A DNA stretch of 64,000 nt from an uncultured Bacillota bacterium (GTDB lineage Bacteria; Sysuimicrobiota; Sysuimicrobiia; Sysuimicrobiales; Segetimicrobiaceae), in assembly GCA_963804645.1 (NCBI GenBank), contig CAWDRG010000002.1, forward strand, positions 64,001-128,000. The letters are read 5' to 3'. The notes beneath the pieces were generated by a model that saw only the letters and a list, made by a program, of their open reading frames with translations, had not been told where the DNA came from and did not search any database. Both the position numbers and the translations under genes were made by a program. Numbering within the stretch: the stretch's first letter is position 1; each line of letters opens with the position of its first letter. Shown here piece after piece: positions 1 through 64,000 of the stretch.

Positions 1-115
1 CCGGTGCGCGCGCAGCGGGCAATCACGCTGAACGTGGTAAAGAGCGGTCCCAGCTCGGAGGCGCGCTCGGGCGCTCCGCCATCGTTCGGCATGTCGTGTC
101 CCCCCAACGGGCGTG

Positions 116-1903
116 CTAGACAGCCTGCGCGTACGATTCACCGCGGATGTCCGCGCCCGCCTCGAGCACGCCGTTTGCCAGCATGCGAACGACGCACATC
201 GACGACTTGCGCGGGAGCTTCGGCCACAGCCGGACCTTATGCCCGCGGCGCTCCAATGCCGCGATAACCTCCGGCGACAGCGTTTCCTCGACGGTCACCC
301 ACCCCGGGTTTGCGCGGTGGGGATAGAACGAGATCGGCATGCTGTAGGTCGTGACGCGCGGCGCCTCGACGGCCGCCTGCGCGTCGAGGCCGTACACGAG
401 CAGATTCAGGAGCGTCTGAAAGATCGCCTGCACCTGCACGTCACCGCCCGGCGTCCCGAGTCCCATGACGGGGCGCCCGTCGCGCATCACGAGCGCGGGA
501 TTCGGGGTCAGGCGCGGCCGCTTGTGCGGTGCCACGGCGCTCGGGTGGCCCGGCTCCAGGCGCGACTGACGGCCGCGGTGGGACACCGAGATCCCGAGCG
601 CCGGAACGAAGTCGCCGGACCCGCTCGGCGTCGACGAGAAGATCGTCCCGCGGCGGTCCATGACCGTGAGGTACGTCGTGTCGCCGGCGACTTCGTTGGC
701 GCGCGGCACTTCAGGATCGGCGGCGTAGTCGCGTTCCCATCCCATGCGGCCGTCCGGGCGCCCGGGAGGCGGGAGATGCGGCCACGCGCGGTCCAGCGTC
801 AGCATGGCGCGGCGGGAGGCGACGTACGGCTGCGCGAGGAGGGCGTCCATCGGCACGTCGGTAAACACGGGATCCCCGTAGAACGCCTCGCGGTCGGCAA
901 ACGCGAGCTTCAGGGTCTCGAGCACCAGATGCAGGTGGTCGGGTCCGTTGTGGGGCAAGGCGGCGAGGTCGAACCCCTCGATCAGCCGCAGCGCCTGCGC
1001 GATGACGGGGCCCTGTGACCACGGACCGCAGACGTGCACGGCGTAGCCGAAGACGTTCGCGATGACCGGGGGCTCGAGGCGGACGTGGTACTCGGCGAGA
1101 TCCTCGTACGTCATCAACCCCCCGGTCTCGGCGCAATATCGTGCGATGTCGTGCGCCGGGGCGCCCGTGTAGAAGTAGTCGCGCGCCGCCCGAATGCTGG
1201 CCTCGCGTCCGCGGGACCGGTGGCGCGCCGCTTCGGCGACGAGCGTGTCCAGCAGGGCCGCGAGCGCGGGCTGCCGCACGAGGTCGCCCGGCTGCGGGAC
1301 GCGGCGGTTCGGCGTCAGGACGGCCGCCGTGGTCGGCTGGTCGTCGAAAAAGTCGGGGCCGAACCCGGCGTGGTAGTCGGTGAACGCCTCGTAGGCAGGG
1401 AACCCGTCCGCCGCGGCCCGCCGGGCGGGCGCGACCACGTCCGCGAGTTCCATGGTGCCCGCGCGCGCGAGCGCCGTCAGCCAGGCGTCGAGCGCCGCCG
1501 GCACGACCGACCCCGCGGTCCCGCGCGGCGGCAGCTTGCCGCCATGGTGCTGTTGGAAGTACTCGACGGTGGCGCGGGCCGGCCACCAGCCCAGGCCGTC
1601 GATGTTGTCCACGACGCGGCGCACGGGGTCGTACAGGATGATCGGCGCCTCGCCCCCGAGGTTGGCCATGTGCGGTTTGACCACGTTGAGGACCAGCCCG
1701 GCGGCCACGCCCGCGTCGACCGCGTTGCCGCCGGCGCGCAAGATCTCGTATCCGGCCTGCGAGGCCAGGTAGTGGCCGGCCGCGATCGCGCCCTCGGCGC
1801 CGCGCACCACGGGTCGGTAGGTGTGATTGCCGTCGGGCGGCCGCGCGACCATGTTGTGGATCGCGTAGGCGGCATGCTCGTCGTTCGTCGTCGACCGGTT
1901 CAT
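116..1903 (-). CDS. gamma-glutamyltransferase family (Ntn hydrolase) protein
   Basis: GGNAVDAGVA N-terminal motif, DTTYLTVMD nucleophile Thr, GTPGGDVQ oxyanion motif; ATG at 1903 preceded by AGGAGG. Confidence 0.9.
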   Translation of the reverse strand: MNRSTTNDEHAAYAIHNMVARPPDGNHTYRPVVRGAEGAIAAGHYLASQAGYEILRAGGNAVDAGVAAGLVLNVVKPHMANLGGEAPIILYDPVRRVVDNIDGLGWWPARATVEYFQQHHGGKLPPRGTAGSVVPAALDAWLTALARAGTMELADVVAPARRAAADGFPAYEAFTDYHAGFGPDFFDDQPTTAAVLTPNRRVPQPGDLVRQPALAALLDTLVAEAARHRSRGREASIRAARDYFYTGAPAHDIARYCAETGGLMTYEDLAEYHVRLEPPVIANVFGYAVHVCGPWSQGPVIAQALRLIEGFDLAALPHNGPDHLHLVLETLKLAFADREAFYGDPVFTDVPMDALLAQPYVASRRAMLTLDRAWPHLPPPGRPDGRMGWERDYAADPEVPRANEVAGDTTYLTVMDRRGTIFSSTPSGSGDFVPALGISVSHRGRQSRLEPGHPSAVAPHKRPRLTPNPALVMRDGRPVMGLGTPGGDVQVQAIFQTLLNLLVYGLDAQAAVEAPRVTTYSMPISFYPHRANPGWVTVEETLSPEVIAALERRGHKVRLWPKLPRKSSMCVVRMLANGVLEAGADIRGESYAQAV

Positions 1904-1952
1904 CGCCCGTCCTCCTGTTCGTGTGTCCCCATCGCCGCGGTGGCCGGTTGGG

Positions 1953-2831
1953 TTAGACGTTGCCGCGCAGCCTCGGATCGAACGCATCGCGCAGGCCGTC
2001 TCCCAACAGGTTGGAGCCGAGCACCAGCAGCGCGATCGCGAGCCCCGGACCCAGGCTCACCCACGGGGCCGTGGTCAGGACGACCATCCCGTCGTTCACC
2101 ATCAGTCCCCACGACGGCGTGGGCGGGGGCGGCCCCAGGCCGAGGAAGCTCAGGCCCGCTTCGACGAGGATCGCATCGCCGACCGTGAGGCTGGCCAGGA
2201 CGAGGAGCGGCGCCAGCACGTTGGGGAGAATGTGGACGGCGATGACCCGTCGGTTCGTGTTCCCGACGACGCGCGCCGCGAGCACGTATTCTTTCTCGCG
2301 CTCCTCGAGGACCTGCCCGCGCGTCAGGCGCGCGAACACCGGCGTGACGGCCAGGCCGACGGCGAGCACGACGCCGATCTGGGACGGGCCGAGCGTCGCG
2401 ATGACGAAGATCGCCGACAGATACAGTGGAAACGCCAGCATCGTGTCGACTACGCGGCCGATCACCCCGTCGACCCAGCCGCGGTAATACCCCGCGGCCA
2501 ATCCCAACAGCGCTCCCTGGACGGCGCCGACGAGCACCGCGCCGAGCCCCGTGACCAGCGACAGCCGCGCGCCCCACACCGTGCGGCTCAGCAGGTCACG
2601 GCCCAGCCGGTCGGTGCCGAGCCAGTGTGCGATCGTCGGCGGCTGATTCTGATCGAGCAGGTGCTGCTGCAGGGGGTCGTACGGGGCCAGCGCCGGCGCG
2701 AGCAGCGCCACCAGGACGATCCCGAGCGTCACCGCGAGCCCGAACACCGCCCCGCGCGAGCGCAGCAGGGTGCGCGCGGCCAGGCGAAGCGGCGAGGACG
2801 CCGCGCGGCGCGAGCCGGCGTCGCTACGCAT
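1953..2831 (-). CDS. dppC: peptide/nickel ABC transporter permease (DppC/OppC type)
   Basis: HWLGTDRLGRD, EYVLAARVVG (EAA loop), HILPN, GDGLRDAFDP motifs. Confidence 0.93.
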   Translation of the reverse strand: MRSDAGSRRAASSPLRLAARTLLRSRGAVFGLAVTLGIVLVALLAPALAPYDPLQQHLLDQNQPPTIAHWLGTDRLGRDLLSRTVWGARLSLVTGLGAVLVGAVQGALLGLAAGYYRGWVDGVIGRVVDTMLAFPLYLSAIFVIATLGPSQIGVVLAVGLAVTPVFARLTRGQVLEEREKEYVLAARVVGNTNRRVIAVHILPNVLAPLLVLASLTVGDAILVEAGLSFLGLGPPPPTPSWGLMVNDGMVVLTTAPWVSLGPGLAIALLVLGSNLLGDGLRDAFDPRLRGNV

Positions 2832-3762
2832 AGGCGATGCGGGGATCGACCAGACTGTACGCGATGTCGACGAGCGCGTTCACGACGATGACGATCACGA
2901 GGAACACGACGAGCGTGCCTTGGATCTGCGGCAGGTCGCGCGCCAGCACGGCATCGACCAGGAGCTTCCCGATGCCGGGCCGGCTGAACACCACCTCGAC
3001 GATCGCGGTTCCGGCGAGCAGGTGCCCGATTGTCACCCCGAGGATCGTGATCACGGGCAGCAGACTGTTGCGGAGGGCATGCCGGTACAGGACCGCTCGC
3101 CGCGTGGCGCCCTTCGCGCGGGCCGTCCGGACGAAGTCGAGCCCGAGGACGTTGAGCAGCGACGATCGTGAGATGCGCGAGAGGAGCGCACCGGTCCGCA
3201 GGCCCAGGACGAGCGCCGGCAGGACCAGACCGCGCAGCGTCTCGAGCGGGCCCCCCGCCCCGCCCCCGATCATCGGAAACCACCCGAGCTCGAAGGAAAA
3301 CACCAGCAGCAGAGCGAGCCCCAGCACAAAGCTCGGCACACAGATCGCGAGCAGCGCTCCCCCCATCGTCAGGAAGTCGAGGGCGCGTCCGCGGTGGAGC
3401 GCAGCGGCCATGCCGAGCGGGATCCCGAGCCCCACGGAGACGATCGTGGCAGCCGCCGCGAGCTGCGCCGTGGCCGGGAACTGTCCGGCGATGATGTGCG
3501 CGACGGGCTGCTCGGAGCGAAACGACGTGCCGAGCCGTCCGGTCGCGAGGTTGCCCATAAAGCCGAGATACTGGGCCACGAGCGGGTGGTTGAGTCCGAG
3601 CCGGATCCGCATCGCGGCGGCCGTCTCGGGCGTAAACTGGTCTTGGAGCAGCGCGGCGACCGGATCGCCCGGCATGAGGTGCACCATGAAAAAGATCACG
3701 GTCGCACCGGCCAACACCGTCGCGAGCGACGCCGCCAGCCGGTAGGTGCAGTAGCGCAGCAC
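2824..3762 (-). CDS. dppB: peptide/nickel ABC transporter permease (DppB/OppB type)
   Basis: MPGDP, DFVRTARAKG, HALRNSL, VDPRI motifs; overlaps dppC start. Confidence 0.93.
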   Translation of the reverse strand: MLRYCTYRLAASLATVLAGATVIFFMVHLMPGDPVAALLQDQFTPETAAAMRIRLGLNHPLVAQYLGFMGNLATGRLGTSFRSEQPVAHIIAGQFPATAQLAAAATIVSVGLGIPLGMAAALHRGRALDFLTMGGALLAICVPSFVLGLALLLVFSFELGWFPMIGGGAGGPLETLRGLVLPALVLGLRTGALLSRISRSSLLNVLGLDFVRTARAKGATRRAVLYRHALRNSLLPVITILGVTIGHLLAGTAIVEVVFSRPGIGKLLVDAVLARDLPQIQGTLVVFLVIVIVVNALVDIAYSLVDPRIAYA

Positions 3763-3780
3763 GGGCGGCCGCTCCTCAGC

Positions 3781-5355
3781 TTACCGCGACACGGACCACT
3801 GCCAGGCGTTGAAGATGAGCAACTGCAGCTGCACCCCCGACAGGCGCGGGGCGTAGGCCAGCATCAGCGTCGGGTTCAGCACCGGGATGTTCGGCGCATC
3901 CTGCTCGAGCTGGCGTTGCGCGACCTGCGCGTACCGGATGCGCTCGGCGGGGTCCGTCGCGTACCGCATGCTGTCGAGCGGCGCGTCGGCCCGGTCGTAG
4001 CGGCTGAAGTTGTTCGAGCCGATGCTCTTGGAGTAGAAGGGGTCGACAAGAAACTGCTCGGGCTCCGTGCGCAGCAAGGCGAACACCAGCGCGTCGAAGT
4101 TGCCCGCGCGCGCGCGCTGGAGAAACACCGGCGTGTCGACGACGTCGACATTGAAGGTCACGCCGAGCGCCTTCCAGTTTTCCTGCGCGACCGCCGCAAG
4201 GTCCGTCTGGTCCTGGAGGCCGAGCGCCATCAGCGAGAACGTCTTTCCCGGGAACCCCGCGTCAGCCCCGGCGCTCTTGAGCAGCTGCTTCGCCTGATCC
4301 GGATTGTAATTGTAGGTGACGCCGGGCAGCGACCCCGTCACGGTCGGCGGCACCATCGTGTCGCTGAACGTGCCGAGGCCCTTGAACAGCGAATCCAAGA
4401 TCCCCAGACGGTTCAATCCGTACCACAGGGCCTGGCGGACGCGCACGTCGTTAAACGGCGCACGCGTGGTGTTGAAGGAGAAGAAGTAGGTCCGGGGCAT
4501 CGGGGCGCGCAGCACGCGGACGCCCTGCGCCGTGATCGCCTGCCGCTGCACCTCGGGAATCTGCAGGTAGCGCGCGTCGATCTCGCCGCGCCTAAGCGCC
4601 AGCAGCGCCGTCTGATCGTCTTTGACGACGCGCACGTCGATCTCGGCAATCGCGGGCGCCCCGCCGTAGTAGTCGGGGTTCGCCGTCAGCACCACCTGGG
4701 CGCCCTGCTGCCACGACGTGAACACGTACGGGCCGGAGCCGACCGGGGTCGTCTTGAGCGAGTCGGGATTCGTATCGAGAATCTTCTTGGGCACGATCAG
4801 CCCGGGTCGATAGGCCACGATCGCGGTCAGGAACGACAGCGACGGACGGTCGAGGGTAAACCGGACGGTGTACGGGTCCGGCGCGTCGATCCGCTTGACC
4901 TCCGCCAGGTCGGCGAAGAAGATCGACCCGCTCGTGCGGCTGGCGGCGCGCTGAAAGTGCGCCACCACGTCCGCGGCGGTGACCTCGCCGAGGCCGCGCT
5001 GCCACTTGACGCCGTGCCGGAGGTGGAAGGTATACACGAGCCCGTCGCTCGAAACGTCCCACTGCTGGGCGAGGTCCGGTTCGATCGTCATCGTCCCGGG
5101 CTGCACGCGCACGAGCCCGCTGAAAACGAGCGAGGCGACGGAGTAGTCGGCCGGCGCCGAGATCGCGATGGGGTCGACGTTGATGATGTCGCGGTCGTTG
5201 GAGACCACAACCCGAGTCGGCTGCGCCGGCCGGGCCGTCCCGAGGCCGGCCCCCAGCGTCGCGACGACCGCCAGGCCCGCAAGCCAGGCCCACGCGGCCC
5301 GGCGGCCGCGCCGCCCGCCGGTGTGCGGCCGAGGGTGCTCGGCGCCGCTGCTCAT
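3781..5355 (-). CDS. ABC transporter substrate-binding protein, family 5
   Basis: PDLAQQWDVSSDGLVYTFHLRHGVKW, VGSGPY, PFNDVRVRQA motifs; N-terminal signal peptide; start coupled to upstream peptidase stop. Confidence 0.92.
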   Translation of the reverse strand: MSSGAEHPRPHTGGRRGRRAAWAWLAGLAVVATLGAGLGTARPAQPTRVVVSNDRDIINVDPIAISAPADYSVASLVFSGLVRVQPGTMTIEPDLAQQWDVSSDGLVYTFHLRHGVKWQRGLGEVTAADVVAHFQRAASRTSGSIFFADLAEVKRIDAPDPYTVRFTLDRPSLSFLTAIVAYRPGLIVPKKILDTNPDSLKTTPVGSGPYVFTSWQQGAQVVLTANPDYYGGAPAIAEIDVRVVKDDQTALLALRRGEIDARYLQIPEVQRQAITAQGVRVLRAPMPRTYFFSFNTTRAPFNDVRVRQALWYGLNRLGILDSLFKGLGTFSDTMVPPTVTGSLPGVTYNYNPDQAKQLLKSAGADAGFPGKTFSLMALGLQDQTDLAAVAQENWKALGVTFNVDVVDTPVFLQRARAGNFDALVFALLRTEPEQFLVDPFYSKSIGSNNFSRYDRADAPLDSMRYATDPAERIRYAQVAQRQLEQDAPNIPVLNPTLMLAYAPRLSGVQLQLLIFNAWQWSVSR

Positions 5356-6506
5356 CGTGAATGCCCCACTTCCCACAAAGTTTCGTGCCGGGAAGTGTCG
5401 GTGAGATACCGTGCCCCGCGGTCCGTGACGAGGATCAGATCCTCGACGTGGAAGCTGTCGCGCGGCGCATCGTTGTACCCGGTTTCGATCATCATCGTCA
5501 TGCCCTCGAGCACGGGATCTTCGACCCAGGAGTAGAGCTGGGGCGTTTCGTGGGCGCCGGTGCCGATGCCGTGGCCGAGAATCGACCACTTGTACTCCAG
5601 CCCCAGGTCGCGGTACGCGCCCTGCCCCACCCGGCTGACCTCGGAAGCGGTGACGCCCGGGCGGATCGCGGCCACGATGCGCCGGTTGACCTCCGAGAGC
5701 TTCGCGTGCACATCCTTCTGATGCGGGGTCGCGGGCCCGAGCACCACCTCGCGGGCGAGGTCCGAGTAGTATCCGTCGAGCATCCCGCCGAAGTCCACCT
5801 TGAGAATGCGGCTGGGCGGCACCGGCGCGTCCGTCGCTACCCCGTGAAAGCGCCCGGAGCGCTCCGCGGAGCCGAGGAAGCAGAACGCCACATAATCCGC
5901 GCCGCGCGTCAGCGTCTCGTAGCACATCTGCGCCGCGATCTTGCGCTCCGTGTCCCCGGGCCGCGCCGCCGCGAACGCCGCGTCGATCGCGTCGGCCGTG
6001 AGATTGGCGAACCGTGAGAGCAACTCGACCTCCGCCGGCGTCCGGACGGCCCGCAGGCGCTCGACGAACGGCAGGGCGTCTTCAAATTCGATCTCGGGAA
6101 ACATGGCCGCGAGCGCGCGGAGATGGTTCCCGGGAAAATGGCGCGCTTCAATACCGACCCGGCCGCGCGTGACGCGCTTCGCGCGCAGCGCGTCCGCGAC
6201 GGCGCGCACGCAGTCCGGCCCCTCGCCCTGATAGTCGCGCACGTCCGTGATGAACGTGTCGTCCGACGCTAGCGCGGCTTTACGGCGGTCCAGCACGATC
6301 AGGGCCGGGTCCCCGTCCTTCGGCCACACGACGAAATGGAACCGTTCGACCAGAAACCGCATGTCGGGATTATAGAATCCCGAGAAGTACGGGACCGAGT
6401 CTGGCGACAGCAGAATCAGCGCGTCATACGGTCCGTGCGCGATGAGATCGTAGACCCGCGCGATGTTGGTGTACTTGCCGCGCCGCGCCTTGCTGACGTC
6501 GAGCAT
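5352..6506 (-). CDS. M24 (Xaa-Pro aminopeptidase-like) metallopeptidase
   Basis: Creatinase-like N-terminus plus metal ligands VDFG, SDLAR, GHGIG, IETG, VEDL; GGAGG upstream of ATG 6506. Confidence 0.9.
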   Translation of the reverse strand: MLDVSKARRGKYTNIARVYDLIAHGPYDALILLSPDSVPYFSGFYNPDMRFLVERFHFVVWPKDGDPALIVLDRRKAALASDDTFITDVRDYQGEGPDCVRAVADALRAKRVTRGRVGIEARHFPGNHLRALAAMFPEIEFEDALPFVERLRAVRTPAEVELLSRFANLTADAIDAAFAAARPGDTERKIAAQMCYETLTRGADYVAFCFLGSAERSGRFHGVATDAPVPPSRILKVDFGGMLDGYYSDLAREVVLGPATPHQKDVHAKLSEVNRRIVAAIRPGVTASEVSRVGQGAYRDLGLEYKWSILGHGIGTGAHETPQLYSWVEDPVLEGMTMMIETGYNDAPRDSFHVEDLILVTDRGARYLTDTSRHETLWEVGHSR

Positions 6507-6930
6507 CAAGCATCCCTCCCGACCGTGGTGCGTTCCGCGTGCCGGTGCGCGCGGCATCGGGTCCCCCGCTCCTGTCCGCACGTGTTCCCGACGGCATGCC
6601 GCGCGGCGGAGACGCGTCCGCGAGGATGGCGACAATGGCTGGCGGCGAAACGCTGCTGAGTTATGGTAAACGGGACGCCGCGTCGAACTGAGGGGCGTGC
6701 CGGGCGATGTCCGCGCACGTATCACACGTGTATTGGCGGACCGCGCGTCGGTTTCCTTTCGCCGCGATCCGCGGGGGCCGCCGCCTCGGCGGCGGCCCAT
6801 CACAGGGGCTCGGGACCGCGCCGCGGAAGCACCCGTCGATCTGCGTAACGCCGCGCGCGGCCACCATACGCGGCGCGAACGCGCCGGGCTCGTGAGCGGA
6901 CGGCCGGTCCGCGGGACGGCGCCTGCGGAT

Positions 6931-7362
6931 TTACTTGATATTCCCGACGATCGCGTTGTTTGTATCGGTCACACTCTTTTCGATGTCCGACGCGGTCTGA
7001 AGAAGTTTCGACCGCAGATCCATCAGCATCTGCAGCTGCATGGAAGCCATCTCAGATATTTCGTTGTCGCTGTCCAGGTCATTTTGGAGCGTCGAGATCG
7101 CGCTCTGGACCTGAATCACAGCCAGCGGCGCAGACTCGCCGGTGAGTTGAACCGAGACCGGCGAGTTGCCCGCGGCCACCGGCACCGTGGCGCCGTCTTG
7201 GTCCTCGTAAAAGCCGGACGTGACCGACAGCCCCGACGCGGTCTCGCCATTACTGCGCACGAGGATCGCGACGCGCCCGGTTAGTTTTCGCGATGGTGCG
7301 CCCGTTCGCTTTGCCCCTGCGGCCGTCCTCCGGTCCGGTGGTGCCGTCCGTCTCGCGGTCAT
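6931..7362 (-). CDS. hypothetical protein with type III needle/filament-like C-terminal helix
   Basis: Strong AGGAGGA RBS; C-terminus LQMLMDLRSKLLQTASDIEKSVTDTNNAIVGNIK. Confidence 0.7.
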   Translation of the reverse strand: MTARRTAPPDRRTAAGAKRTGAPSRKLTGRVAILVRSNGETASGLSVTSGFYEDQDGATVPVAAGNSPVSVQLTGESAPLAVIQVQSAISTLQNDLDSDNEISEMASMQLQMLMDLRSKLLQTASDIEKSVTDTNNAIVGNIK

Positions 7363-7522
7363 CGGCGTCCTCCTGGATCGTGCGTGACGCGGGCCGCGCG
7401 GCGCGTCCCCGCGGCCGGCCCGCACCTCGTACCAGCGTAGGGTCTTCGTTCAGGTCGAGCTGTTCCCCCCTCGTCGGGGCGATGCGGCGAGGCACCTGGC
7501 GCGTCGAGTGTCCGGCCACGGC

Positions 7523-7551
7523 TTGACAGGCCCGACACACCGGCGTATTTT
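7523..7551 (+). promoter_or_regulatory. sigma70-type promoter of the ankyrin gene
   Basis: TTGACA (7523-7528), 17 nt spacer, TATTTT (7546-7551). Confidence 0.75.
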
Positions 7552-7557
7552 CTGCAT

Positions 7558-7684
7558 GGCTGGGCAAGCAGCCGCCGGACCCGCGGGAAGGGCTAAGCCC
7601 ACTTGCGCACACCGAAGACCGCTTCAGCCTCTGTGCAGCCGGAGTTGCGGGTCGTCGGCGTCGATACGCATGGAGGTGCGTATG
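7558..7684 (+). ncRNA. candidate structured cis-regulatory leader RNA
   Basis: Nested stems found by eye (7573-7584/7647-7660, 7590-7600, 7607-7636) plus hairpin ATACGCA-TGGAGG-TGCGTAT covering the SD and start codon. Confidence 0.55.
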
Positions 7685-9253
7685 CCGTCTCTGCCCGACC
7701 GTCCCAATCTTTCCCACCTCAAGAGGCAGGCGAGAAACCTGCTGCGCGGGTACCGGCGAGGAGATCCGTCCGCGGCGGCCCGCCTGCGGCAGTGGCTTCC
7801 CGCCGCGCGGGGCAAGGATGACGCCGCGCTCCGCGCCCTCGATCTCCGGCTCCACGACGCGCAGTCGTGCGTCGCTCGCGAATACGGCTTCGCGTCTTGG
7901 ACGGATCTCAAAGCGTTCGTCGATGCCCGCGCCGCGGCGCGGGCGCCGCGTGAGGAACTCCTGCGGGCGTGGCTCCCGCTGGTGTACGGGGACGGGTTTC
8001 TCCGTCCGAACCCCGTCGCCGCGGCGCGCCTGCTGGAACGCCGCCCCGATCTGATCGACACGGATCCCCTCCTCGCTTGTGCGACCGGCGATGTGCCTCG
8101 GGTGCGCGCCGCGATCGACCGCGACGCGTCCTGGGTCAACCGGCCGGGTGGCCCGCTCAACATGCCGCCCCTCGTTGCGGTGACGCACTCGGGGTTGGCG
8201 CGGCTCGCGGGATGGTCGGCCCGTCTCCTGCGCTGCACCGAGCTGCTGCTCGGCGCGGGCGCGGATCCGAATCAGTCGTGGGTCGACCCCGCGTTTCCGG
8301 CGCACCCCCTCAGCGCTCTGTACGGGGCCGCCGGTAAACTGCATCACGACGCGATGACGCGGGCGCTGCTCGATGCCGGCGCCACGCCCAACGACGGCGA
8401 ATCGCTCTACCACGCGGTGGAAAGCGCCGATCCCACCTGCGCCCGGCTGCTGCTCGACGCGGGCGCGGAGATCGAGGGCACCAACGCGCTGTTTCGCGCG
8501 CTGGACTTCGAGCCGCTCGCGCCGCTCGCGCTGCTGCTGTCCCGAGGCGCCGACCCCAACACGCGCCTGAACGGACACGCGCCGCTCCACCACGCGATTT
8601 GGCGCGGGCGGTCCGCGGACCACGTCGCCGCGCTGCTCGCCGCGGGGGCCGATCCGACCGCGTCGAACGCGGACGGCCTGACCCCGTACCGCCTCGCGCT
8701 GCGCTACGGCCACCTCGCGGTCGCGGCGCTGCTGCGGCCGCGCGGGCTCGAGGAATCGGTCGCGCCCGAGGAGGCGTTTGTCGCCGCCTGCGCGTGCGCG
8801 GACCGCGCGGCGGCGGCGGGGCTGCTCCGCCGCGACCCCGCCCTGCTCCGCCGCCTTTCCCCGGACCAACTGCGCGTGCTGCCCGACTGTGCCGCACACG
8901 GACGAGGGGACGCGGTCCGGGTCATGGTCGAACTCGGGTGGCCGGTGGACGTCCGCGGCGGTGATTGGGACGCGAGCGCCCTGAACCTCGCGGTGTTTCG
9001 GGGCGACGCCGACCTGACGGCGTGGCTGCTCGGGCACGGCGCCGACTGGCGCGCGGAACACGGGTACCACGACAACGTGATGGGCACGCTGAGCTTCGCG
9101 TCGACCACCGAGCCCGTCGAGGGCGGGGATTGGCTCGGGTGCGCCCGCGCCCTCGTGGCCGCGGGCATGCCCCGTCCACCCGCGGTCTATCGCTTTTCGG
9201 AGGAGGTCGCCGACTGTTTCGCGGACGCGGCACATGCGTCCGGACGGGGCTGA
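7682..9253 (+). CDS. ankyrin repeat protein with N-terminal LPxRPNLxHLKRQA...AREYGFASW domain
   Basis: Repeated LLxAGADPN and PLHHA ankyrin motifs; GGAGG RBS. Confidence 0.9.
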   Translation: MPSLPDRPNLSHLKRQARNLLRGYRRGDPSAAARLRQWLPAARGKDDAALRALDLRLHDAQSCVAREYGFASWTDLKAFVDARAAARAPREELLRAWLPLVYGDGFLRPNPVAAARLLERRPDLIDTDPLLACATGDVPRVRAAIDRDASWVNRPGGPLNMPPLVAVTHSGLARLAGWSARLLRCTELLLGAGADPNQSWVDPAFPAHPLSALYGAAGKLHHDAMTRALLDAGATPNDGESLYHAVESADPTCARLLLDAGAEIEGTNALFRALDFEPLAPLALLLSRGADPNTRLNGHAPLHHAIWRGRSADHVAALLAAGADPTASNADGLTPYRLALRYGHLAVAALLRPRGLEESVAPEEAFVAACACADRAAAAGLLRRDPALLRRLSPDQLRVLPDCAAHGRGDAVRVMVELGWPVDVRGGDWDASALNLAVFRGDADLTAWLLGHGADWRAEHGYHDNVMGTLSFASTTEPVEGGDWLGCARALVAAGMPRPPAVYRFSEEVADCFADAAHASGRG

Positions 9254-9357
9254 CCGGACCGTCGGGTGCGCGGATCCGACTCAGGCCACATGCGGGCAAG
9301 TGGACGTCATGCGCCGGCGACGGCGAACACTCCGACACCGATTGCTCCCCGGTCTTC

Positions 9358-9807
9358 CTAGCTTGCCAGCATCACACGCACATGTTCCGTCTCGGCACGT
9401 GCATGCTCCTCACCGGCGACCAGGACCGAGCACGATACCTTCGCTCGACCATCGTGCATTGCGGTTACCTTCGCTCGAAAGGTGAGGATGCCGTCGATCG
9501 GCACAGGTTTGACGAGATCGAGCTGCAACGAGGTTGTGCTGTAGGTGAAGTCGAGCGGCTCACGAAGCTCTCGTCCGTCAATCTTGTGTGCAGCGGCGGT
9601 CGCGGCCCACACGCCGTGACAGACCGCAATCGTGGCGATCAACCCGCCCTGCAATCGCCCGGGATGTCCGACATGGTACGGTTTCGGGCGCCACATGCAG
9701 ACGATTTCGTCACCTTGCCAATAGCTCTTGATGTGCAGCCCGTGTTCATTCAGTCGTCCGCATCCGTAACACTGCCAGTCGACCAGGTCTTGAAACGCAG
9801 GCTCCAT
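9358..9807 (-). CDS. PaaI/hotdog-fold thioesterase family protein
   Basis: CYGCG..NEHGL and G.LQGG.IAT motifs. Confidence 0.8.
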   Translation of the reverse strand: MEPAFQDLVDWQCYGCGRLNEHGLHIKSYWQGDEIVCMWRPKPYHVGHPGRLQGGLIATIAVCHGVWAATAAAHKIDGRELREPLDFTYSTTSLQLDLVKPVPIDGILTFRAKVTAMHDGRAKVSCSVLVAGEEHARAETEHVRVMLAS

Positions 9808-9956
9808 CGTTGGGGCCCCTTTCAACGTTCGACCTCAATCGCAGCGGCGAATCCTCGGCGTTGCGAGTTGGAGAGCGCTTCGCCACGCATACATCACAAG
9901 CCTCGTGGTGTATCGCCTCCATGGGGGGGTTCGGACGATCGGCACACGATCTCAAT

Positions 9957-11895
9957 CTAGGGTGTCTCTCCGGTCGCCTTGAGCGTCCGCTCCGCGGCGG
10001 CCAGCCGCGCGGCCGACGCGGCGTACCGGTCTCCGCGTCCCTCGTGGTGCTCGATCGTCAAGAGCTCCACGGGGTACAAGCGGATGGCCTCGCGCAGCTG
10101 CTCGGCCGCACCCCGTCGGTCGCCCGTGAGCAGCAGCACTTCGCCGAGCCACTGCCGGTAGCGCGGCGTGTAGGGATCGAGGCGCACCGCTTCGCGGAGC
10201 CACGCCGCCGCCTCCGGGTACACCTTTTCCCGCTGTTCCAGGCGGCCGAGTTCCGCGCGCGGATACGGATCCCACCGATTCAGGCGCATCGCAAGCAGGT
10301 AGAGTTCGGCCGCGCGGGCGCGCATTGACGGCCACGGGCCCATCGGATTGTCGAGCCGGCGGTCATACAGATCGGCGAGCAGATCGCCGAAGTACGAGGG
10401 CGTCACGCTGTCGAGCGGATCCGCGGCGAGCGCGGCTTGAAACGTGCGCACCGCCTGCACGAACTGGCCGTCGGTGACTTCCTGCGACGCCTGGGCGTGC
10501 AGGGCGGCGGCCGCCGCGGGCGCCGGCAGGGTCGGCGGCAGCCAGACGGCCGCGGCGATGCAGCGGCAGCGCCCACCAGCGCTCCCACCACCGCGTCCAC
10601 CGGCGATCCCGGAGGGACACCTGCGCGGCGGCCGCCGCGCTGAACAGCAGCAGCACCGACGACGTTCGTGATGATGAACAGGTTCTCGTCCACCACGCTG
10701 ACGGCGCCGATGCCGGCGGCGCCGGCCGCCCACCCGGCGACCCAGACCCGGTCCACGCTCCCGCCGCGCCAGTAGCGCCGGCCGCCGAGCCACAGCCCCC
10801 ACAGCACCGCCGCGGCGAGCGAGGCCGACCCCGACCTCGCCCGTCGTCGCCAGGATCTGCAGGTAATCGTTGTGCGCCGACCCGGGGACGGCGATCATCG
10901 CGTACGTCTCGAGCACGTCCGGCGCGCGGTACGCCGAGTACACGTCGTTGAACGTGTCGATCCCGGTGCCCCAGGTGCGGTGCGCCCGCCACACCGCGAG
11001 CCCGGTGTGCCAGATGTACAGCCGGCTCGTGGCGGTGTCCTCCTGCTCCTGCTCCGGATTGATGCTCTGCGCCCGCGCCTCGACGCTCGGCAGCCGCACC
11101 GCCGCGACGGCCGCCACGACGATGAGCAGCAGCAGCACCGGCCAGGCCCGGCGGCGGATCGGCCAGGACAGCGCTGCGGCGACGACGGTGAAGACCGCGA
11201 GCCCGACGTAGCCCCCGCGGGAGTAGGTCACGATGAGGGCCAGCACGTCGACGATCAGCGCCGACGCTGGCACCCACCGCCAGCCCAGCGGGAGCGACAT
11301 CGACGAGGACGGCGGCCGCGGCGATGCCGAGCACCAGAAACCCCGCGAGGACGTTCGGGCTGCCGAGGGTGCCGTAGGCCCGGGTGTGGATCGTCGCCGC
11401 GAACGCGCGGCTCAGCCAGTATGCGGGCGTCGGCGTGCCGCTGGCGTACTGGCCGAGCGCGACGAGGGCCTCCCCGAGGGCGATCGCCGCGAGACCGCCG
11501 ACGAACACGTGGATCTTCGTCGTGCTCGTGAGCGCGATCACGGTCGCGAGGACGAGCACCGACAGCGCGATGATCAGGCCCGCGCCTTCGCGGGAGTCGT
11601 AGAGGTACGTCGTGTGCGCGAGCGACAGCAGGGCCATCCCGGCGGCGGCCGCCACGCCCCACAGCGGCGCCGCCGGCAGCAGGCGCCCGCCGAGCAGCTG
11701 CCGCAGCGCGGCCGCGGCGCCGAGGGTGACCGCCGCCCGGTCGAACAGGGCGAGCCCGGGGGCGTGCTCCACGAAGCCGGCCGACGGCAGCAGGGTGAGG
11801 CCGTGCGCGACCGCCCAGCCCACGAGCGCGAGCACGCCGAGCAGGATCAGCCAGTCAAGCAGCTCCTCCGGGAGCGTGCGCAGCGAGATCCGCAC
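9957..11895 (-). CDS. O-antigen ligase (Wzy_C) family membrane protein with C-terminal TPR-like repeats; frameshifted in this sequence
   Basis: RAYGTLGSPNVLAG, TYSRGGY, SRLYIW, AHNDYLQ motifs spread over several frames, breaks near 11297, 10820, 10660, 10560. Confidence 0.8.
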
Positions 11896-11917
11896 GGGTG
11901 CGACGGGAGCGCGTCCG

Positions 11918-13512
11918 TCAGGCGTCGAGCCACGCCGAGTGGAACCGCATCATCCCGTCGGGCTGGTCCACGAACCCCTCGAGCTTCGGGGAGACCAGCT
12001 TGTACTCTTTCGGGAAGTACAGCGGGATGTACGGCGCGTCGGCCGCGAGGATCGTGGTGACCTGGCTGTACAGGGCGCGGCGCTTGGCGATGTCGTACTC
12101 GGCGCGCGCGTCGTCGAGGAGCGACTGCACCTTGGGGTTGGCGTACCCGGAGTAGTTCAGCGCGCCGATCCCCGACTGCGTGACGAACGGGTAGACGTCG
12201 AAGTCCGGGTCCGGCCGGCCGCTCCAGTCGACCCAGGAGGCCTGGATCTGCAGATTGACGAGCCGCTGGACGAGTGCCGCGCCCTCGACCACCTCGATCT
12301 TGAACTGGATCCCGGCGTCGGCGGCCATCGACTGGATCGCCTGGAGACTCGATAGATGCGCCTGCCCGGGCGGCGTGGTGACCGTAAAGGCAAAGCCGTT
12401 GGCCGAGCCGCCCTCCGCGAGCTTGGCCTTCGCGGTGGCGAGGTTGCGGGGCGGGAGCGTCCACGCCCGGTCGTAGGCCGGCGTGCCGTTCGGGAAGAAG
12501 CCGTACGCCGGGATAGGCCGCGCCCTGCAGCACCTGGCCGGCGAGGACCCGCTGGTCGATCGTCGCGACGAACGCCTGCCGGAGCGCGGCGTTGTTGAAC
12601 GGCGCCGCGGTGACGTTGAGCGCCAGCGTCGCCCAGGCGATCGGGCTGCGCTCGATCAGGCGGAACGTCGCCCCCGGCCGCGCCGCCTCCTGGGCGAGGG
12701 TCTTGACCTGCGGCAGCGGGACGAGGCTGACGATGTCGATGTCGCCGGACTTCATGTTCGTGACCCGCGCGTTGTCGTCCGTGAACACCTTGAACAGCAC
12801 GCCGTCGAGGTACGGTTTGCCCTGCTGCCAGTACGTGGGGTTGCGCCGGAGGAGGATGCTGTCCCCGGTGACCCGCTGGGCGTACAGGAACGGGCCGGTG
12901 CCGACCGGGTTGAGGCCGTAGTCGAGCCCGGCCTGCTCGGCGGCCGCGGGCGAGACCATCATGCCGGCCCGGTCGGTCAGCGCGTACAGCAGCGGGCTGT
13001 ACGGCTGGCTCATGACGAGCTGAATCGTGTAGGCGTCCACGACGACCACTTTCGTCACGGGCCGCAGTTCGCTCTTGCGGAACGAGGGAAACTTCGGGTC
13101 GAACAGCATCCGGGTGAAGTTGTAGGAGGCGGCGTCCGCGTTGAACGGCGTGCCGTCGTGAAACCGCACGCCCTGGCGCAGCTTGAACGTGGCGGTCTTG
13201 CCGTCGGCGCTGATCGTCCACGAGGTCGCGAGCATCGGCACGATCCGGAGGTTCTCGTCGGTGTCGACGAGCTTGTCGTACAGGCTCTGGTACACTTGGC
13301 GGTCGACGAACGCCGCGGACCGGTGCGGGTCCATCGACGGCGGATCCCCGTCCACGCCCGACCCGGAGCGTGCCGCCGCGGCGGATGGACTGGGCGGACG
13401 CGGGACCGCCGAGCGCGTCCCCGAGTGCCCAAGCCCCGGCGGCCCCGAGTCCGGCGGACAGCAGCCGCCGCCGCGTCGTCCGCCCTCCGATCGCATCGCC
13501 CGCGTTGTGCAT
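11918..13512 (-). CDS. Tat-exported family 5 ABC substrate-binding protein; frameshifted in this sequence
   Basis: TTRRRLL twin-Arg signal, LRQGVRFHDGTPFNADA, PVGTGPF; breaks near 13355, 12510, 12355. Confidence 0.85.
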
Positions 13513-13571
13513 AGCGTCCCTCCCTGTGAAGTTGATGTGCGGCGTGCGGCGTGCGTGCCGGCCGCCGCGCG

Positions 13572-14341
13572 CTACCGGCCGAGCCAGCCGCCGTCGACGG
13601 CCAGCAGGTGCCCCTGGATGTAGTCCGACGCCGAGGAGGCGAGAAACACCGCGGCCCCGCCGAGATCTTCGGGACGGCCCCAGCGTCCCGCCGGGATGCG
13701 GGCCAAGATCGCCGGGCCCCGCACCGGGTCGTCGCTGCAGCTCGCGCGTGAGCTCCGTCGCGACGTATCCCGGCACGATGGCGTTCACGTTGATGCCGTG
13801 GGGCGCCCACTCATTGGCGAGCAGCTTGGTCAGCTGTCCCACCGCGCCTTTGCTGGCCGTATAGGCCGCGATCAGGATCCCGCCCTGCACGCTCATCAAC
13901 GACGCGATGTTGACGATCTTGCCGCGGCCCTGCCGCATCATGACGCGGCCCGGCGTCCTGGCAGAGGCGAAAGACCGCGTGCAGGTTCACCTGCAGGACC
14001 CCGTGCCATTCCTCGGGCGTCACCTCGAGCGCCGAATGTCGGATGCCGATCTCCCCGGCGTTGTTGACCAGGATGTCGACGCGTCCAAACGCCCCGACGG
14101 CGTCGGGGATCACCCGGTCGACCTGGGCCGGATCGCTCAGGTCCGCGTGGATCGGCACGCACCGGCGCCCGAGGCGCTCCACGTCCCGGACCAGGTCGGT
14201 CGGAGGCGTGCGGCCGACCGCCGCGATGTCCGCGCCGGCCGCGGCCAGTGCCAGGGCCAGCCCCCGCCCGATCCCGCGCCGCGCCCCGGTGACGACCGCG
14301 ACCTTGCCGGTGAGATCGAATGGAGTCCCGTCAGCCGCCAT
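13572..14341 (-). CDS. kduD: 2-deoxy-D-gluconate 3-dehydrogenase-like SDR; frameshifted in this sequence
   Basis: [52 protein letters not shown]; breaks near 13950 and 13735. Confidence 0.8.
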
Positions 14342-14506
14342 GCCGCCTCCCCGCCGCCGCGTTCCGGCCCGCGGGAACACTCTTCGCACGCGCGCCGCGT
14401 TCCTCCCCCTTGCGGGCGGACCGGCCGCGGGACAAGGAGCGGCTTGGGCCCCCGGCGAACTCGCATGTCTGGCGCCGGGACCGGGAAGGCGCCGTGGAGT
14501 CGGACC

Positions 14507-15748
14507 ATGAGACGCAGCCTCGCCGCCGTAGCATTGGTGTTCCTCCTCAGCGCCGGGCCCGCCAGCGCGGGCGCGCCCGCGCCGCTGGAGTTCTGGACGA
14601 TCTCGCTGCAGCCGCTGTTCACGGCGTATATGCAGCAGACCCTCGCCGCGTACAGCCGCCTCCACCCCGACGTGACGATCCGGTGGATCGACGTCCAGCC
14701 CCAGGCGGTCGACCAGAAGCTGCTCGCGTCGATCGCGGGCGGCGTGCCCCCCGACGTCGTGAACCTCAACACCGAGAGCACGCTGCGCATGGCGGAAGCC
14801 GGCGCCCTCGTGGACATGGACGCGGCGGTGCCGGCCGACGCGCGCGCGCGCTATTTCCCCAACATCTGGGCGTCGCTCCGCTACCAGGGCCGGAGTTACG
14901 GCGTGCCGTGGTACGTGGTGCCAGACGTCCTCGCGTACAACCGCGGCCTGTTCCAGCGCGCGGGCCTCGATCCGGCGCATCCGCCGGCGACGACGGCGGC
15001 GTTCGCGGCCGACGCGGTGACGATCAAGCAGCGCACGGGCGTGTACGGGTTCATGCCGAACGTGGACGGGACCCGGATGCTGGCGATGTTCCAGGAGGAA
15101 GGCCTGCCGATCCTCAGCCCGGACCGCAAGCACGCGCTGTTCGCGGGGCCGGCGTACGTGGCGGTGCTGGCCACGTACGTCGATCTCTACAAGCGCGCCA
15201 TGTTTCCGGACGACACCCTCCTGCACGGCTATCTCGGGGCCACGGAGCGGTACGCCGGGGCCCAGCTCGGGATGCTGACGACGGGCCCGCAGTTTCTGCT
15301 GCGCGTCAAGACCGACAGCCCGGACGTGTATCGCGACACGCTAGTCGCGCCGGCTCCCCTGGGGAAGGGCCACGTCCTGGACCTGCCGACGATGGCGCTC
15401 ACGGTCCCCGTGGCCAGCCGCCACCGCGATCAGGCGGTCGCGTTCGCGCTGTACATGACGGACGACGAGAACCAACTCGCGTTCGACCACCAGGTGGTGA
15501 TCTTCCCCTCGACGCGCCGGGCCGCGGCCGATCCGTTCTTTGCCCGCGGCGGAGCGTCGCCGGAGGACCAGGCACGGGTGATCGCCGCCCGCGAGCTCGG
15601 CATCGCGCGGGACCTGACCGTGGTCGTCCCCCACAGCGACGAGCTCTTTCGCGCGTTCCAGGACGCCGTGGAGAACGCGTTCTACGGCCGGATGACGCCC
15701 GCCCAGGCGCTCGCCGAGGCGGCCCGGGAGTGGGATGCGCGGCTGTAG
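14507..15748 (+). CDS. sugar ABC transporter substrate-binding protein
   Basis: Signal peptide, EFWTISLQP, PPDVVNLN, YGVPWY motifs. Confidence 0.9.
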   Translation: MRRSLAAVALVFLLSAGPASAGAPAPLEFWTISLQPLFTAYMQQTLAAYSRLHPDVTIRWIDVQPQAVDQKLLASIAGGVPPDVVNLNTESTLRMAEAGALVDMDAAVPADARARYFPNIWASLRYQGRSYGVPWYVVPDVLAYNRGLFQRAGLDPAHPPATTAAFAADAVTIKQRTGVYGFMPNVDGTRMLAMFQEEGLPILSPDRKHALFAGPAYVAVLATYVDLYKRAMFPDDTLLHGYLGATERYAGAQLGMLTTGPQFLLRVKTDSPDVYRDTLVAPAPLGKGHVLDLPTMALTVPVASRHRDQAVAFALYMTDDENQLAFDHQVVIFPSTRRAAADPFFARGGASPEDQARVIAARELGIARDLTVVVPHSDELFRAFQDAVENAFYGRMTPAQALAEAAREWDARL

Positions 15749-15756
15749 CCGCCTCG

Positions 15757-16629
15757 ATGGACGCCCGCCGGACGTACACCGCGTACCTGTTCCTCGCGCC
15801 CGCGCTCCTCTTGCTCGGCGTGTTCACGTTCTACCCCGTGGTGTTCGGCACGGCGCTCAGCCTCTTCGAGTACAACGTGATCTCCCCGCCCCGCTACGTC
15901 GGCATGGCGAACTTTTCGCAGCTGTGGTCCGACCGGTATTTCTGGATCGCGCTCGAGAACAGCGTCAAGTACCTGGCGGTCGTGCCGGTGCTCCAGTTCT
16001 GCTCGATCGTGCTCGCGCTGTGGGTGCGCCGGCCCGTGCGAGGGATCGCGTGGTTCCGCGCGGCGTACTACCTGCCGGTGGTGACCTCGATCGTCGTCGT
16101 GGGCCTGCTGTGGCGGTGGCTCCTCGACGAGTCGGGCCTGGTAAACTACGTGCTGCTCCGCCTGGGCCTGATCGGCGCGCCGATCCACTGGCTGACGAAC
16201 CCGTCGATCGCGCTGTACGCGGTGATGTTTGTCACCCTGTGGAAGGGGCTCGGCTATTACATGGTGATCTACCTCGCGGGCCTCGGGGCGATCCCGGTGG
16301 AGTACGAGGAGGCGGCGTCCCTCGACGGCGCCGGGCCGCTGACGCGCCTCTGGCATGTCACGATTCCGCTGCTGCGTCCGAGCGTGCTGCTCGCGAGCAC
16401 CCTCTCGGCGATCGCGGCGCTGCGGGTGTTCGAGGAAGTCTACGTGATGACCGGGGGCGGCCCGGTGTACTCGACGTACACGCTGTTCTACTATATGTTT
16501 GATCAGGCGTTCGGCGCGCTGCACCTCGGCTACGCCGCGGCGATCGGGGTCGCGCTCGCCGTCATCACGATCCTGCTGTCGATCGTGAACTTCCGGCTGC
16601 TTCGGCAGGGAGGGCTGTCGTATTATTGA
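15757..16629 (+). CDS. carbohydrate ABC transporter permease
   Basis: YLFLAPAL, EEAASLDGAG EAA loop, MTGGGP. Confidence 0.92.
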   Translation: MDARRTYTAYLFLAPALLLLGVFTFYPVVFGTALSLFEYNVISPPRYVGMANFSQLWSDRYFWIALENSVKYLAVVPVLQFCSIVLALWVRRPVRGIAWFRAAYYLPVVTSIVVVGLLWRWLLDESGLVNYVLLRLGLIGAPIHWLTNPSIALYAVMFVTLWKGLGYYMVIYLAGLGAIPVEYEEAASLDGAGPLTRLWHVTIPLLRPSVLLASTLSAIAALRVFEEVYVMTGGGPVYSTYTLFYYMFDQAFGALHLGYAAAIGVALAVITILLSIVNFRLLRQGGLSYY

Positions 16630-17479
16630 CCCGGCACGCGAGGCGGTCCGACCGGCGGAGCGGAGGCGCGCGCTCGGGACCGCCGGGCACTATCTCGGAC
16701 TGTCGGCGCTCGCCGTGGTCACCGTGTTTCCGTTCGTCTGGCTGCTCGCGACGTCGCTCCGGGCGAGCGGGACGATCTTCGCGTTTCCGCCGGTCCTCAT
16801 CCCCCACCCGCCGACGCTCGCCAACTTCGTCGGCGTGTGGAACACGATGCCGCTCGGCCGCTTCTTCGCGAACACCGTGTACATCACCGCGGTCGGCATC
16901 GGGCTCACGCTCGCCGTGAGCGCCCTCGCCGGGTATCCCCTGGCGCGCATGCGGTTTCCCGGCCGGGACGCGATCTTCTACGCGATCATCGCCAGCCTGA
17001 TGCTGCCCCAGCACGTCGGGCTGATCCTGAACTTCGTGACCCTGATGCGCCTGCGCCTCATCGACACCTACGCCGCGGTCTACCTCCCGAGCGCGGCCAG
17101 CATCTTCGGGATCTTCCTGCTGCGCCAGGCGTATCTCGTGATCCCGCAGGAGCTGGAGGACGCGGCGCGGATCGACGGCGCGAGCGAGGGGCGCCTCTTT
17201 CTCCAAGTCATGCTGCCGCTCGTGGCGCCGGCGCTGGCGACGCTCGCGATCGTCGAGTTCACCGGGTACTGGAACGCGTTTCTCTGGCCGCTGATCGTCC
17301 TCAAGTCGCCCGACCGCTATCCGCTGGGCGTGGGCCTGCTCTACCTCTCGGGGCAGTTCGCGACGAACACGCGGTACATCGCCGCGGGCGCCGTGCTGAT
17401 GACCGTGCCGGTGATCGCGGTGTTCCTCGCCCTGCAGCGGTACTTCCTCCGCGGCATCATGCTCGGGGCGGTCAAATGA
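16626..17479 (+). CDS. carbohydrate ABC transporter permease (probable indel near 16655)
   Basis: ELEDAARIDGAS, WNAFLWP, GAVK end; the TTG start at 16626 is out of frame with the main ORF 16715-17479. Confidence 0.88.
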
Positions 17480-18951
17480 AGATCGCGTTCCTCCCGGCCG
17501 ACGGGCGTCCGATCACCCGGGACGCGTTTCTGGCCCTCGCCGGGATCGGCGGGATCGAGGTGCTCACCCCGCCCCGCGAGTGGCTCGGCCACCTCAAGAC
17601 GCCCGCGAACGTCGACCGCCTGTGGCAGTGGGTCGACGGTCCGGCCCGGGAGGCGGACGCGCTGATCGCGTCGGCCGAGCTGCTGCTCTACGGCGGGCTC
17701 GTACCGTCGCGGATCGGGCACGAGCCCCTCGACCGGCTGCTCTCCTTTACCGGCCGGTTCGAGGAGATCCGGCGGCGGGCGCCGCACCGGCGCGTTCTGC
17801 TCGCCGCGAGCAACATGCGGCTGCCGTCGATCTCGGACGCCACCGAGGAGCCCACGTATTGGGCGAGCCACGGGGCCGAGATCTTTACCTACAGTTTTCA
17901 CTCCGACCGGTACGCACAGACCCAGAACCTCGCGTCGCGCGGCGAGGCCGATGCGGCGAAGGCGAAGATTCCGCCGACGGTGCTCGGGGACGTGCGGTCG
18001 CGCCGCGCCCGCAACCTCACCGTGCTGCTGAGCCTCGTGGATCTCGCCGCGGCCGGGGTGCTCGACGCGCTGCTGATCGGCCAGGACGACGCCGCGGAGT
18101 ACGGGTGGACGCGCCGCGACCTCCAGGCCGTGCACACGGCGATTCGCGAGCGGGGCGCGGGCCGCCGGGCGTGGGTGACGTACGGGACCGACGAGCTCAC
18201 GGCGCGGCTGCTCGGGCGCGTGGTGGTCGCGGCCCGCGGCGGCTCACCCAGAGTCCGCGTCTTGTACTCGTATCCGGACAACCGCGGGGGCATTCCGCGC
18301 TACGAAGGCCAGGGGCTGGATCAGACGGTGACCTCCCACATCGAGACCGCCGGCTGCCGGCGCACCGAGGAGGAGGCCGACCTGACCCTGTTCGTTCACA
18401 ACTTCCCGGGGGCGCAGGACGAGGCGCCGCGCCAGCGCATTCAGGACGCGCGCGAGCTGGACGGATTCTTCCAGCGCATCACCGAGGCGGCGATGCGCGG
18501 ACCGTGCGGGCTCGCGGACGTCCGGTACGCGAACGGCGCCGACCGCACCCTCATCACGCGCCTTCTCGCCGCGGCGTGGGTGGATGAGCCGCGGGCGTAC
18601 GGCGGCTGGAACACGGCCAGCAACACGCTCGGCATGGTCCTGACGCAGACGCTGCTGCCCCTGAATCCGCAGAGCCGGGCGTTTACGATCCTGCGCCTCC
18701 TCGAGGACTGGGCGTACCAGACGGAGATCCGCCAACGACTCGCGGCGGAAGTGCTGCCGAAGTTCCCTGCGGCGGCGCCCGATGACCTCGGGGAGGCCTA
18801 CGGTGCGTGTCAGACCGCGACGCTGGACTGGCTGGCGCGCGTCTTTGTCCCGCCGGTGGAGCGGAGCTTCCATCGAAAGATCACGATCGAGCGGGTCGAG
18901 TTCCCGTGGCGGCGCCTGTTCAACGTCGATCTCGGGGTGCGGGTCGAGTGA
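17476..18951 (+). CDS. DUF4127-like protein
   Basis: LPADGRP, YGGLVPSR, GQDD, GTDE, YGGWNTASNTLG, FPWRRLF motifs; ATGA overlap with permease. Confidence 0.8.
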   Translation: MKIAFLPADGRPITRDAFLALAGIGGIEVLTPPREWLGHLKTPANVDRLWQWVDGPAREADALIASAELLLYGGLVPSRIGHEPLDRLLSFTGRFEEIRRRAPHRRVLLAASNMRLPSISDATEEPTYWASHGAEIFTYSFHSDRYAQTQNLASRGEADAAKAKIPPTVLGDVRSRRARNLTVLLSLVDLAAAGVLDALLIGQDDAAEYGWTRRDLQAVHTAIRERGAGRRAWVTYGTDELTARLLGRVVVAARGGSPRVRVLYSYPDNRGGIPRYEGQGLDQTVTSHIETAGCRRTEEEADLTLFVHNFPGAQDEAPRQRIQDARELDGFFQRITEAAMRGPCGLADVRYANGADRTLITRLLAAAWVDEPRAYGGWNTASNTLGMVLTQTLLPLNPQSRAFTILRLLEDWAYQTEIRQRLAAEVLPKFPAAAPDDLGEAYGACQTATLDWLARVFVPPVERSFHRKITIERVEFPWRRLFNVDLGVRVE

Positions 18952-18979
18952 GGCGCGGGCCGGGCGGCCGGCCGCGGTG

Positions 18980-19966
18980 ATGGCCGGGCCCGACGTCCGC
19001 GTCACCCCGCTCACCTCGGAGCCGCTCCGCGACTTAGTCGATATCTGGAACGCCGCGGCCGGCGAGGCGTTTCCGCTCCGCGAAGCGGTGTTCCGGCAGA
19101 ACACGGTGGACGATCCCAACTTCGACCCCGCCGGCTGTGCGATCGCGCGGGCCGGCCCCGACGGCCGGGTCGTCGGGTTCTGCGTCGCCAAAGTCGCGCG
19201 CGTGCCGATCGGCGCGGACGGCCTGACGCCCGAAGACGGCTGGATCAGCATCCTCGCCGTGCATCCCGCGTCCCAGCGTCGGGGCGCCGCCGCCGCACTG
19301 CTCGAGGCGGGCGAGACGTTCCTGCGCGGCCGCCGATGCCGCCACATCCTGCTCGGCGGCGATCCTGGGCACTTCTTCCCCGGGGTGCCCGCCGGCACCG
19401 CCGCGGTACACTTCTTTGAGCGGGCCGGCTACCGGCTTCGCGGCGAGGCGTACGACCTGCGCCGTTCCCTCGGAGGCTACCAGACGCCCGACGCCGTGTC
19501 CGCCGCCCTCGTCGCGCACCCGGATCTCGAGATCCGGCCGCTGACCCCGCAGGACCGCGGCGGCCTGCTCGCGTTTCTCGACGAGACCTTTCCCGGCCGC
19601 TGGCGCTACACGGTCGCGCGGTGTCTCGAGCGGGGCGGCTCGATCGGCGACGTCATGGGTGTGGTGCGGGGCGAGGACGTGCTCGGGTTCGCGCAGCTGT
19701 TCCATCCCGGATCGGCCTGGATCGGGCCCAGCATCGCGTGGGCCGCGGCGCGGTCGGGCGCGACCGGCGGCCTCGGTCCGATGGGGCTTTCCCCCGAGCT
19801 CCGGGGACGCCGCCTCGGGCTGGCGCTGCTCGACCGGGCCGTGCTGCACCTCGCCGGTCTCGGACTGGACGAGATGGTGGTGGATTGGACGATCCTGCTC
19901 GACTTTTACGGCGCGCTCGGATTCGAGCCGTGCCGCGAGTACCGGCACGGCGAGCGCCGCGCGTAG
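18980..19966 (+). CDS. tandem GNAT N-acetyltransferase
   Basis: Two GNAT motif-A copies (VHPASQRRGAA; GPMGLSPELRGRRLG), HFFPGVP, FYGALGF. Confidence 0.85.
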   Translation: MAGPDVRVTPLTSEPLRDLVDIWNAAAGEAFPLREAVFRQNTVDDPNFDPAGCAIARAGPDGRVVGFCVAKVARVPIGADGLTPEDGWISILAVHPASQRRGAAAALLEAGETFLRGRRCRHILLGGDPGHFFPGVPAGTAAVHFFERAGYRLRGEAYDLRRSLGGYQTPDAVSAALVAHPDLEIRPLTPQDRGGLLAFLDETFPGRWRYTVARCLERGGSIGDVMGVVRGEDVLGFAQLFHPGSAWIGPSIAWAAARSGATGGLGPMGLSPELRGRRLGLALLDRAVLHLAGLGLDEMVVDWTILLDFYGALGFEPCREYRHGERRA

Positions 19967-19979
19967 GACCGTCCTCGGG

Positions 19980-20288
19980 TCAGCCGAGGTCGACGAGGAC
20001 GTCGTTCCCTTCGACCCGCGTCGGGTAGGTGGCGACGGGCCGGCGCGCGGGCCCCTTCACCACTTGTCCTGTCGTCACGTCGAACTCGCTCCCGTGCCAC
20101 GGGCAGGTGACCACCGTACCCTGGACGTGTCCCTCGCCAAGCGGCCCGCCCACATGCGTGCAGGCGTTGTCGATCGCGTGGAAGACGCCGTTCAGGTTGA
20201 AGATGGCGAGCGTCTTCCCGCCCGTGGAGGCGACCTTGCCCGTGCCCGGTGCAATCTCGCTGACCTGCGCGACTTTTACCGCCGGCAT
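19980..20288 (-). CDS. Rieske-type [2Fe-2S] ferredoxin
   Basis: CTH...CPWH motif. Confidence 0.92.
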   Translation of the reverse strand: MPAVKVAQVSEIAPGTGKVASTGGKTLAIFNLNGVFHAIDNACTHVGGPLGEGHVQGTVVTCPWHGSEFDVTTGQVVKGPARRPVATYPTRVEGNDVLVDLG

Positions 20289-20395
20289 CTCCTCACCCCT
20301 CGATGGTCGCGCGCGTGTGGCGTTCGCCACCGCGCGTCGGTCTCTTGTGCCTCGATCCGGCCGTCTCCCCTGTTGTGCGCGTGCGATCCGGAACG

Positions 20396-21499
20396 CTACG
20401 CCCGTCCCGCGAGACGTCCCCGCAGCTCTTCCTCGAGGCCGTGGGTGAACGCGGCGGTGCCGAGCGGGCCGCCGAGATCGCGCGTCCGCCGGGCCGGCTC
20501 ACGCAGCACCGCGTCCACCGCGTCCTCGATCGCCCACGCCGCCACGGCGCACCGGTCGGCCCCGCGCGTGCGCGCGAGCCAGCGCAGCAGCAGCGCCGCG
20601 GACAGCACGAGCGACGTCGGATTCGCGAGGCCGCGGCCGGCGATATCCGGCGCGGATCCGTGCTGGGCTTGGGCCATGCAGTGGGCATCCCCGGCGTTGA
20701 TTGAGGCCGCGAGGCCGAGCCCACCCGCCAGCTCGGACGCTTCGTCGGAGAGGATGTCGCCGAACATGTTCGTCGTCACCACGACGTCGAACCGCGCGGC
20801 GTCCCGGACGAGCCAGGCCGCCATCGAGTCGACGAGCTGCTCGTCGTACGCGACGTCGGGGTGGGAGGCCGCGACGGCGTGCACCTCGCGCAGGAACAGG
20901 CCTTCGGACACCCGCAGGACGTTGACCTTGTGCACCGCGGTGACCTTCCGCCGGCGCGTCCGCGCCAGTTCGAAGGCGATCCGCGCGATCCGCCGGGAGC
21001 CCTCGGCGGTGACCTTCCGCACCGACAGCGCGAGGTCCGGGGTGGGCATGAACTCACCGGATCCGAGGTGCATGTTGCGATCGGCGTAAAACCCTTCCGT
21101 GTTCTCGCGAACGATCACGAGATCGATCGGCGTGCGGCCCCACGACGCCACGCCCTCGCGGGAGCGCGCCGGTCGAATGTTGGCGAACAGATCCAGGGCC
21201 CGGCGCAGCTCGGCCGAGAGGTTGATGCCGCCCTCGGCGCGGGGCGGATACTCGGCGGTGGAGGCCGGGCCCACCACAATCCCGTCCGCGGCGCGCGCCG
21301 CGTCCAGGACCTCGTCCGGCAGCGTCGTCCCGTCGCGCCGCAGGCGGGCGAGCCCCACCTCGTGCGTCTCGAACCGGAGGCCGAGGGCCAGGGCGTCGTT
21401 GACGAGCGTGAGGATCGCCACGGTGGCCGCGGTAATCTCGGGACCGATGCCGTCTCCAGGCAGGACGACCAGGCGCACGGAGCCGCCTCCACGGGTCAC
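20396..21499 (-). CDS. isocitrate/isopropylmalate dehydrogenase family protein
   Basis: PGDGIGPE, RENTEG, HKVNV, NMFGDILSD, HGSAPDIAG. Confidence 0.93.
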   Translation of the reverse strand: MTRGGGSVRLVVLPGDGIGPEITAATVAILTLVNDALALGLRFETHEVGLARLRRDGTTLPDEVLDAARAADGIVVGPASTAEYPPRAEGGINLSAELRRALDLFANIRPARSREGVASWGRTPIDLVIVRENTEGFYADRNMHLGSGEFMPTPDLALSVRKVTAEGSRRIARIAFELARTRRRKVTAVHKVNVLRVSEGLFLREVHAVAASHPDVAYDEQLVDSMAAWLVRDAARFDVVVTTNMFGDILSDEASELAGGLGLAASINAGDAHCMAQAQHGSAPDIAGRGLANPTSLVLSAALLLRWLARTRGADRCAVAAWAIEDAVDAVLREPARRTRDLGGPLGTAAFTHGLEEELRGRLAGRA

Positions 21500-21519
21500 G
21501 CGTCGCGCGCACCCCGCCG

Positions 21520-21815
21520 GCGCCTCGACGTCCGGGAAGGATCAGGCGCGCCACCGGATCGAAGTGGCCCGCAAGCGGCGCCTGCGGTGCGGGGAGCGCG
21601 TCGAGATGCGTGACGCCTGCATCAATTCGTTCTCGCAGGGGTTGGCGACCTTCTTCGACTACCTGATCCTGGCGCGACCTCCCCGCTCTTGGCGTGGGTG
21701 CGTCAGGCCGGGCCGGCGGTGTACACGCAGGCGTTTCCGTTCGGCCGTGGATTCGACTACTCCCTGCGGACGATGGTACGCCTGCCGTTCGAGTCGGCAG
21801 GCTCCGGCCCGTGTG
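21520..21815 (+). pseudogene. possible degraded gene fragment
   Basis: Protein-like text (INSFSQGLATFFDYLILA; AWVRQAGPAVYTQAFPFGRGFDYSL) in two frames with no start, between minus-strand genes. Confidence 0.35.
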
Positions 21816-21821
21816 CCGGTC

Positions 21822-22892
21822 TCACTCGGGACCGATCAGCGCGCGCCAGACCGGGGCGTAGACTGGACGGCCGCGGGCATCGAGCGGAGTTCGCAGATCT
21901 GTGGCGACGCTGCCGTGGACCGCGGAGGCAATGGCCGGCATCACGGGCTCCTCGGGACCGCCGCGAGGCGGCAGCGTGACCATGAATTGGTGGGTGTCTC
22001 GAGGGACGGACGTGTCGGCGACGGCCGGGGTGCCGGGAATCCCGAGCGCCCCGTAGGCGGCCAGGAAGACGCGCGATCCCGCCTCGTCGCGGTGGACCAG
22101 CGCGTACCACCGATCGGACGGGGTGGCGCTTGCCGCGCGCAGCCACGAGGCAAACCCGTGCGAGGCCGGCATGTAGTCCGTCGGACCCGACCAGAGCGCG
22201 ACCCGGGCCACGGCGAAGCGCTTGGCGAGAAACGCCGCCATTCCGGCGCCCTGCGAATGGCCGCCGACGGCCACGAGGCTCCACTGTACCCGGCCCGCGG
22301 CGAGAAACGTGCCCCACCCTTCGGACGGGTGTGCGGCGGCGAGATAGGCGAGCAGCCGCGCGAGCCGGTTCTCGAGTCCGTTCGCGGGAGAGACGGTGAC
22401 GCCATCGGCCGTGCCGCCCCAAATTCTGATCGAGCGGACCTGGGCGGCGCAGTCGAGGTCCGTGTTGCCCGCGCAGATCTGTTCGACGGCGCTCGCTTTC
22501 CGGTCGGCTGCATCGTCCGGGTACTCGAGCCCGATCGCTTTGTACCCCGCACGCGCGGCCTCGGCCACGACGAACTGGTACACCGCCGGCCAGCCCCACG
22601 TCCCGGGCAAGAACACAAACAGCTTCCCGTTCTGGGGCACCGCGCGATCGTACATGACGTAGTGGTCTTTCAGAAAATGATCGATCCGCGCGTCCGTGTC
22701 GGACGGCCTGACGAGATACACGACGCGTGAGGCATCGGCCGGCAACGGACTGGATGCGCGCTCCGCGGGCGTCGAGGGAGTGTCCTGTTCCGTCGCGAGA
22801 CGGGCCAGCAGATCCCACGCACTCTGCGGTACTTGGGCGTGCGACGGTGTCGATAGAAGGCCGGCCGCGAGCAGCGCGCACGCGATCGCCAT
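21822..22892 (-). CDS. secreted alpha/beta-hydrolase
   Basis: Signal peptide ending SHA-Q, VFLPGT, GHSQG nucleophile elbow, late HGS. Confidence 0.75.
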   Translation of the reverse strand: MAIACALLAAGLLSTPSHAQVPQSAWDLLARLATEQDTPSTPAERASSPLPADASRVVYLVRPSDTDARIDHFLKDHYVMYDRAVPQNGKLFVFLPGTWGWPAVYQFVVAEAARAGYKAIGLEYPDDAADRKASAVEQICAGNTDLDCAAQVRSIRIWGGTADGVTVSPANGLENRLARLLAYLAAAHPSEGWGTFLAAGRVQWSLVAVGGHSQGAGMAAFLAKRFAVARVALWSGPTDYMPASHGFASWLRAASATPSDRWYALVHRDEAGSRVFLAAYGALGIPGTPAVADTSVPRDTHQFMVTLPPRGGPEEPVMPAIASAVHGSVATDLRTPLDARGRPVYAPVWRALIGPE

Positions 22893-23023
22893 GAGGCCGC
22901 GCGCACGCGTCGAGCTCGGCCGTCCCGCGTTCGCGCCCCGCGTGTGACAAGGCATTCGATCCACCTCCCAATAATACAGGGTCAGCGGATGGAAACCGCA
23001 ATCAGTTCCGGGAGGCGTGGTCG

Positions 23024-24634
23024 ATGACGAGCGGTGCGACCGGCATGGTGGCGTGTCCCGAGCCCCTCGCCGCCGAGATCGGCGCCGGGATCCTGGCCCG
23101 CGGAGGCAACGCGGTGGACGCGGGGGTCGCGACCGCCTTCGCGCAGACAGTCGCCAACCCGATGATGGCGAGTCTCGGCGGCTGCGGGCACCTGCTCGTC
23201 TACCGCGCCGACACCGCCGCGGTCGAGCTGATCCAAGCCTCGCCGATGTCGGGGTCGCGGGCGGTGCCCGGCGTCTACGAGCCGGTCGCCAGCGGGGCGA
23301 TTCCAGGCGTCGTCGGGTCCGGCCGGCGCGTGGCGGGCGACCGCAACCTTCGAACGCACGCCGCGTCGGTCATCCCCACCCTGGTCCGCGGCCTCGAGGA
23401 GGTTCACCGGCGCTGCGGGACGATGCCGTGGGCGGCGCTGCTTGAGCCGTCGATCGCGCTCGCCCGCGACGGCCTCGTGGTGACCCCGTATCTGTACGAG
23501 ACCTGGGATCCGTTCCTGCCGCACCCAATGGGCGTGCAGCCGTCAGACAAGATCGAGGCCGAGCCCGGCGCGCGGGCGATCTTCATGCCCGAGGGACGGC
23601 TCCTCCGGGTCGGCGAGCGGCTCGTCCAGCGCGACCTTGCCCGCACCCTCGAGCGCGTGGCGCGCGACGGTGCGCGCGTGTTCTACGACGGCGAGATCGG
23701 CGAACAGATCGGCCGCGACTTCGAGGCGCACGGCGGGCTGTTCACCACGGACGACCTGCGGGACGCGGCGGCGACGCTGGGGACGCCCACGTCCGCCCGG
23801 TACCGGGACTGCACGTTCGTGACCGACGCCCCGCCCGGGCTCGGCGTCATCCTGCTGCTGATCATGCAGGTGCTCGAAGGCATCGACGTCCGCTCCCTCG
23901 GCTGGAACTCTCCGGCCTACCTCGACGTGGTCGCACGCACGATGCAGTGGGCGCTCGCCGAGGCCGCCGGGGTGCTGACCGCGGGATCTCCGAACGGGGC
24001 GGCGGCCCTGCTCGACCCGGCGCGCGTCGCATCCGTGCGGGACCGCGTGAAGCGCGGGGAATTCTCGGCCGCCAGCGGCGCCGCGCCGGCGCGCGAAGGG
24101 ACGACCCACCTCGCGATCGTGGACCGTGCGCGGAACGCCGTCTCGTGGGTGCACAGCAGCGGGAGCGGGTCGGGCATCGTCACGCCGGGCCTCGGGTTTG
24201 TGCACAACGACCACATGATCATGTTCGATCCGCACCCGGGCCGGCTCGCGTCGCTCGCGCCCCGGACGGTGCCGGTGCACGGAGGCGGTCCCGTCATCAT
24301 TCTGCGGAGCGGCCGTCCGTGGATGGCGATCGGGTCGCCGGCCGGGGCGCTGAAGACCACCGCGCTGACGCAGGTGCTGCTCGCCGTGCTCGAGTTCGGA
24401 CTGCCGCTCCAGGCCGCGATCTCATCGCCCCGCATCCACACGCAGCACGAGTCCCGGACCGTGATGGTGGAGTCCAACTTCCCGTCGGGCCTGGCGCGCG
24501 CGCTCGGCCGCCTGGGGCATCGGGTGGTGGTCAGCGATTATCGGGCCCGCGTGTCGGCCGTTATGCTGTCTCAGGACGGCGATCTCGTGGGAGGCGCCGA
24601 CCCGCGCGGCGGCGGCGGACTGGAGTGGATCTGA
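23024..24634 (+). CDS. gamma-glutamyltransferase family protein
   Basis: GGNAVDAGVA, EGTTHLAIVD, GSPAG, GGADPRGGG. Confidence 0.9.
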   Translation: MTSGATGMVACPEPLAAEIGAGILARGGNAVDAGVATAFAQTVANPMMASLGGCGHLLVYRADTAAVELIQASPMSGSRAVPGVYEPVASGAIPGVVGSGRRVAGDRNLRTHAASVIPTLVRGLEEVHRRCGTMPWAALLEPSIALARDGLVVTPYLYETWDPFLPHPMGVQPSDKIEAEPGARAIFMPEGRLLRVGERLVQRDLARTLERVARDGARVFYDGEIGEQIGRDFEAHGGLFTTDDLRDAAATLGTPTSARYRDCTFVTDAPPGLGVILLLIMQVLEGIDVRSLGWNSPAYLDVVARTMQWALAEAAGVLTAGSPNGAAALLDPARVASVRDRVKRGEFSAASGAAPAREGTTHLAIVDRARNAVSWVHSSGSGSGIVTPGLGFVHNDHMIMFDPHPGRLASLAPRTVPVHGGGPVIILRSGRPWMAIGSPAGALKTTALTQVLLAVLEFGLPLQAAISSPRIHTQHESRTVMVESNFPSGLARALGRLGHRVVVSDYRARVSAVMLSQDGDLVGGADPRGGGGLEWI

Positions 24635-24644
24635 GATCGACGCG

Positions 24645-24677
24645 AGTTCCCGCCGGGACCCGGTCCCGGCGGGAACT
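24645..24677. terminator. perfect 16-bp inverted repeat, probable terminator
   Basis: AGTTCCCGCCGGGACC-C-GGTCCCGGCGGGAACT about 10 nt after the stop codon. Confidence 0.65.
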
Positions 24678-24882
24678 GTCCGCACAACATCGTGGCAGGT
24701 GCGTCGACACGCTTCCGTGCGCGGGGTGGTACGGCACGTACCGGCGGCACCCCACGACGCCGTGTAGCATGACACGCGTGGCGTCCGACGCTGACCGGCC
24801 TTCGCAGAGCCCCCCGTTGTGTGCGGATCTCTGAGCGGCTACCCTCACTCACGATCGTACCCGCAATCACGGCGCCTGGTGT

Positions 24883-25683
24883 TCAGTCGGCCTGCGATTG
24901 CGTTACCGATTGGTCCCAGTATCCCCGGCGATCATAATGGCGATACAGCCCCGTCTCATACTCACGAGTGGGCGGCGAGCCGTCCGCGTACTCCGGCGAC
25001 CGCCTAATGGCCTCTCGGGTGAGATTGACGAAGACTTTCGACTCGTCCCAACTCACACGCTCGATCCATTGCGGCGCAACCAGGACCTTTTTCCCCGGCC
25101 ACCAGTTCTGTGTATCGATGATGAGATACCGAATCGCCCACGTCGCGTCATCGATGACAAAGTCCGCGATGTGGCCGATCTCGCCATCGGTCGCCTGGAT
25201 GTGGTAGCCGCTCACGGCGTGAGTGCTCCGCAGATGGGGGTCCCACGCTTTCTCGGCTCGGGTCGGCGCTCTCCATAGTGCAGGGTCCGGCATGATCGTG
25301 GGGTACGAGCCCCACATGTCCGGGCCGCTCCAATACGCCGGCCATCCATAATACCCATAATAGTCCTGCTCGAATTGGCGCGAGACCGGTTTGTCACTGT
25401 CCAAGGATGGGCTGCCCTCGATCTGCTTCTTCGTGAGCGTGACGGCGATGTGCCGCTCGTCTTTGCTCACGCTGCCCAGTGCATGTGGAGAGATCAGCAC
25501 CTGCCGGCTCGCCAGCCAGGTGCCCGTGTCGGCGATCAGATACCGAACCGCCCAGTACCGGTCATCGAAGTAGAAGTCTTTGACCTTCCCGATTTCCCCG
25601 TCGAGGCTGTCCAATCGGTATCCCTGCAGTGTCTTCGCTTGGTTGAGCGTCCCAGCACTCCGCGCTCCTACCATACGAGCCAT
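24883..25683 (-). CDS. tandem PRC-barrel domain protein
   Basis: Two DGEIG..DF..DD..WA.RYL.DT..W units; GGAGG RBS. Confidence 0.88.
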   Translation of the reverse strand: MARMVGARSAGTLNQAKTLQGYRLDSLDGEIGKVKDFYFDDRYWAVRYLIADTGTWLASRQVLISPHALGSVSKDERHIAVTLTKKQIEGSPSLDSDKPVSRQFEQDYYGYYGWPAYWSGPDMWGSYPTIMPDPALWRAPTRAEKAWDPHLRSTHAVSGYHIQATDGEIGHIADFVIDDATWAIRYLIIDTQNWWPGKKVLVAPQWIERVSWDESKVFVNLTREAIRRSPEYADGSPPTREYETGLYRHYDRRGYWDQSVTQSQAD

Positions 25684-26162
25684 GGTGGACCTCCTGATTC
25701 TTACGAGCAAGTTCTATACGGATAAATAACACACCAGCGCGTGACCCATCTGTTCAAAACCGTACACACGCGGTCGGCGGCAGACCCTGTCGGCCGGGCG
25801 GCGCACAGCGCGGGAACACTCGTGGGCGACGCGCAAGTTGGCTTGCAAAGAGAAATTTGGGTCCGTCGTTCAGGGGCGCGCTGACGACGATCGAGGTTCC
25901 CGCAGACGAGGTGTCGTGCTCATGGACGTTGTTTACACACAGCGATGGGGCTGCAGGTATCCATAGTGCTGGCCACATCGTTGGATCGTGTTCCTGAGCC
26001 TGATGGGATGATCCCCGGCGCCATGGCGGTCTGGCGATCCCACGATGACGACGAATTGGATCACGGGCGGCAGGGAATGACCGGCATTCGTCCCAAACTG
26101 GCGCGCAGGCGGCCTGTTCCCGGCCTTCTACCCGTGTCGAGTGTCGTCGATCGGACGGACCG

Positions 26163-26867
26163 CTACCCCGGCGCGGGATGCTGGCGCAGATCCCACCCTG
26201 CGAGCACGGCGATGACCGCGGTGGGGAGCAGCGCAGCCCCGAAGCCGGCGGCGTACTGCGCGGTGCCCCCGACCAGCGCGCCCGCGAGATACGACGCCCA
26301 CACGGCGAACAAGATGGGCGCGCCCTGCCCCGTCCGCGCCGGCGTTCCGCCGCGCGCGCCGTCGATCTTCTCCGCGAACAGGCCAGCCGCGTCGACCGCG
26401 AGGCTGATTAGATTGCCCGTGACGTACGTGGTGGACAGCCGGTACTCCCCGACCTGCCGCACCGCCGACCCTTGCATTCCCATCGCCGCGCCGAGGAGGG
26501 CGATGATCGGCAGGGCCGCCGCCTGCGGCAAGGCGGTGGGCGGGTGCGGGCGCGCGATCACCCAGACGGCGGCCGCGGCGAGCAGGAACACCGTCTCCGT
26601 GCCGAGCACCTCGGCGAGCCGACGGCGGCGGCGCATCACCACGGCGCTGAGGATCGCCCCGGCGAAGAACGTGACGAGGACCAGCAGGGCCCGGCCGGCC
26701 GCGCCCCACTCGGCGTGGCCGGTAAACACGCCCAACAGCACCGTGTTTCCGGTCATGTTCGCCACAAAGAGCCCGAACGTCAGGTAGCCGACGGCGTCGA
26801 GACATCCGGCGCAGCCGCCGAGCAGAAACGCCATACGGCGGCGCGGGTACAGCGATGTGGTGGCCAT
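26163..26867 (-). CDS. YoaK/DUF1275 family membrane protein
   Basis: AGCLDAVGY, FVANMTGN, MGMQ, TTYVTG motifs. Confidence 0.88.
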   Translation of the reverse strand: MATTSLYPRRRMAFLLGGCAGCLDAVGYLTFGLFVANMTGNTVLLGVFTGHAEWGAAGRALLVLVTFFAGAILSAVVMRRRRRLAEVLGTETVFLLAAAAVWVIARPHPPTALPQAAALPIIALLGAAMGMQGSAVRQVGEYRLSTTYVTGNLISLAVDAAGLFAEKIDGARGGTPARTGQGAPILFAVWASYLAGALVGGTAQYAAGFGAALLPTAVIAVLAGWDLRQHPAPG

Positions 26868-27021
26868 GGGGACCTCCATGTGCGCTCGACCGCGGCCGGC
26901 CGTGCGGCCGCGTACTCTTCGCGGGCGGGCGCGAGCCGGTCCTGCCCCGCTCGGCGCGCGGCGGACCCTGGACGGCGTCCACGGAAGGGCCGCCGAAGTC
27001 CGGGGTGGAACCTCGAGAGCG

Positions 27022-27576
27022 ATGACGGACGTCCACGCGCCGGAGCCGCCGCTCTTTCCCGTCGGGCCGTACTCCGTGGAGGAGGCGCCCGACGGTCAGC
27101 TGCGCGGAGCCTGGATCGACGAACTCGAGGTCGCGCCGGCGCGGCTCAGGGCGGCGGTCGGCGGGGCCTCGGGCCGCGCGCTCGACACCGCGTACCGGAA
27201 CTGGACGATCCGCCAGATCGTGCACCACGTCGCGGACAGCCACCTCAACAGCTACGTGCGGTTCAAGCTCGCGCTGACGGAAGACCGTCCGACGATCAAA
27301 CCTTACGACGAGAGCCGGTGGTCGGATCTCCCCGACGCGCAGCGCGCGGACGTCGAGCTCTCGCTGCGGCTGCTGGACGCGCTGCACGGCCGGTGGATCT
27401 ACCTGCTGCGATCGCTCGCGCCGGAGGCGTTCGCCCGGTCGTTTTACCACCCCGGGACCGGCGAGGTCATGCCCCTGTGGCGCGCGGTGGGCTACTACGC
27501 GTGGCATGCCCGCCATCACACGGCGCAGGTCGAGTGGGTGCGGGCGCACAAGCTTCGGGCCCGGGACCGCGGATGA
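27022..27576 (+). CDS. yfiT: YfiT/DinB family bacillithiol transferase-like protein
   Basis: WTIRQIVHHVADSH, KLALTED.PTIKPYDE, YAWHARHH. Confidence 0.88.
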   Translation: MTDVHAPEPPLFPVGPYSVEEAPDGQLRGAWIDELEVAPARLRAAVGGASGRALDTAYRNWTIRQIVHHVADSHLNSYVRFKLALTEDRPTIKPYDESRWSDLPDAQRADVELSLRLLDALHGRWIYLLRSLAPEAFARSFYHPGTGEVMPLWRAVGYYAWHARHHTAQVEWVRAHKLRARDRG

Positions 27577-27592
27577 TCGGCGAGGCATCGTG

Positions 27593-29149
27593 ATGAGCCG
27601 TGACGCGGTGGCCGCCCTCGCGGCGCAGCTGTTCATGGTGGACTTTACGGGCCACGTGCCCGCGCCGGACGTCGTCCGATTGATCGAGGACGACGGGATC
27701 GGCGGCGTCATCCTCTTCGTGAAGAACATCGCATCGCCGCGGCAGGTCGCCGTCCTCACGAACAGCCTCCAGGAGATCGCCGCGGCCGCAGGGCGCCCTC
27801 CCCTCCTGATCAGCGCGGACCAGGAAGGCGGGACCGTGGTCCGGCTGCGGGAGGGCGCAACGCACTTCCCGAGTGCGATGGCGTTCGGAGCGGCGCGCAG
27901 CGAGGCGCTCGCCGCGTCGGCCGCCGGGGTCGCCGCCCGGGAACTGGCGGCCGTCGGCATCCGGATGAATCTCGCGCCCGACGTGGACGTGAACAACAAC
28001 CCCGCGAACCCGGTCATCGGCATTCGCTCGTTCGGCGAGGACCCGGCGCTCGTGGGCCGGCTCGGCGCCGCGGTGATCGGCGCCACGCAGGCCGCCGGCG
28101 TGCTCGCGACCGCGAAACACTTCCCCGGGCACGGTGATACCTCGGTCGACTCACACCTCGACCTGCCGGTCGTGCCGCATGCGCGTGCGCGGTTGGAGGC
28201 GGTCGAGCTGCCGCCGTTTCGCGAGGCCGTCCGCGCGGGGGTGGGCGCCGTGATGACCGCGCACGCGGTCTATCCCGCGTTCGACCCGGAGCGGCCCGCG
28301 ACGCTGTCCCCGGTGCTCCTCGGCCTGCTGCGCGTCCAGTGGGGATTCTCGGGGCTGATCGTCACGGACTCCATGGCGATGCGGGCGATCACGGATCGGT
28401 TTTCCGCGGGCGAGGCCGCGGTCCTGGCCATTCTCGCGGGCGCGGACGTGATCCTCGCGTGCGGCGAGCTCGCGGCCCAGCGCGACGCGCTGGACGCGGT
28501 GCGCTACGCGGTGTCGACCGGGCGCATCCCCCGCGCGCGGATCGAAGTGTCGGCCGCCCGGATTCGCGCCGCCCGGGAGCGGCTCGGGCTTTTCCGACGG
28601 GCCACGGTCGCGGTGGACCGCGTCGCCGACGATGTCGGCGTTCCGGCCCACCTGGAGGTCGCGGAGCGCGTCGCCGAGGCCGCGGTCACGCTGACGCGTC
28701 CGGCGCGCGGGGTAATTCCGCTCCCGCCGGGTCCCGTCGCGGTCGTGGGAGTGACCGACGACGCGCGCGACGCCGCCGAGCGGCTGGCGGCGGTGCTGCG
28801 CGATGTCGGCCGGGACGCCGCGGCCGCAGCTCCGGCGCGCCTCGACGGGCTGCAGGCCGGCTCGGTGGTGGTCGTGCTCGGCGGCCGGGGCGGGCGCGAG
28901 GCCGCAGACCCGCCCGCGGCCGACCTGATGCGCATCACCGTGCCGGTTGCCGCGGTGTCGGTGGGCGCACCGTACGCCCTCGCGCGGCTCCCGCACGCGG
29001 TGGCGTGTCTCGCCGTGTACGGGGACGATCCCCCGTCCCTGCGGGCCGCGGCGCGGGTGCTGATCGGAGCGCTAGAGGCCCGCGGCCGCCTGCCGGTGAC
29101 GCTCGGTGAGTCTGGCGAGACGGTCGCGGAGACGCTCGGCGAGCCGTGA
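27593..29149 (+). CDS. nagZ: GH3 beta-N-acetylhexosaminidase
   Basis: DQEGG, RSFG, KHFPGHGDTSVDSH, VTDSMAM. Confidence 0.92.
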   Translation: MSRDAVAALAAQLFMVDFTGHVPAPDVVRLIEDDGIGGVILFVKNIASPRQVAVLTNSLQEIAAAAGRPPLLISADQEGGTVVRLREGATHFPSAMAFGAARSEALAASAAGVAARELAAVGIRMNLAPDVDVNNNPANPVIGIRSFGEDPALVGRLGAAVIGATQAAGVLATAKHFPGHGDTSVDSHLDLPVVPHARARLEAVELPPFREAVRAGVGAVMTAHAVYPAFDPERPATLSPVLLGLLRVQWGFSGLIVTDSMAMRAITDRFSAGEAAVLAILAGADVILACGELAAQRDALDAVRYAVSTGRIPRARIEVSAARIRAARERLGLFRRATVAVDRVADDVGVPAHLEVAERVAEAAVTLTRPARGVIPLPPGPVAVVGVTDDARDAAERLAAVLRDVGRDAAAAAPARLDGLQAGSVVVVLGGRGGREAADPPAADLMRITVPVAAVSVGAPYALARLPHAVACLAVYGDDPPSLRAAARVLIGALEARGRLPVTLGESGETVAETLGEP

Positions 29150-30295
29150 CACCCCGGGCGGCGTGAACCCGCCCCCGTGCAGCGCGCCCGCGATCGACAG
29201 CGCCTCTTCGACCGAGGCCGCGGCTCCTGAGACATCGCCCCGTCCCGCGCGGATCTTCGCGACCTCCTCGAGCAGGTGGGCCCGCAGCCGGTCGCGCCGC
29301 GTCCATGCCGCGGCCTCGGCCTCCCAGCGCGCGCGGGCGGCTGCGGGATCGCCGGCGACCCGGTACGCTCGTGCGAGGCGCCGCAGGACCCGCCACCGAT
29401 CCCCGGGATCGAGCGCCTCGCGGGCGGCCCGCTCGAAGCACTCGACCGCGAGCGCGCAGCGTCCCTCCCGGCTCAGCAGGACGCCGGTCCCCTCCCAGTC
29501 CAGCGGCACGCCGGCGGCGTGCGGGGTGCGGAGGACGCGGGCCACTTCACCGTGCAGCAGGACGAGCGCGAGCAGATCGGCGCGGTTGTGGGCGATTACC
29601 GGGTCGAGCGCCGCCCGGTCCGTGCTGCGGAGGTACTCCACGTAGATCATCGGGATCTCCCACCCCGGGACGTCGCCGTGCCGGGGTGCGCCCAGCACCT
29701 CCGCCTCGAGGATGCTCAGCCGGTGGGTCCCGAACACGCGGTGCCACAGCCGCCGCGCGGGATGGATCAAGTCCGTGTGCACCTCGAGCGTCGCGGGGCG
29801 CCGCCGCGCGAGTACGAAGCGCGCCTCGAGGATCGGCCAGTCGAATCGCTGGCCGTTGAAGGTCACGAGGCGCCGCGCCCGCTCGAGGCGCTGCGCCAGC
29901 ACGGTCAGCAGCTGCGGCTCACCGCTCAACCGCCTGAGCAGCAGCTGCTCCGTGACGAGCCGCTCCCCCTCGAGATACGCGAGCCCCACCAGAAACGCGT
30001 ACGTCCCGGTGCCCCCGGCCAGGCCCGTCGTCTCGGTATCGAGCCAGACGGTGGCCGAGAGATCCGGGGCGTCCGCGCCGCCGAGCGAGCGGAGCGCGTC
30101 GCCGAGCACGCACCGGCCGTGGCGGTGGTTCAGCGCATAGGTGGCGCGCACGACTTCCAGGCCGTCGCCCGACGCGGCCGGACGCTCGCGGAGGGCGGGC
30201 GCCGGTGCGCGGCCCACGCCCCCGGCGCCGAGGCGCCGCAGGCGGTCCCTCAGCGCGCCGGACACGGCCCCCGGCGACGGATCAGGCGGGCACAC
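29072..30295 (-). CDS. mrfB: RNase H-like (YprB/MrfB) exonuclease with TPR-like tail
   Basis: LDTETTGL, TFNGQRFDWP, HNRADL; directly downstream of the DUF1998 helicase. Confidence 0.85.
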   Translation of the reverse strand: MCPPDPSPGAVSGALRDRLRRLGAGGVGRAPAPALRERPAASGDGLEVVRATYALNHRHGRCVLGDALRSLGGADAPDLSATVWLDTETTGLAGGTGTYAFLVGLAYLEGERLVTEQLLLRRLSGEPQLLTVLAQRLERARRLVTFNGQRFDWPILEARFVLARRRPATLEVHTDLIHPARRLWHRVFGTHRLSILEAEVLGAPRHGDVPGWEIPMIYVEYLRSTDRAALDPVIAHNRADLLALVLLHGEVARVLRTPHAAGVPLDWEGTGVLLSREGRCALAVECFERAAREALDPGDRWRVLRRLARAYRVAGDPAAARARWEAEAAAWTRRDRLRAHLLEEVAKIRAGRGDVSGAAASVEEALSIAGALHGGGFTPPGVSRLAERLRDRLARLTERHRQAAAGL

Positions 30296-32537
30296 AGACG
30301 TCTCGCAGCAGGCGCAGCGTCTGCCGCTTCGCCTCCGGGCCGAGCTCCAGCACCGGGCCGACGCACGACGGACATCCCTGCTCGCACGCGCAGCCGTCGA
30401 CGAGCCGCACCGCGGCGTCCAGCAGGTCGCGGCGCAGCGCGAACAGCCGCTCCGCGTGGCCGACGCCGCCCGGGATGTGCTCGAAGAGCGTGACCGTCGG
30501 GGCGCCGGTGTGCGGCGAGCGCACCTCGACGGTGGAGCCGAGGTCCCGGGGGTCGCTCATCAGGTACAGCGGCGCGATGTTCTGAAGGGCGTGGGCCACC
30601 CCGAGCAGCGCGCCCTGCAGGGCGTCCGTGTCAAGCTCGGGCATCCGATCGCGCGGAAACACCCACCACGCCGCCGTGGTATGCAGCGTCGTTTCGGGCA
30701 GGTGGATCGACCCGAACCCCACATTCTCGTGGGTCGCGAGCCGGAGCTTCTTATAGATCGTGGGTCGGAACGTGACGACGGCCTCCCCGTGCGCCGCGCC
30801 GGCGCTCCCGACAAACTCCTCCAGGACCCGGACGTTGACCGCGATCTGCGCGTCAGTATAGTAATCGACGTCGACCTTCCGCACGTACGCCTTGCGCTCG
30901 TCCCAGTCGAGCCGGTCGACGTGATACTGCTGACCGAGGTGCATGTAGATCGCGTGCTCGTGCACGAAGGCCGGCGCCGACGGGAGGTCGATCTCGCCGA
31001 TCACGCGCGGGCGCGGCTCCGTGGTGTCGACGATCACGACGTTCTCCTGGCTCGCGCTGCGCAGGCTGATCTCCTCGGCGGGGTATGCTTCGGCGACGTA
31101 GTGCCAGGCGTCGCCGTCGTGGTGCAGCACGCGCTCTTCCTCGAGATACGCGAGGATCTCCGGGAGCGTGTTCGGACCGAACTCCTCGCCGTCGCGCACC
31201 GGCAGTTCGAACGCAGCGCACTTCACGTGGCTCGCCAGCACGAGCAGGTTGTCGGGGTTGATGCGGGCCTCCTCGACGGGCTGCTCGAACAGGTACGCCG
31301 GATGGGTCGCGATGAACTGATCCAGCGCCCCGCTGGTCGCGACCAGCACGGCGAACGACGTCCCGGCCCGCCGGCCCGCCCGGCCCATCTGCTGCCAGGT
31401 GCTCGCGATCGTGCCCGGGTAGCCAACGAGCACCGACGCGGAGAGCTGCCCGATGTCGATGCCGAGTTCCAGCGCGTTCGTCGCCGCGACCGCGCGCACG
31501 GTCCCGCTGCGCAGCCCCGCCTCGATGCGCCGCCGCTCGGTCGGGAGATAGCCCGCCCGATACCCAACGATCGCGTCGGGGTCGAGATGGTGACGCCGCC
31601 CGAGGTCGCGCAGGTATGTGGTCAAGAGCTCCGCGCGCAGGCGTGTCCGCGCGAAGTAGATCGTCTGAATGCGCCCCTTCAGCAGTTCCTCGGTGAGCCT
31701 GACCGACTCCCGGACGGCGTCGCGCCGGATGCCGAGTTCCTGATTGACGACCGGCGGGTTGTACACCGCGATCGTTCGCTCGCCGGTCGGCGCGCCGCTC
31801 TCGTCGATCACGGTCACGGGCCGGCCGATAAGGCGCGCGGCGTGCTCTCCGGGATTGCCGATCGTGGCCGAACAGCAAATGAACTGCGGGGTGCTGCCGT
31901 AGAACCGGCAGATGCGGAGCAGGCGGCGCAGCACATTCGCCAAATGAGAGCCGAATACGCCCCGGTAGTGGTGCAGTTCGTCCAGCACGATGTACTGGAG
32001 ATTCTCAAACAGCCGCAGCCACTTCGTGTGGTGCGGCAGGATTGCCGTGTGCAACATGTCGGGATTCGTGACGACGACGTGGCCGGCCGCGCGGATCGTG
32101 CGCCGCGCATCGCCGGGCGTGTCCCCGTCGTAGGTGAAGGCGCCGATGCCAGCGCCGAGCCCCGTGATCAGCTGCTGCAACTCGTCGACCTGGTCCGCGC
32201 CGAGCGCTTTCGTCGGGAACAGGTACAGCGCGCGTGGTCCCCCGCCGCGCAGAATCGTGTCGAGCACCGGCAGATTGTAGCAGAGGGTCTTCCCGGAGGC
32301 GGTCGGGGTGACGACGACGAAATCGCGGCCCGCCCGTGCCTCCTGGTAGGCGCGTGCCTGATGGGTGTAGAGCCGCGTGATGCCGCCGCCGGCGAGCGCG
32401 TGGCGCAGCCGGTGATCTATCTCGTCAGGGAACTCCGCAAACTGGGCGGGCTTGGCGGGAAACGTGCGCCATGCGGTGAACTGCTGCGCGAACCGGGAAC
32501 GGGTTCGATACGCGTCGAGTATCTGCTCCAGCGTCAT
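30282..32537 (-). CDS. mrfA: DEAH-box helicase with DUF1998 (YprA/MrfA)
   Basis: PTASGKT, DELH, SAT, GRAGR, C-terminal CACEQGCPSC. Confidence 0.92.
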   Translation of the reverse strand: MTLEQILDAYRTRSRFAQQFTAWRTFPAKPAQFAEFPDEIDHRLRHALAGGGITRLYTHQARAYQEARAGRDFVVVTPTASGKTLCYNLPVLDTILRGGGPRALYLFPTKALGADQVDELQQLITGLGAGIGAFTYDGDTPGDARRTIRAAGHVVVTNPDMLHTAILPHHTKWLRLFENLQYIVLDELHHYRGVFGSHLANVLRRLLRICRFYGSTPQFICCSATIGNPGEHAARLIGRPVTVIDESGAPTGERTIAVYNPPVVNQELGIRRDAVRESVRLTEELLKGRIQTIYFARTRLRAELLTTYLRDLGRRHHLDPDAIVGYRAGYLPTERRRIEAGLRSGTVRAVAATNALELGIDIGQLSASVLVGYPGTIASTWQQMGRAGRRAGTSFAVLVATSGALDQFIATHPAYLFEQPVEEARINPDNLLVLASHVKCAAFELPVRDGEEFGPNTLPEILAYLEEERVLHHDGDAWHYVAEAYPAEEISLRSASQENVVIVDTTEPRPRVIGEIDLPSAPAFVHEHAIYMHLGQQYHVDRLDWDERKAYVRKVDVDYYTDAQIAVNVRVLEEFVGSAGAAHGEAVVTFRPTIYKKLRLATHENVGFGSIHLPETTLHTTAAWWVFPRDRMPELDTDALQGALLGVAHALQNIAPLYLMSDPRDLGSTVEVRSPHTGAPTVTLFEHIPGGVGHAERLFALRRDLLDAAVRLVDGCACEQGCPSCVGPVLELGPEAKRQTLRLLRDVCVPA

Positions 32538-32591
32538 ACGTGCCCCCCCGCGGTGTCGGGCCCGAGCCAGCATTCGAACCATGTGTTCGGG

Positions 32592-32607
32592 TCGAACGCG
32601 CGTTCGA
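32592..32607. promoter_or_regulatory. LexA (SOS) box, Gram-positive type
   Basis: Perfect palindrome TCGAAC-GCGC-GTTCGA 55 nt upstream of the helicase; second CGAAC-N5-GTTCG at 32575-32589. Confidence 0.8.
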
Positions 32608-32764
32608 CGGCGTATTTGCAGGTTCCTCCTACGGGGGCCGCCGATTGGAGCTGCGAGGGAGGCGCGTGGGCGGAGGCTTCGTGCCTCTGTCCCGTGGCGA
32701 GCGAGCATGATGAACCGCGACTGACCAACAATTTATGTGTATAGCCGCCGCTGGTGCGCGGCGC

Positions 32765-35700
32765 TTAGAAGTGGATGAGGAGACCGGCGCTGAAGGTCTG
32801 GTTGGTCTCGTTGCTGCTCCATGCCGCGTCGTAGCCGGCGTAGAGATCATAACGATCGGAGGCGTGGAGCGTGATGCGGGCCCCCGCCCCGACCGCGTTG
32901 GGCGCCGCGGTAATGCCCGTCGTGAGGAACGGCCCCGCCGACGCGGCACCCAGCAGCAGCGTCTGAATCTGCGGAACCGGCTCCGTCGCCAGCGTCGTGT
33001 ACTCCGCGTGCAGCGTATACGTGATCTGGGTCCCCGCGGCAGTCGTCTGCGCGTAATCGAGGCGGACGCCCGCGAGGCCCTGCAGCCAATCCGCCGTCAC
33101 GGCATTGACCCCGAGATCGATCGAGCCGGCCCCCGACTCGTTGAACGCGGGCTCCGTCAGATGCACGTACTGGATGCCCAGCGTCGGACGGACGGTCAGC
33201 GCCCCCGCCTGCAGCCGGTAGTCGGCCTCGAGCCCGGCCATGATCTCGTTCCCCGTTCCCGATGCCGTTGCGGTCCTGGACAGATCCCCGAAATTGATCG
33301 GCCGGGTCGTCTGGAAGTTGTTCACCCCGTAGCCCACGAGCCCGCGCGCCTCGAACGCGCCCGCAGTGTAGCCGCCGTACACCGCCCCGGCGACCGTGGT
33401 GATCCCCGCCGTCCCATTACCGTTCGCGAGGGTGAGCGAGGACTGCCACGTCCCCGCGGCATATCCCCACGTCAGCCGCGGGCCGGCCGCGTGATCGTAT
33501 CCGAGCAGCAGTCCCGTGCTCTGGTTCGTGAACCCCGGCGCGTTCGCCGTCCCCTGCAGCGTCTGGCTGCTGGTCAGCGGCGTCAGCCATCCCGTCGGAT
33601 CCCCCGGTTCGGCGCCGGCCCATGTGACCGGTCCCGCCTGGCCGCTGAGTCCCGGCGCGAACGCGGTCAGCGCCGGCGTGGCCGCACTGGTGCCGCTCTG
33701 CACGTCGCTGAGGTGCTGGAAGACCAGATCCATCGCCGACCACGTGTCCTCGGCGGTGACGGTGGGGAGATTCGTGTACACCACCCCGGTGAGCGCGTCG
33801 AGCGCCGCGCGCACCTGGTTCCCCGTTGACAGGCTGGTCAGCGCGGTGAGCACCGTCGCCAGGTCCCCGCTTGCGGTCGGGGACGCCAAATCGAGCACCC
33901 GCGCCACCGCGATCTGGTTCGGCGTCTCCGCGAAGTCGCTGAAGTTGAACACGCTCCCGATCGTCAGCGTCAGCGCGTCCGCAGTGTAGCCGAGCGTGTA
34001 CTGCACGAACAGGTTGCCGGTGGCGTCCACCGTCCCGAACGTGCCGCTCAGCCCCCCGGCCGCGTTCAACAACGTGTACTGCCCCGGCGTGTACACGCCC
34101 GGATCGAAGGCGAGCGTCAGCGTTCCCGCGACCGTCGCCGCCCCGCCGATGCTCAGCTTGGATGCCGCGGTGGGCGACACTTCCGTGGCGAACGTGCCGC
34201 CTGCCCCCTGCGTGTAGATCCCGCTGATCGTGAGCGTTCCAATGCCGCTGCTCCCCGGCATCACCGTCCCCGCGACGTTCGTGACCGCTCCGCCGATGGT
34301 GCCCGCGCCCCGCAGCGTCCCGCCGGCATTGACCGTCACGGGCCCGAGGATGCTGCCCGTCGTGTCAGCACCGACGACGAGCGTGCCGCCGGTGATGGTC
34401 GTCCCGCCGGTATAGGTACTCGCCCCGCTGAGCGTGACCGTGCCACCGCCAATGATCAGCGCGCCAGGGCCGCTCAGCACCCCGGCGTACGTGCCGGCCC
34501 CGGCTTGGTTGAACTCGATGGTACCGTTATCCGCAATGTTGCCTTGGAGGCTCGCTGTCGTGCCCACGAGCGTCGTGCCCGCCCCGACGGTGGTCCCACC
34601 GGTGTACGTGTTTACCCCGCTCAACGTGAGCGTCCCGCCTCCGTTTGCCGTGAGCGCGCCGGGGCCGCTCAGGACTCCGCTGTACGTGCCCGCGCCCACC
34701 TGATTGAACTCGACCGTCCCACTATCCGCGATATTCCCCTGCAGGCTCGTCGTCGTCCCGATGAGCGTCGTGCCGGCCCCGACCGTGGTCCCGCCGCTGT
34801 ACGTGTTCGTCCCGCTCAGCGTGACCGTGCCCCCGCCCATGAGCGTCAGCACGCCCGACCCGCTCAGCACCCCGGCGTACGTCCCCGCGCCCGCCTGATC
34901 GAACTCGACCGTCCCGGCGTTCACAATATTGCCCTGCACGCTCGTCGTCGTGCCGATCAGCGTCGCGCCCGCCCCGACCGTCGTCCCGCCTCCGTACGTG
35001 TTCGCCCCGCTCAGCGTGAGCGTGCCCCCACCCGTCACCGTGAGCGCGCCGGGTCCACCGATCATTCCCGACAGCGTCCCGGCAAAGCCGTTCGTGTTGA
35101 CCGCCCCGCCGCCCGCACCGAGCGTTACCCCGCGCGCCGATACCACGTTCCCCGCCAACGCCAGCGTCCCGTTATTCAGCGTCAGCCCCGTCCCCGCGGC
35201 ACCCAGGTTGCCGTCGTTACTTACGCTCAGCGTGCTGCCGCCCGTCACCGTCGTCCCGCCCGAGTACGTGTTCACGCCGCCCAACACCAAGGTGCCTCCG
35301 CCTGTTACCGTGAGTGCACCCACGCCACCCACCACGCCCGATAGCGTCCCGGCAAACCCGTTCGTGTTGACCGTCCCGCCGCCCGCGTTCAGCGTCACTC
35401 CGCGCGCCGACGTGAAGCCCGCCCCCGCGAGTCCGAGCGTCCCGTTATCCAGCGTCAGGCCCCCCGCGGCATTGCCCAGGTTCGCGTCCGTGCTCACGCT
35501 CACCGTCCCGCCGCCCGTCACCGTCGTCCCACCCGTGTACGTGTTCACCCCACTCAAGGCCAGCGTGCCCCCACCCACGGTGATCCCGCCCGCCCCGCTC
35601 ACCACGCCCGACAGGGTCAGGGTCCCCGTGTTCGCCCCGTTCCCCACCGTCAGCCCCGCCGCATCATTGACGGCCCCCGACAGCGCGCTCGCCTGCCCCG

Positions 35701-38700
35701 TCGCCACCACCAGCGTCCCGCCCGTGCCCGCCGTCGTGAGGCTCCCCGCCCACATGATCCCCGTCGACATGAACAGCGTCCCGGTCGTCGCCCCGCCGCC
35801 CACCTGCGTGCCGCCCAGCGTCAGCGCGCCCACCGCCGAGCCGAGTTGGCCCGCATTGCTCACGCTCAGCGTGCCGGCGATGACGTTCGTGCTCGTCTGC
35901 TGGTTGTTGTTCGCCGTGAGGACCAGCGTCCCGTCGTTCGGATTCTGCGTGTTGAGGTCCAGCGTCGTCGCCGTGATCTGCGTCCCCCAAAGCAGTTGAC
36001 TATTCGGGGGCGCCTCGCAGTCCAGCACCGGGCTGCCGGAGCAGGCGCCCGCTATCAGTGTCAACTCCACGGCATTCGCCTGATAGGTCAACTCCGGGGT
36101 GAGCGCCCCGATGTTCGCTCCTCGCTGCGTGAGCGACCCGAACGTCCCCGACACACCCCCCGCCGCCGTCAACAGCGTGTACGCCGTCCCCGCCGTGTAC
36201 GCCCCCGCGTCGAACGTCAGCGCCAGTGCCCCGCCGAGCGACGCCGCGCCGGTGACCGCCAATTCACTCGCCGTCGCCGGGTTCGCCTCGATCCCCAGCG
36301 TGCCGCCGCCTCCCTGCGTGTAGTTCCCCGTCACCGCGAGGGTCCCCAGCGTCCCCGGCGTCCCGCCTGCCGTCACCGTGCCGGCGTTCGTGACGCTGCC
36401 CCCCACCGCCCCATAGCCCGTGAGCGTTCCACCGGCCTGCACCGTCACGCTCCCGCCGTACACCGCCCCCGGCGTCGCGCTCGTGCCGACCGTCAGCGTC
36501 CCATTCGTCACCGTGAACGTCCCCGTCGCGCCGCTGCCGTTCCCCGTCAGCGCCACCGTCCCCGGTCCCGTCAGCGCCAGCACGCCGGTGCCGTTGAGTG
36601 TGCCTGACAATGTCAGCGTTGTCCCTGCGTTCGGGGTAAACGTCCCACCCCCCGCGGCCACGGTGACCGTCCGCGCCGACGCAAACGTACCGGTCGTCGC
36701 CAGCGCCCCGTTGTTGAACGTCATCCCGCCGGCCCCGGCTCCGAGGTTCGCGTCGGCCCCCACGCTCACCATGGCCCCGCCCTCGATCGTCGTGCCGCCC
36801 GCGTACGTGTTCACTCCGCTCAGCGTCGTCGTCCCTGCGCCCGCCGCAGTCAGGCCGCCGTTCCCCGAGATCACCCCCGAGAACGTCACGGCGTTGCCGC
36901 CGTTATTGAGCGTCCCCCCACCGTTCAGCGCGATCGTTCGCGCCGAGGCCCCGAAGCCCGCGCTGTTGATCGCCAGCGTCCCGGTATTCAGCGTCACGCC
37001 GCCCGCGGCGTTCCCGAGGTTACTGTCGCTGCCCACGCTCAGCGTCCCGCCCGTCACCGTCGTCCCGCCGGTGTACGTATTGATCCCGCTCAGCGTCGTC
37101 GGCCCCGCGCCCGACGCCGTGAGCCCGCCGTTCCCCGAGATCACCCCCGAGAATGTCACCGCGTTGCCGCCGTTGTTGAGCGTCCCCCCACCGTTCAGCG
37201 CGATCGTCCGCGCCGACGTGAGCGGGGCCGTCGTCAGGAGCGTCCCCCCGGTCAGCGTCAGTCCACCCGCGGCGTTGCCGAGATTGCTGTCCGCGCTCAC
37301 GCTCAGCGTTCCCGCCGTCAGCGTCGTCCCGCCCGTGTACGTATTCACCCCCGACAGCGTCGTCGTCCCCGCGCCCGCCAGCGTCAGCCCGCCGCTTCCC
37401 GAGATCACTCCCGAGAACGCCGCGGCGTTGCCGCCGTTGTTGAGCGTGCTCCCTCCGCTCACCGTGATTGCCTGCGCCGCGGTCCCAAACCCCGCTCCGC
37501 TGATCAGCAGTGTCGCCGCGTTCAGCGCCAGCGTCGCCGAGCCGGCCCCCAGGTTGCTCGGAGTGCCGATACTCAGGGTGCCTCCGCTCACCTGCAGCGT
37601 CCCCGTCAGCGTGTTCGTCCCCGTCAGCGTCGTCGTGGCCCCGCCCAGCACCGTCAGCGTTCCACTCCCCGAGATCACCCCCGACCACACCGTGTTGAAC
37701 GATCCCACGCTGAGCGTCCCCGTCCCCGGCACCGCGATCGCCCGGGCCGAGCTCCCGAACGTCCCCGCCGTGACCAGCAGCGTCCCGCCGTTGAACGTCA
37801 CCCCGCCCGCCGCGTTCCCGAGATTGCTGTCCGCGCTGACATCCAGCGTCCCCGCGTTCAGCGTCGTGCCGCCCTGGTACGTGTTCGTCCCCGTCAGCGC
37901 GACCGTCCCGCCGCCGACGGTCACCCCGCCCGCCCCGCTGATCGTCCCCGACAGCGTCAGCGCCCCGACATCACCCGCATCCCCAACGGTCAGCCCCGCC
38001 GCGTTCGCGATGTTCCCCGACAGCGTGCTCGTCTGCCCGGTGCTCACCAAGAGCGTCCCGCCCGCCCCCGCCGTCGCGACGCTCCCCGCCCACACGAGGC
38101 CCGTCGTCATCGACAGCGTCCCGTTCGTCGCCCCGCCGCCTGCCTGCGTCCCGCCCAGCGTCAGCGCCCCCAGCGCCGCCCCCAGATTCCCCGCCGCGCT
38201 CACGCTGAGGGTGCCCGCGATCACGTTGGTGCTCGTCTGCTGGTTCGCCGCGTTCGACAGCACCATCGTCCCGCTGTTCGGACTCTGCGTGTTCAGGTCC
38301 AACGTCGTCGCCGTGATCTGCGTCGCCCACGGCAGCGTCCCACCGGTCGGCACTTCACAATCCAGCGGGTCCGGCCCCGTGCACGCGCCCGGCTCCAGCG
38401 TCACGTTCACCGCGTTCGCCAGGTAGGTCAATTCCGGCGTCAGGAGGCCGAGGCTCACACCGCCCAGCGTCAGGGTCCCGAACGTGCCCGAGACACCCCC
38501 GGCCGCCGTCAGGATCGTGTACTGCGTCAGCGCCGTGTACGCGCCCGCATCGAACGTCAGCGCCAGCGTTCCCGCGAGCGACGCCGAGCCGCTGATCACC
38601 AACTCGCTGGAGGTTGCCGGGTTCGCTTCAATGGAGAGCGTGTCACCGGCGCCCTGCGTGTAGTTCCCCGACACCGTCAGCGTCCCGATCGTCCCGCCCG

Positions 38701-41700
38701 GCGCTACCGTGCCGCCGTTCGTCACGTTCCCGCTCACCGTGCCGTGCCCGGCCAGCGTCCCGCCTGCCTGCACCGCCACGCTGCCGCCGTAGGTCACGCC
38801 GGGGATCGCGGCACTCCCCACTTCCAGCGTGCCGCTCGTCACCGTAAACGTCCCCGTGGCGCCGCTCGCGGTGCCGGTCAAGAGCAGCATCCCGGCGCCG
38901 TTGAGGGCCAGCGCCCCGCTGCCCGTCAGCGTCCCCGACAGCGTCAGCGTCGTCCCGCCGCTCGGCGTGAACGTCCCGCCCCCCGCCCCCGTCGTCACCG
39001 TCCGCGCCGACGTGAACGTCCCCGTCGTCGCCAGCGTGCCACCACTCAAGGTGACGCCATTCGCTGCGGCGCCCAGGTCGGCATCGGCTCCCACGCTCAG
39101 CGTCCCCGCCGTCAGCGTGTTCCCGCCCGTGTAAGTGTTGCTCGCGTCGGACAGGACGACGGTCCCCGCCCCGTTCAGCGTCAGCCCGCCGGCGCCGCCC
39201 AGCGCGCCCGACAGCGTCAGCGTCGTCGCGACGTTGGGGCTGAACTGCCCACCGCCCAGCGTGATGCTCCGCGCCGAACTGAACGTCGCGGTGCTCACGA
39301 GCGCGCCCCCGTTGAGGGTCACCACGTTGGCGGCGTTGCCGAGATTGTTGTCCGCGCTCACGCTCAGCGTGCCGGTCGTCACGGTGGCGCCGCCAGTGAA
39401 GATATTGCCAGTGGAAAGGACCACCGTCCCGGCCCCGTTGAGGATCAGAGAGCCCATGCCATTCACCGTATTATTGAGGGTCAGCGTCGTCCCCGCGTTC
39501 GGGCTGAATTGCCCGCCGCCCAAGGTGACATGACGGGTCGAGGTGAACGTCGCGGTCGTCACGAGCGTCCCGGTGTTCAGCGTCAGGTTGCCAATGGTGT
39601 TGCCGAGGTTGTTGTCGGCGCCGATGCTCAGCGTCGCGTTCGTGAGCGTCGTCCCGCCCGAGTAGGAATTCGACCCACTGAGCGTGACGGCACCGCCGCC
39701 GGTCACCGTCACCGTGCCCGGCCCGCTCAGCACCCCGCCGTACGTGCCGCTTCCTGCCTGATTGAAGGCGACGGCGGCGTTGTCTGCAATGGCGCCTTGC
39801 AGGCTCGTCGTCGTGCCCTGCAGCGTTCCTCCGTTCACGGTTGTCCCGCCAGAGTAAGTGTTGGCTCCGCTCAGCGTCGTTGTGCCCGCGCCCTGGAACG
39901 TCACACCGCCGCCCGTAATGACTCCTGACAGTGTGGCGTTGAATCCACCGTTGTTGATGGTGTTCAGGGACCCGCTCAACGTGATCGCCTGCGGCAACGT
40001 TCCGAACCCGGCCGCGTTGATCAACAGCGTCCCCTGGTTCAGCGTCAAACCGCCGGGTGGGCCGCCGAGATTGCTGAAACTGCTCACGCTCAGCGTGCCG
40101 TTTGAGGAAACCGTGGTCCCGCCCGTGTAGGAGTTTGTCCCGGAAAACGTAACCGTGCCAAAGCCTGTGACGGTCACGTTCCCAGGCCCGCTCAGCACCC
40201 CGCTGTATGTGCCGTTGGCCATACTGAAGATGACCGCCGCGTCGTCTGTGATGGCGCCCTGCAGGCTCGTCGTCGTTCCTTCGAGCGTCCCCGCGCTCAC
40301 CGTGGTTCCGCCCGTGTACGTGTTCGTCCCGGTGAGCGTCGTGGTGCCCATCCCGAGCAGCGTGAGGCTCCCGGACCCCACGATCGCCTCCCCAAACGCC
40401 GCGTTGAAGCCGTTGTTGTTAATCGTGCCGGCGCCCGCCAGCGTTGTCGCGGAATTCGACAACGAGAACGACGGCCCGGTGATCGACAGTGTCCCGCCGT
40501 TGAACGTCAATCCCCCGAACCCGAGATTGCTGAAACTGCCCACGCTCAGCGTCGCGTTCGTGATCGACGTCGCGCCGGCGTAGCTGTTCCCCCCGGTAAA
40601 CGTGAGCGTGCCGCCGCCCGTCACCGTCACGCTCCCAGTCCCGGAGAGCGACCCGGCGTACGTCCCGCTCCCCGCCTGGTTGAACGTCACCGCTGCGTTG
40701 TCCGTGATGTTGCCCCGCAGGCTTGTCGTCGTTCCCTGCAGCGTCCCCGCGCTGACCGTCGTGCCGTTCGAGTACGTGTTCGCCCCGCTCAGCGTCGTGG
40801 TCCCCGCTCCCTGGAACGTCACGTTTGCGATCCCCGAGATGATTCCCGCCAGGGTGGGGGTGAATCCACCGTTGTCGACGGTGTCTTGGCCTCCGCTCAG
40901 CGTGATGGATTGCGCCAGGGTTCCGAACCCCGCCGAGTTGATCAGCAGCGTCCCGGTGTTCAGCGTCAACGTATCGGACGCCGCTCCGAGGTTGCTCGGC
41001 GCCCCCACGCTGAGCGTGAGGTGCGACGTGACCGTCGTGCCGCCCGTGTACGTGCTCGTCCCCGAGAACGTGACCGTGTTCGTGCCAAGACCGGTCACCG
41101 TCACGTTCCCGGTCCCGCTCATCGCCCCGGCGTACGTGCCGCTGCCCGCCTGATTGAAAATGACGGCCGCGTTGTTCGTGATGGCACCCTGCAGGCTCGC
41201 CGTCGTCCCCTGCAGCGTCCCCGCGCTCACGGTGGTCCCGCCCGAGTAGGTGTTGGCCCCACTCAGCGTCGTGGTGCCCGTCCCAACGAGCGTCAACGCG
41301 CCGCTCCCCGAGATCACCCCCGAGAGCGTCGGCCCGCCGGCACTGCTCCCGTTGTTGATCGTCCCGCCGCTCGCCCCCAGCGTGACCGCCCGCGAAGAGC
41401 TAAATGATTGTGAGACCAGTAGCGTGCCGCCGTTGAGGGTCACCGAGTTCGCGGCGTTGCCGAGATTCGAGTCGCTCATGACGCTGAGCGTCCCACTCGT
41501 GACCGTCACGCCGCCCGTGAACGACCCGAAATTGCTGAGCACTAGCGTCCCCGCACCGCTCATCGTCAGCCCGCCGGCGCCGCTCATCGTTCCACTCAAC
41601 GTCAGCGTCGTCGCCGCGGCCGGGCTGATCGCCCCGCCGCCGAGCGCCACCGTCCGGATCGAGTTGATCGTCGCCGTCGTCACGAGCGCCCCGCCATTGA

Positions 41701-44700
41701 GCGTCACCGTGTTGACCGCGTTGCCCAGGTCGGCGTCCGCCGCCACGCTCAGGGTGCCCGCGCTGATCGTGACGTTGCCGGTGAAGCTGTTGCTGGCGTT
41801 CGTGAGGGCGAGCGTTCCCGCGCCGTTCAGTCTCACCCCCCCGGCGCCGCTCAGTACCCCCGACAGCGTCAGCGTCGTCCCGCCGTCCGGGCTGATCCCC
41901 CCACCGCTAAGGCTGATCCCTCGCGCCGAGGTAAAGGTCCCGGAACTCTCGAGCGTGCCGCCGTTGAGGGTCACGGTGTTCGCCGCGGCGCCGAGGGCGT
42001 TGTCGGCGCTGACGTCCAGGGTCCCGGCGGTGACGGTCACCCCGCCTGTAAACGTGTTGGCGCCGGACAGCGCGAGCGTGGCCCCGCTGTCGTTAAAGGT
42101 CAACCCAACGGACCCGCTCAGCACGCCCGACAGCGTCAGCGTGGTCCCGCCGCTTGGACTCAGGGTCCCACCGCCCAGCGTCACGTTCCGCGCGGAACTG
42201 AACGTTGCGGTCGTCACGAGCGCACCGCTGTTGAGCGCGACCGCGCCGGCCCCCCCGAGGTTATTGTCGGCGCCCACCTCCAGCGTGCCGGCCGTGAGCG
42301 TCGTGCCGCCCGCATACGTGTTCATCCCGCTGAGCACCAGCGTGCCGGCGCCGTTGAGGATCACCGCGCCGCCGCTCAGCACGCCCGACAGCGTCAGCGT
42401 CGTCCCGCTATTTGGACTCAGGGTGCCGCCGCCGAGGGTGACCGCGCGGGCCGACGCAAACGTCGCGGTGGTCGCGAGCGTCCCGCCGTTCAGCACCAGG
42501 GCGCCCGCGGCGTTGCCCAGGTTGTTGTCGGCGCTGACGCTGAGCGTCCCGGCCGAGACCGCGGCACCGCCGGTGTAGGTGTTCGTCCCGCTCAAGGTGA
42601 GCGTGCCGCCGCCGACGCTCACCCCGCCCCCGCCGCTGATGATCCCCGACAGCGTCAGCGCTCCGGTGTCGCCCGCATCCCCGACCGTCAGCCCCGCCGC
42701 GTCGGCGACGTTCCCCGACAGCGTGCTCGTCTGGCCGTTGCTCACGAGCAGCGTGCCACCCGTCCCCGCCGTCGTGATGCTCCCCGCCCAGGAGATCCCG
42801 CCCGTCATCGAGAGCGTCGCGCCGGTCGCCCCGCCGCCCGCCTGCGTCCCCCCTAGTGTGAGCGCCCCCGTCCCGGACCCCAGATCCCCGGCCGCGCTCA
42901 CGCTGAGCGTCCCGGCGATCACGTTCATCGTCGTCTGCTGGTTCGCCGCGTTCGTCAGCATCATCGTCCCGCTATTGGGGCTCTGGGTGTTCACGTCCAA
43001 CGTCGTCGCGGTGATCTGGGTCGACCACGGCAGCGTCGCGCCCGACGGGATCTCGCAGTCCAGAGGGTCCGTTCCCGTGCACAGCTGCCCGTAGAGGGTC
43101 ACGTCGACCTCGTTGGCCATGTAGTTCAGCGCCGGTGTCAGCGACCCGATGCTTGCTCCGCCCTCCGTGAGCGCCGCGAACGCCCCGGCCACACCCCCCG
43201 CGGCCGTGAGGATCGGGTACACCGTCCCCTGGAGGTACGTCCCCGCATCGAACGTCAGCGCGAGCGTGCCCCCGAGCGACGCCGAGCCGGTCACCACCAG
43301 CTCGCTCGACGTCGTCGGGTTCGCTTCAATGGAGAGTGTGTCGCCCGCGCCCTGCGTGTAGTTCCCATTCACCGTCAGCGTCCCAATCGTCCCGCCCGGT
43401 GCGACGGTGCCGCCGTTCGTGACGTTCCCGCTCACCGTGCCGTGGCCCGCGAGCGTCCCGGCCGCCTGCACCGCGACGTTCCCGCCGTAGGTGACTCCGG
43501 GGATCGCGGCGCTGCCGACTTCCAACGTCCCGCTTGCTACCGTAAACGTCCCCGTGGCACCGTTCGCGGTTCCGGTCAGCAGGACCATCCCGGCTCCGTT
43601 CAGCGCCAGCGCCCCGGTGCCGCTCAGCGTCCCCGAGAGCGTCAGCGTCGTCCCGCCGCTGGGCGTGAACGCGCCGCCGGCTGCGCCCGCCGTCACCGTC
43701 CGGGCTGACGTGAACGTCCCCGTCGTCGCCAGCGTCCCTCCGTTGAACGTCACGGCGTTCGCCGCGGCGCCCAGGTTGTTATCCGCGCCGACGCTCAGCG
43801 TGCCGGCCGTCAGCGTATCCCCGCCGGTGAACGTGTTCGCCCCGGACGGCGCGAGCGTCCCGGCGCCGTTCAGGGTCAGCCCGCCGCTCCCCGCCACGGC
43901 GGTCGAGAGCGTGAACGTCGTTCCCACGCCCGGGGCGAAGATGCCGCCGCCGAACAGTGTAACCGTGCGCGCGGACGTGAACGTCGCCGTCGTCGCGAGC
44001 GTCGCGCCTTCCAACGTCACGCCCCAACTGGCGTTGCCCAGATTGTTGTCGGCGCCGACGCTCAGCGTGCCCGCTTCGATCACCGTTCCACCCGTGTATG
44101 TGTTGGTCCCGGAGAGGGCGAGCGTCCCGGCGCCATTGAGGGTCAGCATGGCGCTTCCGCTTACGACGCCCGAGAGCGTGAGCGTCGTCCCGGCGTTCGG
44201 GGCGATGACCGCGCCACCCTCGGTGACGTTCCGCGACGAGCTAAACGTCGCGGTGGTCTGCAGGATGCTGAACGGGGTGCTCAACGTCACCGCGTTCGCG
44301 GCCGCGCCGAAGTTTGCGTCGGCGCTCACGCTCAATGTGCCGGCCGTCACCGTGACCCCGCCGGTGAACGTGTTGGTCCCAGACAAGGCGAGCGTTCCCT
44401 GCCCGTTCAGCGTCAGCCCCGCGCCGCCGCTCAGCACGCCCGACAGCGTGAGCTTGGTCCCGCTGTTCGGACTCAGGGTCCCGCCGCCGAGCGTCGCGCT
44501 CCGGGCCGAGCTGAACGTCGCGGTCGTCTGGAGCGTACCGCCGTTGAGCGTCACCGCGTTCGCCGCCGCCCCGAGGTTCGCGTCGGCGCTCACGCTGAGC
44601 GTGCCGGCCGTGAGCGTGTCGCCCCCGGTGAACGTATTGGTCCCCGATAGGACGAGCGTGGCCCCGCTGTCGTTGAAGGTCAGCCCGGCGGACCCGCTCA

Positions 44701-47700
44701 GCACGCCCGACAGCGTGAGCGTGGTCCCGCTGTTCGGACTCAGGGTCCCGCCGCCGAACGTCACGTTCCGGGCCGAGCTGAACGTCGCGGTCGTCACGAG
44801 CGTGCCGCCGTTGAGCGTCACCGCGTTCGCCGCCGCCCCGAGGTTCGCGTCGGCGCTCACCTGCAGCGTACCGGCCGTGAGCGTGTCGCCACCGGTGAAC
44901 GTGTTGGTCCCCGACAGCGCGAGTGTGGCCCCGCTGTCGTTGAAGGTCAGCCCAGCGGACCCGCTCAACACACCTGAGAGCGTCAGCGTCGTGCCGCTGT
45001 TCGGACTCAGGGTCCCGCCGCCGAGCGTGATGTTCCGCGCCGAGCTGAACGTCGCGGTTGTCTGGAGCGTGCCGCCGTTGAGGGTGACCGCGTTCGCCGC
45101 CGCCCCGAGGTTCGCGTCGGCGCTCACCTGCAGCATACCGGCCGTGAGCGTGTCGCCACCGGTGAACGTGTTGGTCCCCGACAGCGCGAGTGTGGCCCCG
45201 CTGTCGTTGAAGGTCAGCCCAGCGGACCCGCTCAACACACCTGAGAGCGTCAGCGTCGTGCCGCTGTTCGGACTCAGGGTCCCGCCGCCGAGCGTAACGT
45301 TCCGCGCCGAGCTGAACGTCGCGGTTGTCTGGAGCGTGCCGCCGTTCAATGTCACGGTGTTCGCGGCATTGCCGAGGTCGGCGTCGGCCCCCACGCTCAG
45401 GTTGCCGGCCGTGATTGTGAGGTTGCCGGTGAAGCTGTTGCTGGCGTCGGAGAGCAGCAGCGTGCCCGCCCCGTTCAGTGTCAGCCCGCTGCCGCCGCTG
45501 AGCAACCCCGAGAGCATCAGCGTGGCTCCGCTGTCCGGCTGGAACGCGCCGCCGCCGAGCGTGACGCTCCGCGCCGATGCGAACGTTGCGTTCGCCTCCA
45601 GTGCCCCGCCGTTGAGGGTGATGGTGTTGGCCCCGCCGCCGAGATCGGCATCGGCCCCCACGCTCAGGTTGCCGGCCGTGATCGTGACGTTGCCGGTGAA
45701 GCTGTTGCTGGCGTCGGAGAGGAGCAGCGTGCCCGCCCCGTTCAGTGTCAGCCCGCTGCCGCCGCTGAGCAACCCCGAGAGCGTCAGCGTCGTCCCGCTG
45801 TTCGGACTCAGGGTCCCGCCGCCGAGCGTCACGTTCCGCGCCGAGGTGAAGGTCGCGGTGGCTTGAAGCGTGCCGCCGTTGAGCGTGATGCCGTTCGCAC
45901 CGGCGCCGAGGTTATTGTCCGCCCCGACGCTCAACGTGCCGGCGGTGATCGTGTTGCCGCCGGTGTAGGTGTTCGAATGCGAGAGCACGAGCGTCCCGGC
46001 GCCGTTCAACAGCAGCCCGCTGGAGCTGCCCACCGTGCCCGACAGCGTGAGCGTCGTGCCCGCGTTCGGACTGATCGTGCCGCCCGCGAACGAATCCGAG
46101 CCCGAGCTGGTGAACGTTCCGGTGCTCTGGAACGTGCCTCCGGCAAGGTCCAGTCCGAATACCACGTTTGTCGCCCAGGTTTGCCGCGGCGCTGGCCTGC
46201 AGCGTGCCGCCGAAGATCCGTGTCCCGCCGTTGTAGGTGTTGGTTCCGGACAGCACCAGCGTCCCGGGGCCGTTGAGCGTGAGCGAAAACCCGCTGATCA
46301 CTCCGGACAGCGTCAGCGTCGTCCCCGCGCTCGGCACGAATGGTGCCGGCCGTGAAGGCACGCGCCGACGAGAATGTCGCCGTGGTCTTCAGCGTGCCGT
46401 TAATCGTCACCGCGCCGGCGGCGTTGCCGAGGTTAGCGTCCGAGCTCACGGACAGGGTCGTCGCGGCGCCGCTGATGTTTGTGCCTCCGGTGTAGGTGTT
46501 GCTAGTCCCGGACAGTGTCAGGGTGCTGTTGCCGGTCACGGTCAGCCCGCCGGACCCGCTGAGGACCCCGGACAGGGTGAACCCGTTGTTCCCGGTGTTG
46601 ATCGTGCCGCCGCCGAGCGTGACGTTCCGCGCCTCCGTGAAGCTCCCTCCCGTGTACCACAACGTGCCGCCGTTCAGCGTGATGGTGTTCGCGGCGTTGC
46701 CGAGCTTGTTGTCGGCGCTGAACTGCAGGGTGCCGCTCGTGATCGTGACGCCGCCGGTGAACGTATTCGTCCCGGAGAGGACCAGCGTCCCCGCGCCGTT
46801 CAGCGTCAACCCGCCGGCGCCGCTCATCACGCCCGACAGCGTCAGCGTGTCGCCGCTGTCCGGCTGGAACGCCCCGCCCCCCAGCGTCATATTCCGCGCC
46901 GAGCTGAACGTCGCTGTCGCCTCGAGCGCCCCACCGTTCAGCGTTACGATATTGGCCGCAGCGCCGAGGTTGTTGTCCGCGCTCACGCTCAGGTTGCCGG
47001 CCGCGATGGTGTTGCCGCCCGTGTAGGTGTTCGTCCCGGAGAGCAGGAGCGTCCCCGCGCCGTTCAGCGTCAACCCCCCGCTGCCGCTCAGCACGCCCGA
47101 CAGCGTCAACGTCGTCGCGCTGTCCGGGCTGAACGCCCCACCGCCGAGCGTCACCGCGCGCGTGGAGGTAAACGTCCCGGCAACTCTCCAGCGCTCCCCC
47201 GTTGAGCATCACCGCGTTGGCCGCGGCGCCGAGGTTGTTGTCCGCGCTGATGTCCAGGGTGCCGGTGGTGACAGTCACCGCACCCGTGAACGTGTTCGCG
47301 CCGGACAACGCGAGCGTCCCCGCCGCGTTGAACGTCAGCCCCACACTGCCGCTCAGGACGCCGGAGAGCGTCAACGTCGTTGCCGCGCTCGGGGTGATCG
47401 CGCCCCCTCCGAGCGTCACGTTCCGCGCCGAGGTGAACGTCCCGCTGGTGTCCAGAGCGCCACCACTTAGCGTCACCGCCCCCGACGTATTGCCCAGGTT
47501 CGCGTCGGCGCTCACCTGCAGCGTGCCGGCCATGATCGTCGTGCCACCGGTGTACGTGTTCGTCCCGGTGAGCACCACCCGGCCAGCGTTGCTCATGATC
47601 AGCGCGCCGCTCCCGCTCACGACCCCAGAGAGCGTTAGAAGACCCAGCGCGGTGGGGCCGAAGGTGCCGCCGCCCAGCGTGACCGCCCGCGCCGAGGTGA

Positions 47701-48721
47701 AGTTTCCGGTGGGAACCAGCGTGCCTCCGTTGAGGATCAGCGTGTTCGCGGCGTTGCCCAGGTCGTTGTCGGCGCCGAACTTCAGCGAGCCGACCGTGAC
47801 CGTGACGCTGCCGGTGAACGTATTCGTCCCGGAGAGCACCAGCGTCCCCGCGCCGTTCAGCGTCAACCCGCCGGCACCGTTCAGCACGCCCGACAGCGTC
47901 AGTGTCGTCGCGCTGTTCGGACTGAACGCGCCGCCGCCGAGCGTCATGTTCCGGGCCGACGCGAACGTCGCCGTCGTCATGAGCGTGCCGCCGTTCAGCG
48001 TGACTGTTTCGACCGTGTTGCCCAGGTTCGCGTCCGCGCTGATCTGCAGGTTCCCGGCCGTGATCGTCGTCCCGCCCGTGTACGTGTTCGTCCCGGAGAG
48101 GACCAGCGTCCCGGCGTTCAGCGTGAGCGCCCCGGCCCCGCTGATGATCCCCGACAGCGTCAACGTCCCGCTCCCGTTGCTCCCGACGTCCAGCGCCGCG
48201 GCGTTGTTGATATTGCCGGTGAACGTCCCCGACTGCCCGGCGCTCGCGCTCAGGTCCCCGCCCGTGCCCCCGGTCGTGAGGCTCCCGTTCCACGTGAACC
48301 CGGTGGTCTCGAGCAGGTTCCCGAACGCGTTGCCCCCACCCGCCTGCGAGCCGCCGATCGTCAGGGTGAGGCCGGCTCCCGAGCCGCCGAGGTTGGCGGC
48401 GCTGCTGACGTCGACCTGGCCGGCGTCGATCGTCGTGTGGGTCTGGGTGTTAGTCCCGCCGAGCGTCAGGGTCCCGTTGTTGGGGCTGGTCGTGTTGATG
48501 ACGAGATTCGTGTCGGTGATCGCGGTGTTGTACGTGAAGTTGCCGGTCGGCACTTCACAGTCCGTCGTGCCCATGCCGTTGGAGATGCAGCTCTGCGCCT
48601 CCGCGGGTACGACGAGCCCCGCGCCCGCGAGCGACACCACCAGCGTGACGACGACTGCGGAGGACCACAGCGGTCTCCAAGTTTCCCCGAGCGCTCGCCG
48701 TTCGCTACGCCACGTCGACAT
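32765..48721 (-). CDS. giant type Va autotransporter/adhesin with passenger-associated beta-strand repeats (~5,300 aa); three frameshifts in this sequence
   Basis: Signal peptide ending AEA-Q, dozens of GAGTLxLSGxNTYTGGT repeats, C-terminal barrel ending LLIHF; ORF pieces join near 47180, 46345, 46170. Confidence 0.9.
44200..46070 (-). repeat. 267-bp (89-aa) tandem coding repeats, some near identical
   Basis: TGTTCGGACTCAGGGTCCCGCCGCCG recurs at 44464, 44731, 44998, 45265, (45532 variant), 45799. Confidence 0.9.
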
Positions 48722-48919
48722 GCAGAGGTTCACGCGAGTCCATGAGACGGCGCGCGCCGCGTGCGACAGCCATCGAGGCACGCGCGCGCAACCCGGGCAT
48801 GTGGCGTATCGGGATCACTGGTCCTTGTGACCGGCCGATCGGTGTCGTCTGCCATTGCGCTGCTGTCGCGGGGAGCCGGCGCAGACATGAAAACAGCCGG
48901 CACGTCCCGTCACGTCTCC

Positions 48920-49002
48920 GGCGTCGGCAACCCCGCTACCCCCCGTGGAGGTCCGGCAGCTTTGCGTCCCTGGGTTACCCCAGGTTTGCCATTTGTCGAC
49001 CG
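48920..49002 (-). ncRNA. c-di-GMP-I (GEMM) riboswitch
   Basis: Minus strand GTCGACAAATGGCAAACCTGGG-GTAA-CCCAGGGACGCAAAGCTGCCGGACCTCCACGGGGGGTAGCGGGGTTGCCGAC matches GEMM landmarks (GGCAAACC, GNRA loop, GACGCAAAGC, GGTAGCGGGGTTGCC). Confidence 0.92.
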
Positions 49003-49241
49003 TACGTCCTCACTGGGACCGTCCCGTGTCTGACCCCGGCGCCCGCGTTCCCCGGGCGCACCCGACAAATCGTACAAAACACCCTACCATATAACGCGCA
49101 CCTCCGTATATGGGCCGGGGATAGGAAAAACGGCCCACGCACCCTCTGCGTGGGCCGTGCGGATGGCCCAAAAGGACCAAGGGACTGATGCCGGGTGGGG
49201 GACACGGCGTTTCGGAGACCCGCGGCCGCGTCGACGCGGTG

Positions 49242-51545
49242 CTACGCCCTCGCGCGCCGCACCGCGGTGGCGATCCGTTCCGGCGTGAGCGGCATGTCGA
49301 GGTGCTTCACCCCGAGATGCGCGACGGCGTCCACCGCGGCGTTGACCACCGCCGGCGTCGAGCCGATCGTCGCCGCCTCCCCCACGCCCTTGGCGCCGAG
49401 CGGATTTCGCGGGGTCGGCGTCACCGAGACGCCGCGCGTCACGCGCGGCATGAAATCGGCCTTGGGGATCCCGTACTCGGCCAGGGTCCCGGTGACAAGC
49501 TGCCCGGCGTCGTCGTAGATGACGGCCTCGAGCAGCGCCTGGCTGGCGCCCTGCACGATGCCGCCGTGGACTTGACCGTCGACAAGGAGCGGATTGATCA
49601 CCCGGCCGCAGTCGTCGACGGCGACGTACCGGGTAATCCGGGGCACGTACGTCTCCGGATCGATCTCCACGACGCACACATGGGTCCCGAAGGGAAACGT
49701 CGTGCCCTGCGACTTGAACCGCGCCGTCGCCTCGAGTCCCGGATCCTGGTCCGCCGGCACGTGCTCGCCGTTGTACGCGGCGGTCGCCACTTGCGCCACG
49801 GTCACGACCCGCGCCGGGGTGCCGCGGACCGCCACCGTGGCGTCGGCCAGCACGAGATCCGCCTTCGCCGCTTCGAGCATGAGCGAGGCGACGCCGAGAA
49901 TCTGCTCGCGCACGTCGTACGCGGCGAGGTGGACCGCGGAGCCGCCGAGCGCCATGCTGCGGCTGCCGCTCGTCCCGCCGCCCTGCTGGACCAGGAGCGT
50001 ATCGCCGTGCACCACCGTAATGTCTTCGATCGGGATGCTCAGCGCGTCCGAGACAATCTGCGCGAACCCGGTCGCGTCCCCCTGGCCGTGCGGCGACGTG
50101 CCCGTCACGACCGTGGCGCTGCCGTCCTTGTTGACGCGCACGGTCCCGAGCTCCCACGGACCGAACGCGCAGATCTCGACGTAACTCGCGATGCCGATCC
50201 CGACGAGGCGCCCCTGCGCGCGCGCGGTCTGCTGCTCCGCGCGGAGCCGCGGGTACTCCGCGAGGCGCAGCGCCTCCTCGAGCGGCTTCGCGTACTCTCC
50301 ACTGTCGTAGTGCGCGCCGCTCGCTGCTTTGTACGGAAACTTCTCCGGCGCGATGAAGTTGCGCCGCCGGACCTCGGCGGGATCGACGCCGGTCGCGTCC
50401 GCCACGAGCGCCATCGCGCGCTCGAGGTAGTAGCTGGCCTCCGGCCGGCCGGCGCCCCGGTACGCGCCGGTAGGGCAGGTGGTGGTCAGCACGCCGAGGA
50501 GCTCGCAGCTGAGCGCCGGCACCTCATACGGTCCCTGGATCATGAGGGGGGTGAGGGTCGGGACGATCGGCGTGAGCCACATGTACGCGGCGCCGAGGTC
50601 GGCCAGCACCCTGGCGCGCAGGCCCCGCACGCGGCCGTCCCGGTCGGCGGCCACCTCCAGCGCGGCGACCTGCCCGCGTCCGTGCGTCATCGAGAGGAGA
50701 TTTTCCGAGCGCGTCTCGATCCACTTCACCGGCCGACCCAGCCGTCGCGCGAGCTCGGCGACCACGACGTCCTCGGGATACGTGTTCAGCTTGGCGCCGA
50801 ACCCGCCGCCCACGTCCGGCGTGATCACCCGGATCCGGCGCGCCTCAATCCCGAGCAGCTCGCTGAGCGCATCGCGGACCGAGTGCGCCTCCTGCGTGGA
50901 TGTCCAGACGGTGAGCATCCCCTGTCCCTGGCTGCCGTCGTACATCGCCACCGTCCCGCGGGGCTCCAGCGGGACCGCCGCGACGCGCTGGTTCACCATC
51001 CGCTGCGTCACGACGACCGGGGCATCCCGAAATGCGGCCTCGACGTCCCCCCGTTCCAGCAGCGTCCGGAACGCGACGTTCGTCCCGAGAGTCGGATGGG
51101 CAAAGGGGGCACCCGCCGCGGCGCGCTCGAGGTCCACTACCGCAGGCTCCGGGGCATATTCAATGTCGACGAGGTCGGCGGCATCGCGGGCCGCGGCGGG
51201 GGTCTCCGCGACCACGACCGCAACCGGCTGGCCGGCGTAGCACGCCACCGCCTCGGCGAGCAGCGGGTGCGGCGCCGCGCGCATTCCCTCGACCGGGATC
51301 ACGGGGAGCGGCTTCGGGACGTTCCGGAGGTCGGCGGCCGCCAGCGCGGCGACGACCCCGGGATGCCGTCGGGCCGCGTCGAGGCCGACCTTGCGGATCC
51401 TGGCGTGCGCGTGCGGGCTTCTGACGAACGCGGCGTGCAGCATGCCGGCGAGCGCCAGGTCGTCGACGTACGACCCTTCGCCGCGGATCAACTTGGGGTC
51501 CTCGATCCGCTTGATGCGCGCGCCGACGTGCTGGGAAAGCGCCAT
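49242..51545 (-). CDS. xanthine dehydrogenase family Mo-binding subunit (CoxL form II-like)
   Basis: RIEDPKLIRG, VRSPHAHA, GGGFGAK, AYRGAGRPE, GAKGVGEA. Confidence 0.92.
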   Translation of the reverse strand: MALSQHVGARIKRIEDPKLIRGEGSYVDDLALAGMLHAAFVRSPHAHARIRKVGLDAARRHPGVVAALAAADLRNVPKPLPVIPVEGMRAAPHPLLAEAVACYAGQPVAVVVAETPAAARDAADLVDIEYAPEPAVVDLERAAAGAPFAHPTLGTNVAFRTLLERGDVEAAFRDAPVVVTQRMVNQRVAAVPLEPRGTVAMYDGSQGQGMLTVWTSTQEAHSVRDALSELLGIEARRIRVITPDVGGGFGAKLNTYPEDVVVAELARRLGRPVKWIETRSENLLSMTHGRGQVAALEVAADRDGRVRGLRARVLADLGAAYMWLTPIVPTLTPLMIQGPYEVPALSCELLGVLTTTCPTGAYRGAGRPEASYYLERAMALVADATGVDPAEVRRRNFIAPEKFPYKAASGAHYDSGEYAKPLEEALRLAEYPRLRAEQQTARAQGRLVGIGIASYVEICAFGPWELGTVRVNKDGSATVVTGTSPHGQGDATGFAQIVSDALSIPIEDITVVHGDTLLVQQGGGTSGSRSMALGGSAVHLAAYDVREQILGVASLMLEAAKADLVLADATVAVRGTPARVVTVAQVATAAYNGEHVPADQDPGLEATARFKSQGTTFPFGTHVCVVEIDPETYVPRITRYVAVDDCGRVINPLLVDGQVHGGIVQGASQALLEAVIYDDAGQLVTGTLAEYGIPKADFMPRVTRGVSVTPTPRNPLGAKGVGEAATIGSTPAVVNAAVDAVAHLGVKHLDMPLTPERIATAVRRARA

Positions 51546-51738
51546 GGTGTCACCATCCTGGGAATAAGACTGGGTGGGCTGGGAGCCTCCCGCCGCGGTG
51601 TTTCGACCGCGCGGCGGCGGGCCCCTCCCGTTCGGGGGGAACGCACCCGGCCGGCGCGAACATCCCCTCGCCGCGTCGGCCCGATCCATCGGCGTCGGTG
51701 TCCGCATCGACGACTCGTTTCGCGCTGGGTGAGAATGT

Positions 51739-53046
51739 ATGAGCGACGCTCCGATGTCGGTGGCGGATGTCATGACCCCAACGACCGTGGCGGTGCCGGC
51801 GGAGGCGACCGTGACGACCGCGGTCGACCTGATGCTGCGGGAAGACCTGCCGGTGCTCCCGGTCGTGTCCGACGGGCGGGTCGTCGGGTTGGTCACGCCG
51901 ACGCAACTCCTGCGGTGGCCGAACCAGCGCCGCGTAAACGACATCATGACGACGCCGCTCCTGTGCGCGACCCCCGAGCTGTCGCTGGTGCAGGCCCACG
52001 GCGTCGCCACGCACCAGCGCCTCGAGGTCCTGCCGGTGACCCTGGACGGGCGCCTCGTCGGTCAGATCACGCTGCTCGCGATCCTGCAGGCCCAGGGCCA
52101 GCAGACAGATCCGCTGACGGGGCTGCCGTGGGCAACGGCGCTTCGGACGTGGGCCGCGTCCGCGCTGCGCCGGGGCCACGAGATGGCGATGGTGTTTGTC
52201 GATGTCGACAACTTCGGCGTGGTCAACAAAGCGCTCGGCCACGTGGAGGGCGACAAGATTCTTCGCGCGCTCGCGTCGCTGGTCGGGGCGTCGCTGGATC
52301 CGGGGAGCGATCTCTTGTGCCGCTACGGGGGGGACGAGTTCGCGATCGCCACCACGCGGGCGCACGACGCGGCCCGGGCGCTGGCCGCGCGCATCCAGCA
52401 GGACAGCGTCGTGCCCGCGGTGATCCGCGGCGCGACGCGGTACGTCACCGTGAGCGTCGGGTTTGCGGGGGGCCGCCGCGTGCATCCGCGCGGCGATGCG
52501 CACGTGGCCGCGACCGTGGACGATCTGCTGTCGATCGCGAGCCACGCCTCCACCGCGGCGAAGGAATCGTCCGAGCGCGCGCGGCGGACCGCGTGGGCGG
52601 ATGCCGGTCGGTGGGGACCGCCCGGGGGACCGTCGGACGAGGCACGGCTGCGCCTCGTCGAGGTGATCGTGTCCAAGGATCCGCAGTGGGCGACCGCTTC
52701 GGTGCAGCTGCGCCTGGGTCCGCTCGAGGGGACCGGGACCGCCGGGGCACCCGGCGCCCACGCGCAGCCGGCGCTGCTGGTGGCGCAGGCGACCGTCGCG
52801 GCCATCCTGCAGACGGTTGGCGATCGGTTCGTCTTCGCGGTCGACGAGCTCACGGAGGTGCCGACCCGCAGCGGGGTGCTCGCGGTGGTGGTCGTGAACA
52901 ACGGGTCGGATTCCACGCCGGGGTTCGTCGGCGCGGCGCGCGCCGCGGACCCATCCGATGCGGTCGCCAAGGCGGTGCTCGACGCCCTCAACCGCCCACT
53001 CGCCAAGCCGCTTGCGGAAATTCTCCGGAGGGCGGCGCACTCGTGA
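51739..53046 (+). CDS. CBS-pair + GGDEF domain protein with uncharacterised C-terminal domain
   Basis: Two CBS units, DPLTGL, DVDNF..VN..LGH..GD, RYGGDEF. Confidence 0.9.
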   Translation: MSDAPMSVADVMTPTTVAVPAEATVTTAVDLMLREDLPVLPVVSDGRVVGLVTPTQLLRWPNQRRVNDIMTTPLLCATPELSLVQAHGVATHQRLEVLPVTLDGRLVGQITLLAILQAQGQQTDPLTGLPWATALRTWAASALRRGHEMAMVFVDVDNFGVVNKALGHVEGDKILRALASLVGASLDPGSDLLCRYGGDEFAIATTRAHDAARALAARIQQDSVVPAVIRGATRYVTVSVGFAGGRRVHPRGDAHVAATVDDLLSIASHASTAAKESSERARRTAWADAGRWGPPGGPSDEARLRLVEVIVSKDPQWATASVQLRLGPLEGTGTAGAPGAHAQPALLVAQATVAAILQTVGDRFVFAVDELTEVPTRSGVLAVVVVNNGSDSTPGFVGAARAADPSDAVAKAVLDALNRPLAKPLAEILRRAAHS

Positions 53047-53115
53047 TCGCGCGCTCGGCCCGGGGGGCGGAGCTGGCCGGCGCGCGCGTCGGTCGCCACC
53101 GGGTCGGGGTCTGAC

Positions 53116-54309
53116 GTGGGTGCGGCGGGGGCGACGCCCGAGGAACGTCCCCGCCGGTCGGCCGACCCGGGGCCGCCCCGTCCCCCGCAGGGCTCACTCG
53201 GCGAAGTCGCCGCGGTGTTCCTGCGTCTCGGACTGACCGCCTTCGGTGGCCCCGCGGCGCACATTGCGATGATGCGCCGCGAGCTCGTTGAGCGGCGGCG
53301 GTGGCTCACCGACGACGCGTTCCTCGATCTCCTCGCCGTCGCAAACCTGCTCCCCGGGCCGAGCTCCACCGAGATGGCGATCTTTCTCGGCTACGTGCGC
53401 GCGGGCCCGCTCGCGCTCGTGCTCGCGGGAGCCCTATTCATCCTTCCCGCGATGGTGATGGTCCTCGGGTTCGCGTGGGCGTACGTGCGCTACGGCACGC
53501 TCCCCGCGGCGCAGTGGGTGCTGTACGGGATCAAACCCGTGATCATCGCCGTGATCGTCCAGGCGCTGTGGGGGCTCTCCCGCAGCGCGTTTCGGCAGCG
53601 GTGGCTCGCCGCGGTCGCGGCGGCGGTGGCCGGCCTGTACCTCATCGGCGCGAATGTCATCGTGCTGCTCGTGGGCGCAGGCATAGTCGTCGCGGCGGTG
53701 CGGACGGGGCGCCGCGGGGTCTCCGGCGCCGCGGCCGCCCTCCCGCCCCTGGCCGGCGCCGCGGCGATCTCCTCGGTGCCGTTTTCGCTGCCGACCCTCT
53801 TTTTCACGTTTCTGAAGATTGGGGCCGTGACGTTCGGCAGCGGATACGTGCTGCTCGCATTCCTGAGAAGCGACCTCGTCTTGCGCCTGCGCTGGCTCAC
53901 CGACCGGCAGCTGATCGACGCGGTCGCCGTCGGACAGTTCACGCCCGGTCCAGTGTTTACGACGGCGACGTTCATCGGCTACCTCACGGGCGGTCTCGGC
54001 GGCGCGCTGGTCGCGACGCTCGCGATCTTCCTGCCGGCGTTTGTGCTCGTCCCGCTCGCCTATCCGCTGATCCCGCGCTTCCGACGATCCCCGGCCGCGG
54101 GGGCGTTTCTCGACGGGGTGACGGCGGGCGCGCTCGGGCTGATGGCAGGCGTTACCTGGCAGCTCGCGCGTGCCGGGATCGTGGACACCGCGACCGCGGT
54201 GCTCGCCGTCGTGGCGTTCGGAGTATTGCTTCGGTTCCGCATCAACTCTGCCTGGGTGGTGCTGGGAGGGGCCGTCGTCGGCGCCGCGGTCCGGGCCCTG
54301 GCCCGATAG
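53116..54309 (+). CDS. chrA: chromate efflux transporter (CHR family)
   Basis: FGGPAAH, LLPGP, FGSGY, FTPGP. Confidence 0.92.
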   Translation: MGAAGATPEERPRRSADPGPPRPPQGSLGEVAAVFLRLGLTAFGGPAAHIAMMRRELVERRRWLTDDAFLDLLAVANLLPGPSSTEMAIFLGYVRAGPLALVLAGALFILPAMVMVLGFAWAYVRYGTLPAAQWVLYGIKPVIIAVIVQALWGLSRSAFRQRWLAAVAAAVAGLYLIGANVIVLLVGAGIVVAAVRTGRRGVSGAAAALPPLAGAAAISSVPFSLPTLFFTFLKIGAVTFGSGYVLLAFLRSDLVLRLRWLTDRQLIDAVAVGQFTPGPVFTTATFIGYLTGGLGGALVATLAIFLPAFVLVPLAYPLIPRFRRSPAAGAFLDGVTAGALGLMAGVTWQLARAGIVDTATAVLAVVAFGVLLRFRINSAWVVLGGAVVGAAVRALAR

Positions 54310-54638
54310 TGGACCCCACCGAGCGGTCGCTCCGCTCGGCGCTCGCCCCACCCACCGGTCTCTCTGCCTGCCTCGGGACCCGCGCCCGCGCCCATGACCA
54401 CCCCGCGTGCCTCGGGATCACGACCGCCGCGGTGGTCGCTCGCCGTGCGATGCGCCGCGCCGACACCGCGCTGCGGCCGTCGCCCCCAAGGACGTCCGGA
54501 CGCATCGCCGCGTGCGGCTGGCTGAGCGTGTGGAGTGCGTATCGGGGCGTGATGCCGCGAGGGCCGCGTCCGATCCTCACCCTGGCACGACGCCGCGCAG
54601 CAACGGGCGGGCTCAGGCCGTTCGGGGCATGACACCGC

Positions 54639-54671
54639 GAAGCGGTGGGAGGTGCATCCCCCCACCGCTTC
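54639..54671. terminator. inverted repeat between convergent chrA and fasciclin genes
   Basis: GAAGCGGTGGG...CCCACCGCTTC. Confidence 0.55.
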
Positions 54672-54721
54672 AACGCAACAGTGTGACTCGCACGACGACG
54701 CGCTGGCGTCGCGGAGTGCGC

Positions 54722-55333
54722 TTACATCTTGGGCATGATCACCGTGTCGATTCCCTGGACGATTCCGTTGGCCACCTTCAGGTCGGCCCAGTTGATCGCC
54801 GCGCCGTTGACCGTGTAGACCTGCCCGCCGGATGACGTCGTGCCCCGGTTACCGGACAGCATCGTCCCAGACATCATGGCGTTGCTCGTCGCGAAGGTGA
54901 GCGTGCCGCCCTCGGCCGACGTCGCCGTCTTGATCTTGAGAAGGTCCGAAACCGTGTAGGCATGGCCGGTGATCACGAGACCCTTCAAAAACGACACGAG
55001 CTTCGCCTTATCGGTGATCAGCGTGTTGAGCTGCGCAGACGGCAGCTTGCCGAACGCGCGGTCATCGGGTGCGAACACGGTCAGCGGGCCTTGTGCCTTC
55101 ATGGTGGCAGCAATCCCCGCGTAGTTGATCGCCTTGAGCAGGGTGGAGAAGTGCTCCTTCGGATCAGCCGCGGCCGGGGCCGGGCTCGTGAAGACATCCA
55201 TAGGCGTCTGCCAAGCGCCGCTCGAATTCTGAGCCTGCGCCGGGTTCACTTGGATACCACCCGCCACCAGCAGGGCCCCCGTCGCCAAGAGCAGTGCACC
55301 AATCGTGAGTTTCCGCAATAACGTCATGCCCAT
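54722..55333 (-). CDS. secreted fasciclin (FAS1) domain protein
   Basis: Signal peptide, FSTLLKAI, TVFAPDDRAF (H1), NGIVQGIDTVI (H2). Confidence 0.9.
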   Translation of the reverse strand: MGMTLLRKLTIGALLLATGALLVAGGIQVNPAQAQNSSGAWQTPMDVFTSPAPAAADPKEHFSTLLKAINYAGIAATMKAQGPLTVFAPDDRAFGKLPSAQLNTLITDKAKLVSFLKGLVITGHAYTVSDLLKIKTATSAEGGTLTFATSNAMMSGTMLSGNRGTTSSGGQVYTVNGAAINWADLKVANGIVQGIDTVIMPKM

Positions 55334-55594
55334 CTCCCTTCTCTACTCGGAATGAATTGATGATCTCCGACGGGCGAGCATCGCTCGATCGAAGACCCCC
55401 TGCTCGAACCTGAACACACGGCGGACCAGGCCGGAAACGCCACTCGGTCATGCACCTCGCTCGAAGGATCCTCCCCGCAGAACGCCTAGGCATCCGTGTA
55501 TCTACAACCGGAGAATCAGGCACACGGTCTCGCTATCCTCAAGAGAATGGTATTGAATGCGCCGTGCCCCCACCATAGGGTCCTGACAGTATCT

Positions 55595-55622
55595 ATTATA
55601 CGTTAGATTTGGCGAGATTTGG
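55595..55622 (-). promoter_or_regulatory. putative fasciclin promoter: TATAAT -10 with tandem AGATTTGG direct repeat
   Basis: ATTATA at 55595-55600 (TATAAT on minus); AGATTTGG at 55605 and 55615. Confidence 0.45.
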
Positions 55623-55801
55623 TGGTTTTCCCTCCAAGGTCGGGTGTTGCGGGGACGCGTCATGACGGCTCCTGTTTTTGCATCCGGAGACACCCGCGCG
55701 TAGGGCGGCCCAACCGGAGACGTGCGCGGATCGCGAGGGAACGGACGCGGGGCACAGGCCCGATCTTGGGAGTCAGGGGAAGATCTCGACGTCCACAGAG
55801 A

Positions 55802-55843
55802 CGTCAAACGCGCGGACGGATCCCCCCGGCCGCGCGTTTGACG
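55802..55843. repeat. 14-bp inverted repeat
   Basis: CGTCAAACGCGCGG...CCGCGCGTTTGACG. Confidence 0.6.
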
Positions 55844-55875
55844 ATTACAAAACCCAGGTAGTGCGTGGAACAACT

Positions 55876-55918
55876 ACACGGGGGCCGAAAGTGCCCGGAA
55901 GACCTCCGGCCCCCGTGT
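55876..55918 (-). terminator. probable terminator of the pilin gene
   Basis: ACACGGGGGCCG...CGGCCCCCGTGT immediately after the stop codon. Confidence 0.65.
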
Positions 55919-55920
55919 GA

Positions 55921-56385
55921 TCAGCAGCCGACAGGAAGACAGGTTTCGGTGGACTGTCCTTGGTTCGTCCCGCTGACGAACATCGTCACCGTGTAGGTTT
56001 CACCATTCTCCAACCCCACGTTGTTCGACGGCCACGACACGGTCAGGTCCGGCGCCGTGGTACCGGACACCGTTCCGACGTTGTAGGTGGCGCCGGGAGT
56101 GCCCGAGACCCAGTTCCAGTACTTGCCGGCCTGCTCGTTGAACCCAATCGTGGCGTTGCTCTGGCACTGCGTGACATCGAGCGTCTGCAGGTAGCAGCCA
56201 TAGGCCAGCGAGCGCCACTCCTGCGCCATCCCGTTGGCCTCGTCGATCGCGGCCTTGTTACGGGCGCCCAGGTAGGACGGCAGGGCCAGTGCCACGAGCA
56301 GCGCGAGCACCGCTGCGACCACGACGAGCTCGATCAGCGTGAAGCCTAACTCGTTCCCGCTCCCCTTCTGCAACCGCTTCAACAT
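55921..56385 (-). CDS. type IV pilin-like protein
   Basis: Class III signal G|FTLIELVVV, hydrophobic helix, C-terminal CLPVGC; GGAG RBS. Confidence 0.9.
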   Translation of the reverse strand: MLKRLQKGSGNELGFTLIELVVVAAVLALLVALALPSYLGARNKAAIDEANGMAQEWRSLAYGCYLQTLDVTQCQSNATIGFNEQAGKYWNWVSGTPGATYNVGTVSGTTAPDLTVSWPSNNVGLENGETYTVTMFVSGTNQGQSTETCLPVGC

Positions 56386-56495
56386 ACAATCTCCCCCCTC
56401 TACTGTCCTACCATATGCGGGTGGATGCCCCAGCCGCCCGCGGACCCTCCCACCCGGTCGATGTCTGAGACCTAGTGCCATTGGGCATAACACTA

Positions 56496-56566
56496 AGTCC
56501 TTTAGTACCATGTCCTTTAGTACCATACGAGGGCTGGGACCTTTGAGCAATAGGACTTTTGGACCA
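56496..56566. promoter_or_regulatory. array of repeated operator-like sites upstream of pilin
   Basis: Exact 15-bp tandem GTCCTTTAGTACCAT x2 (56497-56526) and related AGGACTTTTGGACC (56552-56565). Confidence 0.55.
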
Positions 56567-56672
56567 ACTCGCCCGATTCGAGTTTAGGAATTTTTGTTAT
56601 GGGAACGTTATAAAACACGCTCTCTGTCGCGACACGTGGGAGCAGACGTTCGAGCGTGGATCCGGCGCGACC

Positions 56673-57464
56673 CTACTGCATCGAGCGCGTGGCCCCGCCG
56701 TCAATCACGATCGTGGTCCCCGTCACGTAGCTGGCCTGGTCGGAGGCCAGAAACACCGCGACGTTCGCAAACTCCTGAGGGTCTCCGTAGCGCCCGGCGG
56801 GGATCAGCGCGACGGCCTCCTGCTCCGCCTGCTCGACGCTCGTGCCAGCCGCGTTGGCCGCCGCCTCGTCGATCGCGCGCACCCGTGCGGTGCGGATCCG
56901 GCCGGGCGCGAGGTTATTGACGAGAATCTTGTACGGCGCCAGTTCGAACGACAGCGTCTTCGTCAGCGCCACCACGCCGGAACGAAACACGTTGCTCAGG
57001 ACGAGGTTGGCGATCGGCACCTTCACCCCCGAGGTGATCACCGTGATGATGCGTCCGCCCCCCTGCGCCTTCATCGGTCCGACCGCCCCTCGAATCAGCC
57101 GCACCGCGCTCATAAGATTCTGCTGGAACGCCTGCTCCCACTGCGCGTCGGTCAGCGTGAGGCCTGATCCAGGGGGCGGTCCGCCGGCGTTGCAGACGAG
57201 GATGTCCAAGCGGCCGAACTCCGCGGTCGCGGCGCCGAGCAGCCGGTCGACGCCTTCCGGGTGCGACACGTCCGCGACGAGACCCACCGCCTTCCGTCCC
57301 GTTTTGGCGGTGATCTCCGCGGCCGCGCGGCGGATCATCTCGTCGCGCCGACTGCCCAGCACGACACTTGCCCCGGCGTCCGCCAGCCCCTCGGCAATGG
57401 CCCGTCCGATCCCGGCGCTCGCGCCCGAGACCACCGCGACACGCCCTGTCAAATCAATCTTCAT
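56673..57464 (-). CDS. SDR family oxidoreductase
   Basis: SGASAGIG, NAGGPPPG, LSNVFR, IDGG. Confidence 0.92.
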   Translation of the reverse strand: MKIDLTGRVAVVSGASAGIGRAIAEGLADAGASVVLGSRRDEMIRRAAAEITAKTGRKAVGLVADVSHPEGVDRLLGAATAEFGRLDILVCNAGGPPPGSGLTLTDAQWEQAFQQNLMSAVRLIRGAVGPMKAQGGGRIITVITSGVKVPIANLVLSNVFRSGVVALTKTLSFELAPYKILVNNLAPGRIRTARVRAIDEAAANAAGTSVEQAEQEAVALIPAGRYGDPQEFANVAVFLASDQASYVTGTTIVIDGGATRSMQ

Positions 57465-57755
57465 CGCATCCTCCCCTGAGTGCAGTCACGCTGGATCGGC
57501 CCCGCCGGAGGTCGGGTCACCGTCTGGACGCGGCCCGCCGTGCCCCGGGTGGTCCGCTGGAACGAGCCCCCGGTGGGCACGGTAGCGTTGTGACAAATCT
57601 ACTCTTGTGGTTCTCCCATGTCTACGTGTAAGGGCCACGCATCACGCGCGGCGCCCCGGGAGGAGTTCGCCATCCGCGCTTCGAACGAGTGCGGGACGGT
57701 GACTGTGCTGAGCGATGCACCGAACCCAGACGAGCCGCGGCCGCAACAACCGTAG

Positions 57756-59003
57756 ATGATACCGACCAGCGCACGCCGCTTCCTCTGCGCCGTGGCCGTG
57801 ATGGGCGTGTGCGCGCTCGTGTGCGCGGGCATCGGCGGCGCCCAGGATATCAAGCCGCTCACGGTCAGCGTCACCGGCGGTCCGGCCCCGGTCGAAACCC
57901 TTCGGCTGGCACTGGAGACCGCCGTCCGCGCGGCCCTCCCCGAAGCCCGGGAAGCCCAGATCGATGTGGTCGCCGTCGCGCCGGCGCTGGCGCCGCTGAA
58001 CGCCGGCGCGAGCGCCAGCGTGCGCGCGACGGTAGTGATCTCGTCGATCTCGGGACCGACGCTGCGCCGCACGCTCCCGGTCGTGTTCACGAACGCGATC
58101 CAGCCCTGGTCCGACGCGCAGGTGATGCTCGTGAGCAACAGTCCCGAGACGCTGCCGTTCGGCAAAGTCTTGTACAACGGCACGCTGGTCTCCGGGCAGA
58201 TCGCCCGCCTCCTCTACCACCACCAGAACGGCTCGAAGACCGACACCATGACGTTTGAGGTGACGCTGAGCAATCCGACGTCGGGACCGCTGACGCTCTG
58301 GGTGACCGGCGCCGACGCCGGCCCCGCGTCGAACGAGGTCGTCGTCGGGCACGCGGCGGCCCTCAGGTTTCTCGATCAGGAGACCTTGCACGCCGGCTTC
58401 GGGATGACGATCCCACCCAACACCACGATGCCGCTGTTCGTCCAGAACGTGGCCCCGCTCGGGCTCGTGAGCGGCGTCGCGCAGGTGGCGCTGGTGACGG
58501 GCGATCGCCTCAACCTGCAGGTCGTCGCACGGCTGGGCGGGGAAGCGGATCCCCCGACGGCGAGCTACGCTCCGGACTTCGATGCGACCCACCAGCGCGG
58601 CGCGTTCGGACAGCCGGCGATCGTGCGGGCGCTCCAGTACGCGGCCGGCGGGCCGCCGCTGGTCATGACGCTGGCTGCCGACGCGGACCTGCTGCGGGGC
58701 GCGTCGAACGTGGCGCTGCAGGGCAATTACGGGGTCGTCTACACGTTCAACGTGGAGGTGTCGAACCCGACCGACGCGCCCGTCGTGGCCTCGCTCGTGA
58801 TGCACGCCGACGGGGGCCAAGCCCGGGGCGCATTCGTCGTCGACGGGCAGCTCGTGGACGGCCCCCTGGTCGAGGCGAATGCGCCGCAGCTCGTCACCAC
58901 CGTGCGTTTGCCCCCCGGACTGACGCGGACGCTCCAGATCATCACGATGCCGGAGAGCGGGTCCAACTACCCGGTGCGCCTGCTGCTCGGCCCCGCCCCG
59001 TAG
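57756..59003 (+). CDS. secreted hypothetical protein
   Basis: Signal peptide, SNSPE, LLYHHQN and GNYGVVY motifs; good codon usage. Confidence 0.7.
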   Translation: MIPTSARRFLCAVAVMGVCALVCAGIGGAQDIKPLTVSVTGGPAPVETLRLALETAVRAALPEAREAQIDVVAVAPALAPLNAGASASVRATVVISSISGPTLRRTLPVVFTNAIQPWSDAQVMLVSNSPETLPFGKVLYNGTLVSGQIARLLYHHQNGSKTDTMTFEVTLSNPTSGPLTLWVTGADAGPASNEVVVGHAAALRFLDQETLHAGFGMTIPPNTTMPLFVQNVAPLGLVSGVAQVALVTGDRLNLQVVARLGGEADPPTASYAPDFDATHQRGAFGQPAIVRALQYAAGGPPLVMTLAADADLLRGASNVALQGNYGVVYTFNVEVSNPTDAPVVASLVMHADGGQARGAFVVDGQLVDGPLVEANAPQLVTTVRLPPGLTRTLQIITMPESGSNYPVRLLLGPAP

Positions 59004-59040
59004 CCGCCGCCCGGACTCACGCGCGGCGTCGGGCCACACG

Positions 59041-60510
59041 CTATCGAGGTTCGAGCGGGACAAACGTCTCCGAGGCGCCGATGCCCGTCCACCGGACGGG
59101 CCGGCCGTCGATCACGCCGGAGATATCATCCGTGGTTCTCAGCTGGAGAAACGCCCGATCAAGCGGTGCCCCCGGCGCGCGCGCGGCCCCGAGGGGGGCG
59201 CTTGCGAGCCCGTCCCAGACGCGGACGTCCACCCGGACGTGGTCGCCGCCGTTCGTCGCCTCGAGCGTGATCGCCCCGGGGATTTTGACCGGGTGCCCGT
59301 CGAGCGTCGGGCCGGTATGCCAGCCCGTGTACGCCGTGCGCCGGATCTCGAACACGCCGACGAAGCCGTCCCGCCCCGAGCCAGTCGGAGCCCAGAGAAA
59401 CAGCGCCGCCGGGCGGGCCGCCGCCTCGGACGTCCCCGGCCCGTACAGCGCGCCGTACAGCAGCGCGCCGTGCTGCCCGGACGCTTCGCCCCACTCCCAC
59501 GTCACGTCGCGCCACGTGCCCCAGTTGTGGTCGTGGTAGGCGGGCGCGTCCCGCAGCTGGATCGACGCATCGCCCGTCTGAATCGACCCCGACATCGTGC
59601 CTCCGACGACGGGCACGACGTAGCCTGAGATCAGCGCGCGGCCGGCGGCCTCCACGGGAGGAAGGTACCGTCCCGGGGCCGGGGTGACCGTGAGGTCCAG
59701 TTGGAGGCGCGGATCGCGGACCGTAACGCGGTAGGTCCCGGACACGACCCAGACGCGCGCCGGCCCGATGCGCTGCGAGGCGGAGGTCGTCGAGATTCCG
59801 CCGGGATCGAGCGACGCGGGAAGCGCGAGGTCCTCGACCGGCCGGCCCGGCCGGCGCAGCCGGAAGAGGACCGCGCCCTTCCCCTCGCCACCCGCCACCA
59901 CCGTCAGGTAGCCATACGTCCGCGAGGAGGGATCCACGAAATTGAAATAGTCCCACTCCGCCCAACTGGGACGGGCGGAGGCGGCCGGTGCGTGGAATCG
60001 GTCGATCTCGTTGTAGAGGGCGTCCGACGTCGGGTCCCTCCACGCCAGGTCCGACGGCGTGTCGGCCGCGCCTGTGACCGCCCCCGGGACGCCGACCGCG
60101 CGATCGAGGGACGGGATGCCGGCCGATGCGATGGCCAGCCGCACTCCGCCCCGAGTCCGGACGTAGATCTGTCGATCACGCAGCTCGGGCGCCGCCGCGG
60201 CGATCAACGGCCCGACGCGCGGCCCCTCCAGCACGTCCCCGACCACGAACGCGGCGGAGGGAATCGTGAGGTAGAGGCCTGTGACCCCGTTGACCGCGAG
60301 CACCCCGGGGTCGACCCCCTCCGGCAGCAGGACCAGATCGCCTCCGGCCGCGAGGTTCGGATCGCGGGCCTGGCTGAGGAGGGCCTCGCCGACCGACAGC
60401 AGCGCGATCATGACGGCCACACCCATCCCGTAGCCGACCAGCAGCAGCACGGCCCGCGCCGGCCGGTCGGCGAGGCTGCGCCACGCGAGCATCCACACCG
60501 CGCGCGTCAT
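59041..60510 (-). CDS. ABC-permease-type N-terminus fused to an AttH/CrtC-like (lipocalin-fold) domain
   Basis: MacB-like first TM (LAWRSL...[12 protein letters not shown]), [19 protein letters not shown]. Confidence 0.7.
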
Positions 60511-61205
60511 ACGATAGCGCCGTCCTTCATGCGAATCCGCCGGTCCGCGTCCGCCGCCAACTCGGGGTTGTGGGTGACGACCACGACGGCGATGTCGTCC
60601 TGCGTGAGGCTCCGCAGCAGGTGCCCGATCTCGCGCCCCGTCGCCTCGTCCAATTCTCCGGTCGGCTCGTCGGCCAGCACCAGCGCGGGGCGGTTCGCGA
60701 GCGCCCGTGCGATCGCGACCCGCTGCATCTCTCCCCCGCTGAGCTGCCCGGGTCGGTGGTCGAGCCGCGCGGCGAGCCCCACGCGGTCGAGCAGCGCGCG
60801 CGCGCGCGCGCGCCGCTCAGGCGTCGGGACACCCGCTTCCATCATCGGGAGTCCCACGTTTTCCTCGGCGGTCAGCATCTGCAGCAGGAAGAACCGCTGA
60901 AACACGAATCCGACTTGGCGCAGGCGCAACCGCGCGAGTCCCGCATCGGTCAGCGCCACGGTGTCGTGCCCGAGCAGCGTCACCCTGCCCGCGCTCGGGG
61001 TGTCGACGCCGCCGAGCAGGTGGAGGAGCGTGGACTTTCCGCAGCCGCTCGGCCCGACGATGGACAGGTACGCGCCGCGCTCGATGTCGAGGCTGACGCC
61101 CCGCAGCGCGTGCACGGTGCCCCCCGGCATCCGGTAGTCCTTGGCGATGTCGCGAGCGGAGGCGACGACGCGATCGCCGGCCGGTCGGCCCGCGGCACCC
61201 GTCAC
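60507..61205 (-). CDS. ABC ATPase, LolD/MacB type
   Basis: [33 protein letters not shown]. Confidence 0.93.
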
Positions 61206-62422
61206 GAGAGCACCTCGGCGTGCAGGGTCGCCGAGATCCCGAGGCGAGCCGCGAGCGCGGCGGGGTAGACGCCCCCGAGCGCGCCCGTGGCGAGGAGCAG
61301 GACCGCGGTCCGTCCGACCGCCCCGGACGTGAGCGTGAAGAAGTGGAGGTTCTCGGGCACCCCCGGCGCCGCGCGCAGGATCGCGTCGAGATAGCCGCTG
61401 ATCACGAGCCCGAGGGCGATCGCGCCGGGCAGGCTGGCCGCAGCGAGCAGCAGCCCCTCGAGCAGCACGAGCGCGCCGATCCGCCGCCGCGTCATCCCGA
61501 GCGCCCGCAGCATCGCGATTTCGCCGACGCGCTCTCCGAGCGACAGGGTCACGATCGCGGTGATCAGCAGAAATGACACCAAGAGACTGAGCGAACTCAG
61601 AATCAGGGCGAACTGGTTGAAGTACGTGAGCCGCGCGCCGGCGCGGCCGAGAAAGCGCTGGATGCTCAGCGCATCCACGCGCGGGTCCTGCGCGTCGATC
61701 CACGCGACGAGCGCGTCGATGCGCGCGGGATCGGCCACCCGGATGAGGATCAGGGACACGGGGCCGGGGGCGCGCCCCTCGACCCGTCGGAGATCGGCCG
61801 TCGGCAGCGCGATCGACCGCTGCGTCGCGAGATCGAAGTAGAAGTCGCCGATGCCGACGACGCGCACCCGGGTCGGCGCGGCGAATCCGGTCAGCGCCGA
61901 CCGCGCGGCCGCGGACACGACGAGGGTGTCCCCGACGCGCGCGCCGTCGAGGCGCGCCATGACGGGATTGACGACGGCCGGGACCGGGCCGTCCTCGGGC
62001 GCGGCGTTCCCGCGCGGCAGGTCGCGCCCCGCCAGCAGCGCGTAGGCGCCGGTGCCGCCGTGCGGCACGCCGAGCGCGAACGACGCGAACGTGTCGTCGC
62101 CGCGGCGCACGTACACGTTGGTGGCGACGACCGGGACCACGTCGGTCACGCCGGGCCGGGCGGCGATCGCCGCCGCGAGCCGGTCCCCGTCGGGAATCTC
62201 GGCGTCCCCGGAAAACGGGAGCGTGCCGCGCGGGACGACGCGCACCGCGAACCCGAGGCGGCTCAGGACCTGCCCGAGGCTGGTCACCAGCCCGCCCGAG
62301 AGCATCGTCATGTCGAGGAGCAGCGCGCCGGTTACGCAGAGGCCGAGCACGACGAGGGCGGTGCGCACGGGGGCGCGCCGCAACCCCCGCACCGCGAGAA
62401 ACCAGAGGGCGGCCATCGGCAT
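61202..62422 (-). CDS. FtsX/MacB-like ABC permease
   Basis: ERVGEIAMLRALG motif, four TM segments with periplasmic domain. Confidence 0.88.
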   Translation of the reverse strand: MPMAALWFLAVRGLRRAPVRTALVVLGLCVTGALLLDMTMLSGGLVTSLGQVLSRLGFAVRVVPRGTLPFSGDAEIPDGDRLAAAIAARPGVTDVVPVVATNVYVRRGDDTFASFALGVPHGGTGAYALLAGRDLPRGNAAPEDGPVPAVVNPVMARLDGARVGDTLVVSAAARSALTGFAAPTRVRVVGIGDFYFDLATQRSIALPTADLRRVEGRAPGPVSLILIRVADPARIDALVAWIDAQDPRVDALSIQRFLGRAGARLTYFNQFALILSSLSLLVSFLLITAIVTLSLGERVGEIAMLRALGMTRRRIGALVLLEGLLLAAASLPGAIALGLVISGYLDAILRAAPGVPENLHFFTLTSGAVGRTAVLLLATGALGGVYPAALAARLGISATLHAEVLS

Positions 62423-62424
62423 CC

Positions 62425-63318
62425 CTAGCGTCCGAGCTGCTCCAGCGGGCGGCGCCGCAAGAGACGCCACGCCGTGGCGGCGCCGGCGGCGACGCCGAGC
62501 GCGACCGAGAGGCCGACCGCCGCGAGCAGCACCGGAACCGTGATCTCGGAGAACACGAGCGGTGTGTCGAACAGGGCACGGTAGTAGGCGTTGATCAGGG
62601 CCGAGAGTCCGTACCCGAGGGCCACCCCCACGAGACTGCCCGCGAGCGCGATCGCGGCGGCGATCAGCACCACGACTGCCGCGACGGTCCGGTGCGAGAT
62701 GCCCATCAGCCGCATCACGCCGACCTGCCGCCGCATCTCCTCGCCCCGCAGGGTCATGATCGCGAGCAGAAACACGCTGCTCGCGAGAATGGTCACGACG
62801 CTGATTGCCCGATGGAAGCGCGCGATCACCTCGAAGGTGGTCGATCCGCGGGCGGCGAGATCCGCCGACGTGTACGCGCGGAACCCGAGCGCAAGCGCGT
62901 TCAGGCGGGCGACCACGTCCGCGGGACGGTTCGGCGGCCGGACGCGCGCGACCACGCTGTCGACGGCGTCTCCCCCGCCCTCGAGTGTTTGGAGATCCGG
63001 GAGGCGGAGCCGCACGTCCACGCGCGTGCGCGAGATCTCGGTCGGATAGACCGCGGGCTGGTAGACGGCGGCGACTCGAAACGTCCGCCACGGTCCGGCG
63101 GCGGTGGCCGACAATTCGATGCGGTCGCCCGGGACGACCCCGAGAATCTTGGCGGACCTGTCGGTCAGCGCGACGGGCGGATCGGCGCCGCCGGACGTCG
63201 GGGACACGGGACCGGCGGCATGGCCTCGGAGCGTGCCGAACCCGAGCAGCAGCGCGACGAACACGAGACACACCCCGGCCGGCCGAGCCCACGGCCGCGG
63301 GGCGGTGCGAGATCTCAT
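62425..63318 (-). CDS. FtsX-like ABC permease (shorter)
   Basis: EMRRQVGVMRLMG, C-terminal TM segments. Confidence 0.82.
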   Translation of the reverse strand: MRSRTAPRPWARPAGVCLVFVALLLGFGTLRGHAAGPVSPTSGGADPPVALTDRSAKILGVVPGDRIELSATAAGPWRTFRVAAVYQPAVYPTEISRTRVDVRLRLPDLQTLEGGGDAVDSVVARVRPPNRPADVVARLNALALGFRAYTSADLAARGSTTFEVIARFHRAISVVTILASSVFLLAIMTLRGEEMRRQVGVMRLMGISHRTVAAVVVLIAAAIALAGSLVGVALGYGLSALINAYYRALFDTPLVFSEITVPVLLAAVGLSVALGVAAGAATAWRLLRRRPLEQLGR

Positions 63319-63404
63319 AGCGATATGATAGCAGGCCGCGACGCGACTACCGCGCGCCGCCAGCGCCGCAGGGAGCGACCGGGGCCGTCGTGGAACACCC
63401 TCCC

Positions 63405-64000
63405 ATGACACCCATCCCGATCGAGGTGCCACCGATCTTCGACGGTCACAACGACACGGTGCTGAGCCTGGAGCGCACCGGGCGGTCGTTCTTCGAGCGA
63501 TCCACGGAGGGGCACATCGATTTGCCCCGGGCCCGCGCCGGAGGGCTCGGCGGCGGATTTTTCGCCGTCTATCTGCGCGACCCCGTCGTCGTCGAGCAGG
63601 CCAAGTCTGGCGAGGTGTCGGCGGAGTGGCGGCGCGGCGTCTACGGCGACGAGCGGACGTGGCCCGAGCCGATGTCCCTCGAGTACGCGCAGTCGCACGC
63701 GCTCACGCTGCTCGGGCGGCTGCTGCGGGTCGCGGCGGCGTCGGAGAGACAGGTGCACGTTGTCCGTACCGCGTCTGAACTGCAGCACGACCTCGACCGC
63801 GGCGTCTTTGCCATGCTGCTGCACTTCGAGGGCGCCGAGCCGCTCGACCCCGGCGGAGAGGCGCTCGAGGTGTTCTACGCGGCCGGCGTCCGATCGGTCG
63901 GGCTGACCCACAGCCGCCGCAACCGCTACTGCCAGGGCGTGCCGAGCAAGTTCCCGAGCTCCCCCGACCTCGGGCCCGGCCTCACCGACGCGGGGAAGGC
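63405..64000 (+). CDS. M19 membrane dipeptidase family protein (runs off window)
   Basis: IFDGHND, GHIDLPRA..GGLGGGFFA, HFEGAE, GLTHSRRN, GLTDAG. Confidence 0.9.
   Translation, partial: MTPIPIEVPPIFDGHNDTVLSLERTGRSFFERSTEGHIDLPRARAGGLGGGFFAVYLRDPVVVEQAKSGEVSAEWRRGVYGDERTWPEPMSLEYAQSHALTLLGRLLRVAAASERQVHVVRTASELQHDLDRGVFAMLLHFEGAEPLDPGGEALEVFYAAGVRSVGLTHSRRNRYCQGVPSKFPSSPDLGPGLTDAGK

Follow-up and report, generated by a model that had tools for sequence, protein, structure and literature searches.

A conserved, pseudoknotted leader RNA that builds the Shine-Dalgarno sequence into its fold upstream of genes sharing an N-terminal protein domain

Several riboswitch classes, namely SAM-II, SAM-V, preQ1-II/III and guanidine-III, sequester the Shine-Dalgarno (SD) sequence in a pseudoknot. 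A second group of structured leaders is autoregulatory and bound by the product of its own gene, as in the E. coli rpsO pseudoknot (bound by S15), other ribosomal-protein leaders and the T4 gene 32 pseudoknot. A third group consists of orphan riboswitch candidates that each accompany one gene family, such as the nadA, pnuC, folE and raiA motifs. The leader described here, which precedes an ankyrin-repeat gene, is a previously uncatalogued family within a known kind, that of SD-sequestering structured leaders. A search of Rfam 15 (4227 models, E ≤ 10) with positions 6800–8200 returned nothing relevant; the only matches, ybhL at 17.3 bits and MIR1144 at 16.3 bits, are sub-threshold, unrelated and located inside the coding region. 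For 15 further member loci there were 0 Rfam matches at E ≤ 1. The first-pass annotation of the locus had likewise placed the leader in no known riboswitch class. A full-text search of the literature, outside which most subscription journals and supplements lie, found no description of such an RNA or of the protein domain that accompanies it.

The locus lies in a stretch of 64,000 nucleotides that was analysed as a whole (the window), with a G+C content of about 70% around the site. The leader is framed by two features:

7523–7551, + strand: sigma-70-type promoter (TTGACA at 7523–7528, 17-nt spacer, TATTTT at 7546–7551), with a predicted start at about 7557–7559
7682–9253, + strand: putatively regulated gene for a protein of 523 aa (P0001), with a helical N-domain at about residues 1–95 (7682–7966) followed by ankyrin repeats

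The promoter matches 10 of the 12 consensus positions and is the sole such site in 6800–8000, against 0.1 expected from shuffled sequence. It had been named at first pass together with a start near 7558, and both proposals are borne out. In the related genomes G004 and G005, likeness to the window begins at 7557–7558, which is the predicted transcription start, and the DNA farther upstream is unrelated. Across the family, a TANNNT hexamer is found 11–13 nt before the first base of hairpin P0 in 52 of 71 sequences, exactly at −12 in 34 of them, and TTGACA-like −35 boxes are visible upstream of many members. The fixed distance between the −10-like hexamer and P0 indicates that the RNA begins at P0. 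Positions 7558–7681 are the entire 5′ UTR of the ankyrin gene, whose ATG is at 7682–7684, as had been annotated. The leader holds no terminator-like site. A single metatranscriptome run yielded one contig, which spans 7300–7411 only and lies outside the leader.

In all, 71 homologues from four phyla were gathered; they come from Acidobacteriota, Planctomycetota, one Variovorax isolate and the small phylum to which the window itself belongs. Searching the window's assembly and 60 relatives at the DNA level gave four significant matches, one of them the window itself. The same assembly holds a second leader copy of about 90–91% identity on contig C7, and of six further genomes in the genus, G004 (81%) and G005 (74%) carry matches. 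Short BLAST matches at E 0.001–10, spread across all 61 genomes, were discarded as chance. A two-part pattern scan of metagenome contigs returned 14 loci, nine of which are true homologues; the remaining five (L036, L038, L040, L043 and L044) were without the other motif parts and were dropped. A differently anchored pattern, applied to 185,579 species genomes, led to a Bryobacteraceae MAG and to Variovorax sp. OK212, a cultured isolate with a single copy, and again to G004 and G005, whose sequences L049 and L047, respectively, repeat. L050 has no SD and reaches only 9.2 bits, and was dropped as a chance match.

Covariance model R1, built from 15 sequences, brought in diverged copies: two further ones from the Bryobacteraceae MAG, one from a genome of Gemmataceae, and matches in 33 of 151 Bryobacteraceae genomes of a sample, where a single genome has at most five. 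The later model R2 matched 13 of 151 genomes in a sample of Acidobacteriota, 10 of 151 in a sample of Planctomycetota and 1 of 151 in the order of Variovorax, this one being the query genome. Among 94 genomes of the window's own phylum, R2 matched G000, G004 and G005, with one weak partial match disregarded; the unpublished genome G034 had no match in either this search or the DNA search of relatives. Two weak model matches, L057 (19.7 bits) and G011 (29.3 bits, 66 nt), were left out. Overall, a genome holds up to six leader copies (the sixth was found outside the R1 survey), each before its own paralogue. Window-type copies from different phyla are closely alike (115–141 bits on R1), which together with the patchy spread suggests horizontal transfer of the gene with its leader.

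Six helices, P0, PK, P1, P2, P4 and P5, are backed by covariation, and we are highly confident that the leader at 7558–7681 is a real, conserved, SD-sequestering structured RNA. Its elements are as follows:

7558–7573, + strand: hairpin P0, GGCUG (7558–7562) with CAGCC (7569–7573), loop GGCAAG
7565–7568, + strand: 5′ strand of pseudoknot PK, the P0 loop bases CAAG, with partner CUUG at 7602–7605
7575–7576, + strand: CC, conserved at 97% and 99%, unpaired in the consensus fold
7578–7584, + strand: 5′ strand of P1, GACCCGC, with partner GCGGGUC at 7647–7653
7585–7589, + strand: junction GGGAA, an unpaired conserved core (G 100%, G 96%, R, A 90%, A 100%)
7590–7600, + strand: hairpin P2, GGGC-UAA-GCCC (strands 7590–7593 and 7597–7600)
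7601–7605, + strand: A7601, 86% conserved, and the 3′ strand of PK, CUUG (7602–7605)
7606–7627, + strand: variable linker, 15–37 nt across the family
7628–7636, + strand: anti-SD, the 5′ strand of P4, CCUCUGUGC, with partner GCAUGGAGG at 7668–7676
7638–7642, + strand: 5′ strand of P5, GCCGG, with partner UCGGC at 7655–7659
7647–7653, + strand: 3′ strand of P1, GCGGGUC, within the P5 loop
7655–7659, + strand: 3′ strand of P5, UCGGC, covarying with 7638–7642
7668–7676, + strand: SD region GCAUGGAGG, the 3′ strand of P4, with GGAG 89–97% conserved

The loop of P5 contains the 3′ strand of P1, which makes P1 cross P4/P5 as a pseudoknot; PK crosses P0, and the fold is therefore a double pseudoknot. 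P5 stacks under P4 in the family fold. Judged by geometry, the connectors on either side of the 3′ strand of P1 (AGUU before, one or two bases after) would be short enough for P1 to stack on P5–P4 in one long rod. Outside the helices, near-invariant unpaired bases are found at CC 7575–7576, GG 7585–7586, AA 7588–7589 and A7601.

The covariation was assessed on two alignments fitted to different nested subsets of the helices, which allowed P1, PK, P4 and P5 to be tested on an alignment that had not been fitted to them. Alignment A4 (47 sequences) was fitted to P0, P1 and P2, with PK, P4 and P5 tested unfitted, and alignment A6 (71 sequences) was fitted to P0, P2, P4 and P5, with P1 and PK tested unfitted. 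Taking all helices together, 96.1% of the 2323 cells on A6 pair, compared with 82.6% in shuffles, none of which (0 of 500) reaches the observed value. When the partners are slid by 1–3 columns, 37–54% of cells pair. The shuffle control ignores relatedness, and the stronger argument comes from the slid control together with the many independent pair types. A conserved, covarying structure is thus present upstream of homologous genes; its absence was what the first-pass annotation had named as a refuting observation.

The individual helices differ in how much they vary. P1, to which A6 was not fitted, pairs in 99.1% of its cells and has changed on both sides in all seven pairs; GACCCGC/GCGGGUC of the window is replaced elsewhere by GUCCAC/GUGGAC, GUCUGC/GCAGAC or GUUCGC/GCGAAC. 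PK, fitted in neither alignment, is paired in 92.9% of cells on A6 and 91.7% on A4, and all four of its pairs have changed on both sides (CAAG:CUUG in the window; CAGG:CCUG, GAAG:CUUC and UCGG:CCGA elsewhere). For P4, the values are 93.4% on A4, where it was unfitted, and 95.8% on A6, with both-side changes in seven of nine pairs. Its UGUGC/GCAUG in the window appears elsewhere as CUUUC/GAAAG, and in the first 15 sequences position 7633:7671 is G.U, G-C or A-U and never A/C. P5 is paired in 90.5% of cells on A4 (unfitted) and in 97.4% on A6; its pair 7641:7656 is CG in 36 sequences, GC in 16, UA in 14, UG in one and unpaired in two. P0 is paired in 91–92% of cells, with both-side changes in four of five pairs (GC, CG, UA, AU), and P2 in 100%, with such changes in three of four pairs (closing pair CG, UA, UG or AU). 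A pairing of CGCGGG with CUUGCG, given by RNAalifold on four sequences, was dropped, since further homologues differ freely from one another at the end of CUUGCG.

These data bear on the reading that the leader holds no functional RNA, and that its similarity arose either because gene and flank were transferred horizontally not long ago or because the stretch is protein-coding, as an N-terminal extension or an upstream ORF. The close likeness of window-type copies across phyla noted above would suit such a reading, and so would the energy of the window's leader, which is not unusual: it folds at −60.4 kcal/mol, shuffled versions at −60.68 ± 4.28 (z 0.07), with 99 of the 200 shuffles equalling or surpassing it in stability. 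Since this energy resembles that of shuffled sequence, the evidence beyond chance is comparative and not thermodynamic, and with no Rfam match at hand the case would be undecided from a single sequence. However, divergent copies retain their pairs through both-side changes in 29 of the 34 pairs (A6), and the DNA 5′ of P0 is not conserved, although the spacing of the −10 box is. As for coding, an in-frame ORF from GTG 7508 does span the leader in the window, but stops in frame with the start codon interrupt 42 of 69 leaders, a 1-nt indel in the linker separates kin, and leader lengths do not keep to multiples of three, leaving a remainder of 2 in 35 cases, 1 in 22 and 0 in 12. The stops and the spread of lengths over all three residues rule out an N-terminal coding extension. 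Taken together, covariation, in-frame stops and leader lengths have already largely refuted a leader without RNA function, which we consider highly improbable.

The structure drawn at first pass was a nested one, and it overlaps with the family fold in part. All of its stems can be drawn in the window, and most are present in the minimum-free-energy fold. Its hairpin GGGC-TAA-GCCC at 7590–7600 is conserved, covaries and is paired in 100% across 71 homologues. Of its outer stem, the inner GACCCGC/GCGGGTC (7578–7584/7647–7653) persists as P1, with the 99.1% pairing given above, and the outermost CGCCG/CGGCG pairs do not: for the outer two, 29 of 46 and 35 of 42 cells lack pairing. The stem of GCACA/TGTGC with an inner GAAG/CTTC is not conserved. 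Its region is the 15–37-nt linker, which lacks a consistent hairpin, and GAAG/CTTC is already disrupted in the second copy (90–91% identical) of the same assembly. Across 70 sequences, neither a consistent linker hairpin (P3; mean z −0.06, 13 of 70 below −1) nor a conserved pairing of the linker to the anti-SD (an anti-anti-SD; mean z −0.02, 11 of 70 below −1) was found. A three-way junction is not conserved either.

The first-pass annotation also had the SD hidden in a perfect local 7-bp hairpin:

7664–7683, + strand: local hairpin AUACGCA-UGGAGG-UGCGUAU, found only in the window, where its energy is −7.9 kcal/mol, and in close kin

The SD is indeed paired in the conserved fold, by the long-range anti-SD helix P4 and not by a local hairpin. 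The latter is present in the window and its close kin, and family-wide 41.9–44.1% of its cells are paired. In the window, a nested fold resembling the first-pass structure has −46.3 kcal/mol; the nested part of the family fold has −31.9 kcal/mol without P1, and P1 alone about −11.6 kcal/mol. The SD is paired in both competing folds.

A further pairing, P1b, would join the 5′ CC-N with the 3′ N-GG. The C-G pairs of 7575–7576 with 7657–7658 can form in nearly all sequences without ever varying, and 41 of 69 sequences are unable to form the third pair, compared with 2 of 69 for the corresponding pair of P5. With two invariant pairs only, P1b was not accepted as part of the fold. The CC at 7575–7576 pairing with G7657–G7658 is a possible alternative that would replace P5, outside the consensus fold. 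Two conserved CC dinucleotides (7575–7576 and 7639–7640) thus compete for the single GG at 7657–7658.

The RNA is tied closely to one protein domain. An ORF encoding the N-domain begins within a few bases of 69 of the 71 copies, and the two exceptions are the frameshifted C7 copy, in which a six-frame search still finds the N-domain, and a contig end, so that all 70 testable copies directly precede an N-domain gene. The earlier suggestion of an orphan cis-regulatory leader linked to the LKxQAK...AREYGFxSW N-domain is supported by these counts, by the covariation and by the absence of an Rfam match. In the reverse direction, a domain profile applied to five genomes found the RNA at 14 of 15 loci (2/2, 4/4, 6/7, 1/1 and 1/1 per genome), the sole miss being an N-domain fragment with a stop codon. 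In 151 Planctomycetota genomes the RNA was found at 15 of 19 N-domain loci. One of the four loci without a model match appears by eye to be a diverged variant in which P0, PK, P2 and the anti-SD are recognisable, and another abuts the upstream gene, leaving no room for a leader.

The C-terminal parts of the proteins are more varied. Among 48 proteins scanned, 43 have ankyrin repeats, which in P0001 run from about residue 235 onward, one has LRR (L111), one is T2SSF/T2SSE-like (L097) and three belong to no family (L054, L086 and L100). The tie between leader and N-domain persists where the C-terminal part is LRR or other, not ankyrin. Short proteins joining the N-domain to Clp_N or GNAT domains also exist in public data.

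The N-domain consists of two conserved helical segments, (LPxRP)NLxxLKxQAKxLL and LxDAQxxIAREYGFxSWPKLKA, with an insert of 0–60 residues between them, and its AlphaFold2 model has five helices (pLDDT 91). The N-terminal ~95 residues of P0001 match no Pfam or NCBIfam family. With the N-domain model, Foldseek returned nothing at E ≤ 0.001, a wide structural search found no relative (best VIA, Z 4.1), and an atlas structure search gave unnamed clusters only, with scores ≤ 0.88; a PDB sequence profile search gave nothing below E 0.16. Eight of 23 members show a sub-threshold likeness in Pfam to the N-terminal ~55 positions of Glyoxalase_8. A sub-threshold match to OST-HTH/LOTUS (E 0.037, 1 of 23 members) was treated as noise. 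The N-domain is net positive in 58 of 69 cases (median pI 9.7) and neutral or acidic in 11, and the rest of the protein is acidic, with a median pI of 5.7 and values below 7 in 59 of 63.

We propose the following mechanism. Transcription would start at the foot of P0, and the RNA then folds into the compact double pseudoknot. Its P0 loop pairs with the CUUG just 3′ of P2, and the 5′ strand of P1, upstream of P2, with loop bases of a long hairpin at the 3′ side, whose stem is P5 stacked on P4 and includes both the anti-SD and the SD itself. In its folded state the leader would block access of the 30S ribosome to the SD, and translation would proceed at a rate set by an effector that either strengthens or weakens the fold. 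The structure and the pairing of the SD are shown by covariation, and control of translation by SD sequestration is the most likely regulatory consequence. P4 is rich in G.U pairs with a mean duplex energy of −9.8 kcal/mol, a tunable range judged by other SD-masking RNAs.

As to the effector, the N-domain is the only thing common to all regulated genes and the RNA is private to it, which makes feedback by the gene's own product the most likely option. It is favoured because the RNA follows the domain across different C-terminal parts, every paralogue keeps the RNA and the domain is usually basic. The explanation as a whole, an SD-sequestering leader under negative feedback by its own product through the N-domain, is a tentative one, to which we give somewhat less than even confidence. 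Several observations count against feedback. The N-domain, as modelled, resembles no solved nucleic-acid-binding fold. The neutral or acidic N-domains (11 of 69) and the Planctomycetota loci without an RNA match (4 of 19) point the same way, as do the absence of a conserved alternative pairing that would show release of the SD and a window leader no more stable than shuffled sequence. To our knowledge, ankyrin and LRR proteins are not typical autoregulators. Finally, the conserved unpaired bases (CC, GG-R-AA and A) and the pseudoknots suit a small-molecule aptamer equally well.

This last point leads to a riboswitch of a new class, sensing a small molecule or ion, with P0, PK, P1, P2 and the conserved junction bases as the aptamer. 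The ligand might stabilise the pseudoknot on P5–P4 and keep the SD paired (OFF), or the 3′ GG might shift from P5 to the 5′ CC (ON), a move to which the competition of the two CC dinucleotides for one GG lends itself. A complex pseudoknotted fold of about 125 nt, unpaired nucleotides that are near-invariant across four phyla, a linker variable in both length and sequence and a G.U-rich SD helix inside the conserved fold are all in keeping with it, as is the lack of an Rfam match. Of the general marks of riboswitches, the leader bears a conserved covarying 5′ UTR domain and an SD-overlapping platform (P4), but its genes show no metabolic or transport theme: all 70 testable copies precede one protein family without evident metabolic or transport role, an enzyme or transporter gene is never downstream, and the gene context suggests no ligand. 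It is likewise unusual for a metabolite riboswitch to be present in as many as six copies in one genome, every one of them before a paralogue, and no conserved mutually exclusive structure was found. We therefore regard a ligand-binding riboswitch as rather unlikely.

The leader might also be read by a shared trans-acting protein or sRNA or by temperature, or act as a constitutive damper or stabiliser of the mRNA. The SD is paired in the sole conserved fold and no alternative fold is conserved, and several paralogues within one genome have near-identical core sequences, as would be fitting if a single regulator acted on them all. Masking of the SD would, however, not require an architecture as elaborate as two pseudoknots with invariant junction bases, and a host-specific trans factor is hard to reconcile with an RNA that follows its gene through horizontal spread into four phyla. 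A simple SD-masking hairpin with the signature of RNA thermometers such as ROSE and fourU is absent, as the leader has no Rfam match and folds into a double pseudoknot with invariant junction bases. Another factor of this kind seems distinctly unlikely to us. On balance we lean toward feedback by the gene's own product, followed by a small-molecule riboswitch, then another factor and lastly no function.

If feedback does operate, the leader and the first ~90 codons may even constitute one portable regulatory module. The N-domain would then be a new kind of RNA-binding domain that recognises the leader of its own mRNA, perhaps in cis on emerging from the ribosome, and shuts off translation. We offer this extended version as speculative and, on present evidence, doubtful. 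It would explain why the RNA follows the domain and not the C-terminal part, why each paralogue has a private copy, and why RNA and domain have spread jointly across four phyla.

If confirmed, the leader would represent a new and fairly widespread class of structured cis-regulatory RNA with an unusual architecture, in which two pseudoknots are combined with an SD built into the fold. It would also open a first route to the function of a large family of bacterial ankyrin-repeat proteins and of an uncharacterised N-terminal domain. The outcome is valuable either way, as it would bring to light a riboswitch ligand not seen before or a novel RNA-binding domain that exerts feedback control, and the question is directly testable in Variovorax sp. 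OK212, which is cultured and has a single copy.

Among the systems described so far, the leader resembles the nadA, pnuC, folE and raiA motifs in being a conserved, covarying 5′ UTR motif, recognised by comparative genomics and exclusive to one downstream gene family. The gene families of those motifs pointed to a metabolite, whereas the N-domain/ankyrin family gives no such clue. By analogy of mechanism, it is like SAM-II, SAM-V, preQ1-II/III and guanidine-III, as the SD forms one strand of a helix in a pseudoknotted 5′ UTR fold and, with no terminator, translational control is to be expected. Unlike these riboswitches, it has no match in Rfam, is larger at about 125 nt, combines two pseudoknots with two extra hairpins and serves one non-metabolic protein family. 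The analogy with rpsO/S15, other ribosomal-protein leaders and gene 32 lies in a structured, pseudoknotted 5′ UTR that includes the SD and occurs only before the gene family of the would-be binder. In those systems the binders are established RNA-binding proteins, whereas here the putative binder is an uncharacterised helical domain carried on ankyrin or LRR proteins, and many paralogues in a genome each come with a copy of the leader.

The window region that holds the leader RNA is present a second time in its own assembly, on a short contig (C7, 4486 bp), and the duplication takes in the leader and the ankyrin gene together with a small open reading frame that diverges from the leader.

Contig C7, 2069-4403: duplicate (L031) of window 6930-9266, 91.5% identity
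Window 6931-7425, minus strand: small open reading frame P0002, diverging from the leader

The flanks of the duplicate are unrelated to those of the window copy. In its gene, one additional base after the 13th codon breaks the annotated frame, and the N-domain, the small helical domain encoded downstream of the leader, is still readable in another frame. The duplicate may represent a paralogue or a copy in decay; alternatively, a related strain's contig may have been binned into this assembly, for which contamination is given as 4.17%. P0002 has no family match in Pfam or NCBIfam, and at its 3' part the G+C content dips to 0.545 (6900-7099), as compared with ~0.70 around it. The last ~60 residues at its C-terminus look helical and repetitive in S, T, Q and D.

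Three DNA runs from two studies (X1, X2 and X4), all labelled as peat metagenome, contain contigs that match window 7300-8300 at 90-99%, mostly at least 95%. At 7609 and 7622, inside the variable linker between the 3' strand of the pseudoknot PK and the anti-SD, these contigs show strain differences.

The 5' strand of helix P1 and its 3' neighbours (7580-7587) read CCCGCGGG, and most members of the leader family carry UCCGCGGA at the same place. The stretch is self-complementary, which would in principle allow pairing between two leader molecules at this site.

Three family members depart from the common architecture of the leader:

L101, 1457-1553: 5' half alone kept (P0, P1 5' strand, P2 and PK)
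L112, 1501-1663: insert of ~20-30 nt between the 3' strands of P1 and P5
L088, 521-685: insert of ~20-30 nt at the same place

Two downstream genes encode C-terminal parts other than ankyrin repeats:

L097 gene, Planctomycetota genome G261, 2-1507, minus strand: N-domain, then T2SSF-like and T2SSE regions
L111 gene, Acidobacteriota genome G410, 1635-3140, plus strand: N-domain, then leucine-rich repeats

In the former, the N-domain, the T2SSF-like region and the T2SSE (secretion ATPase) region lie in a single open frame, the latter two replacing the ankyrin repeats, and the leader has a G+C content of only 47%; the arrangement may be a genuine fusion or may have arisen from a join made in assembly. 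In the Acidobacteriota gene, which still has its leader RNA, leucine-rich repeats take the place of the ankyrin repeats.
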